Below, piece by piece: positions 1-64,000 of a stretch of DNA of 64,000 bases. How positions within the stretch are numbered: position 1 is the first letter of the stretch; each line of letters starts with the position of its first letter. Below the pieces are notes generated by a model. It had not been told where the DNA came from. It saw only the letters and a list, made by a program, of their open reading frames with translations, and made no database searches. The stretch covers positions 124,001-188,000 of the forward strand of contig OX337239.1 of the NCBI GenBank assembly GCA_946965045.2. The letters are read 5' to 3'. The stretch is from Epithemia pelagica (taxonomy: Eukaryota > Protista > Bacillariophyta). The position numbers and the translations under genes are program-made.

Positions 1-4
1 CGTA

Positions 5-380
5 GTATTCGCGACCATTTGGGTTACACCCAAGCTTTTGAGCTTCAGAAAGGTCATTCTTGAACAAAACGAAATCATTGAGTCAACCGCTATGTGTGAG
101 TGGTAGCTTGGGTATCTTTGTATCTTTTTCTGCGACCGCGATCTTTTACGCTGTCTCTACTCGGAAGCACAGAAGCCAATTTCGCACGACCGGCGTCGTC
201 GTTGGATATTCGCGACCCCCCTTTACCTACACCCAGGCCGTCCGGCTTCAGAAAGGTTTCTGTTGAACAGTACAAAATAATTGATTCAGCCGCCATGGGT
301 AGTGGGTATCTTTGCTTGCAGAAAAAGATACCCCCATGAATCTTTTTTTCGGACAGCGAGAGCGACCGCGGTCTATTACA
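5..380. repeat. Diverged direct repeat, ~200-bp period, with a 10-bp hairpin in copy 2
   Basis: TATTCGCGACC..TACACCCA.GC..GCTTCAGAAAGGT..TTGAACA..GGGTATCTTTG occurs at ~6-120 and ~207-313. GGGTATCTTT/AAAGATACCC forms a stem at ~304-333. Confidence 0.55.
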
Positions 381-599
381 CTCATTTGGCTGAGAGGAAC
401 CACCACCAAAAACATTCCAACGACCGACCGAACCATGGCCCTCCACGAGAGTGTGTGGGCCACCCCCTTTCGTTCCCCCGTGCACCGTATATTTGTTCTT
501 GGAGGAGGAGGAGTAATACTCCTAGTAGCTACCTATATATTCTATCCATGGAATTGGAATGGTACATGCCCAATCCATAATGGCTCTTGGGACTGCGCC

Positions 600-1115
600 A
601 CGCAATGTATGACACCAGCACGACACTGTCGATACTCATGACAGTAGAAGATTGTGGAGTCATTGCAGCAAGTGGAGGCATTGCAATTCTGGCACCCAAA
701 CTTTTGATTCAACTCCGCAAGGCCGTTACAACAGTCATGCCCCACATTTGTCTCAAAACGCCTTGTCCACAACATCTTCTCGTCCCCTTGTGATTCCTCC
801 CAGTGTACGGTTGTTGCAACGTCCAGGACCAATAATCACCATTCGAGCACAACTTTGCTGACATGGCTGTTCCTGCTCCTTCAAAAGCTTGTCGACAGTC
901 ACTCCTGTCACAACTTCTTCCACACCATGGGCAGTTCCAGAGAATGCTGCTCGGACGGCACAACAAGACATGGCCGCTGGAACCGCTGCCGCAGCGGTTC
1001 TCATGGCTATGGCAGCTGCGCAACTACCAATCCCTTTTGCAGCTACCAAGATTTGGACGGCCTTTGCTTGGCGAGCATGATTCTTCCGAAAAATCACCAG
1101 CAAGCCAAACGTCAA
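600..1115 (-). pseudogene. Probable degraded coding fragment of unknown family
   Basis: Protein-like frame (AKGIGSCAAA..GARMV..RCNNRTLGGITRGREDV) that continues through stops and frameshifts. No family recognised. Confidence 0.25.
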
Positions 1116-1994
1116 TCATCATCAAGGGTGCCAGATCCTCGGGGGTTGACCAAAGACTGGAACCACATCACATTTGGTTGAGAAACGTTTTGGAGGAACC
1201 ATTGTTGCTTTGCTGCTGCCGCGAACACGTCTGGAAGGAACATAGGGGATAAATTTGATGACGAATGGAGTGACTGGCGGTAGTTTTGGTTGTCGAGTGT
1301 CGTCGTCGACGGTTGTTGGGGCCAAAAAGTGAGGGCGACAAGCAAATGGTGGGTTCTGAAGGAATAGTATCGATTTCCGATTCCAACTCGGTAGTGAGGT
1401 CCAAAGGAATTGCTGATGATGAAAGAGGTTTGTATCACGAGGACCATGAGGCCACAGACACAAGGTCTTCAGCATACCACATAATAACAACCGGAGTACG
1501 GTGGACTGAACAGGGAAACGTTCGCATGGGAGTGTGTTTGACTGTCTGCAATGCCGCAGTGAACCAGTCGGTGCGTCGTCAACGAATCGATCCACTGCGT
1601 CCGGTTGGGAAAAAAAGGAGCCAAGAATTGCCAAAAGAGAGAGCGGGTAACTTTTGAGTGGCCCACGTTACAAGAATCATTCGACAGGCGAACGAACGTA
1701 CAAGACGTTAAACAAAACGGTCCTTCAATAATTATTCTTGAAGCCCAGACTATCGCATACCGATGCAGCGCACGCCGGGGATCAATTTAGGCGGAGGATC
1801 CTCACAATTTTGGCCGGTCTTCACAAGACCACCCAATCCGTATTGTTTTCGCGAGATCGAGAAGAAGTTTGTTCTTCAAATCTCTTTTACCCTAGAGTCC
1901 GCCCCATCTATTTGCACCGTAGAACGAGTTTGTAGAACACGTGAGGAGTAAGAGTCAGCGACGCTCTTATCGTGGAGTCTTGCTCCTGAAGATC

Positions 1995-3221
1995 ATGGTC
2001 AATGATTTTTCAAACTTTCGATACGTTCGATGGGAATATTTGGACCAAGGAGTGCGGTTTGGCGATGGTCGGACCATGAAAAAATCGTTCCCACACTACC
2101 TTTGTCCGGTGGAGAAGAAAAGTCGGCTTGTGTATATTTCTCATAGAAACTGGACTCAAATTCCAGGACGAGCAGATCCAGAAAAGGATGCCTTTGTCGA
2201 GTTTACCGCGGTGGCATCGAGACTCCGGACAAGGTTTCATGGATTTGTGCTGTGGGAAACCAATCTTTCGTACGGGGGCAAAATACCCGATGAAGATTCA
2301 TGGAAGCATTTTCGATTTGTGGTCAAGCATTGCTTTGTCTATTTGGCCTCTCCGTACGGAATCGTGCATGAGCGCTCTTGGCTCCGGTATGAGGCAGTTC
2401 GTGCTCTGATGTGTCAACGTTTGATTTTGAATCGAAATTCCAGAGACCTGGTGCAACGAATTCGAACTCGCCCGTCACTCAAACTCGTGGAAGAGTTTGT
2501 GAAGGATGCACATATCTGGTACCCTGAAGATCGAGAACTTCTCAATAAATTTCTCCATAAAGAATTCACACCCGAATCCTTCGCTTATGATTTCAAACTG
2601 ATCGAAATTGCTAAACAAATTCCTCTTGAAGTGAACGAGGTGACTGGTTGGAACAAAATTAAAGCAAAAGGTATCAAGGAACAAGATTTGAACAAGAAAC
2701 GAGTTCTCATGGTATCTCACAAATGGGAGACATTGGAACATCCGGATGATGATCAATCCAGCCAACTCAAAGAGATTGTCAAATATCTCAAGGACAAGAG
2801 GACAGAGTTTGACTATCTGTTTTATGACTCCAAATGCTTGGACCAATCTATGCCGACGGAATCCCTTATGCGAGTGAATCACTTGTTTGCCGAGTGTCCT
2901 TGTCTTTGTCTCACCAACGAACGATACCTCCAAAGCTCCTGGTGTCTCTTTGAGCTGTGCATAAACTCGTTGAACCGAGGGGATCCTGAAAAAGTTGGAA
3001 TTGTCGACCACCACATCTTCACTTGGTTGAAGGATGCTTGGTTGGTTCGCCAAATGGGGTACGCGCACACACTGGAAACATCGGTCGTAGTTTTGGACTT
3101 GCCCAAAGACAACCTTCACCTGAAATCACAAGTTAGAACACTCTTCTTGTCAGAATCCACAACCATGACCAACCGAAGTGATGAAACCATTATGCTTAAT
3201 CTTTTGGACAAGTTAATTTGA
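1995..3221 (+). CDS. Protein with two tandem HET/TIR-like domains (~408 aa, intronless)
   Basis: C-terminal domain has VSHKW..HPDD..QL..YLFYDSKCLDQ..YLQSSWCLFE, the SHxW/HPD/DxxCxxQ/WCxxE pattern of HET-type TIR-fold domains. N-terminal domain has parallel motifs YISHRNW..ADPE..ERSWLRYE. First ATG is at 1995. Confidence 0.75.
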   Translation: MVNDFSNFRYVRWEYLDQGVRFGDGRTMKKSFPHYLCPVEKKSRLVYISHRNWTQIPGRADPEKDAFVEFTAVASRLRTRFHGFVLWETNLSYGGKIPDEDSWKHFRFVVKHCFVYLASPYGIVHERSWLRYEAVRALMCQRLILNRNSRDLVQRIRTRPSLKLVEEFVKDAHIWYPEDRELLNKFLHKEFTPESFAYDFKLIEIAKQIPLEVNEVTGWNKIKAKGIKEQDLNKKRVLMVSHKWETLEHPDDDQSSQLKEIVKYLKDKRTEFDYLFYDSKCLDQSMPTESLMRVNHLFAECPCLCLTNERYLQSSWCLFELCINSLNRGDPEKVGIVDHHIFTWLKDAWLVRQMGYAHTLETSVVVLDLPKDNLHLKSQVRTLFLSESTTMTNRSDETIMLNLLDKLI

Positions 3222-3429
3222 TTCAATAGTCTCGGGACACACGATAATAAGATGCATATATTAATACAGCTCGACAAAAAACATCTGCGGAATCGGTTGA
3301 GAATCTCTCGCACCTTTATGACATGGCACCAACGAAGGAGAGTGCTGCATCTTTGTGGCAACGACGAAATGGGGAGAACAGGATCTCACTCGTGACCACA
3401 AAACGGAATCAACAATGCCGCACTATGCT

Positions 3430-3900
3430 AAATGGTTGGTGTTGCTCTCCAAGGCCCACTCTTTGAAATGGAAGGATTGAATTTTGTGAGAAGCTGGTGC
3501 TGCAGCATTACGGTTGTGGCTGCCTGTTGGGTTGGATTCGCACCCAAACTGGCCACCGCCGAGATGTGGTGAATCGACGTGGGTCGTTCTGTGGTCGTCC
3601 GTGTCAGGGCCCACTTCTTGGGTTCACCACCACCAACATCCTTTCTGTTACTACTACTTGTAGTACGGTCCAGGGATTCGGTACTTTGTCGTTCTCCTCC
3701 ACCAAAGCCACCCGAGAAGCGACGCTGAATGTGACGACGAAGGGGAACACCACCACCACTGGTCTGCTGGTTGTTCTGGTTCTGGGTCTGGGTGTTGCAA
3801 GATTTTGGAATGGGTGAAATCAGGGCCCATTTTTCTTCATCATCATCATCATCATCATCATCTTGCAGCGATAGCCCTTCCCAAATTCTTCACTGCTAGA
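3430..3900 (-). pseudogene. Inverted fragment paralogous to the N-terminal part of the 19122-22687 gene
   Basis: Reverse complement reads WALISPIPKSCN..LRRHIQRRFSGGFG..ESLDR, matching WALISPIPKACN..FRRRIQRRFSGGFG..ESLDR at ~19420-19590. Confidence 0.75.
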
Positions 3901-4046
3901 TTCTAAAGCTTTGTACACCACAATAACACGAGGCACACAAACCAATCACAACGTAATACTATCACCGTCGAGGTTCACGTCTCCTCACTGTTTCACGTCA
4001 TGATTCTGTCAACCTTACTAATACAACCGTAGGAATGGCTCGTGTG

Positions 4047-5741
4047 TCAAGAATGCCTCATCCTGGTGGGGGACTTTGAACCAGGATGATATAAAGAACA
4101 CGTCGTCCTTGTCCTCAAGTGATAATAGATGAGCGTGCACCACAATCGTTGCAAGTGTCGTGTGATTTGTGGAGTGTAATACAAGAGAGGGCAAGTGGTA
4201 GATTGGTTCTCGTCGTCCTCCTCCTTCCATTTAGTAGTACTAGCAAACCGTGCCAGACTGCTCCACGTCAAGGCCACGGACCTACCGATACAAGAGACTG
4301 TTTCGACCTTGGTCCGACCATCAAAGCCACCCACGACCAATACATGCCACTCCCAAATCACCCTGCGGCCATCGCCTTGTCGTTGTCGTTGTGGTGTTGG
4401 TGTGACAGTAGTGGGAGTGTTCGTAGAGTACCATGGCAAACACAAGACTCCACACGAGACGCGACGACCTTCTTCTTGTGCAAGACGAACCAATGGGGAT
4501 TTGCACCGACGTGGCACCACCACCATTCTTGTTGGGTCGCTAGTAGTACTAGTAGTAGTAGAAGAAGAAGGCACGAGATCCACCCCGATGCATTCCACCG
4601 AAAGGGTGACTTCTTGATTTTGATGGTTCCATCCTCCCACCACCCAAAAAAGTTGTTCATGTCTGGATGCTGGACGACCAGCAACAGCAGACTGTGGAGG
4701 AACGGCAATCAGACAGCAATGCGATCGTGCCTCAGACAAGACACTGTCTGTATGCAACTTCCAAGGAGTCTGGTGGTTGGCGTATGGTACTCGTAGGAGA
4801 TGAGAATCGTCCTCCTTCTTCTCACGGTCCTCCTTGTTGTTATGGCTGTCCAGCTGCCAGGTCCACGATTCGACCGTATCGTATTTGACACCTTCGGGGC
4901 CTTCCCCTCCCACCACCCATACCGTGATGGTTGGTATGTTGCTGTTAGAATCAATGGTAGTAGCAGCCGCCGCACAGGCATAGCGTGGCACGGTCAGGGG
5001 TGGTCCGGAACAAATGGTCATGTTCCAGGCAGCAGTGGTCCAAGTATCCAACAGATCCACACTGGACAATTCTCCTCGTGTTGAATGATAGCCGCCCATG
5101 ACTACAATATACCGATTGGCAAGGGACACGGCTGCACAGCCTTCGCGGGCACACGACAAGCGCACCGGCAGCACTTGCCAGTGATTGTTGTTGTTGTTGT
5201 TTGGTGGATTGGGATTCGTCAAGTCGGAGAGGGCAATGCGTTCGATCGAATCCAATTGGTGCTGTCCATTGTAGCCCGCAATGGCATACAAATCGGTGCC
5301 ACACACGACGGCCGCCAATTCATCGCGAAGACAAGTCATGGCCGGTCCATACTGCCAGGAATAACAAGAAGAAGAAGAAGACGACGATGAATCAAAAGAA
5401 GAAGAATCCTTTGAGTTGTGGTCGTCAGGTTCGTTGTACCACAACAGGAGAACAGCATTGGAGCGACCGGAAGGCGTACTTCCACCCAAAACGGCGGCCA
5501 GGCATGTCTTGTTGTTGTCCTTGTCGTTGTAGTCGTAAGGAAGCGCTACGAGAGCATGTCGAGAGCGTGGCCCACCCAACAAGGAGGGAGGAACAGGAGG
5601 CCGTTGGTTGCAAGTGTTGGCGTTGGAAAAATCGTTGGGATGGATCCAACACCAACCATTGCGAATCCAATATGAGAATGATTGCAATGGTTCGTCTAGA
5701 TTCCCATCATCACGGTCATTCGGATTGTAAACATCGTCCAT
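4047..5741 (-). CDS. Kelch-repeat protein with low-complexity insertions
   Basis: Repeated Kelch blades: LYAIAGYNG..LDSIER, REGCAAV..IVVMGGY..LSSVD, RYACAA..WVVGGEG, RSHCC..WVVGGWN, LVVGGFDG. The open frame extends to 5831 and the ATG is at 5741. Confidence 0.8.
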   Translation of the reverse strand: MDDVYNPNDRDDGNLDEPLQSFSYWIRNGWCWIHPNDFSNANTCNQRPPVPPSLLGGPRSRHALVALPYDYNDKDNNKTCLAAVLGGSTPSGRSNAVLLLWYNEPDDHNSKDSSSFDSSSSSSSSCYSWQYGPAMTCLRDELAAVVCGTDLYAIAGYNGQHQLDSIERIALSDLTNPNPPNNNNNNHWQVLPVRLSCAREGCAAVSLANRYIVVMGGYHSTRGELSSVDLLDTWTTAAWNMTICSGPPLTVPRYACAAAATTIDSNSNIPTITVWVVGGEGPEGVKYDTVESWTWQLDSHNNKEDREKKEDDSHLLRVPYANHQTPWKLHTDSVLSEARSHCCLIAVPPQSAVAGRPASRHEQLFWVVGGWNHQNQEVTLSVECIGVDLVPSSSTTTSTTSDPTRMVVVPRRCKSPLVRLAQEEGRRVSCGVLCLPWYSTNTPTTVTPTPQRQRQGDGRRVIWEWHVLVVGGFDGRTKVETVSCIGRSVALTWSSLARFASTTKWKEEDDENQSTTCPLLYYTPQITRHLQRLWCTLIYYHLRTRTTCSLYHPGSKSPTRMRHS

Positions 5742-6894
5742 TCTTTGTTCGTGGTGTGATGGTTTTTGGAGCTGGATCTTTTGGATCTTTTGGAGATGGA
5801 CCGAGTCACGCAAGACTTGGGCATGACCCAAATCACGACCAAAACGAGAGTTCAGTCACGGGGATCCAGTGAATCGTCTAGGAATGATTCCTCTAGCTAT
5901 CTAGCTAGGTAGGAATAGCTAGTAGGAGTAGGTACTACTCCTAGGCAGGTAGGAGTACATCTAACCGAAGAACCCAGCCAACCAAGCCAGCAATGCCGGT
6001 ATGGACGCCATGTTCCGTGTCACTGTCTGATCCGTCAACGACAAGGGACGACGGAGAAAAACTGCCGCCGTGGAGTCCTTTGACGTGGGCGGATCCGACC
6101 GTGACACTGCGGAGGATGGTGGTCTGTCGAGATGCTGGCTGTTGGTTTGTTGGTGTCTGTGTTGCAAAGAATAGTGTCGAGAGGTTGTGTTGGATCGACT
6201 GAAACGAAACAAAGCCACAGCGGCAATCACTATCCTACGACGATGAGTTTATCTTTCTTTTTGGCTCTGTTGGGGTGGTGCATGTCGAAGTGCGTCGAAT
6301 GGTTCGTTGGGGACGATGATGGACTCTGTGTGCATGTGTGTGTGGGTCGGCTTGGCTCGGACGGAATCCCTCCACACCGACGACATGCGGCACCAGGTAG
6401 TAGTAGTAGTACTGCGGACTGCGGAGCATGCCCACGATATATCCCACACACAGTCGCAGCCGCAGGAATGGTTCCAACTCCAACACCAGGCCCACCGAGA
6501 CGACGACAAGAGCCCGACAAGACGTAATGGTTGGATCGAACGTATCGATACCTCGAATGGTAGTCGCAAAACCTGAAACTCGTGTGCTAGGTACTACTAG
6601 TTTGTTCCGCATTCCTCTTTTTCTCTCTGTGTGTATTGTACTATTGTTTTGTCACCCATCGGTTGCCGGTTCCAAAATTCCAAGGCAAGGAGATTGGAAG
6701 CAAACCCATACACTATCACTCGTAGGAGGATGATTCGTAGTATTCTTATTATCAGTAGTATGGGTTAGGCGCAACAACAGCAATAGGCTTCATTGGGATA
6801 GTTTTCGCGGGTCATGATACCCGTTCGAATCTTGTCGTAGAACGAGCCATGCACGAGTCCCATACAAAAGAAGAAAAACAGGTGGGAGTGGCCA

Positions 6895-7560
6895 TCACTG
6901 TCGTGAACCCAAATCGAGCAAACTCCCACGACGTGATAGCAAATGGACGCCACAGGTTGGATGGAATTGAAGGACGCCCACAAGTCCCAACAAGGCAACG
7001 ACCACCTGTTGTGCAATAGGGCAACAACAAAAGGAACGCATCGACAAAAGCAATGCATCAAAGGTGAGAACAAGAGGTTGTGAGGACACGGGGCTGTTGG
7101 TTCTTTGATTCTTGTGGCGTACCTTGACCAAGTCCATGACAATCGGGTTCACGTATTGATGATCGTCTAGTAGGTTGTCGTTGTTGTCTTCATTCGTCGT
7201 AGTGTCTTTGTTCTTCCCTACCAACACGGATACCACGGGGATGAGGCCATCCAATAGATTCATGAGATTCATTACGATCAGCAGGATGCGGTCATCGCAA
7301 CACCATACACAATCACTGCTACTACTAGGATCCTCCTCAGGTTCTTCGTGAGGTTGCTGTGGTGTACTAGATGGTGTGGACGTGGGAGCCTCGTACTCGT
7401 CCTGGTTGTCCTCCAGTCCCTGCATGGCACCAGGGCTTTCCTCGTCGTCATGACCATGGCGGTGCGGATTGTTGTTGTTGTTGGTCGCGGTGGTGGTGGA
7501 GGAAGCCAAGAGAAAGCCAGTCTCTGGCTCGGGCGGTCCTTCCTTCCAGTTCATGTTGTT
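6895..7560 (-). pseudogene. Possible membrane-protein fragment
   Basis: Acidic N-terminal region, then hydrophobic segments (RILLIVMNL..LIPVV; VVVALLGLVGVL). Frame ends abruptly. No family recognised. Confidence 0.25.
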
Positions 7561-7749
7561 ACTTCGAGAGAGACGAATGATAAAAGAGAGAGAGAGAGAG
7601 AACAGAGACGAGACGACAATGGATTCTCCGCTCGATCTTTGTGAAAGAGTGGATACCATGAAAGATGGTTTGATTAAAAGAATAATGCCAGTCATTCGTC
7701 ATAAACACAGAAATACAAAAAAATTTAATAAATACAATGTCTAATATCC

Positions 7750-8460
7750 AGCAGTACGTTGTACGTTCCTGCTCGTTTCCCGAACCGTTCTCCGCCTTCT
7801 CCGATAATAGGGATTGATACAGTCGACGCCGATGTCGTATTTTGTGCGCCTTGACCGATGGAACCGCATCAATCAAGACGTGTTCCAATCCCATACTGTT
7901 GTCGCGTTCCATACGGTTTTGGTGACTCTGTACGGTTGGCAATCCTCCATTGTCGTGCGTCAAACGTCTTCACAGCACACACGTAATACGCCAGAGCCCA
8001 TGGAGGACCTTGAAGGACGGTAATTTGAATCGGTTCGGTTGAACACCCTTCATTGTTGTCGCCATAGTGTCTACACAGCACACACGGTACGCCAGATCCC
8101 ATGGATTTTGAAGGACGGTACTAGTCGTTCTCCGTATGGACGCGTGTGACAACGAGGAGAGGCTCTGGACCAACGGTTGTGCTCCTGGCATTGGGCAGCG
8201 GCGCGTTGATACGATCGACTTTCATATGATAGGCCAATGCGACAGGGTCTACTTTCCTTTGCGGACATTCCTGGCGACGGACTGTACCAACAGGTCCTGT
8301 ACATTTTCTCGTGTGTCAGGATGGGGATCCATCGAGCATTTCATTCCGAGCCATGTTCCATTGACCCGTCTTGGTCGGTGGATGGACCCAGGAATCCCAC
8401 CAAAACATGCCACTGGCGTATTTGGAACTTATTTTGAGACAGCTGTGGAAGACTACCCTT
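7750..8460 (-). pseudogene. Inverted, frameshifted copy of the C-terminal domain of the 19122-22687 gene
   Basis: MERDNSMGLEHVLIDAVPSVKA..RRRLYQ..GNEQER and STVLQNPW.LAYRVCC are near-identical to 21971-22687, but split across several frames. Confidence 0.85.
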
Positions 8461-9139
8461 GGTCTCTTCTGTTTTCCTGGAGTCAGCGGAAGAATCGTGG
8501 ACCTATTACCTACCTACCTAACTAGGTACTTACCTTCTCCTCCCTACCTAGCGACTGAGCTATACTTACTCCTACCCCGTACCGACTTCCCATAGAGACG
8601 ATTCACAACGTTCCACTTCCACAGGATGCGTGCGTAAACACGACCAGGACCAACTAAAAATTTTTTATCGGGGTTACGACCAGTTTTCGGTGATAGTAAC
8701 CGATGATCAACGGTTGAATGCGCCGACCGACACTCTCGTACTTAGGGACGCAGACTTTTGCTCGGCTTTGGTTTGTCTTGGTATTTGGAGACTGGAGATT
8801 TTTGGGAGGTGCGGCCACATTTTTCCAGTGTTTGTCCACCGAACCCAAGTACGAATACTACTCCCAATTCTATGGGAAACCTCCAAACGCTCCCTGCCGT
8901 CTCTTATCACACAACGGCTTGCCAGAAGAACAAGCGCGAGGGATTGATGAGGAGGTGATGCAACGGATCCTTGTCTGTCCAATCGGCAGACAAAATTGAA
9001 GAGCGTCCCCAAAAGCACACCAAGAAAACCACAAGAGGACCATTCCCATTATAAAAAAACTCTCAACGGTGGCCTCCACCTCAACCCACACACACACAAT
9101 TTGGATTGACTCTCGTCACTACTCCACTGTATCACCAAC

Positions 9140-11262
9140 ATGTTTAGCACGGGCGACATTTACGACAATGAAGAGGGCGGCGGTGCCGGTCATTCGTTGC
9201 CGACTCCGGAAGATCTCAAGACGGAACAAGTGATTTCGTCGATTGGCAAGGAAGACCGAGAAGATTTTCAAGTTCCCGACTATGCGTCCAAGACTCGCCG
9301 TCTGCGTCCGCTCCTCCTCTGGATCGCCGGGGCCTTGTGCTTGGTCTTGATCATTGGCTTGTCGGTGGGTTTGGCCACGCGGGGCGAACGCGAGGGCAAG
9401 GCCACGGGCCAAGAATTGGAAGAGGGTCGTCCGAGTTCGGTGGACGCCGATTTGTGGGCCCAAATTGTCGCCCTCCTGGAACCCTACACGTTGCGCCGCA
9501 CCCTCGTCACGTCCGGGACGCCGCAACACGAGGCTGCCTCTTGGTTGGCCGAGCAAGTCGTCGACTACCAACTCCCCGTGCCCGAAACGAGCGACTACGA
9601 GACGGCCGTCGATTTCTTGCAGCCCTACGCCTTGGCGACACTGTATTTTGCCCTGGACGGTCCCAATTGGAAGTACAAGTTGGGCTTTTTGAATTTGCAA
9701 CAAAATTCCGTCTGTCGGTGGCGAGAAAAGAAAGATTTGGTGCCGACAAATCCCTTTATGATTTCGGCCCAAGAAGGCATTATCCCCAAGGCCATTCGAA
9801 CCATTCGCGGCGACTCGCTGGCCGACCATCCCGATATCATGTCTACCAATGTCGGCGTCAAGTGCAACGAAGACGGCGAAGTCGTCTTGGTCTTTTTGCG
9901 TACGTACTATATTCGCACACTGTGGACTGTGTGGGTGGCGAGATTTGCATTCTTATTCTAACCCACGTGTGCGTGTCTTGATATTGTTGTGTTTCTCACT
10001 CTACAGCCGACAACAACCTCAAGGGTGAACTCCCGTCGGAATTGGGTATTTTGCGCGCCCTCAAGCATTTCTCGGTCGACATGAATGCCATTTCGGGCAC
10101 CCTGCCCTCTACCTTGGCCCAATGGACCAACATGGAAGTGCTGAATGTCGAAGACAATCAACTAAAGGGCCCGATTCCCCCGTTTGTGCGCAATTGGGTC
10201 CATCTCAAGGCTCTGTCCTTGGCCAAGAACCACTTTACGGGCAGTGTCCCGAACATGGCCGCCTTGACCAAACTCCGGACCGCCTCCCTCAATGACAATC
10301 AATTGACGGGCGGCATTGCCATGTTTAATCAAAATTTGAATTTGGAAACCCTCTTTTTGCAAAACAATAAATTTACCGGAGTCTTTGACCAAGATCTTTT
10401 GGATGACGTCAATCTCTACATTTTTGACTGTTCCAACAACTCCATTACCGGTCAACTCAACACGGACTGGTATAGCGTGGACATTCTCAATGTGCACACC
10501 AATCAATTGAACGGCGTCTTGCCCGAAACGGATGGCTCACATCATTCGTTGGCCTACTTGTCGGCCTATGGCAACAATCTCGAGGGACAACTTCCCGACA
10601 ATCTCAATTCCTTGACGACGCTCTACCATTTGGACGTGTCGGACAATCTCTTGACGGGGACCATTCCGACGACCTTGGATGGCATGGACCGATTGGAATA
10701 CTTGTACTTGGGCGACAATGATTACGACGAACAGCCCTTTCCACCGCTCGGCGACTGTCTGGGGTTGCAAGAGTTGTCCTTACGATCGTGCAACATTCGC
10801 GACACGATTCCCCCCTTTGTCGGACGCCGCTTGAATCAACTCGTCTTGTTGGATTTGTCAGACAATAGCCTGCAAGGCGAAATTCCCCATCACTTGGCCC
10901 GTCCCATTGGCATGAGATTTTTGCTCTTGTCGCACAACAATTTTACGGGCACCGTGCCGGAAAATTTGGCCGCCCTGCCCGATTTGAATCTCTTGACCGT
11001 CGACCACAATCCCCTACTCTATGGTTCCTTGGGTGATATTTGTTCGGACGAATGGGGGCCGGCCAATTTGGATATCCTTCGCACCGATTGTACCCTGAAT
11101 TGCACCTGCTGTGACGAATGTTGTGCCCTGGATGCGGACGACGACAAGTGCGGCAATGACGAGGTGTCGCCCAATTTGCTCGGACAAGGCCATTACAAGC
11201 GCGGAGAGTTTGTCTTTACCGAAGAATTGGTCTTTGCCGGCGATGAAGATGGAGACGATTAA
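9140..11262 (+). CDS. Type-II membrane leucine-rich-repeat protein, 2 exons (9140-9899, 10007-11262)
   Basis: N-terminal TM (LLLWIAGALCLVLIIGLSVGLA), QPYALATLYFALDGPNW cap, many LxxLxLxxNxLxGxIP repeats and a CTLNCTCCDECC tail. Splicing gives VFL-P-DNNLKGELPSELG in frame. Confidence 0.9.
9900..10006 (+). other. Spliceosomal intron (107 nt, phase 1)
   Basis: GTACGT donor and TCTCACTCTACAG acceptor. Removal restores the LRR reading frame. Confidence 0.85.
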
Positions 11263-11575
11263 TATTGGAATCGGCTATCTATCCCACACACCCTTGACCG
11301 TGGTTCCGTCGGGAACGATCGAAGCATGGTAAGGATTCGTTCCATCCATGTGATGGACCACAAGAGAGTTACACATTTTCTTCATTCAGTTCGAGAACAA
11401 CACCCACAACGATTTGATACTCCCAGTTATATTAGACATGAAAGACTATTGGAACAATTGCGTCTATATTGATGTGTACCTCTAGCTAGGATCGCAGACG
11501 CGGATAGGCACTGACGTCTTCTCGCTCGCGCATTTATATGATCCAGTCGCTTATTCGAGCTTGGATCATCGATGA

Positions 11576-11667
11576 GCGAGCCATCCAGCTTTGTCTTGGT
11601 CGTGGGAATTCCGGCTCGCAGCTCTTGTTTTCTCACAAAATTGTGATTCGCAAAACACGAGAGAGAG
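11576..11667 (+). repeat. ~92-bp dispersed repeat, copy 1
   Basis: GGCTCGCAGCTCTTGTTTTCTCACAAAATTGTGATTCGCAAAACACGAGAGAGA is the reverse complement of 25218-25310. Confidence 0.85.
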
Positions 11668-11915
11668 AGACGATTCACCATCATATATCAGATCATAGAG
11701 AGAGTCTTTTGTGGTGGTAGGGGAAGCTGTATGAGGATGGAGGACCACATTCCACCTGACTCATTTCTCGGAGAACTAGTAGCTACAATGCCTGATGCAA
11801 ACAATTGGAACGTCTCGATTTTGTGGTTGTGAGATCAAACAAAGAAGAACAATAAGCTTCTCTGGATTGTGCCTCATACCTTGTTGTTGTTGTGGTTGTT
11901 TGCGACACCACTGGA

Positions 11916-14263
11916 ATGGCGTCCCTGCACAGACCAAGGTGGAGAGTTCTCGTCGTTTTGTGGATCATGGCGAGTTGTGCTTGTCGTCGTCGTCGTCGTC
12001 GTCGAGGGAACGTTTCTTCTTCTTCCTTTGGTGTCGTCGTATGGGCCGGAACCACACTCCAAGCGGTCCACTCCTCTTACGAATATCAACAACAACCACG
12101 TGGTGGTTCTAGCTCGTTTCCCCTCCTTACGGCCAAGAACCAGAATCCTCGATCCAAATTCAACACTGTCTTTGAGTTTGGAACCATGCTGACGAATGGC
12201 CAAGGCACAAACAGCAACCACAATATGATGAATAGGATGAGTAGCAACATGAAACCAATGAGGATGAGGATGATCATGATGAACCAAAACATGGCCATGA
12301 TGATCATGGCCATGTGGATGACACCAAGTCGGAGCCACAGCAGTAGCAAATCCATCAAACAACAACAACAAGGACAAGGCAAAGGAAACGCCATGCGAAT
12401 GAAACAAGCACCCACCACCAAAAAAACAACCAACAAACCAACACCAAGGGCACCTTCCATTGCTCCCACCCAAATCACTTTGCGACCATTGACGTTTTCT
12501 CCCGTTCGACAACCCCTGTCGGAAGCACCAACCACAGTTGCTGGACCAACCAATGAACCATCCAATGCTGCACCTTCCAATGTACCGTCCCATGCCCCGT
12601 CGGTTCGCACCGCTTCTCCAATGGTACCAAGCTTGATGCCTGTCACAGTAGATCCAACGACGACCATTCCCACCACCACAACAGTGCCAACTACGACAGC
12701 ACCCACCACCACAACCTCACCCACCACGACAGTGCCAACAACGACGGCACCCACTACCACAGCTCCAGTCGTCGTCGTCATCGAACCCGCCGTCTTGTCC
12801 AATGTCGGAAGGAGTTTTTGGGTCACGGAAATGCCATCGTTTGAGGATTGCAGTAGTACAACCACCATCCCCAGCAATAATGAATGGGTCCTGTCCATTA
12901 CCAATCCTCAAGACAATCCACAAGCCGCTACCGTTGTGATATCCGCAGTCACCAATTCCGGAGCAGGACGAGACATTCAGCAAATCTTGGTCATTGAACC
13001 CGGAACGGTCGGTCAAGCAGTCGTTTCGTGTCGTCCGCCCACCACTGGGAATGCCAGGACGAGCAACACGGCCGCAACATCCAGTGTTGCCTATCACGTG
13101 GAATCCACAGTTCCCGTGGTGGCCATTGCCATTGTTCAAGACAGTGATGGGTCCTTGTTGGTACCGGAACCGGCCCTGGGCCAGTCCCATGTGGTGGGGA
13201 GTTTTGTGAATCCCTCTGGCTTTTTCAAGGCGCTTCCAGTCTTTTGATTGTGGCGGTGGAATCCACCGTGGCGACACGAGTTTGGTTGTGGAATGCCAAC
13301 GGTACACCCGTGGGAATCAGTAGCGTGTTGCAACAAGGACAAGTTCTGGCCTTGGATCGTGACACGGACCTGACGGGATATCGGATCAAAAGTACGCACC
13401 CGGTGGCGGTCTTTTCCAGTCATGTCTGTACGGCCGTGGGACGACGACAACCACAACAACAACCACAACAACAACAAGATCCAACGGATAAATGTGATTC
13501 CTTGTATCAACAACTCTTGCCCGTGACCGTCTTGGGATCCGACTATGTCGTGTGTCCGACACTGACCCGTCCCATGAATTGTACTGGAACGGAGTGTTCC
13601 CCCAATGTGTTTCGCTACGTCCCCATTGACAAGAACGACCACATCACAAGTGTCACTGTTACAACCCCACAAGGGTCGTCCACGGATGGTGTGCGGGTGG
13701 AAACCTGGACGACCGCCCAGGACCAGGACGACGACACGTTTTGGCAACGCACGACACGAGACGCCCATATTGTCCGTGCCAATCGACCTCTTTCCGTCTA
13801 TCAATACCTTTCCACTACTACTACTACATCCTCCCAAACAGCAACGACCACAACGAATGCTGGATCCCCCATTTCCGTGACGGGAGATCCCAACATGATA
13901 CAATTGGTTCCCGTCCACCAGTTTCTGTCTGACTATACCATTGTGGTCGTGCCAACGGCCCGTGTGGCCGTGGTGACCCTGACAGTCCCCGTGGACACTC
14001 TTCTTTGGTTGGATGAAACGGACGTGTTTTGGGTGGATGCTACAACGTGCGACATGGCGGCGGGATCTGTCCAAGGCGTCCACTATTGTTGTTGGACCCA
14101 GGCCGTCGCTCCTGGCAGTCATTGGATTCGAGCAACACAAGAGTTTGGAATTACGGTATCGGGATTTGGTGCCTCGTCCTCTTCGACGACATCCTCGTCC
14201 TCGTCATTCTTTGCCTACACGGGGGGAACCAAACTGGTTGCCACCAACGACTCTGCTCCTTGA
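11916..14263 (+). CDS. Mucin-like (Pro/Thr-rich) protein with an IgGFc-binding-like domain; one frameshift at ~13221-13225
   Basis: PTTT repeats, then YHVESTVPVVA..LLVPEPALGQSHVV, LQQGQVL..DLTGYRIKSTHPVAVFSSHVC..CDSLYQQLLPVTVLGSDYVVCP. ORFs 11892-13247 and 13244-14263 join if the T5 run is read as T6. Confidence 0.75.
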
Positions 14264-14597
14264 CGAAACAACCACACCGACAGATCGATGCAAGAATCCC
14301 CTCTATAGTATTCGACGAGGGCACACTGGACCGTTGTTCCTGGGGAAGACACACGGTTTGCCGTTTTGGCCCAATCCATGCCAGGTAGAACAATGCCCGA
14401 ACGATTGGATTCTTCGCTGCAAAAGCACGAGTGTCCTTGTCCGTCACCCAAACAACGAGGGGGTTCTAATAAGGGCGACTGCCTGTCTGGGATTGGACGA
14501 CCATGTTCCACTACTACTTCGACAGAAACAAAGACTATGGAGTGTCACAAATATACTCGTCTAGTAGTATATCCACCCCCAATGCCATTCTAGTAGC

Positions 14598-16355
14598 TTA
14601 CGGTTTCCATCCTTGGCACATTTGTTGTCGTTGGAGGTGCCCAATCGCCACGGCAAACAATTGATCGGCGTGGGTACTTTGAGCAATTTGCAGACACCGT
14701 TCCAGACTCTGACAATCCTCATCGTCGTCGTCGTCGTCGTCTTGTGATGAACCAACGGCCAATTGCAAGACACGGTCTCGTCGGACAGCCTTTTCAGTTC
14801 GAATCACCGAGGAGGTATGTTCGGTCAAGACATGTTCCAAGCCCATACACGAGTCTCCCAAAAAGGTTTCCATGTCTTGCAGGAGACCTCGGGTCAATCG
14901 TTGACCCTTGCAACACTGGGCGTAGGCAAGGGCCATGGGATTGGATCGGACGGATGACGAGGCCTTGTTGCTTCGTGTCGTCCCCAATGGTTGCGGCTGT
15001 TGCTTGACGCGAAATTGGTGATGTCGTTTGACGCGTTGGGCCAGGTTGGACAATTCCATCTTCATTTGCTGAATGTCCGATCGCGAATACCATAGAGTAC
15101 TGGGAGACTCGGATGGGACTGCTCTTGATTCTTGAAATGGCATGGCACGGAAATACAGGTTGGATCCTTCGTCAATGTGCACCCGTCGTTTCCAAGTTTG
15201 AGGACCCAAGGATGATGACGAGGAAGAGCTTGTCTTTTTTAGACAACTTTTGAGACGATATCCCGTTTTTCGACGAGGAAGAATGGGACGTTCATCCTTC
15301 TTGAGGGCTTGGGGAACAAAGGTGCTGCTGGTCTCAACACCACCACTCCCACCCGTGGACCCTCGTCGACGAAGAGGAGGTCGTTCTGCGGCTTGGTTCG
15401 GACTGCGTCTTGTGGAGGATAACGAGGACGAGGAGGAGCTGCTCCCAATGGAAAATCTTCGCACCACCCGCCGACGGTTCGGAGGAGGAATGGTGGATGC
15501 TTCGGCTTGTTGTTTTTGGGAAGGAGCAGGTCCGCGTCGTGTCTTGGTGGAAGCAGAGCCTGAAAGACGTCGGGGGAGGCTGTGGCTTCGGGGTCGTCTT
15601 GTTGTGGTCTGTTCTTGTGCTTGTTTGGGTTGGCGGGTCGCGGGGCGCGTCAACCGCTGCAGTGTCGAGCCTTTGGCAACCGGAGGAGCCGCCGTCCCGG
15701 CTGCCGTTGGAGTACGACGACGACGAGGGGAGGATTCCTTTTGTTCTTGGTGGTGGTGGTGAATGTCACTACCGACACTGGGAAGGGAAAAGGAGGAGGA
15801 AGAAGATTCCAAAGAAGACAAGGAGTCTTCCAGAGTCCAATCCTTGCGGTTCTTGTTGTTGTTGCCTTTGCCAAACGACCCTCGACGTGGCAAGCGACGA
15901 GAAGGCGTTCGTCGACGACTGTTGTTGCTGGTCGTGCTGGTCACAGACGCATCATCCGAGACAGAAGATTGTCTTCCAGTACTACCACCACGAGCCGTAT
16001 TAGGAAACTCCATGGAATCTTGGCGCCGCAAAAACCGAAAGCCCCGTCTCGGACGAGAGGACGAGGAGGACACGGACGATTCTTCGATTTTATCTTGCGA
16101 GGAGGACCGCTTATTATTAGTGGATGCATCGTCGTCGTCCGACACAAAGGAGGAAGCCGAGGAGGTTTCATCTGTTTGCGATTCCTCCCATTGTGCCGTC
16201 ATTTGCGCCATTTTTTGAATCATGGCCAGATTGGACACAACGGCATGGCGACGAGGGGCCTTGCGACCGTCCCAAACGCACATGTTGTTGTTGTTGTTGT
16301 TGTTGTTGTTTGAGTGAACCAACGCCATGGTGTCGTTTGTGTGGGTGTGAATCAT
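14598..16355 (-). CDS. Ser/Arg-rich low-complexity protein with a conserved C-terminal domain (SCLK..RVH..WYS..MGLEHVL)
   Basis: Long open frame with RRGS/RRFS motifs. C-terminus aligns by eye with 21971-22687. Confidence 0.7.
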   Translation of the reverse strand: MIHTHTNDTMALVHSNNNNNNNNNMCVWDGRKAPRRHAVVSNLAMIQKMAQMTAQWEESQTDETSSASSFVSDDDDASTNNKRSSSQDKIEESSVSSSSSRPRRGFRFLRRQDSMEFPNTARGGSTGRQSSVSDDASVTSTTSNNSRRRTPSRRLPRRGSFGKGNNNKNRKDWTLEDSLSSLESSSSSFSLPSVGSDIHHHHQEQKESSPRRRRTPTAAGTAAPPVAKGSTLQRLTRPATRQPKQAQEQTTTRRPRSHSLPRRLSGSASTKTRRGPAPSQKQQAEASTIPPPNRRRVVRRFSIGSSSSSSSLSSTRRSPNQAAERPPLRRRGSTGGSGGVETSSTFVPQALKKDERPILPRRKTGYRLKSCLKKTSSSSSSSLGPQTWKRRVHIDEGSNLYFRAMPFQESRAVPSESPSTLWYSRSDIQQMKMELSNLAQRVKRHHQFRVKQQPQPLGTTRSNKASSSVRSNPMALAYAQCCKGQRLTRGLLQDMETFLGDSCMGLEHVLTEHTSSVIRTEKAVRRDRVLQLAVGSSQDDDDDDDEDCQSLERCLQIAQSTHADQLFAVAIGHLQRQQMCQGWKP

Positions 16356-16920
16356 GGTGCTTTGGCAAAACAAAACACCAACTGAAATTAATGAGATCTC
16401 TTGTTTGTTGTGAGAGACAGACCACAACGGCACACGCCCATCACAGCTCGACTACGGCGGTAAGCAGCAAGTTCCCAAATTCCCATGGAGTGACACGATC
16501 ACAACAAACAGGGGAACAAGTTGTATTTGAGGACTATTTTGACTCGTGCATGTCAATCCATCAAGGAGTGCGAATGGGTTCTTACTCCGGAAGGGTCACC
16601 TACATAGATGCTGTTGTTACTCCAATCCACTCGCGTTTTCCTTTCGTCTTGGTCGCTTTCCACATGGATTGCATTTGACACATCTCCATTCCTTGTAGGA
16701 GTCTGGGTTACTTGGTAGCACCTCGCCAAACACCAATCTGTTTGGATGGCAACATCTATGGCGATACTCCGGTTTGAATACAAGAAATCATTATATAGTA
16801 GATTATGAAGTTTCACTTGATCCCATTCAAAGAATATATGTTGTGGCACATTTGGTCGTGATAGATGCAAAAGCACTGCGTTCGAAACTTGTGTTGTGCT
16901 GTCTATTTCCCACTCCAACC

Positions 16921-17367
16921 TCAGACATCCGGACAGCCCTTACTTTTCTTCATGATGGCACTGACCTGGCATATACCAGCATCGACGTTAAAAGCACATG
17001 CGCTGAATTCAGCTGCTGCAACCATGTCCTGTGTGTCATACGGTCCAGTGGCAGCCAGGTCTCGACGCCAGCAACCCACACAATATATTACGCATTCATA
17101 GAGGGAAGAAAACTCATCACACCACGGAAAGTTATCGCACTCTGTCGAACAAAGTTGTCGTCCCTCTCCTCGTAGCGCCCGACGTCCAGCAGCTTCTTGA
17201 GCTTTGATCATGCAGGCCGCAGTGTTGTTGACGGCTGTTGTGATAGCATCGTGGCAGGCGTCCGACATACCATCCGGAAACTGGACTTCGATTTTGCGAA
17301 AACACTCACTGGACAATACGGGTCCGACGAGAGAGAAGAACACGAAAAGGAAGGTTTTCGAAAACAT
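16921..17367 (-). CDS. Small secreted Cys-rich protein (148 aa) with RRAL/RRDL putative processing sites
   Basis: Signal peptide MFSKTFLFVFFSLVGPVLS, 12 Cys, and a 6-Cys core bounded by GRRALRG and RRDL. Confidence 0.8.
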   Translation of the reverse strand: MFSKTFLFVFFSLVGPVLSSECFRKIEVQFPDGMSDACHDAITTAVNNTAACMIKAQEAAGRRALRGEGRQLCSTECDNFPWCDEFSSLYECVIYCVGCWRRDLAATGPYDTQDMVAAAEFSACAFNVDAGICQVSAIMKKSKGCPDV

Positions 17368-19121
17368 ACTGTCGTCTTCTTGTTGGAGAAAATACGGTTC
17401 AATTCAGGACCAGGAAAGGCGGAAAAGGACAAGATGGCAAAGGGCTGAGAGAAATAATACTATTGCAGCGCAAAATGGGCAATGCTTGTCGTGTGACACA
17501 CACGTTGACCAGAAGGGGGAAGGGAGAGGGGACGAAATCAAGAATTGTGCGTCGAACGAGAGTGGTGTGGTTTTGTGCTGATTGGAGCCGATGGATTGTT
17601 TGTGGTCGTTGAGTTGGGCCATTGATTGGGCAAAACAACACTAAAGAGCGATCCCGAGAAAATACGCAAAACCAAACCACAAAACACAAACCACAAAAAG
17701 AAACCAACACAAAACACAACATCAAAAGGATATTTGTTTCATAATATCTCTTTTATCATGATCAATGCCAAGCATCCCACCGTCTGATTTTATGACTTTT
17801 TAGACGAGGGACCCGAAACAACAACAATGTTGAATGTTTTTTTTATCAACTCGTAACTCGGAGCCCAACAATAGACGACGAGCCGCCATACGAAAAACAT
17901 CAAACATCTTATTGCGACCAGCAACCAAGAATGCCTCGGTTTTTATCCGCTCACAACTCGTTACTCGTTACTCGTCTCTTCCTGATGAAAAATGAGCTGA
18001 AACGGAGAAAGAGGAATCGCAGGATGTGGCACGTTGCACAACACTCTACACCCCAAGAAGAGAAAAAGAAAGTACTGTAGAACTGCCACGACGTCGTATC
18101 GAACCCAGCCAACGTATCGTTGAAGGATGTGTGTTTGGTGTTTGCTTTTGGCACACCATTGCACCAGGAGAAAGAAGTATAGTACGGAACAAGAAACGGA
18201 GGGCGAAGCACCTCATGTGTTGGCACATCTGGCAGAATGGATCTGGGAGAACCAGCAAGTAGACCATCCAGGAAAGCTCTTAGGATACACATGGACCATG
18301 GCTCGCAAACCACTCGAGACTTTTGGTTGGTAGTTGCAAGATCTTGCCATGTTTGCCGAAGCACAGGCTCGCCGTACACGGTTGTTGGGATGACTGAAAA
18401 AGTGAGGAGACGTGATCCTCGATGGTTACCTTGTGGTCTACAGGGCTATAATCTTTAATATATCGCGCAGTGCGGAATTTCGGAAGGGCAATTCTGTCCA
18501 TGTGTGAATGGCAGTCGCATCTGGGACTGAGGTTTCAAAATTCAAACAAAAGAGCCCTCCGTGCACAATTCGGAACCTCCCTTCCGATTGGTTGTGGAGA
18601 TTCGAGATTCGCAACAATAGAGAGGAGGGTCTCATTTCTCAATGGTGGTCTTGTGCCCAAGCAGTTTTCCGCCCAAGCAGCAAAGCTGTAGAATGTAGAA
18701 TGCGTTGTGTTCTCTCTGGACCAACTGAAGCTGGAATCTCTCGTCAACCAAACACACACGCACACGTCATATTCTTATTAGAAAGCAAAGATATAGTGTG
18801 TCGAAAATGGACGCGTCATGGTTCCTGGCCCTAGCTAGCAACGAACAACACAACAACACTACTCTCCAACGAACAGCAGCAAGTTGTCCAAAGTCCAAAC
18901 GCCGGGCTGCCTTGTTGTTCTCATGGCACACTCCAACAAAACATATCTAGTCGAGAAACGAACCCATTCCCTTTCGATCCACCAGAACAAGGCTTCCAAT
19001 CGGTGGATTGGGGACACTGAAAATCAATACAGTACAAGCCTCTGTGGGATCTCCACAAGATAGTATCGTGCTGACTTGATCTTCTCCTCCCATTGGATCA
19101 CACAGTATTGGATTCCCATTC

Positions 19122-22100
19122 TTGTGTGCACGGACTGGTGTCAAGAGTATGATTGTATTGCCCGATGCCAGTAGGATGGCGGGTTGTCGACTCTCCAAGA
19201 ACAGCCGCAAAACTCTCCTACTAGAGGACGACGACAAGGACAACGACGAGGACGAAGACTTGACGACCAGTTCCATCACCTTGGGTGATTCCTCCTTGAC
19301 TTGGGATGGTCGACGACCACGACGACAGGGTTCCTTTGAAAGTTTCAGCCACCCCAGTTCCAGTGCGGGGGGATCCTCACACTCGTTGCAAGAGCATCAA
19401 GACGATGGAGGAGACGAAGAAAAAGAATGGGCTCTGATTTCCCCCATTCCCAAAGCTTGCAACAACAATAACAAACAGAACAACCAGACCACGGGTGGTG
19501 GTGGTCCCTTTCGTCGTCGCATTCAGCGTCGCTTCTCAGGTGGCTTTGGTCGAGGAGGACGACAACGACGTGCCGAATCCCTGGACCGTCATGCCACCTC
19601 GGCGGCGGCGGCTAGTTCTGGTGGGAATCCCACCCAACACCAGGCCACAACAACCGTCATGCTGCACCAAGACAAGAACCAGCATCATAAGGTCACTACT
19701 ACTGGACCCGTTTGTCGTCGTCGACTGGACCACACAGCTGCTGCACCAGCCGTTGCGACCACGACTCCTCCCGCCCAACCAAGTCGTCCTCCTGGCAAAC
19801 TGGTCAAACGACATTCCTTTTCCGGATTTATCGACCTCATTGTACCTCCCAAGAAATCAATGGCATCCAGAGACGAGAATCATGCACGGGAGAGCAACTT
19901 TTCTCGTGGCAGAACAACAGCAACAACCACATCCATCCAAAATACAACATCAGGCCCAGCATCCAGAAAAGGAGGACGACGGGTTGTAACACGAAGGGCA
20001 TCGTTCACAAGTCCCACCAGTTCCCATCCAATGGAACCAACCAGCAAGAAGAATGGATCGAGTGTCGTTCCAAGAAGGACACGAACTCAAACTCCAGAAA
20101 GTATCCAGTCGCAGGAAACCAAAGCTCCAATACCATCCCAGCGACAGAGAGGGCGGCCGGCACGGAGGGCATCCTTTACCAGCGGCATGACGACGACAAC
20201 GATAACCACCACCACCACCATTGCAACGAAACAACAACCGCGACGACAACCCCTTCAAACAACAAAAGCGACCACTGCTCGAGGGACCCACCACCATGAT
20301 ACGAAAACTCCACTGCGACGGGGGAGCGGAGTAGTCATCCGGAGGAGGGCATCCTTTGGTGGAATGACCACGAGCAGCAACAAACAGCAACAATATCGAG
20401 ACCAAGAACCCAACACAAAATTGCCGACGCACAACCAACAACTTTTGTCACGGTCCAAGAAACATTTGAATACGGACAATCGTGTAGTAGAAACGTCGCA
20501 TTCGAAACTCAAAAAGCCTTGCCGCATGCTGCTTTCCACGACGCCATTCGCAGTTCCCAAAGTGGATAGTCCTCCCGTAGTGCCTTGTCGTCGTCCAATC
20601 GACCCTGTAGCAGAAGCAACGGACGCATACTGGGAGGAGCAACATCGACTCTATCAACAACTCTATCCCGAACAAGTGGAGCAACAAAAGGACACAACTT
20701 ACAGTCCAGCACGCACAGGAACCATGGCTCCCGGGGCATGGAAAGCTCAACAGAATCCACTGCCCATGAGCCAGTATCCGGAACCAGCACCGAAACAAGA
20801 ATCTTCTCGACCAGAGGATGGATTTTCCAACCGTGGCACACTCACGACACCACCATCTCGTCCACGCATGGCACGACGACGATCGGCTGGTACCATGGCT
20901 CCTGCAGCCTCCATTCCAATGCACCTTCTGCCCAGTATGGTGAACCATCAGCCGACAATGCCAAATGTGTGGTCGTGTCCCAAAAGTATGGACAATGCCC
21001 CCAAGATGCCCTTTCGAAATGGGCATGCCAAGAGCCACACGCTCCAAGCGGAACCATTGGCGGATCCCAATCTTTCAAAGGCTTCTTCTTCTCCTCCTCC
21101 TCGCAATAACACGGTATCGACAGGACTGGTCCATGGTACGAAATCCTTGCAAACCCCATACGTTGGAGTTGTAGAGCAGGATGCCGCGTCGTCCACGATT
21201 CTTTTGCTGACTCCTGAAACCACCAGCCACATTCGCGAGAGTATGAGCGACCCCAAACATTCGAACCCCTATCCTCGTCGTCTTCGTAGTGTCCAACGAC
21301 GGTTCTCCATGGACGCGGCCGCCATCACCACAACCCATACAACGACTCCTCGTTTGGTTCCCGTCGGGATGAATTCTTCGTTGGCAACCGAATCCGAGGT
21401 TCCATTGACCGAGTCCGCACAACCAGGATCAAACGTTACGTTGCCGCCACTGGATTCGAGCCAACGACAACGACGAGGATCGACGGGAACCTCTTCCCAT
21501 GACACACAAACAGAATCTCTCTTTGATTTCCGCGTTCTTGTAAAGGATGACGATGGTCTTGCCCATATCCAAAACAAGGAGTTTGGAAAAAAGAACATCA
21601 AGAATAATGAATCCACTAGTACAGCGAACAAAGAGACCATCCAACGTGATGCCGATACAAAGGCGGTTGTCAAGCCAACAAAAGAGTCGGATGACGACGA
21701 TACCACTGTGACATGGGCCATTCGACAAACTCACCCATGGGTGCAACGCCGAGCATCTCTGGGATCTGGAAGGGCGATACAAGAAGCAACAAACATGGCA
21801 GCCGGAACCAAAACGCCAGAAACCACAAAAAGCCATGAAGCATCAGCCAGCTACTATTCACCACGCCCACACCATTTGGTCCGACGAGAGGGTCCACGGG
21901 TCGTTTCTCGGACACCTCTGCAGCCTCACACAAGGCAGAATTCGGCACTGTTGGCACAGCGGACTCGTCCTTGTCACCAATGCTAGTCCTTCACAGTTGC
22001 CTCAAGACAAGTTCCAAATCTGCCAGTGGCATGTTGGTGGGTTCTTCGGTCCATCATCCACCGACCAAGACAGTTCACTGGAACATGGCTCGGAATGAAA

Positions 22101-22687
22101 AACATGCTCGTCTGATTCCCATTTTGACACTGGAGGAATATAGGACCTGTAGGTACAGTCGTCCGGAATGTCTGCAAATGAAAGCCGACCGTGCCGCCTT
22201 GGCCTATCACATTACTCGATCGTATCAACGCGCGGCTTCCAAACACCCGCAACAAAAAAACCGAGTGTCCAACAAGAGCCCTTCTTCTTCCTTGTCACAC
22301 GCGTCGATACGGAGTTCTCCCAGTACGGTCCTTCAAAATCCATGGGCCCTGGCGTACCGTGTGTGCTGTGAAGACATGAACGACGACACTGGAGGACTGT
22401 CCACCGCACAGATTCAAGTTTTGACCAACTGTATGGAACGCGACAACAGTATGGGATTGGAACACGTCTTGATTGATGCGGTCCCATCCGTCAAGGCCCA
22501 GAAAATGCGATATCGACGTCGACTGTATCAAGTCGTCGTATTGGAGGGCGACGACGAGGGTCCGGGAAACGAGCAGGAACGTGCCAATCGTTGGCGCAAT
22601 GCCTGTATCCCCCTGACACAACCAGCGCAGAGATTTGCCTTGGCTGTGGCCCAGGCGCAAGTCCAACCTTTGGACTCAATCATGTAA
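19122..22687 (+). CDS. Large Ser/Thr/Arg-rich protein plus conserved C-terminal domain; apparent frameshift near 21930-21970
   Basis: 954-aa low-complexity ORF with RRASF motifs overlaps a 238-aa ORF (SCLKTSS..KTVHW..RYSRPEC..MGLEHVL). Architecture matches 14598-16355. Start codon uncertain. Confidence 0.65.
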
Positions 22688-23949
22688 TATACCTTGACAC
22701 ATACGAACAAGCGGCAGTTTTGTTGGGTGTGGAAGGAGGCCACGAGTCTCTCGCAATGTTGTCATTTCTAATATAGAATGGACTGTTTGTAGAGTGCCAG
22801 AGCGTTTCGAGTTATGTGCTTGGGTCGAGAGAGTGTGTGATTTAGCTTGGATAGTCCGTAAACACAGCGTCAATGGGTATCACTTCACCATGAGTGTCCT
22901 TGACACTTTTTTCAGTACAAGGGTAGTCTCGATCGGTTTGTGGGAGCGACACATGGTGGGATCTTGTTGGTCGCTTTGGGTGTGGGAGCGACAACGGCAC
23001 ACATCATGTCGTCCTGCAATAAGATTCGCACGCTCATCCGGCAAAGTTTACGTTCGTACCATGGGATCCCATCCGTTTGGACCGTTCTGAGCACCAACCG
23101 GGGGCAGAATTCATGGCATTGTCATTCCATGCCTTCTTGCTGGAACTGGAGAGGAGAAACAAAAGCAGCTTGCCGTGCGGTTCTTGGGTCGATACTGCAA
23201 TATAGACTTGGGTCATGGAGGAGGAAGACGTGAGTGAAATGGTTGTTTCGTGGGTCTGGAAAGAGTCGGATTGCGCGCTCATTCTCACACGTGTGATGCT
23301 TCTATACCAGCTTTTCGGATTTGGCTGCGCCACAGGGTACCAGAGAAACAACGCCAAGAATGGTCCTCCTTTATATGCAAGAATATACATTGCCACTCCC
23401 CCAACCCTACGAGTCTTGTTTCACTTGATGGATCGTAGGCATGGTCCAACCGGAGAGGATGCCGCTATTAGGAAGCGCAAGTCGAGGAACACATTCCTCC
23501 CACAGAAAAATATATGTAATTGTTGTAATAACAAAGGCGGAGCAGAATAGCAAAGGAGAGCCCCGAGAAACTATGCTGGAACGGTATCCAACAATGTCAT
23601 GAACAAGCTGCGTCAGGGAATGGGAGAAACGGTACAGCATAATGTTCCTCTGTTGTTCGGACATATGCGGAAAGCAAATCTAAAATGTGGAGCTCTCTTC
23701 GCCGTGCTGCCACTTGCTAAACTGTAGCGCATGGTTCTCTTCAACTGGTTTCGTTCGCTTGTTTCCCCGGCGACGACATGACCCAATCCGGCATATGCGA
23801 TTCTGTTTCCAATGACTCAGCAGATCGACCGTTCGGCCAGGGCTACTAGCACTTTCCAAAACAGCAGTGTTGCCGGTTCGACATGGGAACCAACTTGTTG
23901 GCAGATACTGTTCCAAACAATCTCATGGGCGCGCCCTGTCATGGTGGAT

Positions 23950-25200
23950 CATCCATATCGTACCGCAGTTTCCAACGACCACCGTTCGACCTTTGAACCT
24001 CGGTGGCATTCAGGAACAGGGGAGTGGCAAGACGGTCCATTGTTACCAAGAGATCCCATGCCTTCTTGGACCAATCTAGTTCCTCTGGGGGGTATTTCTC
24101 CTATTTGCTTTGCTTCTTGCCAATAAGCCCATAGGACTCGTTTGTAGTCGGCTCCTTTTACTGGTACATCACCGCCCCCAATGAGGGTTCGCAGCTCCAA
24201 CTGCGCCAGCCATGTCATCAAGTATTGTCCCACTTGCGGAGGAGAAGTGAGGGTGAGCAGCGTCGGAATCATGGAAGGTATGTTGCGAGGTGCTGGTTCA
24301 TGACTCTGACTTGGACATGGACGAATCCAGCAAGGCCATGATAAATTCCACGTCAATTTGGGTGCGTCATGGTACTGGCGGAGCAGTTGTTCCATATAGA
24401 TCGGTCGGTTGTTTCGGCAGATAGACGCAACGATGATTTCACGTCTCACAACACCTCCATCCGTTTTGGAGAGGTTGTCGTCAAATCATGACAGACGTAG
24501 GCCCGTGCGAGTGAAATCAATCCATGCAGGATCTCGTCCGTTGAGGTACTTATTCTTGAGATTCGTTGCCTCCTCGCGAGAGTTTTTCGGAATCCTTTGT
24601 AACAGTCGTTTCCCCAAAACCGACGAACCACAGTTACGACAAATTGTTGGAATTCTTCTTTTGATTCGAACTCTCACAAACAGCCGCAATCACGGCCACT
24701 GTTTGTTCCAGTCGCTGAAAAGGGATAATTCTTGTTCCATCGATCCATCCACAAACGTTTCCGTTTGCAAACGGCTTCTTGGCGTTGGGACAATCTTTAT
24801 GATTCTTGGCCACTGGTACATGGGCCCGCCACACAATTGTTTCTCCATCTTGGTCCACACTTTCTTCATTGCGTTTGCACCCCTACCTGGGGGCTTGTGT
24901 CATCCTTTCAGGCCATGCACTACAAGTGCTGGCACCATTCTGCACTGTTCCAGGTCCCACCCCGACAGAGGAACTGGAGGACTTTTTTTTTCGGTTGGCG
25001 AGGCATTCAAACTGGTAACAGTGGCATCTTGTTTGGATACACACTGTCCAAGAGGTCGATAGAAAGCGTTCCGAAACCTCTCGACCATATTCTGGGCAAG
25101 GTGAATGCAATTCCTGCCGGACTGCATTACGACAATGTGGTTGTGGAACTTGGAGCAAACGGACGCAACCGCTCGTGGATGGAACAGAGGATGGATTGGT
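23950..25200 (-). pseudogene. Degraded gene of unknown family
   Basis: Protein-like segments in alternating frames (CHCYQFECLANRKKK; VVRRFWGNDCYKGFRKTL; LRTLIGGGDVPVKGADYKRVLWAYW) with stops. Confidence 0.4.
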
Positions 25201-25217
25201 ATACTATCGTTCATGCC

Positions 25218-25310
25218 TCTCTCTCGTGTTTTGCGAATCACACAATTTTGTGAGAAAACAAGAGCTGCGAGCCTGTATTTACACGACCAAGACCAATCAG
25301 AATGGCTCGC
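25218..25310 (-). repeat. ~92-bp dispersed repeat, copy 2 (inverted relative to 11576-11667)
   Basis: TCTCTCTCGTGTTTTGCGAATCACACAATTTTGTGAGAAAACAAGAGCTGCGAGCC..CACGACCAAGAC. Confidence 0.85.
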
Positions 25311-25557
25311 GTGAACCCCTATCGTCTTGATCCCGTGGCCTTTGACCGATACCGAGGAGCTCTACTATCGATCCTATATAGGTACTGAAAAATCAATAGT
25401 TGTAGTCAGCACTGTTATTGATCACGATCTGTGATTGGCTTGTTTGTTTCCGTTGCCTCTTTTCATTGGCCCGCCCCTCCTGTCCTTCACCCACACAGAA
25501 GCATGGAGGGAGTCGGGGCAAGTGGAAGGTGGAACACACAAGCGGAGAGTCGAGAAA

Positions 25558-26077
25558 ATGGCAAATGGAACGTGCAACACAGGCTCACAATCTTGCGCAG
25601 ATATAGAGCAGGTGGCTACCAACCATGAAAACGCTCGTACAATGGTCACCATGTCCATGATTCTCAAAACCTTTGGGCAATACGCTCTTCTCATGATCTT
25701 CCAACAAAGTAAGTGTGTGCTCGAGAAAGGTGTGCGTCAAGAGAATGATCATCCATCGTTTCCCTTCTCACTGTACTTTGCCTCCCGCTTCTTCCAACAA
25801 GGAGAACGAAGTTCCTCCTACCGTTGCTATTCGGACTCGGCAAACTCGTGCCACCTCTTTGTCGTCGAAGCAGCAACAAGGACAAGAGTGCAAAGCCGAA
25901 CATTGCTCCACAAGCTTTATTCCTTATTGCAACTTGCCCTACGCCGATCAATGGACGGCTGGACAAGTGGAGTTTCGTCAAGATTTGACCATGAGCAATG
26001 ATATTCTGGCCAATCTCATGAATCAAGCCGTGACGGACGATCCATCCTTGTTGCGATTCTTGGTTGATAATATGTGA
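25558..26077 (+). CDS. Possible short spliced gene of unknown function
   Basis: Two overlapping ORFs separated by a GTAAGT donor at ~25705. Acceptor not established. Confidence 0.25.
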
Positions 26078-26535
26078 GGAGACAAGATTTGAGCTCACGG
26101 AGAGATGTCCATTGGATCTGAATCGCGAGTTGTTGTTTTGGAGGTACACGAGTTAGATCTCCACATTTCCTTTGTCATCCACCTCCAAAACAACAACTCC
26201 CCTTCTGTGTTGAAGGAAAGCAAGTTTGTATTTAGAATGGGGAGCGACACAACAAGGGGTCATCCCAACGTTGCCCTTTTTCGGCCTAAATACGGGCATC
26301 TTACATGGCCTCAGCCGCGGCTGAGGTAGCAGTGACTGCACCTACGACGAGCCGTAGCATGTCGCAAGAAGGCACTGCCAAATCATTTTCGAAGATGAAG
26401 AATGCCATTGCGGCAATCAAGAAGGACGCTCGTCCATGCTACACGAACGCTCATAGATGGTACATACAAGGCGATTACGCAGCTTCTATTTCCCCGTTGA
26501 GTGCGAGCTAGGCTTTAGGACAGCATTTTAAAAGT

Positions 26536-26680
26536 TGTTAGCAGTTCTCCACTTCAAACGAGCAGCCGCACTGCTTATGATTGGGGCTTTTAAATTGTCG
26601 GCCTGTGATTGCCGAGATGCTTTAAACGCCCCCAATCATAAGCAGTGCGGCTGCTCGTTTGGAGTAGAGAACTGCTAACA
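26536..26680. mobile_element. 145-bp MITE/foldback element, ~50-bp TIRs, TGT...ACA ends, 6-bp TSD AAAAGT
   Basis: 26536-26585 matches the reverse complement of 26631-26680 with 2 mismatches. Inner stem TCGGC/GCCGA. AAAAGT at 26530-26535 and 26681-26686. Confidence 0.85.
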
Positions 26681-27046
26681 AAAAGTGCATGGATTCCATC
26701 ATGAATGGCAAGTTGGATAGGCCAAGAAGCGCAACCGACCATATTCCCAAAAAGTGTCCCAAGAAGAAGGCGCTGGTTCGAGAAGATTCGTTTTGACTCA
26801 CCGAGTTGGATTCCCCACAAGAGTCTTCTACTTCTCCTTCGTTACAGGACTCGAATCCTATGCTGACCGTTTGCATGGTGTCGAACCAACAACACTCCAC
26901 CCAAGAATCCAATTATCTATATTGTGGAATGATTCGGCCTTGGATTTGGATCATGCGAAGCATCTCATTGACGAAGAAACGGAACTATTGCCCAACCAGA
27001 CGAGTGGATCCAATCATGACAAGATGATCATGACAAGATGACCGGT

Positions 27047-27180
27047 TGGGCTGGCTACGATCCCGACAAGGGTATCATGGGTCTCTACCCCCAAAGAAGT
27101 ATCGACCGATTTTGCCTTTTTGCCCTTTGGTGGTGGTCAACGAAGTGTGTCGGCGATCAATTCGCCATGATGTCCACGCT
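27047..27180 (+). pseudogene. Cytochrome P450 (CYP97-like) heme-binding-region fragment
   Basis: With two frameshifts reads WAGYDPDKGIMGLYP.EVSTDFAFLPFGGGQR.CVGDQFAMM (FxxGxRxCxG motif). Confidence 0.8.
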
Positions 27181-27790
27181 ATTCGTTCGTTGTTAGTGTC
27201 GTCGTGTGGCAAACTTTAATTCGCTGTACGCTAATAGGAATAGAACATAAACGAACGATAATCTAATGTGAAACTAGCTTTGTTCACACGCTTGAATAAA
27301 TATATACCAAGGACATGATGATCCATATGGTGTTGCGAGGTGTGGCGTTGAAGAAAGAACGGAGGGTGGTGAACCATGGTGTTCCACCTCTGGAATGAAT
27401 AGCAATCAAACAAACCAAAAGCAACAGTCCCCTCTGTAATTGCCCCTACAGGTATACATGTCGACAGTGCCCGACGATCGATGGACGAAGGCGGCCGAAT
27501 AAAAATCTTTCGAGGCGGCGAAACAACAAAAACCCGCCAGAGTGGAAAGGATGCTTCTTTCTATCTATTCTTGTGGATGTGCTGGTGACAGCATATTAGC
27601 AAGAGGGTGGGACACGACACTGCAACGTCACACGACGGGGCATGTGATGCGCAGCCGCATAAACCAACAACCGGGCGGCCGTTCGAACAGTCCACTCAAT
27701 TCTCAGGTACGGCGAGTGCCTCGTCCTTCTCATCCGTGTCGTTGGGAACTCGGTCATCTCCTCATGCCCATCCTCTTCTTTTTCTTCTTG

Positions 27791-29377
27791 TCACAATTCC
27801 CCAGTACCACCACTAGTTAAACCTTCTTCTTCGCGTTCCAATTCGGTCAAGTAGACTTGGACGCGACGAATCCAAGCTATGGCGGCTTGGGGTGATCGAT
27901 TGACGAGATTGATATTGGGATTGTCGCTATTGCGTGCCATGGTTTCGGGTGTGGCCTGTTTCCACATGCGTCCCAAAAAGAATCGAAAATAATCCACCAC
28001 CGCCAATCGATAGTGCCGATAAAACATGGACCACGTATACTCGGTTGTGATGGGTGATTCTTGCTGCTGCAAGAGGTCTTGTACCGTTTCCCAATAATAC
28101 CGAATCAAACGTTCTTCTCCACTCATCCTGGACTGATCATGGTCTTTGTCCTGTTTGTCGTTCGGATGGCCCGTTTCCTCTGGTGCCGTCCTATTAGGAT
28201 TGTACAACACGTGTGGTTCGACGGCATGATGAATGTGCATGGCCACATCGGAAGCGCCATAGCCGATTCCGATGGACGCAAAATCCACCAAGACGGCAGC
28301 GTCCGCTGTGCTGGTGGTCGGCGTTGATTTTGGTTGCGGCAAAAAGACATTCATGGCCTTGGCATCGCCATGAATCAAGGTGCAAAAAGGGTCGGTCGGA
28401 TGCGGTGTCAATTCATTCGAGACGTAGTGGGCACACCGTTGCAGGCGACGACCCAAATCGTCCAATTCCACCAAGCCGGCTTGTTGCAAGTGGGACGAAA
28501 AGGCTTTGGAAAAGTGCTGCCAAGCCTCAGGCAAGCCGTGCCATTCCTTGGGATTTCGAACAGCCAAATGAAAGGAGGCCTTGGACAAGGACGTTTCGGC
28601 ACGTTGCAACAAATCCACCTTTTGCCAGGCGGCCACATGCATGCTCGCAAGGGCTTGTAAACAGGCTTGACAGTCTTGCAAGGACAATGGTGAGTCTTGT
28701 CGGTACAGGTCCGAGGAGATGCACTCCAACACCAAGGCACCGCCTACGCGGGGACCCGGCGTCAATTGAGACAGTTCCGGCAGGTCGTTCAACTTGTTGT
28801 TGGTGGTGGCAGTGGCCAGGGTGGGTTCCTCTTCGGGAATCCAGTCCTCCAAGTGGTAGGTCGCCAAGTAACAGTGCGGCAGCTGCCGGGCCGAGTTGGG
28901 CGGCAGGGTGGGTACGAAATCACGATAAAATCGAACTTCGGTACGGGCATAACACAAGGTGCGTCGCAAGTCAGCCCAATCCTTTTTGGTTTTGACGTAG
29001 GTGGAGGCCATGACTTGCTTGACAAAGACATAGGGCGGTGGTGGCGGTGATGGCGGATTGTTGTTGCTGGTACTCTTGTTGTTGTTGTCGGACGACGACA
29101 CCGAGTTGCTGCTTGGGCGAGTCGCTGTGGGAAAATGAACAATGTATCCCATGGCATTGGCTTGTCGAATGGTACGAACAATTTCATGAGACTCGACAAT
29201 GTCGGGAGCATGGGGAAAGGCCGCATGAAGCAAGGATGGGAGATCCAACAAAAGGGGTTGATGAGTTGATGGCGTTGGCGTTGGCATTGTCATGGCGGCG
29301 ACCCTCCCAGACAACCAGTAGTGACTCAAACAGGACAAAAATCCAAGGAGCAGCCAGAACGACCAAAGTAGGACCAT
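27791..29377 (-). CDS. Aminoglycoside-phosphotransferase / ecdysteroid-kinase-like (EcKL) family kinase
   Basis: VFVKQV, RTEVRFY, TLIHGDAKAMNVFL (Brenner motif), VLVDFASIGIGYGASDVA. Intact 528-aa frame. Confidence 0.85.
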   Translation of the reverse strand: MVLLWSFWLLLGFLSCLSHYWLSGRVAAMTMPTPTPSTHQPLLLDLPSLLHAAFPHAPDIVESHEIVRTIRQANAMGYIVHFPTATRPSSNSVSSSDNNNKSTSNNNPPSPPPPPYVFVKQVMASTYVKTKKDWADLRRTLCYARTEVRFYRDFVPTLPPNSARQLPHCYLATYHLEDWIPEEEPTLATATTNNKLNDLPELSQLTPGPRVGGALVLECISSDLYRQDSPLSLQDCQACLQALASMHVAAWQKVDLLQRAETSLSKASFHLAVRNPKEWHGLPEAWQHFSKAFSSHLQQAGLVELDDLGRRLQRCAHYVSNELTPHPTDPFCTLIHGDAKAMNVFLPQPKSTPTTSTADAAVLVDFASIGIGYGASDVAMHIHHAVEPHVLYNPNRTAPEETGHPNDKQDKDHDQSRMSGEERLIRYYWETVQDLLQQQESPITTEYTWSMFYRHYRLAVVDYFRFFLGRMWKQATPETMARNSDNPNINLVNRSPQAAIAWIRRVQVYLTELEREEEGLTSGGTGEL

Positions 29378-30179
29378 GTATGTGTCGGATGGAAGTCTGT
29401 GTCTGCCAGGTCTAAGGTTCGATAAGTCTCACACGAAATGCTGCGAAGAAAACTCTCTTGTGATTGTTACTTTTTTATGGATCTCGACTTGTTGAGTGTC
29501 TCGCTCCGAGAGAAACAAAAGAGAATAGTCCCATTGTGGTCTCTCGACTATCTGTGGTGATGGTGGTGGTCTCATTTTTTCATGCGTACGTGACAAACGC
29601 GACCCATATGCGGCTATATATCAAAGCGTCTCCCTGTGCGCACCGGGCCATCCGTATTCGCGCGCGAGCCAAGTTGCCGACGTGTGCGGGACGCAGTCTG
29701 TCAGTCGCCCTCCTCGCCCTCTTCTTTTGTCTCCCATAGACTCTACAACTCTATTCCAATCCTCGTCTCAACATACTCGCTGTAACATAGTTTGGGGACC
29801 ATAACACCTCTCCATATCGTAAGATTGGCTATGAGTCATGTGTGAATAACAGTGCTGATAGACTGGGCTATTCCCTTTTCTCTAAGATAACATTGCAGCT
29901 AGGAGAAATACTACGTAGACGGCAACAAAACTCTTATTCTCTCTTGGTGAGCTGGGTTTGGTTGGCAACACAGCGAAAGGCAGAGATGTTCATTGGGTTG
30001 TCCCAAAAAAACAGGTATCATTGGTAGACTTGGAAATGTCGATATTCTCCTTGTTTGCTGATTGGAAGCACGGGAACCCTTCATTCCGCCGCAATCGAAG
30101 ATGATACACCATCATTCGTTGCATCAGACCCGCCTGTTTTGGCAGGGTTATCGCTGTAGGAGACTTCCTCTGACTTGGA

Positions 30180-32900
30180 GGGCGTACTACAAGTCGATTC
30201 TTGTTTCGCTCTTCGGAAAGCACTTGGTCCAATTGGACTTTGGCCTTTGCCAAAATGTCAGTATCCACACTTTGAAGAGTGACGGACTTGTCCGAAACTT
30301 CGATCGAACACGCAAAACTTTTCCGTAGCGACTTGATGCGGGGCCATTCTTCCCAATTAATCTCGGGACCATCCACTCGGCATCGTCTCCCAATTGCAGT
30401 TGGTACAGTGCTGCGTCCAACGATGACAGTTTCTCACGGAGAACGTCTTTCAAAAGAGCAAGAGCATGGCAAACGTCTGCTCGGCATCCGCGTATCATTG
30501 CTTCGCTTTCTCGGATCGCAAACGAGATTGGGATCAACTTGATGAGATCGCGAAAGTGTGGTTTGTCCACCTTTTTTCGCATGAACTCGTCCAATGGTTC
30601 TTTCACCGTCACTCTTGCGATGGTCAATTGTTTGATCATGTGTTTGTGGCCTTTGGCTACATCTTCATTGGGACCACGCAATGTGACGGCATTCTTGGGC
30701 ATGACGGCAATGGAAACAATTGGAAAGGCCGTCTCGGTGGCCGATATATAGCGTTTCCCCGTTTTCCAACCAATACTCGGGCGGAAAAATCATCCACCAT
30801 GAATTGCAAGACATGGAAACCGTCTCCGCCCTTGAGAAATCGATGAATTGCCGTTTGGACGGATTTGACAATTGTTTTTCTTTCCAATCATTTTCACGGA
30901 GAATGATTCATGGTCAGCTTTGGACAACTACTCTTTTTGCCTCCTTTCAACAAGGCTCGTAGATCGTTTTCCAAAAGAACTTTCCGATAAGGACAGCTCT
31001 TGATGAAAGTTGTCTTGTAGAAACTGATCCACCACGGTATGTGTCTGGACCAGATTTTCCTCCGTTCCTCGGAGCAAGACAAGGAACAGTTCGTCGTCCG
31101 TCGAAACTGTAACGAACTCGTTGAGTTCCTTCCAAAACTTGGATCTCAACAAGGTCCGAAATTGGGACTGGAACCGTTGCGGATCCAGCTCAATGGCCTG
31201 GACTTGGTTGTCTTGCAAAAAGCCCCGCACGGCATTGGCTACGGTTTCCGTCGCGGATGGATCCTGGAAACTACCAATCGAGATGGTTCCGGCATGAATT
31301 CCCGCTCCACCCTTGCCAATCAAGGCTGGAATGGCCGAGGCATGAATCTCCAGTCGAACAATGGAGGATTCCTGGAGTCGCAATTTATTTTGAACCAGCT
31401 CGATGGCTGGGTCCATGACAATGGCCTTGGCACGAACTTGTACGGCTCTCTGTTCAATGGCCACACTCACCGTTACTCCTGACGACGATGACGACGACGA
31501 CGCGTCCCGACAGCCCTGATTGACCAGTTTCTAGAGTGCTTGCATTCCCCGGCCTTTTTGCGCCAGCATTAGTTCCTTGACTACGGGATCCATGGGAACG
31601 ACTTGCGTCAGTTCCTTGTGTTGGGCCAAGAGGTCCTCAGTTTCCTCCCGGGCCGATTGGACATTGCTAGGGGAGCCTCGTACGACAATTCGAGTGTCAG
31701 CCGATTCATTCTTGTCCTTGTTGTTGTTTCTTTTTCTTGTTTGTTTTGGTATCCTCCTCCTCATCGTTTTGTTCCTCCTCCGCTGTCGTTTGTGGATGAA
31801 TGGCTTGAATGGCGGCCTGATGTCGTTCGACCAAATCTTGAATGGTCCCACCCTGCTTGCCAATGACAATGGATGATTCCTGGTGCGTAATCTTCCATTC
31901 TTGTTCGGTCAAATCCAGACGCTGCAATTCTTCTTTGGCACTGGAAATGCGACACGAGCTACCGCGGAAGAATCCTCGTTCATCGTCATCATTGACGCAT
32001 GGTGGTGGCTTCGGTTGCCGGATTCATGGCTCTGAAGCGGCAGTTAGACTCGTTGGTTGAGGTTAAAGTCAAGGAAACAAACAAGGACGCAGGTGTGTCG
32101 GACGAAGAAAAGGAAAGAACAAGGAGGTAGATTTGCCAAACGAAGACGTGGATATGGAAGCGGGGGGAGGAGCAACCAACGGTTGAGACTGTGAATGGCG
32201 ATGACGCAACACATGTAGATGAGAGGTCCGAGACCATTGGAACGGTCGAGACAATGGATCAGATGGGTCATTCTAATTTGGCCGAGGAAATGGATAGGGA
32301 AGTTGAATCAGCTCGACGGCTTGTTGTTGTACATGTTCTTTTTCTTCGTTTTACTATCATCCTCATGCTCCTCTTGTTCCTCGTCTTGTGTCGTTTGTGG
32401 ATGAATGACTTGAATGGCGGCCTGATCTCGTTCGACCAAATCCTGAATGGTCCCACCCTGCTTGCCAATGACAATGGCCGATCAAATCGAGACGCTGCAA
32501 TTCTTGTTTGGCACTCGGGAACACCGGAAATGCGACACGACGACGATGCCATCCACACTGGGATGACGTCCTCGCACTTGTTCCAAAGTGTCAATGCCCT
32601 TGGCCGTCAGGTACGAGACGACGGAGGGTGACAACTCGACCGTTTCTTCAATCACGGCCAAGAATTGATCAATGCGTTGCGCCGTGCGTTACGCCGTGGT
32701 ATTCAACGATTGCAGCGGTCCCACAATGTGCAAGACGGGAGCGTTCCGCACCACTTGAATCCACGCCTTGGTAGTGTCTTGCACCTCTTGAAAATGTTTG
32801 CCCCGTTTGCCAATCCAGTTTGACCCAACAATTCTTCCACCGTACATCCCAATTGTTGGGCCTGACGGACCAAGCCCCATTCCGTCCGATGTTTCGAAAT
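30180..32900 (-). pseudogene. Multi-KH-domain (vigilin-like) RNA-binding protein pseudogene
   Basis: GxxG loops IGKRGKHFQEVQD, IGKQGGTIQDL (twice), AIPALIGKGGAGI, VLVGKRGNAI, VPRLIGKNG across many frames with stops. Confidence 0.8.
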
Positions 32901-33927
32901 GCATTGCCCCAAGGTTTGCTGTTCCTGCCGTAGATTGGAAATCTCCGTCTGTATAGATAGTAGTAGAGAGAGGATCGCATATATAGAGTATAGTATTGGG
33001 ATTGTTGAATTTGATCGTCTGCAAGGATTCTCACCAATATGACTACCGAGACGGTAAAGGACAGGGCGATGCGCTTCAAGGCTTGAACTTGCATACTTCG
33101 CTGGTCATCGTTATTGTTGTTGTCCACAGCAGACAAGCGATTTGGTAATTATGGGCGAGGCAGTTCCGCCAGTGGGTGTTTTCTGGGGCGAAGGAAAGAT
33201 GAGGGGAAGGATCAACTGAGCTCCATTGAGTGTCATGATGGCCAAGACTTCCAGTTCTAGCAGAAAAAGAGAGTGAGAGGAATAATCCACCAGACACAAA
33301 GACAGACACGGACCAGACGGGGGCGACGAGGATGGTCGTGCCGAAAGCACCATTCTCCATTCCGGTGGTCGGTTAATCTTCTGCTGCTGCTGTTGCTGCT
33401 GCAAAGTGGACATGCTGAGAAAGGACGTAGAGCATGACGTTGAGAATGCAACATCTGTGTGGATCAACGGTGTGTTGTTGATGGATCTTTGGAAAACTTG
33501 ATTCCAAACAGCGATTTCAAATTTGAAATGGATTTTGTGTATTTTTCCGTCCAAATTCCATTTAACATTGATTATTTACTAGCTTTACCAGCAAAAAGAA
33601 CTCTTCAGAAAGAAAGTCGACGATACCCCACAGAGACTCCATCCGCAGCTCCACCGCTCTTGACCTCACTCACAGCTCACAGACTCTCATCACCCACACA
33701 AAAAACACTGCAGATCTCGCTCTTTTGACGAAGGAGATTGAGGGAAGACAAAGACAGAAACCCCCTGTGCTTGAAAGCGTACTTGTGGTTGTGAATGGAA
33801 ACGTTGCAACATTGCTTGGAAAGAGTCGAATGCCGTAGCTGATTTGACACCACAACAGTCGTCGCTAAAAGGTCTCTCGATATATATTACGCCCTACCCC
33901 TTGTTTCGCTCTCGCCATTTGCTGAAC

Positions 33928-35400
33928 ATGTCCTCTACCGAATTACAAACCGCCAAAAAAATACGACCCGAATTTGCTGATTCAAGCGGCCCAAGACAAG
34001 TATACGGAAAATGATGACTTTGAAGGCAGTCAAATGGTTTTTTAATCGGCCTTGTTAACCTGGGTGGACGATGCTCGCGAACTATTGGCCGACAACAACA
34101 GTATTAACAACCGCATGGCCCTCCAACAAGCCATTGTGACACTCTGGCTCGCCTATGCCGAATTTTTGTCCTTTTGTCAACAATTCAAGTCGGCCATGGA
34201 AGCTTACGAACAAGCGACGCATTGTCCAGTGGCGGGCAGTGTCGGTATGGTGTGGTTGTCCTTTACCTAATTTGCCCAAGATAGGGAACGAAAACGCAAG
34301 GCGCAAGATATTTATATTCGAGCCCTGTTGGGAACCAATGACCGGTGGAGGAAGAACAAGATCGAGATATTTTGTGGCAAGCCTTTTTGGAATTTATGCG
34401 ACAAGGCAGCAATCCTGATTTGACCTTGGAGGATCTCCAACGGGCTGCCATGGACGAACTGCAAAAATCACAAGAGTCGTCGAATGGAATGGAACAGACA
34501 GCCCATACGGATGAGGAACCATCGAGTAAGCGCATCAAACTCATGGGAGAACCACATCAACAGTCATCAGAACTGGGTGTCGATCTATCGCCGTCTTTGG
34601 AATTGCCAAAAAACCAAGTCGTTTCGCTCGAAGCAGTCGACATTGAATCCAAGGCATTCTTGCAAGTCTTGCAACAAAAGGATGTTCCTCCGGATATTTT
34701 GGCCGCCTGGATGATTCGGTGTTTGAACCGTTGCCACCCTAATTCTCAGATCCGACTGCCAAGGATTTGTTGGGTGTCAATCTTGCCTTGGAACTCAATC
34801 AGTGTTGGCAAAGTGTATCCGGTACCATTCTGCTCAAGGTGTGTCATGCTCTGTGGACCTTGATAGCCTTGACGGACGGAAGACCATGCGGCCGAAACTG
34901 TGGCGGAATTGGATCAATCCTTGAAACAGGCCCACGAGCAACGGGAGGCCAACTTTGCCAATCAATTGGCCACTGCGACTAATCCAGCCGTGGCGGCGGC
35001 CGTTCAAGCCAATTTGGAACAAAACCGTCGCGTCTTTCAAACGGCCTGTCAAGAACAACGACAGACGGTGGTCCAGGATGTGGCCTGGCAGTTGCGGCGC
35101 TTACTGTGTGTGTGCAACAACAAGTGTTGAAGCAAGTGCCAGGCTTTGGGGGTCCGACCGTGGAAGCCCAAGTCTTGGACCAACAGGCCAAAATTTGTTC
35201 CTGCCGCCTTTTCTTCTCCGCAATCGCATTGGTCCCGAACCGTATTTGGCCTTGCTTCAGGCACAAGCGAAACGATTGCAAGAACGACAATTAAAGGAAC
35301 GACTCCAACTGCGAATGGAATCGCAACAACCGAATCCCAATCCTCCCATTCTTCTTCTTCAACTTCCTTGGATTGCTGTGCCGAACCAGCAGTTCCAGCT
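33928..35400 (+). pseudogene. HAT/TPR-repeat protein pseudogene
   Basis: LWLAYAEFL..AMEAYEQA..VWLSFT*FAQ..AQDIYIRAL..ILWQAFLEF, with in-frame TAA stops and frameshifts. Confidence 0.65.
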
Positions 35401-36809
35401 CAAACAGTGCGTCGTCTTCATCTTCGGATGTTGCTCCAGATAATGCAAGACACGTTTCCTCTCAGTCCTCCGATCCTTCATCGAGATCGCAAGTACTGGG
35501 CCCTTATCGGAACGGGAACGTTGCGAGACCAGCCAGTGTTAATCCTGTCTTTCAAGGGTTGCTACAACAACATAAAACCAACCGAGCGGCGGCAATTCGA
35601 TCGTCGGGAGGCGGTGTCGATCGACCAAACAAACAAACGACGACAAGTACAGTTGTTGTTTTGGTGTCGACCATCGTGGCCTGGTGGGCCACAGTTTGTC
35701 GCAGACCTTTGTGATTCCCCACTCGACCGCACAATCTTCGACACCATTGACAGTATCTCGAGAAATGGAACCACCCCCACCGACGCAACAAGAGGATGAC
35801 GACGACAACGACAAGGACCAACAAACCAAGGGCCATAACATTCCTCGAACCTTCTAATCTCTCCAAAAAACTGTCGTCGTCCTCCTTTGCCTCGATCAGC
35901 AGTACGACAGGATTCACAGCGACCGCACCAGCCACCATGACATCCATGTGAGGATTACAACGCGCGGCCGTCAGGGTGGCAATGCTGGTGGCGATCCTCT
36001 TTCGGTGCAATTTTTGGATTTGTCTTGGTACGAATGCACCTTGATTGATTCTTGGGAACAACAAGAGGATGCCCAATTATTCTTTTATTGGGAAATTGAA
36101 AAGCTTCGTCGCTACTTTGCCGGTTTGCGAATGAAGGACGACGGTCAATGGATTCAATCAACACAAGAAACAAGCCAGCCACACCGTGGTAGCGACAAAC
36201 GAGAAGAAGATGTGGCCGTTGAGGCCGTGGATCAACGGCGACGATCACCCACGCGACCATGACGACGACAAACTGGTGAAGAGTCGTCTGGATCCTCCTT
36301 CTCCAAGCCATCCTTCTCGTCATCCTCCTCCTCCTCTTTGTGCTGGTCCATCAAGCTAGCCAATCGACGTGAAATCTTATGGCAGAAGTCCACCGCCTGT
36401 GCGGAACGGTCCTTTCTCGAACTCAAAGACGAGTCGTCATTGCTGTCGGTATCACAGTCGTCGTGCTCCAAGGCCACGAGCTGTTGAATCCACACGCCCA
36501 AATCGTGCTGCTCGTCCTCCACAGTGTGATATAGTGAGGATGTGTGGAGGAGAGATGGAGGGAACCGGGCCGCCTCGCGTGGACGCGCAAGCTCAAGTGG
36601 GTCGCTCGTAAATCGTCCCCCTACTACCGTCGACGATACGACTATACATAGTATACGTAGTTTCCTTATATATTCGGTCAATGAGAGACCGACATGGATC
36701 AAGGAAGTCATGGCCGGGCTTGATTTGCGACGACAAGACGACCACCACCATGGACTTTGGTCATGTCTCTTTGATTGGAACCAACCTCTCTGTTTCTTCT
36801 TGTTTTCTG

Positions 36810-36935
36810 GGAGAAGCGAATCCGGCAGACTTTATTGCCAACTTTCCTCAAGGACTGGACGAATTGATTGGCGAACGGGGAACCAAACTGAGTGGAGGTC
36901 AGAAACAGCGGATTGCCATTGCCCCCGCTATTCTC
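36810..36935 (+). pseudogene. ABC transporter (ABCB-type) nucleotide-binding-domain fragment
   Basis: [36 protein letters not shown] (LSGGQ signature). No Walker A or B flanks. Confidence 0.85.
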
Positions 36936-37989
36936 TTTGGTTCCATCGTCCTCTGGGACCATTGGGCTATAGCCACACGTCCCGTTTCGCGACATTCTGC
37001 TTCGGACAAGCAACGACCGAAGACGATGCCAAAAACCTCTTTTGGTTATTCTGCAACAATGATTCGTTACGAGACACTGCTGACGAATCCTTCTTGTTTG
37101 TGGTCATGGCGGTCAACAAACCATCGAAAAGCTTGTCGCTCCATCTCTCGTGCCTGTGGGATGACAACCAACCGACTCGGATGGACAAAGTGAGGCACAG
37201 GAGGAAAATTTACCTCCTTCGACGACCAAGGAATCGATCGACTTGGATGCACCAATACAAGCATCCAATCTAATAACGAAGGGTGAATCAACGCCTTCAG
37301 AATCCCTGGACGCTACAGAGCAAGAATCACAACGAGCGGAGGACGACGCAACACCTGCTGCAACGACACTAGAATCTTCTCACTTGGATACCGAGAACGC
37401 GCAACCTCCCCCCACTGTTGACGGTATAACACCACCATCGACAGCAATAGAATCTACCGACTTGGATGTGCAGCAGGAGGACTGACTGCAATAGAATCTT
37501 CCAACTTGTATACACAAAATGATGAATTGCAACCAACAGAGGATGAAACAACACCCCTATCGATAGCAACAGTATGTATTGGTTGGATCTTCAAAAGGAG
37601 GAATCCCCGATTGACGAAAATGACGCGCCGCCCATCGCAACCGTATTAGACGAACTAGGATCCTCCTCACACCCAAAATCAATACCATACCACAGACTAC
37701 AGAGCCCTCCAAAACCCCAGAGTGTCCCATCGTCTTTACCTTTTGCTTGCACATGGATCCCACTACTAGTTCGACAAAGGACTGTATCGACTTTTTACAG
37801 CAACATCGATCGACGTTGGAAACACAATTATGGGCGGTACTGATGGGTCATGACGCCTCCTCATTATCCTTGTCGTCCACGGGAACTTGTCACATGTCGT
37901 GATGGACCGCAATGGATGGATTCCAAAGATGCAGTGGCACAGGACACAGGACACTGGTACCGACCACACTGTCACAGAGAAGACAACGA

Positions 37990-38378
37990 CAACGACCACA
38001 ACAAGAATCAGATTGACAATACGGGCAATGTGTGTGTTTGGGATGCCGAAAAACCCTTGACGTGGGCCTTGAATGAGGAACTACAAGAGCAATTGGTCTT
38101 GCGGAAAACAAGAAAGAGCACTGTTCCTACCGATCCAGACAAGCACCAAACTAGGGAATTCTTGCCCCTCTTGTCGCCGTCACAAACACCAGAACCCGAT
38201 GCAACGACGACGACACCCATGGTCTTGGGAACCGTCTTGAAATTGGGTGCGGGCATGGCTGGATTGGCTGCCTTGTCCTTGGGGCCGTATGCGCACCGCA
38301 TTGTCTTGAGAGATGGCCATTTGTACTGTGTCCAAAGCAATCGAGTCTCGATGCACTTGATACGAGCCTGGCAGGCAC
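37990..38378 (+). pseudogene. Calmodulin-lysine N-methyltransferase-like (Methyltransf_16) fragment, copy 1
   Basis: IDNTGNVCVWDAE..VLKLGAGMAGLAAL..IVLRDGH. Truncated. Confidence 0.7.
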
Positions 38379-40209
38379 TCGTGGTGATGTATGACACACT
38401 CGAACTTGTGTGTGCTGAGCTAATAATGACGTGTTTGGATGACCCGTTTCTTTTGTGCAAAGAAATATACTCTCTGCTCGAGGAAGAGATGGCGGAAGCA
38501 ATGCGATGTACAAGTGGAAACGTTTGATGAAAAAAGGGGCTCAACAAGTTGGCGATGACAAGAACGTGAGGAACAAAGACTTTGCGCACTTTATCTAACA
38601 CGTGCCATGAGATGACCTTGGCGCAGAGGCAGAGGCAGAGAGACAACCCTACTACAGCGTATGGAAGGTGTGAACTTACGTTGTCGTTTCGTTTGAATGC
38701 TTTCAAGTGCTTTAGGTTGATCGACTACGGACTATGACTTGTCCTCTAGAGGAGTAATACTCCCAGAGCTAGGATTACCTTCAACTCCTTCATATTACTA
38801 GAGGAGTAGTTGTTTCCTGTTTGTGGCCGTTGGTACGAATCATTTGAATCGATTCCAAGAGCAGATGCGCCGGCCAAACAAGATCCGCCGGCCGAACCAA
38901 CAAACACAAAAGCGGTCACGCAACGAGCACTGGAAACTGGAACACTGGAACAAGAGGAACCGAAACCAACCCCGAGGAGGGGAAAGCATCCATGACAGTA
39001 TCAATGCAATCACCATGGCACAGAGTACCAGGCATTCTTCTCGTTGTTGGAACAGAACACGTGCCGTGGTGAAACGTGCCCTGACGCTGTCCACAAGAAC
39101 GAAAACGAAAACGATTGGCTCGACAAACCAAAGACACCCATTAAGGAAGGATCCCCACAATCCTACTAGAGCCTTGTTGTGGTTGTCGTTGCCATCCCTT
39201 CCCGAACGGCTTCCAAACCCATTTTCGCTCGATTTTCCAGTCTTGTCTCCGTCTCCTCCGCCGTGGGTCCTTTCTGTTCCGCAACGACTTCGAGAGTATC
39301 CATCACCAGGACCCTCCTATGCATCCCCAAAGGGTACGTCCCAAATCGTGTTTGGTTGTTGTAGTTGCGCTGGTGGAACAGAATACTGTCGACACTCAAC
39401 AGTTTTGTGTTCGTATCATCCATGACACAACAGGCAAACGACGCCTCATCTTTTAGCTGAAACGTGGGAGCTCGAACAGCAGGAGAAACACAGACCAGCC
39501 ACAGGAAAAGCAAAACAACTCTTTGACGTGAGAAACAACAACAACAACCTTGCGTCAAAGGTGTTTTTGCGTTGTTGTTGTTGTTGGTGGTGTTTTGTGT
39601 CACGTGATTGTGATTGGACCGATTGATTCCTTCCTAAACCGGTAGAATTCCTACCCAAGAGGTGCAAGAGTGGAGGCACGTCCGTGGGAAATCCTTCCTT
39701 CCTCTCTCCCACAGAAACACAACCCATCCTTCATTCTCTCGCACCTCTCTTGTGCGACAGTAAAAGCCAACCAACACCAACCGCCCATCGAGCAGCAACG
39801 ACTCGAACAAGAAGAAGAAACACCCTCCTCCTCAAATCTCCCTTTTGTCCATTTCCATCCAAACAGTTTCATCATGGACAGCAAAAGTCAACGCAATGGA
39901 GTCTCTATAATATACCATTGCTTCCAGACTGTGTGTCGAATCGAATGGAGGCATGTCCTTCCACTCGATCCAACACCTGGTGTGCCTCTAGTTGCGTAGG
40001 TTCTCATGGTCTGTGTTGTGCGTTGACATGTATGTCTCACATTCTGTGTTGCATCGTTTTGCTTGGAACGGTGCTTAGGGTCCATGCTTCACCCTTGTAT
40101 TGCTTGTTGTGTTCCAACTCTACTTCTACACTTGAATGCGGCTCTCCAATCTCTCTCTTACTCGGTCCATTATTATTATTATCATTCTTCACATTCTTCC
40201 AGTTTCCAT

Positions 40210-40878
40210 TGCGCCCTTGACGACGCCCGAAGAGGCACAAGCCTTTTTGGCCAACATGCGGGAAGCGCAACACAAGCGCGAACGCTCCCATCAACCCCCC
40301 AGTAACTTGTCGGCCGATGTCTGGTTTTTGCGACAACGCAAGGAAGAACAGGAATTGCGCAATCGACGACGCGAGGCGGAAACCATTTTGCACAATTATC
40401 GCAGTGGCAATCAAAATGGCAACAACGGCAATGGCAACAGCCGTGCCAGTTGGGACAACAAATCGTCCTCCACACCTCGTCATTCCTCTGCCGGATCCGA
40501 ACATGGCAATGATACACCCACCGATCCCAACGATGACACGGAAAGCCACATTGCAGCCGACTATGCCCGTACAACGGCGGCTCTGTTTGCGACGCAACCC
40601 TTAACCACCAAGGGCCCCAGTCGTAGTAGTAGTTTGCCCGATCAAGAAGAAAAGAAGGAAAGCACGGAACCCTCCTCACCATCACAGCGTCGATTGGGGG
40701 AACCACACAACCGTCCTTGTCGGCCGTTCACCTGTCGGTCGAACCCACGCCGCCCTTGACAACTCCAGCGACAGCAGCAGTTGTGGAAGAAACCATTTGG
40801 AGGGACTTTGTCAGTTCCGCACCAGGTGCCAAGTTTCCACCTTCGGCGGGTCGGTATCACTTGTACTGTGTCGGCGCA
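40210..40878 (+). pseudogene. N-terminal part of a glutathionyl-hydroquinone reductase/GST (ECM4/YqjG-like) gene, truncated by the repeat array
   Basis: WRDFVSSAPGAKFPPSAGRYHLY at ~40800-40866. Homology stops just before the expected CPW active-site motif. Confidence 0.65.
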
Positions 40879-40939
40879 AGTCCTGTTGTGTGTAACATTT
40901 TTTATGTGGCTCTTGGTAAGGAGATTGGTATCTCTCCCG

Positions 40940-41385
40940 CAAGCCCGCTGGCGTCGTCAACGCGGCCACAAATACAGCGGGTATTGTAGGGAAGCGGAGG
41001 AATCAATGGATTCTCCAGGGGCAACTATGGCACTCTTCCCCAATGGCACAGAGACCAAAGTCTCCATGCCATACCTGATGACACAAGGACAAAGTCCTCG
41101 TACCACCAGGGTTTTGTGATGGCATATGGTGACACAAGGACAAAGTCCTCGTGCCACCAAGGTTTTGTGAAATTTTGGAAGCCCAGAGGAATCAATGGAT
41201 TCTCCAGGGGCAACTATGGCACTCTTCCGGAATGGCACAGAGACCGAAGTCTCCATGCCATACCTGGTGACACAAGGACAAAGTCCTCGTGCCACCAGGG
41301 TTTTGTGATGGCACAGAGACCGAAGTCTCCATGCCATACCTGATGACACAAGGACAGAGTCCTCGTGCCACCAGGGTTTTGTGAT
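40940..41385. repeat. Modular tandem array of hairpin-forming units, copy 1
   Basis: Unit A (GAGGAATCAATGGATTCTCC..GCAACTATGGCAC) x2, unit B (GGCACAGAGACCRAAGTCTCCATGCC) x3, unit C (GACACAAGGACARAGTCCTCGTRCCACCARGGTTTTGTGA) x4. Confidence 0.9.
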
Positions 41386-41591
41386 AACACCGACAACCGA
41401 CACACCAACAAGGACCGTCTCCGATCTCCGACAAGGTCTCTAGCTAGACTCAGCTGATGTAGGAGTAGGAAGTAGGAGTAGAATTTAACAATGTCGTTAG
41501 AAACAGAAGAAGGGGTAGAGTGAGTAGGATGAGTAGGAAAACGATTCATTACCGACACGACCGTGCGAACGTACCATTGGCAACCGACAAG

Positions 41592-41860
41592 TTATTTTTC
41601 TGTACCCGTACCCGCGGACAAAAGACGAGCGGATCGTCGAACGTGCACCATTCGGCGTGCCTTTTTGGAGTAGGCAAAAACAAGGATCCTGCCCAAACGC
41701 GGGGAGTCCTCGGGGCCGGAGGAACTCTCGATCACGCTTTGGGGGGCATTCTCATCGATGTGAGGCGAGGTATCGTTTTGGGTGGGGGTGGGGGAAGGAG
41801 GGGTAGCGACCATGGAAGAAGGGGTGGAATTTCGAGGGGGTGAGTCGTGCCCCAAAGTGA

Positions 41861-41892
<32 letters not shown>

Positions 41893-42380
41893 GGGATTAG
41901 CGCGGGTTCAGGCTCAGGACGGTCGACTGGAACCAGAGGGGTCTCCTCGTCGTCCTCGAGATCGTCTGCGAGTGCGAGAGGAGGGAAGTCCAAGTCAGCG
42001 TCGAACTCGCAAGGCAGAACAGCAACAGTGTCGACGTCGACCGCCTCCTCGCGATCGCGAATCTCCATCTCTTCATCTTCCTGTCGACCATTCTTGCAGT
42101 TCTTCGCAGCAAGCTTTGCTTCGGCAATGGCCAGCTGTTGTTGAAGCTGAGCTTTGTCGTGTCGAAGCTGTCGAAGCTCCGCGTGTTCGCTACTTGTAGT
42201 ACGACTTTTCTTGCTGAAAATGACCCGAAACAGGTGTTGGACGATAAGTTTCGCCTCATCGAGGACATCAGCGACACCGTAACACAGTATGAGAGTCACA
42301 AAAGGAGCAACTAACAGAGCCCATTCGGAGCTGATCATCTTTTCGTAACAGTAATCACAATCACACATCATCATGGTCAA
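41592..42380 (-). CDS. Unknown protein: N-terminal TM, coiled coil, acidic/Pro-rich region, basic RRSARL tail (copy 1)
   Basis: 262-aa frame, also open in the second copy, where its indels are multiples of 3. Confidence 0.6.
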
Positions 42381-42899
42381 TCGTATTTTTGGTCAATCGT
42401 ATTTTGTTTTTGTGCGTTTTGGATTGTTGCGTGTTGTTGTTGTTGGCGTTTCGTGTTGTTTGGCGATCGGACCCTCGAGGTGCGAGGCAGCGGGGTCGGT
42501 TTAGACGAGCACAACAATCAACCGTTCGAGGGCAGCAACACCCACCGTCGGGGCAATGTCGCACGTACCTCGAGGGGTCGAGGGCAGCAACACAGCGCAA
42601 CTACTCAACAATCAACCGTCGGGCGGTCCAATCACCACCAAGACGACGACGACGACAAGAACAAAGAGCAAGTCGATGACGACGACACAACAACAAGATT
42701 CTAAATCATAATGAATAGCACACCATCGTGCATGGGTTGGTTCTTCTTCTATGCGACTACTACGACGGTTTGGTTGATACAACAATACAATACAATACTA
42801 CACCCCAATCTGTTTCGTTTTGATGTTTGCTGGTTTCTACCTAGTTTGGTTAATGGGCCACCAAGGGAGCCGTTGCAGCTGTGGTGGGCACTTCGGACC

Positions 42900-43325
42900 G
42901 CATCTCCTCGACACATTCTTGAAAGTCTCCCATATCAAACAACATAGCGCCCTTGAAATGACTGGCATCGCCAAATTGGACATGATCCTTGTCAATCATT
43001 TGATTGGTTCGGGCGACGCGGCCAAAATTGTTCAATGGATTTGTAGAGGGCGGCCAGTGTGGCATTGCCGCGCTTGAGGGTTTCTTGGAGCATGGAAAGG
43101 GCTTCTTCGGGTTTGCGCAACAACATTCGGGCCATGTTGTTGACCGAACACAAATCCACAGGGTCAAAATTGAGAGGCAAAAACTTGTGCGACACGGACG
43201 CGGCCAAGTGAAAGAATTGCAGGGCTGTATTGGGTCGACACCAATCTGATAATGAATCAGGCCCATATTAAGGAGGGTCGCCTTGGAACATTCGACGGGT
43301 CCGGCACAACAGGCGGCTTCTTCTT
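42900..43325 (-). pseudogene. TPR-like protein fragment (copy 1)
   Basis: KATLLNMGLIHYQ..SVNNMARMLLRKPEEALSMLQETL, frameshifted. Confidence 0.5.
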
Positions 43326-43334
43326 GCGTGCCCG

Positions 43335-43510
43335 TCATGTCCGGCATGCAACAAAAAGTAGGATTGCAAAGTCCGCAATCGGGCCAATTCGCCTTCAACC
43401 GTTTGGTCCTGGGCTTCAGGATCGGGGACGGGCAAAATCCAATCGTTGGTGGCAATGCCTTGCGGCGTAATCGTTCGCAAGGCCTCGCGTAATTCGGAAT
43501 CGTCCACAAA
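43335..43510 (-). pseudogene. Fragment resembling the pre-GAF helix of sensor proteins (copy 1)
   Basis: QTVEGELARLRTLQSYFLL resembles the ExxRLxxLxxYxIL GAF N-terminal helix. Cut immediately after. Confidence 0.5.
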
Positions 43511-43814
43511 TCCACCACGGAACGACCGGCCGTAGACACGGGCGTACGAGCCTTTTTGCGAGCCGGATACGAATAGCAAGACATGGTAGTAGTGTGTTGT
43601 GTTTGTTGCGTTTGGTTAACAAAGGTCGTTGTTGCAAGTTGCAATTCGCAAGACTTGTGAGCTCAACTACACAACGTCTCTACTTCTACGAGTAGGGTTG
43701 TGTTCGTCTCCCTCCACACCTGATCTGTGGGACAAGCACACGGCCCCAACTACAACGCAACTCTCTCTAAGTCGTCGTCGTCATCGTCGTGTTGGAGGAG
43801 GATGGTGGTGTATG

Positions 43815-44012
43815 GTCACCGGGCAATTGTCCACAGTCGGATATCACGACATTGACAACAGGTTTGTCCGAATAGCCCGTTTTGGTCGTTTCAATCACCT
43901 GAACAATTTCCATGCCTTCGACGACATGCCCCAAAACGACATGATGTTTGTCATCCAAATGCGGCGTGGCGGTGGTGGTGACAAAATTCGTGCCTGGACC
44001 GGAATTGGCCAT
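43815..44012 (-). pseudogene. Cyclophilin C-terminal fragment (copy 1)
   Basis: [56 protein letters not shown]. The conserved GSQF is deleted. Confidence 0.9.
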
Positions 44013-46229
44013 CGGCTATGAGTAGACCAAATAATGCTTTCAATCTTAGTACAAGAGTGAAAGAAGACGTTCCCAGTGGTGGTTGTGGTAGTTGCAAGGG
44101 TTCCTGGGGGCGTGGTTTGGTGCAGCCACAGAAGGATGATGATCTTCGTCTTGTTGCAGTGGGACGAAGAGAGAGCTCCGCAAGAGGCAATGGTAGAATC
44201 AACCTCCACCAGGTACTCCGTGGGAATGACGGAGTCTGCGCAAGAGAGAGAACATGAGAATACGAGACCAGTGGCATTGGTAAATTGTTACAAACAGGAA
44301 CTTACCTTGTTGCTTCAGGTAGGCGAGAAGAGAAGCTAGCTTGTCGCCTTTAGCTTAGCACTGGTTGCCACATATAACGATCTTATATTTCCATGTACTC
44401 TTTAGAGTGTGATTGTTTGTCGTTATCTTACGACGGACTGTCTGCAAATGGTCGGCTTGGAATACAAAACATGTCATTCAACGCTGCATTATCCAACTGG
44501 TAGTACTTGTGGCAGTGGCGCACTCACTGCATTCGATACGGTTGTGGAGGCTCGAGGTGAATCGTTGTCAGGCGACGACGAAACCAAATGTTCATCGTCA
44601 CTGGTTTGATGAGGATTGGTGTCTGAAGAGAGGCCCTGGAAGTTTCGCATTTCATTTCCTCTCTGGAAAGAAATCGGTATTCTTGTTGGTCGAGAATTTA
44701 TAGTACAGTGGCACAAGACTCCTTCCATTGTGTGTTTTTTTTTCTGGCCATGACTTGTCTTGGCGAGTACAGTGTCGGGCTCATCCAGCAGGCGAAATCT
44801 CTTTCATGATTCTGTGCGTTTTCCTGGGATAGCGAGGTCTCTATCGTTCTCTTCTCTGGCGAGGTCCATGGTCCATGGTTGCGTCGGCGATGGTCATGAC
44901 CATGGAAAGGAGGGAAATCTGAGGATGATGAGGATCGAGAAAACCATCTTTGAAGCCCATTCAGGAGGATCTCGATCCACCTGTGATCATCGGGAGCATT
45001 CTTGAGTTCATACCGACGATAGGTCGACAAATGCTTCAAGACGCAGACATGTGCGTAGCTATTGTGTTCTGCAACCCCACTCGTTCCGCAAGCGGTGCGC
45101 CATTCGGAAGCACATGAAACCAACGGATGTTTTATGTTTTCGTACTCGTACACGACAAAGACCAAATAGTAATGGAGTGACAGATGTACTTAGACGTAAG
45201 ACGTACGCCGAGCTTCCGAATTGTTACCTATCAAATAGCAAGTAAACGGATTCTCAACGCAGAGCTTCCGAATTGTTCTCTATCAAATAAACGTCAACGG
45301 ATCCTGAACGCTAATTATCAATCAATACAATTGGCCAACGGATCTCGAACGCCAGGCGACACTTCTCGGGGGAAAAGGGGGCATACATACAGACACAACA
45401 GTTCGTTCAAGAGGATACAGGATACGCTCTTTCCCGTCGCCATCCCCTTGGACGCATGCGTGAAAGGCGATTCCCTCTTTGTGTGGTCTCCCTTTCAGAG
45501 AGACAAACAATCAGTAATCATCCACATAGCAACTCGTTGAGCGTTAAACCGTCGTCGGTTCGTAGTTCTATTACTCCTATAGCATCTAATATATTATATA
45601 GAGACTTGTTCCATTCGTCTCACAAACTAGACAGCACAACCACAAACACTCATCATGCTTCGGTTCGTCGTTCTACGAAAAGCATAGCATACTATAATGC
45701 AAAGTGACTTGTTCCTTTTGTCTCGCATCAAGTCAGTATAGACAGACAAACCACCGACACAGAGAGGACTGAAGAAATTTGTGTAGGAGTAAGAAAAACC
45801 TATTCGACTGGCTACTAATTATTTTGGCATGCCGGTGTAATTGGCAGGGTAAGGCCATGGATTCTGTTGTTGTTGTTGTTGTTGTTACTGCGAGAACGTG
45901 GTGTCATTGCAGCAGAGAGAAAGGCAGTCCTCTCTCATGCTTGCATTGTGCCATCTTTATGGTCTGTTGATGAAGATGGCAACCCCATTGAGGATGGTGG
46001 AGCCGTTCCCAACACAAGGACGGCCGCCTCGGATCCACCCCTTCCCGTCAAGCTGTGTTTGGCCAGTTCGCTCCATACCGTGGCTGGGACCCGAAATTGC
46101 CGTGGCGGATATCTTGCCCGTGTTTACGGATTATTTTTGTTGGCATCGTCGATCATGAAAAACTACAGTCATGCATTTAAAGCAGTTGCCTCCATGACAG
46201 CGAGGTGAATATTCGTCTTATCAGCGGCA

Positions 46230-46715
46230 GTGTGTTCGATCATCGTGGCGCTGCCATTTTCATCGTCGGGAGTGGATGCATGGACGTTCCCCGTTGTCTG
46301 TCGAACAATTGCTCACCGAACGAACGCTCCTTACCCAAGGTTCGACGTCGACCAGAACCCAAATCCCAGTCTCCTAGAACGTCGGTTCGACCGTTTTCAT
46401 CATGACTCTACATCAGCCCTCGCTAGCACCACTACTGAATCGGCCACAATTGTGGGGGTTCCACAGTTTCCTCCTCAACCACGAACACTTACGACAACGA
46501 GAGCGACCAATCCAAGGAAGTACGACCTCATTTGATATTTCCGGGTGGTGGTTTGTTCTTTTACTGGCAAGCTGGTGTCATTACCTATTTACGAGAACAA
46601 GGCTACTTGTTGAATGGGCCCCACGGTGCCACCGTAGCCGGGGCATCGGCCGGCGCCTTGACTGCAACCTTGACGGCTACCAATGTGGATTTTTATGAGG
46701 CCATTAATCATTGAA
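46230..46715 (+). pseudogene. Patatin-like phospholipase N-terminal fragment
   Basis: FPGGGLFFYWQAGV..VAGASAGAL (Gly-rich loop and GxSxG). Frameshifted and truncated. Confidence 0.8.
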
Positions 46716-47059
46716 CCGCAAAGCGAAGTTTTCATCACATGTTGGTGGACTTCGACTGTGACGGGGTCTTTATCCCAAGCATCAATGGTAATGAGATTGT
46801 GGAAAGGAAAATTGAACTGTATGGGCATGTGTCACTCTTCTTCGGAGGCGAAGAAGAAAAGGACTACTGCTCGGAGGCACAGAGGGACTGCCGCTGGGCG
46901 ACTAACTCGGAATTCACTGGGTGAATCTTATGAAGACCCGGACGTATGGATACTCTAGTCCACAGTAGATACCAATGATGGATTGGAAGTCGGAGAGCTA
47001 CTTGGACTCGAGCTCGGACTTGAACTTGGCGACTCACTGTGGAAGATTCGGAGGGAGCC

Positions 47060-47480
47060 TCACTGTCAGACACCGAGGGCGGACTAGATGGCGAATTGCT
47101 GGGAGAACTTGACAGTGATGCGCTGAGACTCGAACTGGGACTTGCGCTAGGTGATTATGAAGGAGCTGAGCTTGGAGCAATGCTACTCCAAGGAGATTCT
47201 GAAGGCGAAACTTTATGGACTTTCGCTTGGACTGCTGCTAGGACTGTTGCTTGGTTCAGAACTTGAAGTAATCAATGAAGTTGAAGAGGGCTCAGAACTC
47301 GGACTGGAACGGGGGGAAGAACTAGGGCTGGAGCTGGGTTCCAAACTTGGTGATGCACTGGGACTTTCTTGCACTTGGGACGAACTTGGTGATGCACTGG
47401 GACTTCCTTGCACTTGGGATGAACTCGGTTATGAACTGTGGGAGATGCCCTTGGTGACATACTCGGAGATAACTCGCAAG
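47060..47480 (-). pseudogene. Ser/Pro-rich mucin-like (SPSxxPS) repeat fragment with an internal ~35-bp duplication
   Basis: SPSASPSLEPSSSPSSSPRSSPSSEPS. CTTGGTGATGCACTGGGACTT.CTTGCACTTGGGA occurs twice at 47347-47419. Confidence 0.55.
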
Positions 47481-48332
47481 CGCACTGGGAGATGAACTCG
47501 GATTGGCACATTGCAAGTCCATGCTGTAGGTGAGCGAAAAACCTGGTGTCAAATGTACTTCGAAAAGTAAGGATATGATATCCCTCAGGGGCGTTCTCTT
47601 CCTTGGTAAGACTTTTGCATGTAAACCAATTGAGTATGTCTTCGGATCGGGAAGATTCGTAATATCCCAAATTTCATGGTTTTTACGGATAGAGTACCTG
47701 AAACCAATCGCTTCGTGTTCGTCAACATGCTTTATCATCCGACGATAACGCGCGGTCACAAGCTCCATATGAGCTGGAATATGCTGACTCTTGGCCACCA
47801 TAGTAGGATTTTTCTTTAAACGGCAACATGATAATTCTTCCACATGCCATGGTATGTGTTGACCCATTTATCTACGTCAGCGTCAGGTTGGAGATGAAGA
47901 TGAATGAGCCGTAATGGAAGACTGAGAGGGATAAGCCACCCTTTGTTTCCATTCGGTGCAGACGACACCATGGATTCGTTGTCGTCGTTCGTCCCTTGTA
48001 TTCGTTGTTGAAGCTCTGAAGCATCTTGACAGTGCTTGTTCCGATCCAGCTTACAGATGTGATCGAGCAGGAGCCGACCCGGAAGGTGTAAGTTCTTGTT
48101 CTTGATGCTTTCAAGATGCGATTTGTAGCAGGTCAAGAATGTGAACGGCGAAACATGGCCTATTGAACTGGCCTGGCCAGAACAACGACAAGCGCAACGA
48201 CCTTGCCATGAGACATCGTGTTCTTGCCACTCTCATACACGAGGTGGAGGTGGATCGTGGATATCATATCGATGCGCACCATTGCGCGCACGCCGCACGG
48301 ACTGCATCCAATAAGACAGTAAGTGGATTTCC

Positions 48333-48490
48333 TTGTCGAGGCTCTCGCGTACATTTAGCTTTTTCCGGTCACGTTCCTCTATGTGGGGATCAAGGAATGA
48401 GGCTGTACTACGTCAAGAGAAGCAAGAACGCAACGAGCAAATTCACGGATCTCATCCGCAGATTCCTTCGACAAATTTCGCTCCAGAAAC
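48333..48490 (+). repeat. ~160-bp dispersed repeat, copy 1 (of 56612-56770)
   Basis: GTCGAGGCTCTCGCGTACATTTAGCTTTTTCCGGTCACGTTCCTCTATG..AGCAAGAACGCAACGAGCAAATTCACGGATCT is shared. Confidence 0.9.
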
Positions 48491-48729
48491 CAGCACAACA
48501 GATGCTAACGTTGAGGGCAAGACTACTCCAAATGATGAACCACAGGAGGACATTGATAACGTTCGCAGTGACGAAGAGTCTCTTGCGACGTGGTCGGTGG
48601 CCACACTCACGAAGAAATGATCAGGACTGGAGACCGGTCCACAACTGGACGAGAATGAAACGACGGACAAACAACAGAGCGGAACAACATCTTCTGAAGT
48701 CTCACATAGACACAAAGAAAAGAAAGATT

Positions 48730-50572
48730 TGTTGTCAGCCTTTGGATTGACGAGTGGCACTACCAAGTATTCTCATTTGGATGCCGTTCAAAAGTCACTC
48801 TAGCTACGTGGACGATGACGAAACACTGGACAGTAGTCGGTTTTCGGATTTCACGTCCGAGACAGATCGTTCCATATCTAGTGGCTACGCCAAGGATGTT
48901 GGACCGCTTTGCACCCATGCCGCGGATTGCGTCAATGGAGAGTGTTGAACATCTTCTTCTGTTAGTACATATGCCGATCTTCCTCATCGGGATCCGTTTT
49001 TGCTCTTGTATCACAAATGGAAACAATCGTCTCCGTCATCTTCTCAAGAACGGCAAGTACGCAATCCACGACGACGAGACGTGTTTTATGAGGATTATGC
49101 GAACGATTCGTATGACGAAACGGATTCGTCCTGGTCCGAATTCAATGACACTGATGTCTCAACATCAATCTCATCATCATCTTCTTCTTCTTTGTCGTCG
49201 CAATTGGGACAAGTGCAGTGGATGCGCTACAAGTTTGATCATGGTTTCTTTGTCGGCCGGTTGCCCGTACTTCTAACGTCATCATTATCCTCATCCTCCA
49301 ATCATGCACGCTTTTCCCAAGCGGCCATTTTCAGCATTCGGTTGCCTTCCCGCGATGCACCCGATCAAGGCATTGATTTGGCCAAGGCTCAATTTGGTGG
49401 CTTCATCCTACGTGTCTGCTCCGATGGTGGCACCTACCAAGCCGTACGATACCAGGGGAATCGAATATGTCTGCAACTTTACCACCGTCACGAAACAATC
49501 ACAAAAACAAACAACAACACCAACCACAGGAAACAATCAAACTGTCTTGCTTTCTCGAAATAAATTCACCACGGTCTGATTACCCTTTGAATGGTTCCAA
49601 CCCGTCCATTGTCGGAGGCCGACTCACACGGCAAATGAAGAAACGACGACAGAAGAGCCCATCACCCTGGACGATGTACCGGATTTTGTGGGTCAGGATG
49701 TTCGACATAATGGATTCCGGTTTCAAACGGCTAACAATCTACCACTGGGCCTTGTTCCACCACAGCGAGCAGTAGCAACACGGGAGATACATCTGCGACC
49801 GACACATCACGATTGTTGCAACGATTGAGTTCCAATTCGTATTGCGGGTACAGCAACAATGATTACAACAAAGTGTTTGGCAATGATCAACAAGTGCCGG
49901 AGCAATCCTTTTATTTGGCCTTTACCTATATTAAATTGTACCGATTGCAACCGGAACCGGAATTTGTACGTGTCAGCGACGCGTTTATTCCACCCAAGGT
50001 GTCTCTGGACATGATTCGAAAAAAGGCTTGTCGTGCCAACGAATCTTGATCGAAACGATCGTTCTAACTCCCAGAAGGAGGAGGGTCAGACAGAGCATAT
50101 GTCCTCAAGTACAACCTCCTCCAGAAGCCTGGACATTGTATCAGGAAAATTGGGTACCGGAACGAGAGCCATTGCATGGGAAGATGGCAAGGGAGAGACT
50201 ATCACTCACGAGGAGCAGGAGGACAACGACCAGGATCATGTCCCTTCGGCAAATGTTGGTGGCACTGTAAATGGGGAAACAAGCTTGTCACAGGAACGTG
50301 ACTTGTATTACAGATTTATGGAAGAAGACATTTTGAAAAAGAGTGAATTGGCCTATGCCGTGGTACGGATTCCTAGTTACTACGGAGAGGAGGATCAAGT
50401 CAAGGCGGCTCGAGCATCCTTGCAGGGCATTGAACTGTCGGCCAGTCCCTTGGTGCCTCAAAGGCCGCATGACAAGGTAGCTGTCACGCACGATCAAGTG
50501 GTACAAGTCTGTGTCAGTGCCCTATTGGATGCCAATGCCATGAACAAGTCGTTTTATATTCGACCCAAATAA
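48730..50572 (+). pseudogene. NAD(P)-binding (SDR-like) protein with CIA30-like insert, HCF173-like; pseudogene
   Basis: GFILRVCSDGGTY, LAFTYIKLYRLQPEPEFV, EDILKKSELAYAVVR..HDQVVQVCVSALLDANAMNKSFY in different frames. Confidence 0.6.
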
Positions 50573-50984
50573 CATGCGACGGCATCATCGGGCAGAGGAC
50601 CTGGAGAATCCCTGTCAGGGGATACGGATCAGGAGCTGACAGACCAATTCAAGTCTCTCCCACCCGATTCCGTCACTTCTTCGTTGTGAACGTGTGATGG
50701 ATGGGATCGGGAGAGTGACAAACATGTATTGCCCGGGACGATCTTTGTGAGAGAGTGGCAATCACACGTACTCCAACAAACGACCTTTTTGTTTCTCTGC
50801 AGCAACCATGCTGGCGATAGTGATAGAGATATTATGTGTGATTGGACGAGGAGTTAATCCAGTTCTTTTTACTACCTAGTAAGGCGCTTTTCAACCACGA
50901 AACAAACATGCTAAATGGCTTCTTCTGTTGTATCGCAACGATTTTGGAAAACGTAAGCCGCGATGACCGTAAAGCTCCTCGCAC

Positions 50985-52517
50985 TCATGAGTCGCTTGTT
51001 TCCAATGAAACCCGAGCACGCTTTGACGATCTCGCCTCAGTTGTATCATCTGATACTTCGGTGCTCATCAAATCATCGTTAGCGGTGGAAGTTGACAAAG
51101 TCCTACCTTTCTCTTCCAATGTTTCTTCCAGTTCCTGGTGCGAAAAATGGATGAGGTCGGCGAGAGACGACCGGCTCAGATTGGGACTGGCCATGAACGT
51201 GTCAACCAGAAATCGTTGCTTCCGCTTTTGCGAGTCACGCTGTGCTTCACAAAGTTCTGTCCGTTTGTGCAAGGACTCTGCAAGTGCTTTCATCGCCTTC
51301 ATAGGGAGTAGTGGAGGATTGTCGTCGGCAGGGTGGCCGGCAAGCATGCCGATCAACACTCTATCTAATTTGCGCCCTTCTTCAATCACTTCTCGTTGCG
51401 CTTTTTGACGAACTTCCCTGTGCGCAAATTCGTCGCGACTTTTCTTTCGGTATGCTTCATACTCATCCCGAACTCTTTTGTTTTCGTCACGAGCGCCTTG
51501 CAAAGCTCTTTCTTTTTCTCGTTGACTCGCCTCTATCACATCCTCCAACTCCTTGTTCTTCTTGCGGAGAACATCCAACTCCTTGTTCTTCTTGCGGAGA
51601 ACATCCAACTCAGTTGTGTTGCTGTTTACTTTTCTCTGCAACTCCGTATTTTGTCTTTGCAGAAATCCTAACTGACTCTTCAATTTCTTATTCTTGTTGT
51701 CTTCTTCCGTAACCGTTTTCCGTCGGTCTATGGTTGCATCTTGTTCATTACGAGAGGACAACTCATCAGTCAGCTGCTTCACTTGTGATTTGAGTTCATC
51801 TATCTGAGCTTGCTTGCTTACGACTATCTGAGCTTGCTTGCTTGCGACAAACTCTTGAATGACATCAGCAAACCCTTTTCGGAGGACTTTGGCGGGACTA
51901 GTCTGCATTCTCATTCGAGCCACGGCATAGTCCAGAAAGGGCTGGAATGGAGGACTGGATTGATCACGAGGGCCCATAAGACTTGAGGGGCACAGTTCCA
52001 CCATTTTGCAAAACATGCCTTCGCTTGTGTAAGCATGAGTGAGTGGAAATACTCCATGCTTGTTCTTTTGCATGAAGCCATCTGGGTACAAGGTATGCAG
52101 GTCAGCCAAAAGTTGTTCACTCCCTGCTGCGCGGGCCACTAGATGAATTGGTAAATTTCCCACAGCATCCGTGGTCTTGGCTCCCTGCGGATATGCGCTT
52201 AAAACCAGTTGAGCACATTCTCGTTCGCGCGGGGACGAGGTACAAACAAGGTGAATAGGCAGTTGCGACTGTTTGGTTTTCACCGAAAAACAGGCTGAGT
52301 TCACGTCTTGAAAAAGCTGAAACGCTCGTTTATCCGTGCAGCAACGAAAGCAAAGGTGATGAATGGGCAAATATCCATGGCGATCCTGCCGCATCAGCGC
52401 TGCTGGGTCGGACTTGACCAACTTGGAAATTTCCCGGAAACCCGCATCTGAGGACAAGTAGTCGTTTGTATTATTCACAATTGTTTGATGAAGAACAAAG
52501 TGCTCCGGCACTGGCAT
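50985..52517 (-). CDS. Ankyrin-like repeat plus coiled-coil protein (510 aa, intronless)
   Basis: DRHGYLPIHHLC, KQSQLPIHLVC, DAVGNLPIHLVA, NKHGVFPLTHA, then long heptad-like region. Confidence 0.85.
   Translation of the reverse strand: MPVPEHFVLHQTIVNNTNDYLSSDAGFREISKLVKSDPAALMRQDRHGYLPIHHLCFRCCTDKRAFQLFQDVNSACFSVKTKQSQLPIHLVCTSSPRERECAQLVLSAYPQGAKTTDAVGNLPIHLVARAAGSEQLLADLHTLYPDGFMQKNKHGVFPLTHAYTSEGMFCKMVELCPSSLMGPRDQSSPPFQPFLDYAVARMRMQTSPAKVLRKGFADVIQEFVASKQAQIVVSKQAQIDELKSQVKQLTDELSSRNEQDATIDRRKTVTEEDNKNKKLKSQLGFLQRQNTELQRKVNSNTTELDVLRKKNKELDVLRKKNKELEDVIEASQREKERALQGARDENKRVRDEYEAYRKKSRDEFAHREVRQKAQREVIEEGRKLDRVLIGMLAGHPADDNPPLLPMKAMKALAESLHKRTELCEAQRDSQKRKQRFLVDTFMASPNLSRSSLADLIHFSHQELEETLEEKGRTLSTSTANDDLMSTEVSDDTTEARSSKRARVSLETSDS
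51545..51611. repeat. 30-bp in-frame tandem duplication (ELDVLRKKNK x2)
   Basis: CCAACTCCTTGTTCTTCTTGCGGAGAACAT repeated twice. Confidence 0.9.
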
Positions 52518-53949
52518 GACTGCTGTAATAGTTTTGTCAGGAGAAGATTAGTACGAGAAGATGGATCACCACTGTGGGTTATGGCAATGGCCGCCTTGAG
52601 TTGTCGTTGCAGGGATTCTCGGCCTGAGAAGAGTGAGCTCTTCTCACCTTGCTTTTCATCCACTCTCTGCGTTGAAATCTGGTTCAACCTTCAATCACAC
52701 AACCCCATGGAAAGCATGTGGCGTTTTCACCCGATTCTATGTAATCAATACTATTGCTTGTCCAAAACTAATGCTCTGGGTAGTGGTACAATATCGACCA
52801 CACTCACCCCATTCGGTATATTTCTATTTAACAAACTAGTCGTGGTGAGCTCAAAGTTCCAGCAGCCCCGAGTTCAGACAGATTCGATCCGCCTCCTTTC
52901 AACATCAACTGGGTATCAAACGGAGGAGGCGGTATCCCAAGCGGAGGCTGAGTCGTGAGGTTTCGTGAATGAGCGCAGATTTATGTTCATGTAACAGACA
53001 AAAAGAGGCAGTCACGAAATCTCATGACTCATTATTTCGCTAGGAGGTAGAGGAGGCGGATCTATTTCTGTTTCTCGCGAGCCATGGACTGATTTAGGCC
53101 GTACATCGGGGCTATGATGGATCTGTTGGAGTATTCCTGTTATAGGAGTCGTACGAGTACTGTAGTGCATCTGATACGAGAGAACAACCACACATACACA
53201 CGACGCACGGCCGAGAGACAGCGATGCTCCTACAAACCACAATAATGAACACTGTGGCAAGAACGCATCCTCCTAAGGACGAGGCGGTTCTACTACCCCC
53301 TCCTCCGCCTCTGGTCGTGGCTCATGCTGTCTCTTCCAACCTGTCCAGTACAGCACAACACCCTTGTCGTTGTCGTCGTTGTCACGAACACCAGCCGAAA
53401 CCAACGACCAACTTCCGTCGGATGGTCTGTGCACCAAACACAACAACATGGACCATCACAGACACACGCCTCACCATTCACCATAGGGAGAACTGACTCC
53501 CGTGTGTGTGTGAGAAGGTTCCGACTGCCGCCCCCAACTGAGACAGAAATGGCACAGCACAAGTATAGAGAATGGAGCAATCCTACCACTACCAGGTCTT
53601 GGCTCTTGGCGTTTGATTGTCGAGACCTTGGTTTTTGGTTTGGTTCTCTCTAGAGTATAGTAGCTCTTGTGGTTAGCCGATAGACGAGATAGAGAAAGAG
53701 CGATTTGTCCTGCAACCTACAATAGCAACGCTAGCACGAGCCCGCCTCGCCAACTCCAACAGACACCCAACGACGGCGGCCAACCTTATGTTGGAGTGCT
53801 CCAATCCAACTTGGAACTCGGAACCACAACTAGACTCCTTCTTGCACCAAGGAGAACGCTGCTCATGAGAATGAGGACGATGATCGTGAGCATGAGGATG
53901 ATGATGATCCTGAGAATGATACTGGTGATTCTGATTCTTCATCTTGTTG

Positions 53950-54535
53950 TGGGTAGGATACCGTCGCATGGCTTGAGCTTGCTGTTCCATGAGAGCAAGA
54001 TTGGCACCGACGGCATCGGCCAAGTCGATCTTGTTGATAACGGGCAAATCTGATTCGGTAATGCCCGGTCCACCCTTGCGTGGCACCTTGTCGCCACCGG
54101 CCACATCAATCACGTACAATGTCAAATCGGCCAATTCGCGCGAAACGTTGGCCGCCAAATTATCACCCCCCGATTTGCACAACAGCAAGGGCAGGTTGTG
54201 GTTTTGATTGTTTTGGTGTTGATGCAGCATACTGTTGTTGTTGTTGTTGTTGTTGTTTCGTGCCGTTAAATCTTCAAGAGCCGAGAGATTGGCACTGACA
54301 TCTTCTCGAATAGCTGCATGGGGACAACCGCCCGTTTCCACAGCGGCAACCATCCGTGCGTGTGACAAAGCCTTGTGACGATTCAAAAATTCGGCATCTT
54401 CTTGGGTAAAAATATCACTGGTCACCACAGCCAATGGCGGAGTAGTAGTAGTATTGTGGTGATTGTGTGGTTGGGACAAGGCTCGACACAAGGCCAAGAC
54501 GGTCGGTGGCGGTGTTGCCCGATCCGACCGGTCGG
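53950..54535 (-). pseudogene. ureG: Urease accessory GTPase UreG pseudogene
   Basis: [79 protein letters not shown]-loop is mutated (GSGNT) and frameshifted. Confidence 0.9.
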
Positions 54536-55590
54536 TAAAACTTCCTTGTGCCGTGCCCCTAATTCTGGGACCCACCGTCGATTGAATGGTACTGACTGAT
54601 GTGGGTCCAAACCAACATTCGGCTGCCACATACTCGGCTGCCAACCATGTCATGGCCACTTTTGGAAGGAGTGGTCCGGTTGTACCGCCCAGTACCATGC
54701 CAATGCGGCCAGAATGGATGCGACAATGACAATCCACAATCTCCCTCCAATGGGATCGGTCGTGTCGGGTGACGCATGGGCCACCAACCAATCGGCAGTC
54801 GCTCCTCCAATCAACCCACTCACCGAGGCACCAATGGCACTAATGGCGGCTTGTGTTACAGCATATATATAGTCCGACTGATTATCGGCAAAGGCAAGCC
54901 GAAAGTAGGGACCGCTCCACACTTTTACAGACATGAGAAACAAGTGAATCCAACGTGAGCGAAACGATGAGCGTTCTACACAAACAGTCGTCCATTTATG
55001 AATAGACTTCCAGTAGGCTTACCTCCAATCATGAGTCGAGACGAGAATCGAAAGAGAGATGCCAGGAGAATCAGTTGTACTCGTTGGGTTGCAAAAACAT
55101 CTTTGACATCGTTCCAAACACTGGAAGCAGCGCTGCTCTCCTCGATGGTAGCTTCACTGGCATCCAGCACAGCGTTATTCTGCGGATCATCTTCCAAGAG
55201 AAGAAAGGTAACAACAATTGCTCCAAGACCGTATATTCCCTCCATTCCGTAGGCATTTCTCCAGCTCAGTTGATCATCCAACAAAATGAACAAGGATGCG
55301 AGTGCACTGGCGACTGCAACGTCTGTGGAGTAAAAGCTTGACGCCGATGCAGCACGTTCTGGTGGAGCACGGTCTCGAATCAAGGTAAAGGCGGGCGGAG
55401 CCATTAAGGCACAGGCCAATCCCATTAAAATACGACAGAGAACAATCTGGAAGTAGGAATGAGACACGGTTGTGCCCATTGTGGCCAGCGTCCATGCCAA
55501 TGCAGACGCAAGGGTCAAGGTTTTGCGATTGAACCGATCCGCCGTGGCGCCGGCCACGAGGGAAACAATGGCAAACAAAAGCAATAAGTG
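54535..55590 (-). pseudogene. MFS transporter (spinster-like) fragment retaining an intron (54922-55022)
   Basis: [51 protein letters not shown]...AAAAG intron restores IG-VWSG. Confidence 0.8.
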
Positions 55591-56611
55591 AATGCTACCG
55601 ACGCAAAAAGATGAGAGAGATGAGTTCGGTGCGCATTGCCCGCACGGACTGCATCCAATTTGATCTTGGTTCCTCTAAGGTTAACGGTCTAACGGACGAT
55701 CTGAGAAGAGGGGCTTAGACAGATGTGCGCCGTCTACCTAATTTCGATCTAAGTCTTGGTCCCAAAACGGATAGGATCCGCCGGTCGAGCCTTCAGGAAA
55801 GCTACTTGTCCCCAGTCCCCACATCCAACGCTCTTTGAGGGGTTCATTGTTTTGTTGTTGTGTGCACCTTTCCATTTCCGATCAAACATATAATAGATCC
55901 ATCGACACCTTTCGAATGGAGTGGCCGCATGCTTGAGATGACCGTCGTCCTTCAAGCAAGTGCATCATGGTGAATTCAGCAGTTTGTTTCGACAAGGGGG
56001 GAAAATCTTCATCTGTTACATCATGACAACGTCGCCGTGATCACTACGTACAGGCATGGGATATGGAACAAGAGGATGTCTTCTCTTGTACCAGCATAGT
56101 AAGCCCTGACACCGACAGTCTATCACGCGATCAAGCTTTTGATTCGTGTAGTACTGAAGTAAATTCGACCACGAAGAATGTCCCTTTACCGGAAACCACG
56201 CGATCAGGAGAAGGTACTCTTAAAGAGACTTTCCCTCATGATGAGACAAGGGACAGCAAACTGGGAGATATGGATTTGCTCCCATGTCGGTCACCTGATG
56301 ATGATGCAGAACAAAACCTTCGTGATCAGCCTCTACACACAGATGATGAAGAGAGAACACCAATGGAAGATGCGATTCGGGAGATGGAACAAGAGAGGAC
56401 GAAAGATGTGCCTGATAAAAAGACATGGCTTGAAGAACAGGTCTCTACTAGCCATGAGAAACTTGGGATGACATGTTACTGTATTCGAAAAGAAGACCGA
56501 CGACGAGAAAGAAAGGTAGCGACTCCTTGTACGGTACCGAAGCAAAGCATCCATGGCATCTCATGTGGGAGCCGGAACAGGGAAACCGGGGTCGCATGGC
56601 ACGGGGGGTTC

Positions 56612-56770
56612 CATGTCGAGGCTCTCGCGTACATTTAGCTTTTTCCGGTCACGTTCCTCTATGGGGGGGATCAAAGAAGGTGGGTGTACCACGTCAAGAG
56701 CAGCAAGAACGCAACGAGCAAATTCACGGATCTGATCTGATGATTCTTTCGACAAATTCCGCTCCAGAAA
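56612..56770 (+). repeat. ~160-bp dispersed repeat, copy 2 (of 48333-48490)
   Basis: Direct sequence match to 48333-48490. Confidence 0.9.
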
Positions 56771-58789
56771 CCCGCACAACAGACAGGCGGCACCACCCCA
56801 TTCCTGTCGTCGTCATTCTTGGACGATGAAGCTGGTTCGCACGGAGAGGCACCGGAGGGTGACTATGAGTTTTGTCTGGCGTTGTCGCATCATGTGCACC
56901 ATCGGCTGTCGGTCTATCATGCCTTTATGGAATTTGTGTTGGGGATTGCCTTTTCCGAGCGACAACAACATGTTCACGATGAGGAGAACCGCGGTGAGGA
57001 ACTGTTCACTGTTGCTCTGAGCACCAAGGCTGACGACACCAGGGGAAACGTTGGCCAACCACAACAATCGTGCTGTGTTTTGGGCATGTTGCGGGTGGGG
57101 AAAGAGACCACACAAGCCTTGCAACACTTGATTGCGCTCTATGTAGGGATTCCCATGGGAGACGATTTGCAAACACTGTGTCGGGCATCGGATCATTTGG
57201 CCGCCTACGGCTTTAAGAACCAAAGATCTTGCCACCGCCATCGATGTCCTGTGGCGAAGAAGATCAAAACTCGTCAGGAGGAGAATGAACGCTCTGCTGC
57301 CGCAGTTGTGATCCAGCGCGCATTTCATCAGAGTCGTGCTATCTTCGAAGATCCCGCAATTTGTGACAGAGTGTCTGGCTCGTTGTTTACGCGCTGGACA
57401 GTACTTCTTCTCATGATTTCGTGGTCGATCGCAGCAACGATACTTTTGGTCAAGCCACAGGGCAAAATTGCGGACATGGGCTGGAATGCATCATCATCAC
57501 GAACATACTGTGTTTGGTCACGGCAAGCATCGTCATGCTGCACTTGGTCATTTTGAACGTCGATACCTTGAAGATTGAAGACCACGAACATTGGAAACCA
57601 TCCTCAAGTCCTTCCACTGAGCCAACCGTGCCAATGTCAGCCCACCCCAGTGGACAGCGAAATGGCAAGCGTTCATCCCCGAGCAAACGTACGTCCATTG
57701 AAGGAACATCAAGCAAGATGAATCGCAGCACACGACCGCATACGTCGCCAGCTGCATCAACAAAGACCTCCAAGGCACTAATCTCATCATATCCCAGCAG
57801 TTCCTCCGTCAGAGACTCTACCTCATCACTGTACGTGTCTCCGTCCTCTACGCTCCTTGGCTGTAGAAGAGTTATAAAGTGTGTTCACATACACAAGTCC
57901 TAGATTGACTGCAAAGCACTCTTCTCATGGCCATGACCGTCCCGAACGAACGAAGATCTCTTGTGCGTATCAAACGTGGCGGTTTCTTCTTTCTCTCCAT
58001 AGCTGTGTTTGCCCACCCTTTGGAATCGAACGGAAGGCAATGCGAATAACGGCTCTTCATGGCATTGTTGAAATGGGAGGATTGCGGTTGGGACATGGAT
58101 ACGAATGTCAAAGCAACAATAGTGTCGAATAGGACAAGAACAACACCAACCACCACCACAACCACACGAAAGGATCAAGACACACGGGAGCAGGTCACCA
58201 CACGGTCGTCCACCAATAAACAAGGCAACACCGTATATATAGACCGGTACACCACTCGTTCCGTGACTCTCCTGGTTTTCTTCTTCTTTGGTGTCAATCC
58301 CTCCTTGGATCGACTTGTGTGTGAGGCTCATGGGCAGCCAATCTCTCTCGAATTTGCCTTTGTTTGTTTTGCGTTTGGATGGGAACTCAGGAGCGATGAT
58401 TCCGAGAGACATTTTCTCTCTCCATCACACCTTCCCAAAGAATCCTCCTACTGGAATGGATGAGAATGCGCGAAAGTTCCTGGAACAAACGAGAGGAGGA
58501 CCCCAAAAATAGAATCGAGACAGGGAACGCCATTTCTCTACCTAGAAATCGACAAGGGCCGCGTGCAATCGATTCGGTTTCTCGTTCGTGGCACACGTGT
58601 GTGAATCGCTAGAGTGCTCTCCAGTCGGTTGGTGGTACTGGCGCATTGGTTTCTTTGTCTTTTCTGCCTTGGAGGTTTCTGCCAAGTCTTGCTAAAAACT
58701 TCCGATATCATCATGACACCCTTCTTGCTCGATTACACTCGGCATGTTGTTGTTCGGTTGCTTCTCATCGTCGTCTCAAGGCTAGCTAT

Positions 58790-59090
58790 GATACCTGTGT
58801 GGCCAAACTAACCGAAATGGTCATTCCCTACATTCCGGCCGTGGCCGGCATGTTGGTCTATGCCGATTTTTCGTCCTTGTTACCGCAAAAGACGTTTGAA
58901 TGGGAAGAAATCTTGTCCACCATTTTGTTCCATCATGCCCGCGTTGTCTTGACGCCCGGTGCCAGTCAACGCAACGTCGAACCCGGCATTTTTCGCATTT
59001 ACTATGCCAGGGTCTCACCCAATGTGTTGGACATTGCCATGGAACGATTGAGTCGTATTGTGGCACGGTTGCGAAGTAATTATGCTGACG
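58790..59090 (+). pseudogene. PLP-dependent class I aminotransferase (ACC-synthase-like) C-terminal fragment
   Basis: IPYIPAVAGMLVYADFSSLL..VVLTPG..EPGIFRIYYA..DIAMERL. Confidence 0.7.
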
Positions 59091-59332
59091 ATTGGAAACT
59101 GGCCGCGCAAACACCCAATGTCCTATCCGAGAAGCCGACGGACGACCAGGACCTATCACCAGTAACACCACCTCATACGGGAGGCATGAGTCATTCTCAT
59201 TCTCTGTCGTCGTCGCCTCAGGCGGCTATTCATGGCGCCTTTGCTGGAGTGTTGGATGGCTAATACTTTGTGTCGACAAGGACCGATCGACCCAACCACT
59301 CATAGTCTCTGTTGCGTACAGCTCTTGGTGGA

Positions 59333-59940
59333 AAGCCCGCTCGCGACGTCAACGCGGCTGTACAATGAACGGGTGAGGCGACAGGACGTCAATGGACGCC
59401 TGTCAGGCACTATGGCACACCCCAGAGGCTTATCAGAGGAAACCCCAAACTCGTAACTCGTCCCCACCATCTGGACACGAGTGCCCAGGGTGAGTAGGCT
59501 AATCAAGAGGTAGCCCTAATCTCTTGGAGTACATACAATTTGAACGGAGGACGAGGCGACCGTATTGTATGTACTCTTGAGGCTAATCAGAGGAGCCCCC
59601 AAACTCCCCACCATCTGGACACGAGTGCCCAGGGTGAGTAGGCTAATCAAGAGGTAGCCTTAATCTCTAGGAGAACATACAATTTGAACGGTGGAGGCGA
59701 CAGGACGTCAATGGACGCCTGTCATGCAACTATATGGCACACCTCACGCCGTATTGTATGTAACTCCTGAGGCAATCAGAGGAGCCTCTAAACTCCCCAC
59801 CATCTGAACACGAGTGCCCAGAGGGTGAGTAGGCTAATCAAGAGGTAGCCCTAATCTCTATCTGGCACAGAGACCAAAGTCTCCATGCCAGATACCTGGT
59901 GACACAAGGACAAGTCCTCATGCCACCAGGGTTTTGTGAT
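59333..59940. repeat. Modular tandem array of hairpin-forming units, copy 2
   Basis: 63-bp unit x3 (59462, 59606, 59795), GACAGGACGTCAATGGACGCCTGTC x2 (59380, 59699), 13-bp stem GAGTACATACAAT/ATTGTATGTACTC, then one B+C unit at 59864-59940. Confidence 0.9.
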
Positions 59941-60105
59941 AACACCGACCGAACGGACACACCAACAAGGACCACCAACAAGGACGTCTCCGACAAGGAC
60001 GTCTCCGACAAGGACTCTAGCTAGACTCAGCTGATGTAGGAGTAGGAGTAAAATTTAGCAATCGGTAAGGGGTATTGAGTGAGTAGGTTGAGTAGGAAAG
60101 ATTCA

Positions 60106-61059
60106 TTACCGACACGACTGTTCGCACGTACCACCAGCAACCGACAACCGACATGTTTTTTTCTGGTTTTTTTGGATTTTTTTGCTTTTTCTGGGTTTTT
60201 TGGATTTTTTTGCTTTTTCTGGGTTTTTTGGATTTTTTGGATTGTTTTCAACAGCACCACTACCCGTACCCGCGGACAAAAGACGAGCGGATCGTCGAAC
60301 GTGCACTATTCGGCGTGCCTTTTTGGAGTAGTAGGCAACAACAAGGATCCTGCCCAAACGCGGGGAGTCCTCGGGGCCGGAGGAACTCTCGATCACGCTT
60401 TGGGGGGCATTCTCAACGATGTGAGGCGAGGTATCGTTTTGGGTGGAGGTGGGGGAAGGAGGGGTGGCGACCATGGAAGAAGGGGTGGAATTTCGAGGGG
60501 GTGAGTCGTGCCCCAAAGTGATCTCGTCGTCGTCGTCGTCGTCGTCGTCGGGGATGAGCGCGGGTTCAGGCTCAGGACGGTCGACTGGAACCAGAGGGGT
60601 CTCCTCGTCGTCCTCGAGATCGTCTGCGAGTGCGAGAGGAGGGAAGTCCAAGTCAGCGTCGAACTCGCAAGGCAGAACAGCAACAGTGTCGACGTCGACC
60701 GCCTCCTCGCGATCGCGAATCTCCATCTCTCCATCTTCCTGCCGACCATTCTTGCAGTTCTTCGCAGCAAGCTTTGCTTCGGCAATGGCCAGCTGTTGCT
60801 GAAGCTGAGCTTTGTCGTGTCGAAGCTGTCGAAGCTCCGCATGTTCGTGTCGAAGCTCCGCGTGCTCGCTACTTGTAGTACGACTTCTCTTGCTGAAAAT
60901 GACCCGAAACAGGTGTTGGACGATAAGTTTCGCCTCATCGAGGACATCAGCGACACCGTAACACAGTATGAGAGTCACAAAAGGAGCAACTAACAGAGCC
61001 CATTCGGAGCTGATCATCTTTTCGTAACAGTAATCACAATCACACATCATCATGGTCAA
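60106..61059 (-). CDS. Unknown TM/coiled-coil/acidic protein (copy 2) with an added Lys-rich tail
   Basis: 317-aa frame, near-identical to 41592-42380 plus NPKNPEKAKKSKK tail. Confidence 0.6.
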   Translation of the reverse strand: MTMMMCDCDYCYEKMISSEWALLVAPFVTLILCYGVADVLDEAKLIVQHLFRVIFSKRSRTTSSEHAELRHEHAELRQLRHDKAQLQQQLAIAEAKLAAKNCKNGRQEDGEMEIRDREEAVDVDTVAVLPCEFDADLDFPPLALADDLEDDEETPLVPVDRPEPEPALIPDDDDDDDDEITLGHDSPPRNSTPSSMVATPPSPTSTQNDTSPHIVENAPQSVIESSSGPEDSPRLGRILVVAYYSKKARRIVHVRRSARLLSAGTGSGAVENNPKNPKNPEKAKKSKKPRKSKKIQKNQKKTCRLSVAGGTCEQSCR

Positions 61060-61579
61060 TCGTATTTTTGGTCAATCGTATTTTGTTTTTGTGCGTGTTG
61101 GATTGTTGCGTGTTGTTGTTGTTGGCGTTTCGTGTTGTTTGGCGATCGGACCCTCGAGGTGCGAGGCAGCGGGGTCGGTTTAGACGAGCACAACAATCAA
61201 CCGTTCGAGGGCAGCAACACCCACCGTCGGGGCAATGTTGCACGTACCTCGAGGGTCGAGGGCAGCAACACAGCGCAACTACTCAACAATCAACCGTCGG
61301 GCGATCCAATCACAACCAAGACGACGACGACGACAAGAACAAAGAGCAAGTCGATGACGACGACACAACAACAAGATTCTAAATCATAATGAATAGCACA
61401 CCTTCGTGCATGGGTTGGTTCTTCTTCTATGCGACTACTACGACGGTTTGGTTGATACAACAATACAATACAAAACTACACCCTAATCTGTTTCGTTTTG
61501 TTGTTTGCTGGTTTCTACCTTAGTTTGGTTAATGGGCCACCAAGGGAGCCGTTGCAGCTGTGGTGGGCACTTTGGACCG

Positions 61580-62200
61580 CATCTCCTCGACACATTCTTG
61601 ATAGTCTCCCATATCAAACAACATAGCGCCCTTGAATTGACTGGCAGCGCCAAATTGGACATGATCCTTGTCAATCATTTGATTGGTCCGGGCGACGCGG
61701 CCAAAATTGTTCAATGGACTTGTAGAGGGCGGCCAGTGTGGCATTGCCGCGCTTGAGGGTTTCTTGGAGCATGGAAAGGGCTTCTTCGGGTTTGCGCAAC
61801 AACATTCGGGCCATGTTGTTGACCGAACACAGATCCACAGGGTCAAAATTGAGAGGCAAAAACTTGTGCGACACGGACGCGGCCAAGTGAAAGAATTGCA
61901 GGGCTGTATTGGGTCGACACCAATCTGATAATGAATCAGGCCCATATTAAGGAGGGTCGCCTTGGAACATTCGACGGGTCCGGCACAACAGGCGGCTTCT
62001 TCTTGCGTGCCCGTCATGTCCGGCATGCAACAAAAAGTAGGATTGCAAAGTCCGCAATCGGGCCAATTCGCCTTCAACCGTTTGGTCTTGGGCTTCAGGA
62101 TCGGGGACAGGCAAAATGGGCAAAATCCAATCGTTGGTGGCAATGCCTTGCGGCGTAACCGTTTGCAAGGCCTCGCGCAATTCGGAATCGTCCACAAAAT
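61580..62200 (-). pseudogene. TPR-like and pre-GAF fragments (copy 2)
   Basis: Same motifs as 42900-43510. Confidence 0.5.
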
Positions 62201-62514
62201 CCACCACGGAACGACCGGCCGTAGACACGGGCGTACGAGCCTTTTTGCGAGCCGGAGACGAATAGCAAGACATGGTAGTAGTGTGTTGTGGTTGTTGCGT
62301 TTGGTTAACAAAGGTCGTTGTTGCAAGTTGCAATTCGCAAGACTTGTGAGCTCAACTACACAACGTCTCTACTTCTACGAGTAGGGTTGTGTTCGTCTCC
62401 CTCCACACCTGATCTGTGGGACAAGCACACGGCCCCAACAACAACGCAACTCTCTCTAAGTCGTCGTCGTCGTCGTCATCGTCGTGTTGGAGGAGGATGG
62501 TGGTGTATGGTCGG

Positions 62515-62745
62515 CGGGGAATTGTCCACAGTCGGAAATCACGACATTGACAACAGGTTTGTCCGAATCGCCCGTTTTGGTCGTTTCAATCACCTGAACA
62601 CTTTCCATGCCTTCGACGACATTCCCAAAAACGACATGATGTTTGTCATCCAAATGCGGCGTGGCGGTGGTGGTGACAAAATTCGTGCCTGGACCGGAAT
62701 TGGCCATCGGCTTATGAGTCATTTGGAAATTTTCATCCGACGCCA
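62515..62745 (-). pseudogene. Cyclophilin C-terminal fragment (copy 2)
   Basis: [41 protein letters not shown], with internal deletions. Confidence 0.9.
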
Positions 62746-63339
62746 CATGCACATGAAACCAACGGATCTTTTCGAATAGTGTACTCGTTCACAAGAAAGA
62801 CCAAATAATGCTTTCAATCTTCGTACAAGAGTGAAAGGAGAAGTTCTCCGTGGTGGTCGTGGTAGTTGCAAGGATTCCTGGGGGCGTGGTTTGGTGCAGC
62901 CGCACGAGCAGCAGCCACCGTCGTGGATGGTAAGAGCGGTGGCAACAAGGGATGTTCGTGACCAATCATGAAGGGAGGAGGATCTTGGTCGTCGTGATCG
63001 CCTTGGAAGCCGTCGTCGTAGTCACTCATCTTGGTTTCTTCTACTCCTTCTGAGCCGTTGTTGAGACAACTTGAAGGATGTTTGATGGAGTCCTGACGGT
63101 GGAACTGGAGGAGGCGACCCAAACCGCAAATTTTCCCCTTTTAGTATACAAAACAGGGCCCCTCTTCAACCAAAGATTCTTGCTCGAAACGGTTATGGTT
63201 CGCTGGTCTCGAGCTTGTGGAGATTGGCACCAGACGACTGGGTAGATGCTGCAGCATCCTCGGTTGTTGTCGACGAGTCTCCCAGAGTCTCGGTTCGGCC
63301 AGGAGGATGAAACTGTATCATGATCCATGGCCATCGTCG

Positions 63340-63967
63340 TCGTTGCCTGCCAGGCTCGTGTCAAGTGCACCGAGACTCGATTGCTTTGGACACGGTACAA
63401 ATGGCCATCTGTCCAGACAATGCGGTGCGCATACGGCCCCAAGGACAAGGCAGCCAATCCAGCCATGCCCGCACCCAATTTCAAGACGGTTCCCAAGACC
63501 ATGGGTGTCGTCGTCGTTGCATCGGGTTCTGGTGTTTGTGACGGCGACAAGAGGGGCAAGAATTCCCTAGTTTGGTGCTTGTCTGGATCGGTAGGAACAG
63601 TGCTCTTACTTGTTTTCCGCAAGACCAATTGCTCTTGTAGTTCCTCATTCAAGGCCCACGTCAAGGGTTTCTCGGCATCCCAAACAACCACATTGCCCGT
63701 GTTATCAATCTGATTCTTGTTGTGATTGGGAGCCAATTCGTGGAGGGAAAAGTGGTGCCGCGACATGCCCCGCACCAACACGTACCGACAGCACTCATTC
63801 GTGGTGTCCTGTGGTGGTTGCGGCGGCATGTTGTTGTTGTTGTTGTTGTTGTTGTTATTGTTTGGGATACTGCAGGAAATGGGATAGCACTGGCTTTGAT
63901 AACGATCACGTTGATGGAACGGACGATTAGGAACAGGGCTGGTCAGTTCAATAAAAAGGTGAGCCAC
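63340..63967 (-). pseudogene. Calmodulin-lysine N-methyltransferase-like fragment, copy 2 (inverted, longer)
   Basis: FSLHELAP..IDNTGNVVVWDAE..VLKLGAGMAGLAAL..IVWTDGH. Matches 37990-38378. Confidence 0.7.
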
Positions 63968-64000
63968 TGCAGCAGCATCCTTTTTGGTGTGCGTTCCCCT

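Follow-up and report, generated by a model that had tools for sequence, protein, structure and literature searches.

The window analysed here, a stretch of 64,000 nucleotides from the diatom Epithemia pelagica, spans 124-188 kb, counted from one end of contig 13, in a eukaryotic genome assembly of 60.5 Mb and 23 contigs. Near its start, in a subtelomeric, Kelch-rich region, it carries a gene whose product is very likely a tandem pair of TIR/HET-superfamily domains. The principal features of the locus are as follows.

1995..3221, plus strand: tandem TIR/HET-like gene, complete and intronless (408 aa and stop)
4047..5831, minus strand: Kelch-repeat gene, convergent neighbour (Pfam Kelch_1, E 1e-11; context only)
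6727..7645, no strand assigned: downstream copy of a 0.93-kb direct repeat (self-BLAST, 96.9% identity over 929 bases)

The gene occupies a single open frame (1941-3221, plus strand) in the ORF list, with its first ATG at 1995 and its stop codon at 3219-3221 in the sequence. In a second assembly, ENA ERZ21939226, an independent gene call also gave 408 aa with 99% identity; the two genes differ at 13 of 1,227 bases, which changes 6 codons nonsynonymously and 5 synonymously, and their flanks are 95-98% identical. Because of this second 408-aa call and the small number of differences, the gene is genuine and not hypervariable, and it is intact in two haplotypes or strains. An intact frame with 6 nonsynonymous and 5 synonymous changes also points to a gene under constraint. 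A first-pass annotation, made from the sequence alone, had described the gene as intronless and as free of the low-complexity runs seen in its neighbours. Both descriptions hold, the first as far as the alignments allow: four homologues (423-486 aa) can be aligned along the full length with no intron-scale gaps, in agreement with the 408-aa call in the other assembly, and the neighbouring Kelch ORF has poly-N and poly-S runs that are absent from the tandem gene.

Kelch repeats are hugely expanded in this genome, with 2,579 first-look candidates, many of them in end-of-contig arrays; 150 of 150 scored above the Pfam cut-off. The adjacency of the Kelch gene to the tandem gene may simply be an effect of this enormous expansion. 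A conserved neighbourhood was considered and rejected, as relatives are found on longer diatom-type contigs among housekeeping genes. The upstream copy of the 0.93-kb repeat lies 65-993 bases before the window start, and the two copies bracket the pair formed by the HET-like and Kelch genes; such direct repeats could serve as a substrate for copy-number change. Each copy contains a 266-aa ORF (6895-7695, minus strand) with no Pfam match. A weaker extension of the repeat pairs window positions 5980-6242 with a segment 1432-1719 bases upstream of the window, at 79%. In the other assembly, the downstream repeat copy runs on into sequence like that of the window start, and a unit of ~7.7 kb may be tandemly duplicated there. 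Also present is a 214-bp inverted repeat pair, 82% identical (3665-3871 and 19383-19589), one arm of which is just downstream of the gene; this is probably a dispersed repeat or MITE-like element.

The whole of the 408-aa protein can be divided into two TIR/HET-like domains, a linker and a helical tail.

2100..2474, plus strand: N-terminal degenerate TIR/HET-like domain core (about aa 36-160)
2391..2393, plus strand: codon of E133, the Glu of the N-domain Trp-x3-Glu motif (RSWLRYE), from the sequence and the in-register alignment
2475..2690, plus strand: helical linker between the domains (about aa 161-232), from the secondary structure of models
2691..3053, plus strand: C-terminal TIR/HET-like domain core, strand A to helix D (aa 233-353)
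2952..2954, plus strand: codon of E320, candidate catalytic Glu in predicted helix C (SSWCLFEL), from the sequence, the model and the family alignment
3054..3218, plus strand: family-specific helical C-terminal extension with T-N-x-x-D (T392, D396), from invariant columns, the family consensus and predicted helices

All of the parallel motifs that had been quoted for the two halves were found, in the claimed order and spacing: ISHRNW (aa 48-53), ADPE (59-62) and SWLRYE (128-133) in the N-half, and VSHKW (aa 240-244), HPDD (249-252), YDSKCLDQ (277-284) and SWCLFE (315-320) in the C-half. The parallelism goes far beyond chance. The final Glu is indeed kept in both halves, as E133 and E320. The N-domain keeps S49-H50, W53, R127, W129 and E133, with W86, N89 and Y92 standing at the positions of the family's Asp, Cys and Gln, so that the DxxC motif is missing from this copy, as had been noted. 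The linker is conserved within the two-domain subfamily only. A Pfam scan of the 408-aa protein found no NB-ARC/NACHT NTPase, repeat sensor or any other Pfam domain, so that there is no NLR/STAND or sensor module, in line with the earlier view that the pair has no NLR fusion.

Direct BLASTP of the N-half against the C-half gave no significant match. By hhalign, the family profile of the C-domain is matched by the N-half on its own at E 5e-5 and by a 13-sequence N-domain profile with a probability of 99.3% and E 2.2e-20 over 134 columns, in an alignment that puts Ser-His-x-Trp, the Asp-Pro motif and Arg-x-Trp-x3-Glu in register. Furthermore, the C-family HMM matches the N-domains of relatives (P0005, 2.5e-13; P0016, 4e-11; P0011, 6e-8). 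In a maximum-likelihood tree, the N-domains and C-domains form separate clades with 100/100 support each and congruent inner topology, and the branches are longer for the N-domains. These profile-profile matches and the tree confirm the claim of two successive homologous domains, and we take both halves to be one domain type. The separate clades with congruent topology point to a single old duplication, within a diatom lineage and predating the diversification of the subfamily, as the source of both copies, of which the N-terminal one is the faster-evolving.

The window protein itself has no Pfam, PADLOC or PDB sequence match at significance, and the TIR (PF01582), TIR_2 (PF13676) and HET (PF06985) models give none at E<=10. 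A PADLOC match to PDC-S06 (27 aa, E 0.001) and a match to DUF4998 were judged to be due to chance. An exhaustive search with the family profile, over 1.84 billion representatives, returned 1,523 proteins at E<=1e-3, 290 of them at E<=1e-10. About a dozen of the 1,523 are two-domain relatives and the remainder match the C-domain core only; the single domain is thus widespread in protists, in a clade of at least 1,523 clusters at 50% identity that is seldom reached by the Pfam HET model. The family consensus reads Val-Ser-His-Arg-Trp, then Pro-Asp-Pro-x-Gly-x-Gln; Phe-Tyr-Asp-Tyr-x-Cys-x-Pro-Gln, then Arg-Thr-x-x-Glu; and Tyr-x-x-Arg-x-Trp-Cys-x-Phe-Glu, with Thr-Asn-x-x-Asp further on.

Among the homologues, PF06985 is the sole Pfam family that recurs on the domain itself, matching 4 of 70 at E<=0.01 (best 8.7e-7) and 10 of 52 at E<=1. 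It is followed by TIR_2, found twice among 52 relatives (best 0.03), and by TIR, found once (0.063). The close homologue P0004 has a HET match of 13.6 bits (E 0.09; cut-off 22.5 bits) on its Asp-x-x-Cys-x-x-Gln block. A PF06985 search of the genome gave no match, and the strongest HET-positive homologue, sought among the 'SY' variants, was absent from the ten proteins scanned. When the family profile was run against all PDB sequences, 11 of the 15 matches were TIR domains, including TRAM (E 0.008), TLR6 (E 0.024), TLR2/15 (E 0.1), TLR1 (E 0.4), RPPT-TIR (E 0.66) and RPP1 (E 1.4). All of the TIR matches cover helix B, strand C and helix C, including Trp-Cys-x-Phe-Glu, and in the HMM alignment the E320 motif falls on the WCxF(E/Q) of animal TIR helix C, where the proteins concerned, TRAM and TLRs, are non-NADases; the non-enzymatic TLR TIRs, too, have Glu at this position. 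The ESM Atlas neighbours of the C-domain are Pfam-less clusters from haptophytes, rotifers and ascomycetes, the rotifer cluster being auto-named 'heterokaryon incompatibility domain-containing'. Three conserved HET blocks have been mapped to TIR strand A, strand B and helix C (Dyrka 2014, PMC4986451). The C-domain has all three in order, as VSHKW, FYDSKCLDQ and SSWCLFE, in predicted strand A, strand B and helix C, and the N-domain retains blocks 1 and 3 only.

The AF2 model of the whole protein reached a pLDDT of only 63 and had no significant Foldseek match. Refolding of the C-domain with the 52-sequence alignment gave a pLDDT of 90.9 and a pTM of 0.87, with alternating strands and helices followed by three extra helices. 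Foldseek returned a top list of about 45 matches to this model, almost all TIR, with RPP1 at E 2.5e-3 and probability 0.99, and with RPPT, RPS4, RUN1, SPARTA, AbTir, SpbK and one SEFIR among the others; the top matches are NAD-cleaving TIRs, and structure searches by two different aligners both point to TIR. The W316-x3-E320 motif, at least 90% conserved in the family, lies in the predicted helix 116-129 of the C-domain model. We conclude that a TIR-like alpha/beta fold can be predicted with high confidence for the C-domain; this answers for the C-half the question of a flavodoxin-like TIR fold raised by the first-pass annotation. The structural match spans strand A to helix D (aa 233-342), and the C-terminal extension is outside the region that it covers. 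A match of this extent, with family-specific helices at the C-terminus, agrees with the report that HET-TIR similarity fades past helix C (Dyrka 2014, PMC4986451). Since the Pfam matches of homologues, the PDB profile search and the structure searches converge, the proposed TIR/HET relationship is borne out, and the domain can be assigned, on sequence and model evidence, to the TIR superfamily, where HET is the named Pfam family closest to it.

Conservation was scored on the 52-sequence family alignment, in which 11 columns are near-invariant (at least 90%). The C-domain core holds 10 of these 11 residues (S241, H242, W244, P250, D251, D278, Q284, L291, W316 and E320), and C281 and C317 are additionally present. 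The missing one is the Arg two positions before Trp, which is Ser in the C-domain, a change common to the nearest homologue, P0002, and a close fragment, P0015. Plant TIRs also have Ser there (SxWCLxEL), so by analogy the change need not inactivate the domain. Across the two-domain subfamily, the C-domains retain the full residue set. The N-domains mostly keep Ser-His-x-Trp and always keep Arg-x-Trp-x3-Glu; the Gln of the Asp-x-x-Cys-x-x-Gln block, which lies between strand B and helix B, is lost in every member and the Asp in many. Because this pattern recurs throughout the subfamily, the pairing of one preserved and one degenerate copy is a stable and old property of it. The pairing of an active with a degenerate domain proposed in the first-pass annotation stands in that the N-copy is degenerate and the C-copy well preserved, but the C-copy, with its Arg-to-Ser change, is not fully canonical.

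The two-domain form has so far come from diatoms only, namely Epithemia and metagenomes. Its named relatives are KAL7578982 and KAL7578983 of Epithemia clementina, the others being from metagenome or SRA assemblies. The two named proteins have consecutive tags (ACA910_019029 and ACA910_019030, JBGMNV010000013.1), suggesting adjacent genes, and one Epithemia clementina two-domain relative has a 465-aa N-terminal extension with no Pfam match. A single-domain relative occurs in the haptophyte Chrysochromulina tobinii. HET homologues have been reported from stramenopiles, haptophytes, choanoflagellates, green algae and bryophytes (Dyrka 2014, PMC4986451), and our literature search found nothing specific on HET-like genes in diatoms. 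A family-profile search showed that the genome holds five loci with the domain, the tandem gene of the window and the following four.

Contig 7: two-domain paralogue, 30% identical to the window protein
Contig 7: single-domain gene
Contig 5: HET/TIR-like ORF abutting a Kelch ORF
Contig 10: HET/TIR-like gene directly upstream of a Macro-domain gene

At the contig 5 locus (689000-698999), the HET/TIR-like ORF (4119-4877, plus strand) is without an in-frame Ser-His-Arg-Trp block, a separate domain match with an in-frame TGA lies just upstream, and the abutting Kelch-repeat ORF, on the same strand, encodes 974 aa (4923-7847, plus strand); the locus may represent either a HET-Kelch fusion that is spliced or a copy in decay. 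At the contig 10 locus (669000-678999), a 495-aa single-domain gene (3995-5482, minus strand) is followed by the Macro gene (1817-2884, minus strand; PF01661, E 6e-8), with a putative Kelch-like ORF on the other side. A TIR-like enzyme beside an ADP-ribose-binding or -hydrolysing Macro module is suggestive of NAD-derived signalling. Elsewhere, the domain occurs in homologues as a fusion with Ank, LRR, TPR or GBP modules. Two metagenome proteins, P0020 and P0162 (949-981 aa), carry a HET/TIR-like domain, a guanylate-binding-protein GTPase and a second HET/TIR-like domain, an alternative pairing of two such domains, here around an immunity-type GTPase.

The best explanation of the window protein, to which we assign a probability of roughly one half, is a TIR-type nucleotide-cleaving C-domain with a non-catalytic N-domain partner and a death or defence output. 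The C-domain would probably be a TIR-type nucleotide-cleaving enzyme, most likely an NAD(P)+ glycohydrolase or cyclase acting through E320, because its best structural relatives are NAD(P)+/nucleotide cleavers; enzymatic NAD cleavage, taken by itself, is put forward tentatively, at somewhat less than even odds. TIR enzymes are activated through TIR-TIR assembly, and filament and tetramer TIR entries are among the structural matches. Since such enzymes need TIR-TIR contacts for activation, the N-domain would probably serve as a built-in partner with no catalysis of its own, whether as a pseudo-dimer mate or as an autoinhibitory brake. NAD depletion or a nucleotide signal would result, leading to regulated cell death or defence. 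A defence or cell-death role is plausible, if a little more apt to be wrong than right in our estimate, and its support is circumstantial: the Ank, LRR, TPR and GBP fusions, the Macro-adjacent paralogue and the subtelomeric, Kelch-rich site.

The literature bears on this in two ways. HET has been identified as a remote homologue of TIR (Dyrka 2014, PMC4986451), and a functionally important Glu has been reported as common to HET and TIR (PMC9153377). On the other side, a 2024 paper (PMC10890737) describes the way in which HET domains kill as yet to be explained, a 2025 paper (PMC12881547) lists neither a biochemical activity nor a structure for HET, and on these two papers no HET domain has a demonstrated enzymatic activity. 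Thus, of the premise that the HET/TIR connection to cell death is established, what stands is the remote homology and the cell death on overexpression.

A more specific version of the enzymatic reading, for which we hold out little expectation, is that the two domains together make up an asymmetric TIR pseudo-dimer that is complete in itself, in which the N-domain would replace the second protomer that canonical TIR NADases have to recruit, so as to form or gate a composite active site. One polypeptide would then suffice, with no need for an NLR, SAM or Argonaute scaffold, and the decayed N-domain would have kept Arg-x-Trp-x3-Glu while dispensing with the Gln of the BB-loop-side block across the subfamily and, in the window protein, with its Asp and Cys too. 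Possible triggers would be the neighbouring variable Kelch proteins or a nucleotide ligand. If true, this would represent a diatom-specific control of a HET-type death enzyme.

Among the alternatives, we regard as unlikely a non-enzymatic TIR-like adaptor or scaffold, whose homotypic assembly would recruit other HET-like proteins. It resembles the assembly of MyD88, MAL and TRAM, and the first proposal for HET was of the same kind. However, Ser-His, Asp, Gln, Arg, Trp and Glu are at least 90% conserved protist-wide, a pattern more typical of an active site, and the adaptor reading must also accommodate NAD-cleaving TIRs as the best structural matches. Distinctly less probable is the same fold with other chemistry, that is, a nucleoside- or nucleotide-processing enzyme (2-deoxyribosyltransferase-like, LOG/SLOG-like, a 2',3'-cNMP synthetase or an NAD-RNA decapping enzyme, for example) whose role, in metabolism or signalling, would have nothing to do with cell death; the profile matches point to TIR rather than NDT or LOG, the Pfam family that recurs is HET, and the fusion partners of the homologues are sensor-type repeats. 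That there is no TIR kinship at all, and that a Rossmann-like three-layer fold and short motifs are convergent, we consider very unlikely: the TIR evidence for the window protein is all sub-threshold or moderate, but the PDB profile, the Pfam matches of homologues and the two-aligner structure searches converge on TIR/HET. Recent horizontal acquisition from bacteria, viruses or fungi, an origin that the first-pass annotation had entertained, is unsupported and extremely improbable, for although the gene has a GC content of 44% against 48-54% in neighbouring long ORFs, is missing its neighbours' low-complexity runs and sits between the 0.93-kb direct repeats, its GC3 of 0.48 falls inside the 0.48-0.65 spread of the neighbours, an old two-domain paralogue at 30% identity is present on another contig, two-domain relatives occur in Epithemia and on eukaryote-type metagenome contigs, the congruent N and C subtrees indicate a long vertical history, and motif-pattern searches, of limited sensitivity, of IMG/VR and 185,579 prokaryotic species genomes found no relative.

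To our knowledge, no cell-autonomous immune or cell-death effectors have been characterised in diatoms, whose blooms are controlled by viruses, algicidal bacteria and parasites. The window protein, because it is small, intronless and made of one preserved and one decayed domain, is a handy construct for a first test of NAD cleavage by a HET-like domain, and would also allow the regulation of a TIR enzyme by a built-in pseudo-partner to be tested. If the protein proved inactive, this would point to an adaptor role for the clade.

The closest known system is fungal HET (PF06985; HET-E, TOL, PIN-C, BH), which has the same three blocks in the same order as the window family. Shared by the two are a small residue, an aromatic residue or His, x and Trp past strand A, then acidic-x-x-Cys-x-x-Gln past strand B, and Arg/Ser-x-Trp-x3-Glu in helix C; both are also often found alone or fused to repeat sensors. 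The window protein differs from HET in its Ser-His-Arg/Lys-Trp, where fungal HET has Ser-Tyr-x-Trp-Gly at block 1, in its Pro-Asp-Pro motif, in its helical extension with T-N-x-x-D, and in the tandem arrangement within one polypeptide. To the NAD-cleaving TIRs (SpbK, AbTir, the TIR-APAZ of SPARTA, RPP1/RUN1/RPPT and SARM1) the window domain shows 10-16% identity, and the part after helix D is replaced in the window protein by family-specific helices. Animal TIRs (TRAM, TLR1/2/6, MyD88, MAL) are the best sequence-profile matches (E 0.008-0.4, over helix B, strand C and helix C), although these adaptor and receptor TIRs signal by assembly and not by catalysis; in TRAM, Gln stands where the Glu would be. 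The nucleoside 2-deoxyribosyltransferase/SLOG-type Rossmannoids give no profile signal to the window family and have different conserved motifs. Within the genome itself, the Macro-adjacent gene on contig 10 is a single-domain member of the same domain family, whereas the window protein is a sensor-less tandem pair. The window protein resembles both HET and TIR and is distantly related to them, yet falls outside both formal Pfam memberships. That stramenopiles have HET-like genes was already clear in outline in 2014 (PMC4986451); new here are the diatom-restricted tandem with its systematically decayed first copy and the size of a protist clade that the Pfam HET model seldom reaches.

Follow-up and report, generated by a model that had tools for sequence, protein, structure and literature searches.

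What is the run of hairpins near one end of this 64,000-nucleotide stretch of diatom DNA (the window): a structured RNA, a single-stranded DNA element, or a repeat without function? A sequence-only reading of the window had described it as a modular array with conserved loops and covarying stems, and had offered protein-binding or packaging hairpins, a replication or nicking origin, or a ribozyme-like RNA tied to a mobile element. We find that a duplicated gene on the minus strand has the flagged array as its diverged 3' flank, and that the structure of the array belongs to the minus strand, the sense strand of that gene. The window is eukaryotic, with intron-poor genes and a G+C content of about 50%, and a scan of all 64 kb returned no tRNA and no tmRNA. 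A ribosomal protein S7e encoded on a sister contig resembles diatom proteins most closely, with Epithemia clementina (86%) as its best named match.

The window holds two such arrays, which form the left ends of the two copies of a segmental duplication (Table 1). Identity between the copies is 96.5% in the coding part and 80% in the leader that follows the stop codon, and the arrays have only modules in common; the duplication stops at the G module. Convergent genes flank each array, a plus-strand gene on one side and the duplicated minus-strand gene on the other. The plus-strand neighbours, with stop codons at 40759 and 59263, are mutually unrelated, and the one ending at 59263 encodes an aminotransferase. 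Since the arrays lie between convergent genes and on the sense strand of the duplicated gene, they constitute the 3' flank of the minus-strand gene. For comparison, we fetched twelve further loci of the gene family (L001-L011 and L044), all from assembly ERZ21939226.

Table 1. Features of the window, in nucleotides from its first letter, and assignment of all loci to the two array types
Feature	Position	Strand	Structure or content	Basis or remark
Array 1 (type 1)	40941-41380	minus	5' to 3': A B A B E2 A A B E2 G	
Family gene copy 1	41592-42380	minus		
Array 2 (type 2)	59303-59935	minus	5' to 3': A, B, three times (C + D + variable part), terminal G module, short common tail	Module map and folds; homology to other copies stops near 59303
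G module	59333-59362	minus	Single copy at the far end of array 2	92% identity with 40941-40966
Terminal E element	59366-59430	minus	P1 stem + conserved unpaired stretch + hairpin E	Covariance model R2, 76.6 bits
Hairpin E	59381-59405	minus	6 bp, bulged pyrimidine, 4 bp, 4-nt loop	
C hairpin + D hairpin	59469-59517	minus	C with 5 bp and 9-nt loop, followed by D	Further copies at 59613-59659 and 59802-59852
F hairpin	59525-59578	minus	Perfect 13-bp stem	Outer stem as in 59664-59772, without E insert
Composite long hairpin	59664-59772	minus	Outer F stem + P1 stem around conserved single-stranded stretch + hairpin E (59701-59725)	
Hairpin B	59859-59894	minus	16 bp including 2 G.U	Sequence homologue of A
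Hairpin A	59895-59930	minus	16 bp including 3 G.U, 4-nt loop	Covariance model R1 match
Leader	59955-60015	minus	Between stop codon and array 2	Tandem-repeat search
Family gene copy 2	60106-61059	minus		No Pfam domain
Segmental duplication	59333-62901 paired with 40941-44127		About 3.5 kb: array + family gene + upstream cyclophilin-like gene	
Type 1 arrays	40941-41380; L003, L004, L005a, L006-L008, L010, L011			
Type 2 arrays	59303-59935; L001, L002, L005b, L009			

The window carries several other repeats. An intergenic, near-perfect hairpin at 26533-26682, with 52-nt arms that are 96% complementary around a 43-nt spacer, has a folding energy of -109 kcal/mol whichever strand is used (z about -18). 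ORFs of at least 100 aa are absent from this interval, which may represent a locus for hairpin RNA or an inverted repeat of MITE type. A 381-nt inverted duplication (37997-38377 and 63344-63724, 97% complementary) has its two copies 25 kb apart. A series of inverted-repeat blocks with 79-93% identity (7763-8463 and 21976-22582) suggests an older inverted segmental duplication, and a direct repeat of about 175 nt (48329-48502 and 56609-56783, 89-97% identity) recurs with 8.3 kb between its copies.

Every motif quoted by the sequence-only reading is present, exactly where it was placed or a few bases away. The GACAGG-type hairpin was found at 59381-59405 and 59701-59725, and the GGAG-type hairpin at 40997-41017 and again near 41188; both types have the common loop and the GCA(A)CTAT..GGCAC flank after it. 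The perfect 13-bp stem joins 59527-59539 to 59564-59576, while the CTGGACAC..GTGCCCAG hairpin and the GGCTA..TAGCC hairpin occur three times each. Two descriptions needed revision. The "shorter-stem copy" near 41186 is short only when the plus strand is read: the minus strand gives it a G.U closing pair and a longer stem. The "63-bp units" do repeat three times, but they are not standalone units; they form the constant 5' part of units of 144 nt and 191 nt, the start-to-start spacings of the repeat families being 144 and 189.

The arrays contain up to about 15 tandem hairpins of five types, each homologous within itself (A/B, E/E2, C/H, D and F), and behave like minisatellites. Type 1 arrays follow the plan (A B [E2])n and close with G or another common tail. 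Type 2 arrays open with A B, continue with units of 144-191 nt and carry G at the end. Each type 2 unit joins a constant 65-nt part (C + D) to a variable part consisting of H and the outer F stem, in which E is present or absent in array 2. The F stem surrounds either a short loop or an E element, and the 13-bp stem singled out earlier is an F stem without insert. Unit number varies among paralogues and also between L007 and L008, which are probably alleles, as are, by their appearance, the window contig and L001, and L004 and L006. Both the order and the number of modules vary across loci, and the module maps thereby support the earlier proposal that modules are shuffled between copies. The sequence around the arrays is built in a similar manner. 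Tandem repeats of 13-15 nt in the leader correspond to the 3' arm of hairpin A, with the partner arm absent, and number 2-6 across paralogues. Upstream of the family gene the sequence is likewise modular, with variable repeats in the window (61060-61400 and 42381-42720) and in L002-L010, and downstream of these a conserved stretch of about 130 nt precedes the ATG.

Both arrays fold more stably than shuffled sequence. The region 59320-59950 reaches -279 kcal/mol on the minus strand (z -7.8) versus -243 kcal/mol on the plus strand (z -7.0), and the region 40920-41400 reaches -239 kcal/mol (z -12.1) versus -194 kcal/mol (z -6.5). The hairpins behind the candidate structured RNA have thus held up, with the minus strand as the better-pairing one. 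The strongest hairpins of the window are A and B, neither of which had been stressed before. Both reach -25.9 kcal/mol on the minus strand (z -6.1 for A), compared with -16.9 kcal/mol for A and -20.1 kcal/mol for B on the plus strand, and type 1 copies give -30.7 versus -22.3 kcal/mol (hairpin A) and -20.1 versus -14.3 kcal/mol. The composite long hairpin (-49 kcal/mol, z -6.6) is alike on both strands; taken by itself, an E element has unremarkable stability (z -0.9 to -2.2) and shows no strand preference. Within the window, the module motifs are confined to arrays 1 and 2, against a shuffle expectation of about 0.

Wobble pairs carry the same strand preference. Across the aligned A/B and E/E2 hairpins, G.U occurs at nine stem positions on the minus strand and A.C at none, and these G.U positions become A.C mismatches when the plus strand is read. 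Pairing accordingly drops on the opposite strand from 98% to 81% for A/B and from 95% to 90% for E/E2. In the gene bodies, rare sense-strand transitions, counted with majority-rule polarisation, comprise 155 that would make G.U and 107 that would make A.C. Because this bias is merely 1.45:1, the 9:0 excess is unlikely to result from mutation bias alone (probability roughly 0.01). Wobble by itself would also suit a DNA-level explanation, in which single-stranded hairpins would serve as hot spots of recombination or gene conversion, or as sites for an HUH-type nuclease, and so drive the mosaicism or the spread of the family. DNA tolerates G.T, and DNA energy parameters likewise favour the minus strand, with a narrower gap between strands than RNA parameters give.

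The stem differences between copies preserve pairing while the loops stay fixed, as had been noticed from the sequence. Hairpins A and B align column for column in MAFFT and are therefore homologous. Among their 13 shared pairs, five are invariant, five differ by wobble only and three have changed on both sides in a compensatory way; 98.1% of cells are paired, and all shuffles and slid registers score far below. E and E2 have the loop and two closing pairs in common and differ on both sides at 7 of 10 pairs, with 95% of cells paired and a score reached by 0 of 500 shuffles. Two versions of the inner stem occur within E, one G-C and one A-U, and D variants differ by wobble-compatible transitions only. 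The P1 stem, which surrounds the conserved unpaired stretch lying 5' of E/E2, is built from four different sequence pairs; its cognate arms average -11.4 kcal/mol versus -6.8 kcal/mol for non-cognate ones. L001, the probable allele of the window, shows four differences from it, two of which fall in the A and D stems and keep the pair. The predicted base pairs are thus backed by covariation among the paralogous and tandem copies of one genome; since no relatives occur beyond one assembly, this covariation is limited to copies that exchange sequence.

Pairing events were also counted, with distinct variants scored against real reference copies. There are 18 pair-keeping events (14 transitions and 4 compensatory changes) and 17 pair-losing events (3 transitions and 14 transversions), some of the latter at array breakpoints. 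Substitution density per nucleotide is 0.17 in stems and 0.13 in unpaired positions, without depletion in stems. The suggestion that selection acts on structure is supported by the compensatory changes but weakened by the pair-breaking transversions, and we consider the evidence that selection may maintain pairing to be moderate and to hold within one genome only.

The main rival, and a serious one, is that the array is a neutral palindromic minisatellite, an unstable and functionless 3' flank that changes by slippage or unequal crossing-over and whose arms are matched by templated quasi-palindrome correction. Such a history would account for the undepleted stems with their 14 pair-breaking transversions, for the likewise variable tandem modules of the leader and the 5' flank, and for copy numbers that vary across paralogues and probable alleles. 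It would also agree with a module identity of 92-100%, which is not above that of the conserved 3' half of the coding sequence. However, arm correction predicts perfect Watson-Crick pairing or strand-symmetric mismatches rather than nine G.U and no A.C. It also sits poorly with subfamily loops that are identical although up to 7 of 10 stem pairs have changed on both sides, and with four P1 sequences that still pair around one conserved unpaired stretch. On balance, we regard neutrality as unlikely, while giving it real weight.

For the protein encoded beside the arrays, reading of the sequence suggests a hydrophobic segment at the N-terminus, a coiled coil, an acidic region and a conserved basic C-terminus; a Pfam search with it found no domain. 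A word-based search expanded the family to at least 22 members, namely the window copy and 21 proteins from ENA-sourced contigs with 59-94% identity. A profile HMMER search of 1.84 billion representatives returned four proteins, all of them family members or fragments. By these comparisons, the gene family is an orphan, lineage-specific to the diatom. Protein searches with the family and with the array ORF returned no transcriptome-derived protein from the source diatom. The mosaic family alignment, with variable N-termini and coiled-coil inserts and a nearly constant 3' half, suggests that paralogues have recombined or undergone gene conversion.

Within its 3' end, at 60158-60248, the minus-strand ORF 60106-61059 contains a T-rich tandem repeat of 28 nt, which provides this copy with a Lys-rich tail. 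The copy at 41592-42380 has no such tail, and the family splits into members with and without it.

The link between gene and array is consistent. All 15 core copies of the gene that were fetched are followed on the sense strand by an array, at 150-420 nt from the stop codon. One array, at L005 16160-16563, is gene-less and starts mid-module. L044 (10001-11350) contains two divergent, probably truncated tandem members that retain the conserved 5' flank and have neither the conserved C-terminal half nor a hairpin array. In L011 (6400-9770), the family gene and its array lie on either side of a 3.4-kb insertion, which contains a 786-aa ORF without a Pfam hit. We built covariance models from the A/B alignment (R1) and from E/E2 (R2) and searched 277 kb on both strands, taking matches above 40 bits (R1) and 55 bits (R2) as strong. 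This yielded 61 A/B and 32 E/E2 elements, all sense to the gene and all within arrays. Antisense images of the array hairpins scored 14-26 bits versus 44-52 bits for the sense hairpins, and three matches beyond the arrays were at chance level (15 bits or less).

The proposed tie to a mobile element is not upheld, as the arrays are fixed, always in sense orientation, at the 3' flank of one family, and the ends of homology vary by copy. Nor did we find any sign supporting a replication or nicking origin. The same features bear on single-stranded DNA hairpins as recombination or nuclease sites. From general knowledge, the bulged base and conserved 5' flank of E resemble the recognition features of IS608 and REP elements, and the mosaic proteins and the termination of the window duplication at the G module would be in keeping with such sites. 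Against this, there is no dispersal, no model match above 15 bits occurring beyond the family 3' flank in 277 kb; the orientation of array to gene is invariant, and no terminus is common to the copies. Furthermore, the Pfam-annotated genes of L001-L011 and L044 (about 213 kb) include no transposase, HUH or Rep gene beside an array and no Rep/helicase-type transposase, and no RAYT (IS200/IS605-type) transposase was found in the fetched loci. We therefore consider a role as DNA hairpins improbable.

Several specific mobile-element models were tried and rejected. The ORFs of about 785 aa beside the L002 and L011 arrays do not indicate a transposon, as they are mutually unrelated and one only has an RNase H-like domain (a 784-aa ORF with RVT_3 just past the array, L002 8033-10387). 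The remaining domains of mobile-element type, in an RVT_2 ORF and a weak MULE match, occur in L044, several kb away from its two members without arrays. A Helitron-type element is not indicated, given that the homology ends differ between copies and the common tail does not end in CTRR. REP/BIME-like dispersal was dismissed since all 61 + 32 strong elements in the 277 kb lie in family 3' flanks or in one gene-less remnant, and retroposition since there is no shared 3' end and no poly(A) remnant.

Searches beyond the family gave little. Exact-pattern scans of viral contigs for hairpins B and A returned 0 matches, as did a scan of JGI metagenome contigs for the hairpin B pattern. The E-element pattern matched 32 times in JGI contigs, which we estimate to be about the chance number, and R2 scored these at 16 bits or less, compared with 57-77 bits for genuine elements. 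When the array-1 sense ORF was used as a protein query to find other assemblies, it recovered three ORFs only, two on one ERZ21939226 contig and one that had been fetched from the same assembly. This restriction to one genome in viral, JGI and protein searches is what a neutral minisatellite would also produce. In the literature searched, we found no account of such hairpin arrays in diatoms.

Comparison of the whole window with Rfam, which might have named the element, gave 0 matches at the gathering score. At E-values up to 10, the two arrays drew weak matches to wcaG (18.7 bits versus a threshold of 42), mir-1329 (27.8 versus 101) and snoRNA models (12-15 versus 35-50). Even at an E-value of 10, no ribozyme model matched either array, and the idea of a ribozyme-like RNA falls with this. 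A self-cleaving or otherwise catalytic RNA on a mobile element could call on the presence of conserved hairpins and nothing further, but conserved junction cores are absent from the stems, which are simple perfect helices, there is no catalytic-core motif, and the arrays bear no mobile-element signs. This reading is effectively refuted, and we assign it a negligible chance.

Three other identities were also examined and set aside. An H/ACA or C/D snoRNA is not indicated, as the stems, inspected by eye, are without pockets or conserved boxes. A hammerhead was suggested by CTGATGA beside hairpin A, which is unconserved (CTGGTGA elsewhere) and is not followed by GAAA. The TGACGT of E and G recalls a bZIP site and is not kept in the CAUC/GAUG variant.

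A precursor of small RNAs deserves separate mention. Here, A-A pairing around B would create long interrupted helices, Dicer or another RNase III-type enzyme would cut them, and the small RNAs would silence the family. Minimum-free-energy folds of type 1 arrays do select inter-unit helices of 17 + 17 + 13 bp, and miRNA-precursor models are among the weak Rfam matches on the minus strand, though far under threshold (15-28 bits versus gathering scores of 54-104). The single stems, however, measure 13-17 bp, short of the roughly 21-nt duplex of a miRNA precursor and of the usual 21-25-nt Dicer duplexes. Moreover, the longer inter-unit helices are possible in type 1 arrays only, since type 2 arrays have a single A and a single B. 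We see only a slim prospect for this explanation.

Because the array pairs best on the gene strand and stands behind every core copy, we favour, at about even chances, the view that it is a structured 3' tail of the family mRNAs, most likely in the 3' UTR. The array would then be transcribed together with the family gene and would act as a multivalent platform of helices. Proteins of the RNase III type, or others that bind double-stranded RNA, could recognise the perfect 13-17-bp stems of A and B, and the E element, given its fixed loop, bulged pyrimidine and conserved unpaired stretch on the 5' side, could be a target for sequence-specific binding. Such a platform may set the stability, 3'-end processing, translation or localisation of the family mRNAs. 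Slippage or unequal crossing-over, together with gene conversion among paralogues, could shuffle the modules, and the same processes may produce the mosaic family proteins. A more ambitious proposal is an undescribed eukaryotic system, in which the genes of an orphan, recombining membrane-protein family give rise to transcripts whose 3' tail consists of strand-specific modular arrays with 3-5 hairpin types that co-evolve, and dedicated RNA-binding or RNase III-type factors control the expression of its members or their mRNA ends, a nuclear counterpart of the bacterial BIME. This we put forward tentatively and consider doubtful.

If transcribed and bound, the arrays would represent a compact natural multivalent hairpin platform that evolves like a minisatellite while its helices are kept, and a marker for an orphan, fast-recombining gene family; R1 and R2 would be ready for seeking the same design in other stramenopile genomes. 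If neutral, they would provide a clean example of how palindromic tandem repeats can mimic covariation. To our knowledge, post-transcriptional control in diatoms is poorly charted, and we know of no curated families of structured 3'-UTR elements in this group.

Among known systems, the arrays recall the bacterial REP/BIME elements, which are short imperfect palindromes in variable composite arrays just 3' of genes, strand-specific and with G.U(T) pairs. REP/BIME arrays act as RNA, protecting the upstream mRNA. They are, however, bacterial, dispersed over hundreds of intergenic regions and linked to RAYT, whereas the diatom arrays are eukaryotic and nuclear, attached to one gene family in one orientation, with no RAYT-type enzyme in the fetched loci. 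The one-strand hairpins near the end of a repeated unit also resemble the 3' terminal hairpin of Helitrons and the subterminal hairpins of IS200/IS605, but the diatom arrays comprise many hairpins, have no CTRR-type terminus and no Rep/helicase gene in the fetched loci, and are undispersed in the 277 kb. With hairpin-forming minisatellites and quasi-palindromic repeats they share tandem palindromic units and allelic copy-number variation; unlike these, they show strand-biased wobble, compensatory differences between subfamilies and consistent attachment to the 3' side of a gene. Finally, eukaryotic 3' UTR stem-loops, such as Roquin CDE/ADE clusters, Staufen-binding stems, Rnt1p/RNase III hairpins and the histone 3' stem-loop, are likewise sense hairpins past the stop codon, possibly in multiple copies, with conserved loops and variable stems. 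The diatom hairpins match none of these in consensus loop or stem length, and the corresponding Rfam models are silent.
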